Positions 1 to 7,083 of a stretch of 7,083 bases of DNA are shown here, one piece after another. Both the position numbers and the translations under genes were made by a program. A model generated the notes under the pieces. It was given only the letters and a program-made list of their open reading frames with translations. It did not search any database and had not been told where the DNA came from. How positions within the stretch are numbered: position 1 is the stretch's first letter; every line of letters starts with the position of its first letter. The DNA comes from Candidatus Heimdallarchaeota archaeon B3_Heim (GTDB taxonomy: Archaea; Asgardarchaeota; Heimdallarchaeia; Hodarchaeales; Hodarchaeaceae). The stretch lies in assembly GCA_003144275.1 (NCBI GenBank), contig NJBF01000086.1, positions 1 to 7,083 on the forward strand. Reading direction: 5' to 3'.

Positions 1-87
1 TTAGTAGTTTCCAATAGTAAGAAGCGTAGTTATTGCATTATTACAGTTAATATTAATTCCTTCAACGTAGAAAAGGTAAATTATTAG
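1..87 (+). CDS. Possible C-terminal fragment of an upstream gene (LVVSNSKKRSYCIITVNINSFNVEKVNY*), tentatively metallophosphoesterase-like
   Basis: Frame 1 is open from base 1 to TAG at 85-87, ending 5 nt before ATG93 as expected in an operon. The 'K-R-S-Y-x-hydrophobic-T...V-x-Y/F-stop' tail resembles my recollection of C-termini of Bacteroidota calcineurin-like phosphoesterases. Only 28 aa are visible, so the product call is weak. Confidence 0.35.
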   Translation, partial: LVVSNSKKRSYCIITVNINSFNVEKVNY

Positions 88-92
88 TTTGT

Positions 93-685
93 ATGAAAAG
101 TAATAGTTTTTTTTTACGGTTATTAGCATCATATTGACTGCTAATTTGACTTATTCGAATGATACCATTTCTGTAGAAGAAAAATCGTGGTATATTCCTG
201 ATTATGCGAAATTACAATTCGCAGGGAATATTGGGTTTTTATCATTAGGTTTTGGTTATGAATTATTTAGTAAACATTTGCAATCGGATATTTTATATGG
301 TTATGTTCCGTATTCCATAGGCGGAGCAACCATTCATACAATTTCACAAAAAAATACATTTGTGTTGTATAATCACAAAAGAAATGGGTATATTATTTCA
401 CCAATAGCTGGTTTTTCGACAAATTTTGAAACAGGAAATAATTCATTTCTAATACTTCCGGATAAATACCCCAAAGGATATTATGTAACTAATGCGATAC
501 ATTTTACTTTTTTTATTGGTGGGAAAATACATAAGACACTAACAAAACAGTCAAAAATAAAAGGATTTGATTTTTATATTGAATTAGGAACGGTTGATAC
601 GTATTTATGGTATAAAATTTTCTCTAAAGAAATTAAAATGAAAGACATATCGAGTTTTGCTATAGGAATAAATACTTTTTTCTAA
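93..685 (+). CDS. Outer-membrane beta-barrel protein, frameshifted in its signal peptide (phase-variable, pseudogene or assembly error)
   Basis: ORF 134-685 has alternating amphipathic beta-strands (LQFAGNIGFLSLGFGYELF, IHFTFFIGGKI, FDFYIELG) and a C-terminal Phe (GINTFF). Its TTG start gives no signal peptide. ATG93 plus one extra T in the T9 run (107-115) gives MKSNSFFFTVISIILTANLTYS-NDT..., a normal Sec signal, and a 197-aa protein. As sequenced, the ATG93 frame stops at TGA 135-137. Confidence 0.75.
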
Positions 686-789
686 ACCTGAAATATTTTA
701 ATAATTATAATTCTCTTTTTGTTTATTATTGTTTTTTGTTAACCTGCCAAACAACCTAATCTGTTTGCAGAGTAAGGAACTCAAATTTT

Positions 790-1620
790 TCATTTCATAC
801 CTGACTTATCGATTCCATAAGGTGTATACCAAATGCCCTTTTCCATAGTTTCGTTTAAAATTTCCAAATTTTTACCTGGCCTGCTTAATTTTGGATGATA
901 TAAATGGAATTGTATGGCCAGGTGCTTTACCATTTTAACCTTTACTCCATTTAACCTGAGGCGGTATTCAAGATCAGTGTCTTCACCAACGGCAGGTGCT
1001 TCATACCTTTCATCGAAACTATTAATTGCCAGAAGATCGGATTTATGAATGGAAAAATTGCAACCGAGTATTCCTCGGTCTTTTTTGTTAATTCTTTTTC
1101 TAATAGCCCGGCTTCGAAAATAAAATCCGTTTTCAATACGGTCCCCCCTTCCCATAATACTTTCCCAAATCATAAGTGGGAATAATTTTGTTTCCAAAAA
1201 TCCCTTTTGTACTTTAATGTATGTTAACCGGTCACTTACTGTTTTCGAAAGGTTAACCCTCCTTCCGGCCAAAACCGTATTAGCCTGTTTATTCTTTAAA
1301 TGTTCAAAGATAAATGCTTTATGGGGGATACAGTCACCGTCTATAAAAATAAGATAATCACTAGAGCTTCGTTGAATAGAGAGATTGAGGATCCTGTTTT
1401 TTCGCCAACCTTTATCTTCGTGCCAAACATGGTTTATGTTTAATCCGGAGATGCTGATATAATGTTTAATTTGTTGAACGATTTTGCCATTTGACCCGTC
1501 ATCGGCAATAATGATTTCAAAGTTTTTATGAATTTGTCTCTCAAGGCCGGCAAAAACCAATTCAAGAAAGGGGAATTGATTATAAAATGAAATAATCAGT
1601 GTAGCCTCTGGTTTAGGCAT
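790..1620 (-). CDS. Glycosyltransferase family 2 (GT-A fold) with galactosyltransferase-like C-terminal region
   Basis: N-terminal LIISFYN, EIIIADDGS, RKNRILN, DxD motif in LIFIDGDCI, and C-terminal GCNFSIHKSDLLAINSFDERY...GEDTDLEYRL...HLYH. Confidence 0.93.
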   Translation of the reverse strand: MPKPEATLIISFYNQFPFLELVFAGLERQIHKNFEIIIADDGSNGKIVQQIKHYISISGLNINHVWHEDKGWRKNRILNLSIQRSSSDYLIFIDGDCIPHKAFIFEHLKNKQANTVLAGRRVNLSKTVSDRLTYIKVQKGFLETKLFPLMIWESIMGRGDRIENGFYFRSRAIRKRINKKDRGILGCNFSIHKSDLLAINSFDERYEAPAVGEDTDLEYRLRLNGVKVKMVKHLAIQFHLYHPKLSRPGKNLEILNETMEKGIWYTPYGIDKSGMK

Positions 1621-1755
1621 TTGGTGGAGTTAAAGGATACGTTTCTGAAGATATGGCAAAAAAACGATTAAAAAACCACACACATGTTGAGTCGATGAGT
1701 CCGGGACTTTTCCATAACTTATCGATGGATTGCTCTGTTGAGCGTTCCGTTCAAT

Positions 1756-1792
1756 AAAAAAAGAAAAAAAATTACCGGGCAAACCTACCCAA
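1756..1792 (-). terminator. Probable weak intrinsic terminator overlapping the Crp/Fnr stop codon
   Basis: On the - strand, GGGTA-GGTT-TGCCC forms a stem with a G.U pair, extendable by two further wobble pairs. It is followed by GGTAA and a long U tract (TTTTTTTTCTTTTTTT). Confidence 0.4.
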
Positions 1793-2486
1793 GTTCGCTA
1801 ATTCGTTCCAGCTTTTTCAGGTCGAGAATTTTTATCTTCCTTCCGTCAAGGGCAATAACCTTTTCACTGGCAAACGTCGAAAGCGTACGGATAGCATTTG
1901 ACGTTGTCATATTTGATAAATTGGCTATGTCCTCGCGGGAAAGGTAAACTTTAATGGTTGATCCATCCTCCTCAAATCCGTAAGTCTTGTTAAGAAAAAG
2001 AAGTGATTCAGCCAGTCGTCCACGAATGTGCTTTTGGGTTAACGTGACAGTGCGGCTATTGGAGAAACCTAATTCGGTTGCCATGGTTTTAATCAAACGA
2101 AGAGTGAGCTCTGCATTTCCTTTCATGATCCTGAATATACTATCCTTATTCAGGATACAAACCGTTGAATCTTCAATGGCAATAGCTGAAGCAATATAAT
2201 TCTCTTCAGCGAACAATGCTCTGTAGCCAATAAAGCCAATAGGCTTAGCCATTCTGACGATTTGTTCTCTTCCTCCGATTCCTTCTTTGAAAATTTTTAC
2301 CTTACCTCTGGATAAACAAATTAATCCGGGCGGTTTTCCCCCTTCTTTGTAAATAATCTCCCCCTTTTTGTAATAAGAAGTTGTATGATTCTCGTGCAGA
2401 ATTTCTTTTTCCTTTTCTGAAAGAGCGCTGAAAACCGAATCACTGTTCTCAAGGCAATTCTCGCAATAAGCGTTTCGATATTGCAT
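1785..2486 (-). CDS. Crp/Fnr family transcriptional regulator with N-terminal CxxC
   Basis: cNMP-binding-type beta-roll (YKKGEIIYKEG, GKVKIFKEG...REQIVR...GFIGYRAL), C-helix (RGRLAESLL) and HTH (LSREDIANLSNMTTSNAIRTLSTF). Cys at positions 8, 11, 57 and 110. Confidence 0.95.
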   Translation of the reverse strand: MQYRNAYCENCLENSDSVFSALSEKEKEILHENHTTSYYKKGEIIYKEGGKPPGLICLSRGKVKIFKEGIGGREQIVRMAKPIGFIGYRALFAEENYIASAIAIEDSTVCILNKDSIFRIMKGNAELTLRLIKTMATELGFSNSRTVTLTQKHIRGRLAESLLFLNKTYGFEEDGSTIKVYLSREDIANLSNMTTSNAIRTLSTFASEKVIALDGRKIKILDLKKLERISELG

Positions 2487-2611
2487 TATTTATCAATCTA
2501 AAATATGTTAAGCAGCATGTAAAATTATAAAATTCTTCAGAATATTAAAGGAAAATCTTGAATTACTGAAAATTCTAATTGTAGAAATATTATTTTGGGA
2601 GGTGGCCGGCA

Positions 2612-4264
2612 CTAATATTTTGCAACCAATGGAATTCTACGGCCCGCACCAAAGGCTTTTGAAGAAATTCTAAGGATAGGTGGGGCCTGGTATCGTTTAT
2701 ATTCATTGGTGTTCACCATAAATATGACTCTTTCAACGGTGTTACCATCGAATCCTTTTGCAATAATCTCTTCTGAAGAGAGCTGTAGCTCAATGAAATA
2801 ATATAATATCTTGTCAAGTATCTCATAGTCAGGAAGAGAGTCGGTGTCTTTCTGATTAGGCCTAAGTTCAGCTGAAGGGGGTTTTTTAATTGTGTTTCGA
2901 GGGATAATTTCTTTGTCCCGGTTTATATATTCAGCCAGCTTATAAACATCTGTTTTATAAACATCGCCCAATAGGGATAATCCTCCGCACATATCCCCGT
3001 ATAAAGTTCCGTATCCTACTGCTGCTTCACTTTTATTTGATGTATTGAGTAAAATATGGCCAAATTTATTTGAGAAAGCCATTAAAAATATGGCTCTGAT
3101 CCTGGCCTGTATGTTTTCTTCCGTAATGTCGGGAGGGTAATCCCGGAAGTAAACACGAAGAGAATCATTAAAATTTTCAACGATCGATTGAATGGATATT
3201 ATTTCATATTGAACATTAAGATTGTCTGCCAGGGTTTTGGCGTCGGTTACAGAATGTTCCGTTGAAAATTTTGAGGGAAGGAGGAGTGCGTAAACATTTT
3301 TATTTCCAAGGGCATGTACTGCCAGCACCAAACTTACAGCCGAATCTATTCCTCCCGATAAGCCTAAAATGGCTGTTTGAAACTTCATTTTCAGGAAATA
3401 ATCCCGGAGCCCCATAACTAAGGCATCATTGATCCTTTTATATATATCTGCTGAAGCAGAATGGTTTGAAGATATTTCCTCCATGACATCCCCGAAATCA
3501 TAAATTCTGAAATCTTCTTTGAAATGATGTAGAAGATCATGAATTTCCCCTTTTTGATTAACCACCATTGAGCCTCCTTCAAAAATCAGTTCAGTCTGGG
3601 CCCCCACTTGATTTACATAAAATACCGGAACAGCATATTTCCTGGCTTTGCTGACAATTATTTCTTTCTTTGCCCATTCCCGGGTATATGAAAAGGGAGA
3701 AGCGGCAATATTGATAATCAGGTCAGGTTGATGAGGTTTAAGCATTTCCATGGGGGAGATCGTGTACAATCTTGTTTTTTCGAATTCGTTATCGAAAGGT
3801 TGCTCATCCCACAGATCTTCGCAAATGGTAAGAGCTATTTTCTTCCCCTTATAATGAATGATCCTGAATTCGGTATTGGATTCGAAATAACGGTATTCAT
3901 CAAATATATCATAGGTTGGAAGCAGGGTTTTGTGGATAACATCCAGTACCTTACCATTGGAAAGAAAATAAGCAGAATTATATAAATTTTTTCCGGAAGG
4001 ATTGGGATTGATGGTTGGACTGCCTACTATTGCAGCGATACCATTACAAACCCCAGCCAATTCATCTAACGATTTTTTACATTGGTTAATGAAAACTTTT
4101 TGCTCTAATAAATCCAAAGGGGGATATCCACAAATCGATAACTCTGAAAAAACCACAAGATCAACGTCAGCCCTTATTGCTTTCAGGATGGCTTCACGAA
4201 TAGCCGTAACATTATTCTTAAAGTCACCAATGTGATAATTTAGCTGTGCCAGAGCGATCTTCAT
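2612..4264 (-). CDS. nadE: Glutamine-dependent NAD+ synthetase (nitrilase/CN-hydrolase domain fused to synthetase domain)
   Basis: Glutaminase triad motifs FSELSICGY (E), HKTLLPTYDIFDEYRYF (K) and ICEDLW (C). Synthetase motifs LGLSGGIDS, ENIQARIR, TSNKSEAAVGYGTLYGD and KPPSAELRPNQKD. Confidence 0.98.
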   Translation of the reverse strand: MKIALAQLNYHIGDFKNNVTAIREAILKAIRADVDLVVFSELSICGYPPLDLLEQKVFINQCKKSLDELAGVCNGIAAIVGSPTINPNPSGKNLYNSAYFLSNGKVLDVIHKTLLPTYDIFDEYRYFESNTEFRIIHYKGKKIALTICEDLWDEQPFDNEFEKTRLYTISPMEMLKPHQPDLIINIAASPFSYTREWAKKEIIVSKARKYAVPVFYVNQVGAQTELIFEGGSMVVNQKGEIHDLLHHFKEDFRIYDFGDVMEEISSNHSASADIYKRINDALVMGLRDYFLKMKFQTAILGLSGGIDSAVSLVLAVHALGNKNVYALLLPSKFSTEHSVTDAKTLADNLNVQYEIISIQSIVENFNDSLRVYFRDYPPDITEENIQARIRAIFLMAFSNKFGHILLNTSNKSEAAVGYGTLYGDMCGGLSLLGDVYKTDVYKLAEYINRDKEIIPRNTIKKPPSAELRPNQKDTDSLPDYEILDKILYYFIELQLSSEEIIAKGFDGNTVERVIFMVNTNEYKRYQAPPILRISSKAFGAGRRIPLVAKY

Positions 4265-4288
4265 CCAATCATTTGATAAAAAAAAATA

Positions 4289-5014
4289 TTAAAAGATGAT
4301 ACCCAAATTCAAAGCAACGTTATTCATTACAACCTTGTCAGATGGTTGATTATCATGATCTGTAGTTACATCAAGAAAACCATTTGTATAGTATAGCCCT
4401 AAACATATTGCTGTACTTCCGCCCAAAGAGTATTCAGCACCCATGCCAATGTAATAACCAAGATTAAAAATATTCACTTCGTCTTTTATTGAACTGTTTG
4501 TAATATCACTTTGGAGTACGTCACCAGTCGCCTTTATAAGCACTTGTGGATACAACCCAAGGTTTCCATAATAGGTTAAATATCCGATTTCATTGGTTTT
4601 TAATTTAAGTCCAAATGGAACAGAGACATATTGAAGTTTGTAAGTGATTGTGCTACCCTCGTTTAGCATTTTTGTAATGTTCTGAGCAGTAAATGAAATC
4701 GAATCGGCATATTTTAATTTTCCGCCAAGGTGTTGGATTGAAATTCCCGAAAAAAAAGCATAATTCTCCGTGAAGTATTTTTCAAAACTCAAACCAACTT
4801 TAAAACCCATTCTGGTACCGGCATTTTCAACATCGGTTATATCAGGTTTCATCCACGCGATATTGGGATCGAGGAAAATCCCGAATCGTATTCCCTGGCT
4901 TAAACTTGTTGAGTGTTGAATGAAAAAAAAGAAGATAGTTACAAAAAAAGTAAAAATGAATTTATGCAATTTAACAGAAAGATTACATGCTTTTGTGAGA
5001 TTATAAACTTTCAT
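4289..5014 (-). CDS. Outer-membrane beta-barrel protein (PorT-like/'porin family')
   Basis: Hydrophobic signal ending TSLS-Q, then GIRFGIFLDPNIAW, YKLQYVSVPFGLKLKT, NLGYYIGMGAEYSL, YYTNGF and terminal LNLGIIF. The start codon is uncertain: ATG 5014, or TTG 4969, which gives a shorter and more typical signal. Confidence 0.85.
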   Translation of the reverse strand: MKVYNLTKACNLSVKLHKFIFTFFVTIFFFFIQHSTSLSQGIRFGIFLDPNIAWMKPDITDVENAGTRMGFKVGLSFEKYFTENYAFFSGISIQHLGGKLKYADSISFTAQNITKMLNEGSTITYKLQYVSVPFGLKLKTNEIGYLTYYGNLGLYPQVLIKATGDVLQSDITNSSIKDEVNIFNLGYYIGMGAEYSLGGSTAICLGLYYTNGFLDVTTDHDNQPSDKVVMNNVALNLGIIF

Positions 5015-5264
5015 CTTTCAGATTTATTTATTGATGTAGCAAATTAAAAAAATAAAAAATTTCCTTTACAGATGTAAATATAAAAAATGTTACCGGAAAT
5101 AATATCGGAAAGAACAGATAACTGATAAAACATGCAAGACTTTAAGAATTTATACCAAATCCTTTCGTTAAAGAATAAATGTTTTGTAACTAATCAGGAT
5201 AGACAATAAATTGTTCGGATAATTTTATTTTCTTTTTTTTGAGTAGTTGATTAATAGTAATATG

Positions 5265-5272
5265 TAACTTTG
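5265..5272 (+). promoter_or_regulatory. Bacteroidota sigma-A -7 element (TAACTTTG) for gldB
   Basis: Exact TAnnTTTG match ending 14 nt before ATG5287. A TTTG at 5238-5241 could be the -33 element, but the 23 nt spacer is slightly long. Confidence 0.6.
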
Positions 5273-5286
5273 ATTATTTGAAAAAG

Positions 5287-6306
5287 ATGAATAGAATATT
5301 GTTGCTCCTTTTTATTGCCGGGTTACTATTAAATGGTTGCACTCGAAACCGTTTAAAAGTAAATATTTCCCGGATACATTTGGAGATTGAAATATTACGC
5401 TTCGAGCAGGATCTTTTTAATATTGACCTAATGAGAATAAGTGATGAAATTCCGGAATTGAAAGAAAAATACGGAGATTTTTTCACATTGTTCAATCATG
5501 TTATAAATATTGGACAGCCGGATTTATCTGCATACCCGGAATATCTAAAGGCATTTATCACGGATCCGGTTAATAACCAGGTATATGACAAAACAATGAA
5601 AGTCTATCCTGATGTGGATGAAATAAAAGAAAAACTAACCAATGCTTTTAAACATTATCGATATTATTTCCCTGAAAAAGTTACGCCTGATGTCTATACT
5701 TTTATTTCAGGATTTAATAATTCATTGATCATTGACAGCACCATTTTGGGAATTGGGCTTGACCGGTATCTGGGAAGTGATTGTCTGTTTTATCAACGCC
5801 TGGGGCTGACCCAATATGCCAGATCCGTAATGATTAAAGAGAAAATTGTATCGGACTGTATGTATGCATGGGCATCGACTGAATGGAAATTTGAAGAGGA
5901 ATTTCAGGGAATGACACCTGGTAATAACGTGTTGAATAATATGATATACCAGGGTAAGTTACATTATTTTGTAAAAGCCATGATGCCTGGGGAGAAAGAT
6001 GAAATCATTATGGGATTTTCACCTGAGGAGCTTCATTGGTGTGAAATGAACGAACAGAGAATATGGGAGTATCTTATTGAGCATAAATTGTTGTTTAGCA
6101 CTGATTATATGGTAATAAACAAACTTATTAATGCCGCTCCCTTTACTACCTATTTTACAAGGGAATCACCAGCCCGCGCTGCTGTATGGACCGGTCTACA
6201 GATCGTTGAAAAGTATATGAGGAATTTTCCTGAAGTCACACTAACCGATTTAATGGCAGATACTGACTATAAGAATATTCTATCACTTTCAAAATACAAC
6301 CCTTAG
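5287..6306 (+). CDS. gldB: Gliding motility lipoprotein GldB family
   Basis: Lipoprotein signal MNRILLLLFIAGLLLNG-C. Family-typical segments: ILRFEQDLF, GIGLDRYLG, MIYQGKLHY, WCEMNEQRIWEYLIEHKLLFSTD, APFT...ESPARAAVWTGLQIVEKYM and terminal SKYNP. I prefer ATG5287 over TTG5278 because the -7 element puts the transcription start near 5278. Confidence 0.9.
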   Translation: MNRILLLLFIAGLLLNGCTRNRLKVNISRIHLEIEILRFEQDLFNIDLMRISDEIPELKEKYGDFFTLFNHVINIGQPDLSAYPEYLKAFITDPVNNQVYDKTMKVYPDVDEIKEKLTNAFKHYRYYFPEKVTPDVYTFISGFNNSLIIDSTILGIGLDRYLGSDCLFYQRLGLTQYARSVMIKEKIVSDCMYAWASTEWKFEEEFQGMTPGNNVLNNMIYQGKLHYFVKAMMPGEKDEIIMGFSPEELHWCEMNEQRIWEYLIEHKLLFSTDYMVINKLINAAPFTTYFTRESPARAAVWTGLQIVEKYMRNFPEVTLTDLMADTDYKNILSLSKYNP

Positions 6307-6408
6307 AGGGGTATGTAATAATTTCTGATTTATTCATTTTTTTTCATCTACAACACAGACAGCCATTAATTAGTGTCTGTCAATAAACTCTATATTTTAT
6401 TCATAAAT

Positions 6409-6590
6409 AAATTACAAATCTCAAATAATAAATAATTTACCCCGTGAAATAATGCTCCGCATTAAATCTCCGATTTATTTCACGGGGCAGGTAATATTCA
6501 AATTCGAAATCTCAAATTCCAAACTGTTTGAATATTAATATTTTGGTTATTGTGTTTTATTTGAATTTTGGAGTTTGTAATTTGTTATTT
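6409..6590. repeat. Inverted array of degenerate heptamers (AAATnnC-like)
   Basis: + strand units: AAATTAC AAATCTC AAATAAT AAATAAT (6409-6436) and AATATTC AAATTCG AAATCTC AAATTCC AAACTGT (6493-6527). - strand units: AAATAAC AAATTAC AAACTCC AAAATTC AAATAAA (6590-6556). The orientation switches at CAAAC-T-GTTTG (6520-6530). Confidence 0.75.
6440..6487. repeat. Perfect T-shaped (three-way junction) palindrome, REP/MITE-like
   Basis: An 11-bp stem CCCCGTGAAAT/ATTTCACGGGG encloses two adjacent hairpins, AATGC-TCC-GCATT and AAATC-TCC-GATTT, with no unpaired junction bases. Confidence 0.85.
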
Positions 6591-6668
6591 CAAGAAAAAA
6601 ATTCATAATTTAACTTTTATGGACGAGCACTAATTAGGATTTGTTGAGAGATTAAGATGTAGGTATCC

Positions 6669-6703
6669 AATAAAAAAGTACACGGATTGTGTACTTTTTT
6701 ATT
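6669..6703. terminator. Bidirectional rho-independent terminator downstream of the ferredoxin
   Basis: Perfect 15-bp inverted repeat AATAAAAAAGTACAC-GGATT-GTGTACTTTTTTATT, with a U6 tract on both strands, 21 nt past the ferredoxin stop between convergent genes. Confidence 0.88.
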
Positions 6704-6724
6704 AGGAAAGAATGCTATCGTTTT

Positions 6725-6892
6725 CTATTCAGGATGGATGGCCTCTACAGGACAAACATCTACACAGGCGCCGCAATCATTGCAGAGTTCAGGATCTATG
6801 GTATAAATATCACCCTCCGAAATTGCTTCAACCGGGCATTCATCAAGACAAGAACCACATGCGGTGCATTCATCATTAATTACGTATGCCAT
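6725..6892 (-). CDS. fdx: 2[4Fe-4S] ferredoxin, clostridial type, 55 aa (missed by the ORF track)
   Basis: Translated by hand: MAYVINDECTACGSCLDECPVEAISEGDIYTIDPELCNDCGACVDVCPVEAIHPE*. It has two CxxCxxCxxxCP motifs, 13 D/E and no K/R, its own -7 element and its own terminator. Confidence 0.97.
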   Translation of the reverse strand: MAYVINDECTACGSCLDECPVEAISEGDIYTIDPELCNDCGACVDVCPVEAIHPE

Positions 6893-6932
6893 TTTTTTAA
6901 AATTTTAATTAATACTTGTTTTTTTACGGCTA

Positions 6933-6940
6933 CAAAAATA
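6933..6940 (-). promoter_or_regulatory. Bacteroidota -7 element (TATTTTTG) for the ferredoxin
   Basis: The - strand reads TATATTTTTGTAGCC, an exact TAnnTTTG match 40 nt upstream of the ATG, followed by an A/T-rich leader with no SD. No canonically spaced -33 TTTG is present. Confidence 0.65.
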
Positions 6941-6974
6941 TATTCAATTTTTAATAAAAAAAATAAATATCAAA

Positions 6975-7083
6975 TTAATTGTATAATTTTAGAAAAGAAA
7001 CAGCCAGCCATGCCAGATTCCCCATGCCATGAAAAATAGCTTCTTCATCTATATCGAATGTTGGAGTATGCAATGAAGAGATA
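6975..7083 (-). CDS. C-terminal fragment of an M20 family amidohydrolase (truncated by the window edge)
   Basis: The - strand frame from 7082 reads ISSLHTPTFDIDEEAIFHGMGNLAWLAVSFLKLYN* (TAA at 6977-6975). 'LHxPxFDIDExA' is the metal-ligand His motif at the C-terminus of M20D amidohydrolases. Confidence 0.85.
   Translation of the reverse strand, partial: ISSLHTPTFDIDEEAIFHGMGNLAWLAVSFLKLYN

Follow-up and report, generated by a model that had tools for sequence, protein, structure and literature searches.

Why does a perfect T-shaped palindrome stand in the spacer between two convergent genes of a contig binned with the Heimdallarchaeota, and what kind of element is it? The window (the whole 7,083-nt stretch of DNA analysed here, contig G000:C6 of the bin) carries this palindrome in a 418-nt spacer between a gldB gene and a ferredoxin gene. 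A first-pass annotation of the window had described an 11-bp stem bearing two 5-bp hairpins with no unpaired bases at the junction, and this geometry is evident both in the sequence and in the DNA fold (Table 1). With DNA parameters, the T-shape is the minimum-energy and also the centroid fold of 6430–6500, at −15.1 kcal/mol. Shuffled versions of the same segment average −5.1 ± 1.95 kcal/mol (z = −5.12), with none of 200 folding as well. Under RNA parameters, a long hairpin rather than the T comes out as best, and the two arms do not form together. The annotated GGA in both minus-strand loops and the GCGGAGC motif are present, and the stem can be extended by TTA and TAA around a CAGG bulge as described. 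In a structural scan of the whole bin, only three perfect T-shapes emerge, with scores of 21–23; the next best candidate scores at most 14.

Table 1. Features of the gldB–ferredoxin region, in window coordinates
Feature	Position	Strand	Description or basis
gldB	5278–6306	+	TIGR03514
322-nt block	6385–6706	.	T element, heptamer arrays and terminator hairpin; joint 6384→6707
Upstream array	6409–6435	+	about four AAAtnnC heptamers; alignment with L031, L088, L130, L029 and L113
Full repeated unit, ~60 nt	6435–6494	−	contig depth spike, flank consensus, filled/empty pairs
T-shaped palindrome core	6440–6487	.	DNA fold and homologous copies with compensatory changes
Basal stem	6440–6450 paired with 6477–6487		11 bp; CCCCGTGAAAT / ATTTCACGGGG
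Arm 1	6451–6463		AATGC-TCC-GCATT, 5-bp hairpin
Arm 2	6464–6476		AAATC-TCC-GATTT, 5-bp hairpin
Downstream heptamer-like array	6495–6525	+	TTCAAAT TCGAAAT CTCAAAT TCCAAAC
Bidirectional terminator-like hairpin	6669–6703	.	perfect, 15 bp; adjoins ferredoxin gene
Ferredoxin	6725–6892	−	55 aa, 2x[4Fe-4S]

The boundaries of the repeated unit were visible when contigs of subsurface, sediment and cold-seep metagenomes were aligned to the window. Summed contig depth rises to 225–517 on 6436–6487, against 4–40 alongside, and the contigs diverge from the window at about 6422/6435 on the left and at 6491–6503 on the right. In this alignment, neither the uncovered parts of the window nor the RNA contigs (over 6549–6590 and 6422–6494) represent expression levels. 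The pile-up and the divergence points together mark out a repeated unit equivalent to the 6437–6494 interval first proposed, whose extent agrees with the depth spike and the loose contig ends. Beyond the core, the plus strand of the unit has TTTA as its left extension and CAGGTAA as its right extension; the minus strand has the purine-rich GGA loops and, at its 3′ end, a TAAAT tail, as is typical for the family.

Within the bin, the 48-mer matches only itself, whether exactly or with two mismatches, and its relatives required word-7 blastn. This sensitive search and the structural scan identified two further perfect T-shapes, at C89:1801–1848 and C71:12972–13023, as well as a relative with a plain hairpin at C5:~3515–3555 and a half copy with direct TTTACCCnnTGAAA repeats at C71:11146–11170. 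Compensatory changes distinguish the three full copies: a C-G pair of the stem becomes T-A, one position of arm 1 is A-T, T-A or C-G, and arm 2 gains one base pair. The loops of these three closest copies differ freely (TCC/TCC, TTT/TTC and CAT/ATA), so the suggested constancy of the loop over changing stems is not seen from copy to copy. A model built from the three copies (R1) gave a single match in 83 genomes of the bin's class, inside a 933-aa ORF, which we discarded as a false positive. On the minus strand of C71:11146–11200, the half copy reads TTTTACCCCGTGAAAT, with a direct TTTACCCAATGAAAA 30 nt further, and it lies ~130 nt upstream of a DUF134 gene. C5:3503–3560 and C89:1776–1870 have in common the flanks TATCGGAATTTACTCTCC... 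and ...TAAATTyGCGAAGCTATGTTC, around a plain hairpin in the former and a full T in the latter. Both copies directly follow metal-transporter genes (ZIP-like, MntP), and the C89 copy also precedes a CDF gene.

A scan of public sequence with the pattern GCCCYGTGAAAT-N20-36-ATTTCACRGGG, for which ~18 matches are expected by chance, returned at least 120 loci in genomes and at least 120 in metagenomes, with the core consensus CCYGTGAAAT-[two hairpins]-ATTTCACRGG. Among the matches listed, 223 distinct cores comprise 81 perfect two-hairpin T's and 21 near-T's; shuffled inner sequences gave a perfect T once in 2230. The usual architecture among these matches combines a 6-bp with a 5-bp arm, each with a 3-nt loop. 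In an alignment of 34 copies of this architecture, double-sided changes occur at 10 of the 11 arm base pairs, and the 12-bp stem is almost invariant; these copies were chosen for being perfect T's, which makes the diversity of pair types informative and the percentage of paired positions circular. The basal stem of the family, 10–12 bp and nearly invariant, can be written (GC)CCYGTGAAAT...ATTTCACRGG(GC). On the purine-loop strand, the left flank has the consensus RCYKGC-CCYGTG..., and the right flank reads ...CACRGG-GCARGY or GTAAAT.

The loops are not symmetric with respect to strand. In an orientation-independent test, 59 perfect T's have both loops purine-rich on the same strand, and the other 22 are mixed. 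The loops on the purine strand are mostly GAA (44), AAA (27), GTA (13), AGA (10) and GGA (10), usually closed by a C-G pair, and the 6-bp arm comes first on that strand, which in the window is the minus strand, in agreement with the annotation. The 59:22 ratio and the GNA-type counts indicate that the idea of a conserved GNA loop survives as a bias at the level of the family, rather than as conservation between copies. One locus, L280 (G405:C3:100500–116500), contains seven variant cores within 15 kb, spaced 1.5–5 kb apart with ordinary genes between them; the variant core has the family stem, and its inner part, 24 nt long (GCRCAAACCCTCGCGATGTCC), does not form a two-hairpin T.

The T-shape is maintained in the family, with covariation that preserves it, and the annotated reading of a non-autonomous repeat of the REP/MITE type is supported. 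Hairpin-templated correction, instead of selection, could be what maintains the perfect pairing. Far from being a single copy without relatives, the palindrome has hundreds of homologues. The notion that it is a chance palindrome or an assembly artefact has nothing in its favour beyond the single occurrence of the exact 48-mer in the bin, and it is contradicted by the shuffling result (z = −5.1, 0 of 200 as good), by an identical copy at the orthologous site of an independent assembly and by the homologues themselves. We consider it refuted, with next to no probability left to it. No description of the family was found in Rfam or in the literature searched (on REPs in Bacteroidetes, T-shaped repeats and mini-hairpins), and it has apparently been undescribed until now. 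We class it as a REP/MITE-like small palindromic repeat.

The search for homologues also bears on the identity of the host. A contig of G084, a MAG of the order Bacteroidales labelled Rikenellaceae, is 99.0% identical to window positions 3778–7082, with the T included unchanged (G084:C1). Likewise, identity is 99% between C89 and G084:C308 and 97–98% between C71 and G084:C28. The core pattern is absent from 399 other genomes sampled in the bin's phylum, and no gldB homologue was found in 21 genomes of the same genus. By tetranucleotide distance from the large contigs of the bin, the T-bearing contigs C6, C89, C71, C5 and C39 rank 90–100 of 103. These five results indicate that the window contig and C89, C71, C5 and C39 are probably mis-binned DNA of the G084 species. 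A difference between the assemblies was seen at G084:C28:16188–17104, where ~917 nt are extra between two genes compared with C71:~10440 in sequence that is otherwise 97–98% identical.

Copy number is very uneven among relatives. G084 has about 70–95 copies and G083 about as many, and most relatives have 0–6. A second model (R2) gave, among the matches listed, 148 strand matches in G083, 143 in G084, 84 in G085 and 6 in G086. With a loose pattern applied to 301 genomes of the order, G084 has 95 matches, G631 has 33 and G478 has 61, with 0–6 in every other genome; the 61 in G478 have a non-T inner sequence among the matches listed and were excluded from the count of T elements. The matches listed are in large majority labelled Bacteroidota, and a few carry the labels Patescibacteria, Cloacimonadota, Verrucomicrobiota, Anaerolineales, Desulfobacterota, Spirochaetales and others. 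Since the window's own contig is mis-binned, the phylum labels of MAG matches may be unreliable. Core-bearing contigs range from below 35% to above 60% GC, with perfect T's up to ~60% GC and a different 36-nt inner part in the cores above that, and this wide range indicates that several lineages are really involved, whatever their unverified labels. The T core has no match in PLSDB plasmids or INPHARED phages.

Comparison of filled and empty sites reveals the T as a discrete inserted unit of ~53–62 nt without a clear target-site duplication. The clearest case is a pair of paralogous GIY-YIG genes (L086 in G404) that differ by a 53-nt insertion, consisting of a 50-nt T plus TAA, which shifts the frame in one of them; the intact paralogue gives the empty site as TCA|ATC. 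Searching again with the joined flanks of T's gave 61 filled/empty alignments to T-less paralogous repeats, many of which lie inside other repeat families and possibly descend from few events. The inserted unit has the form, for example, (C)TTGC-T-GTAAA. At the junctions, 1–3 nt are replaced or there is microhomology, with no consistent duplication of the target. Several of these T's occupy the loop of a hairpin that was already there, and over all sites the flanks form a perfect inverted repeat of at least 7 nt at 12.4%, versus 2.0% with shuffled partners.

The family is multi-copy, patchy among relatives, inserted in either orientation to genes and recently active. Both G083 and G084 have several sites with a T and a 21-nt tail containing GCGAAGC that match at 100% identity over 69 nt, and the flanking genes of G083 are only 87–98% identical to those of C89 and C71, which are contigs of the G084 species. 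Such identical copies at several loci of two species indicate recent activity. With respect to one family of host repeats, T copies lie either way round (C89 versus L203/L256; L256 versus L056). Between the purine-loop strand and GC skew, 40 short loci of fragmented MAGs show a weak trend (p = 0.04 by t-test, sign test not significant). T's favour two kinds of site, the space between convergent genes and the loops of other palindromic repeats.

In the window, the T shares its spacer with other repeats. In G085 and G086, the arrangement of gldB and ferredoxin genes pointing toward one another is kept, and the spacer is only ~55–60 nt, as against 418 nt in the window, and consists essentially of one bidirectional terminator. 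That hairpin (6669–6703 in the window) is the only intergenic feature kept in G085 and is separate from the T element. The 322-nt block that includes the T is missing from one same-species cold-seep contig, which has AAA microhomology at the joint; this contig is 850 nt long with 61 nt on its shorter side. The upstream heptamer array is common, with drift in its sequence, to the closest T copies of other genomes. As a component of the element, the heptamer arrays were rejected, since a strong period-7 signal is present at only 6% of sites. An inverted heptamer set follows the T at 6557–6590, with metatranscriptome contigs of high summed depth over 6549–6590. Arrays of GCAACAA or CGGTAAT heptamers surround other T copies, and in L080 such arrays flank a four-helix-bundle (PF05635) gene. 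A 53-nt module composed of a hairpin ACAGACA...TGTCTGT plus AATAAACTCTATATTT is found at 6365–6417 and, at 87% identity, at G000:C39:497–549. The C39 module is followed by a CCGATAGCTATCGG palindrome, and the T occupies the same place in the window; this module with alternating palindromes makes up a mosaic, BIME-like arrangement.

What moves the element is the next question. The annotation found no cognate enzyme encoded in the window, and there is none there. Elsewhere, no mobilising enzyme for the T and no constant neighbouring gene at T sites were found. No recurrent gene family emerged beside T copies, where clustering gave common ECF sigma factors, ABC transporters and histidine kinases, and the genes between close T pairs are ordinary ones such as pyrBI and membrane proteins. 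Y1_Tnp genes are absent from the bin and number 1–11 in all Bacteroidales-order genomes tested, T-rich (3–11) or T-poor, for which reason we rejected their presence as a marker of T-rich genomes. The one Y1 gene examined in detail, in G083, is flanked by a different hairpin family, xxCCGATGGxx, suggesting that the CCGAT family, and not the T, is the REP of those Y1 genes. This second palindromic family, with the centre CCGAT(A/G)GC(T/C)ATCGG, also occurs in the mis-binned contigs, at C39:481–494, C71:95–108, C71:13041–13054 and C5:2558–2571; its copies are inverted at both ends of C71, and related hairpins at L268:1300–1380 and 1890–1965 flank the G083 Y1 gene.

One could still suppose that the T is a bona fide REP or REPIN mobilised by a RAYT (a Y1 HUH transposase), or a satellite of small GIY-YIG nuclease genes that supply the cutting activity. 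Every T-rich genome does have its 3–11 Y1_Tnp genes, and Quentin et al. (2018, PMC6006769) report "atypical secondary structures" on the flanks of the Bacteroidetes RAYT subclass 2.6. The nuclease connection draws on G404, in which every T seen lies 181 nt after, or within, a GIY-YIG gene in 794-nt tandem units, and on small GIY-YIG genes within 215 nt of three T sites and PF05635 four-helix-bundle genes within 300 nt of four. Yet GIY-YIG or helix-bundle genes lie near fewer than 3% of T sites, which speaks against the clustering that the annotation had thought worth checking, and its link to HUH/RAYT enzymes fares no better: a T lies within 1.5 kb of only 2 of the 18 Y1_Tnp loci examined, never on both sides, the Y1 flanks are the xxCCGATGGxx hairpins, and Y1 genes reside in T-poor genomes too. 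As a short multi-copy extragenic palindrome, mostly intergenic and with ~70–95 copies in G084, the T resembles a REP; its flank consensus contains neither GTAG nor GTGG where a REP has a 5′ GT[AG]G at the hairpin foot, and no cognate RAYT gene flanks it as in a REPtron, so that membership in the REP/RAYT system fails on two defining features. Neither GTGAAAT nor ATTTCAC is present in the published REP tables (Quentin et al. 2018, PMC6006769). The terminal inverted repeats and target-site duplication of a MITE are likewise lacking, the T being a single palindrome. We therefore consider a true RAYT or GIY-YIG satellite improbable on these counts. As for the enzyme itself, a Y1 HUH transposase is our leading guess, one that we hold tentatively. 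The 794-nt arrays of G404 are at L279 (G404:C12:534000–540500) and L086:4600–7700; their units face the same way, and the T of the first unit is inside the gene.

Two further readings place the function of the T in the host rather than in its mobility. In one, it would be a structured RNA (a 3′-UTR stabiliser, an unconventional terminator or a small-RNA module) that spread through its usefulness at gene ends. This would suit the location of T sites, which lie between convergent genes in 33 cases versus 15 divergent ones (background, 119 versus 121) and have a median distance of ~145 nt from gene 3′ ends, as well as the G-T wobble positions in the stem extension. Transcription of some T copies is possible, since one metatranscriptome contig covers 6422–6494. 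However, the purine-loop strand bears no relation to the way the neighbouring gene points (20:27 at 3′ ends, 18:18 at 5′ ends), no T-run follows 6487 or, on the other strand, 6440, and the terminator scan makes no call. Neither is the T produced by RNA energy parameters, nor does Rfam give any match to the whole window at E ≤ 1; the triloops are of the DNA mini-hairpin type and not GNRA or UNCG tetraloops, and copies also lie within a coding gene and other repeats. The structured-RNA option left open by the annotation is accordingly disfavoured, and we rate it as unlikely. In the other reading, the TGTGAAAT...ATTTCACA stem would be a site used by the host, bound as a duplex or cruciform by a nucleoid, topoisomerase or regulatory protein, with mobility being secondary. 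BIME and REP sites bind gyrase and IHF, the basal stem is base-identical across contigs of 30–63% GC around a freely variable inner part, half copies with direct TTTACCCnnTGAAA repeats exist (C71:11146–11170), and the half-sites resemble CRP-type TGTGA/TCACA. A housekeeping site is a poor fit to the extreme patchiness of the family: only a few of 301 genomes sampled in the order have it in abundance, and 399 other genomes sampled in the bin's phylum lack it. The compensatory changes in the arms favour intrastrand pairing, and a gene is disrupted by discrete insertion. We regard it, too, as an unlikely account of the family.

The reading that we favour, and think reasonably probable, is that the palindrome belongs to a dispersed, non-autonomous repeat family of uncultured sediment bacteria, which acts at the level of DNA and is a candidate for movement as a single strand. 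Five observations lead us to infer that the T probably moves in the form of a folded DNA single strand: the type of its triloops, the strand asymmetry of its loops, targets that are not duplicated, a preference for the tips of hairpins and an orientation independent of transcription. A trans-acting enzyme specific for both structure and sequence would recognise the stem, the arms would be retained only as stable DNA mini-hairpins of the C-GNA-G type, and integration would take place into transiently single-stranded DNA, such as the tips of hairpins. A more specific version, in which a ~50-nt T-shaped single-stranded DNA element with a 12-bp stem base-conserved across several bacterial phyla integrates preferentially at the tips of other hairpins by means of a structure-specific enzyme other than a RAYT, we consider possible, if rather doubtful. 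Were it true, the T would be a bacterial counterpart of the logic of parvoviral ITRs and Rep and the smallest branched mobile DNA known.

The family shares features with several known systems without matching any of them fully. Like REPs, BIMEs and REPINs, T's are short extragenic palindromes with tens to hundreds of copies, a patchy distribution, enrichment between convergent genes, mosaic and nested arrangements with other repeats and no target duplication. REPs are simple or bulged hairpins that co-evolve each with its own RAYT, whereas the T is a three-way junction and has a stem found again in contigs that bear the labels of several phyla. The palindrome-associated elements of IS200/IS605 ("peel and paste") resemble it in their hairpin-defined ends, lack of target duplication and plausible single-stranded targets. 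Unlike these, the T is one symmetric palindrome of ~50–60 nt without distinct left and right ends, and its junctions vary, with no fixed target tetranucleotide emerging; no parent IS was found, and no gene recurs beside or between T copies. Integron attC sites also conserve structure over sequence, with a conserved base stem and a variable, possibly branched tip, and in G404 T copies of the same orientation punctuate an array of small genes. However, the T lacks the R″/R′ core sites (RYYYAAC ... GTTRRRY), and most copies are single and scattered. The topology A-B-B′-C-C′-A′, with two small arms on a conserved stem, is that of the AAV ITR, which is acted on by the HUH protein Rep and whose stem carries the protein recognition sequence. 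The resemblance is one of shape only, the ITRs being the 125–145-nt ends of a linear single-stranded DNA genome and the T's being 48–52 nt and interspersed in bacterial chromosomes. Finally, d(GCGNAGC) sequences are extraordinarily stable DNA mini-hairpins (Hirao and co-workers; PMC13037366). The arms of the T, whose folding is predicted only, are commonly closed by C-G around GAA, GTA or GGA; GCGGAGC is found in the window, and many copies and tails contain GCGAAGC. The d(GCGNAGC) sequence itself is a physico-chemical motif and not a genetic element.

REPs, REPINs and MITEs shape the chromosomes of bacteria, interrupt metagenome assemblies and are markers of single-stranded DNA transactions. 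To our knowledge, the small palindromic repeats described so far are simple hairpins tied to a known transposase. To these, the T family adds a branched fold free of unpaired junction bases with DNA-type triloops, a recognition stem common to very different genomes and an apparent preference for insertion into the loops of other hairpins. On the practical side, T-rich contigs assemble short and stand out in composition, and here they were placed in the wrong bin. Because no cognate enzyme is visible, the hunt for a new structure-specific DNA enzyme now becomes concrete, with a defined bait sequence and with T-rich and T-poor sister genomes named.
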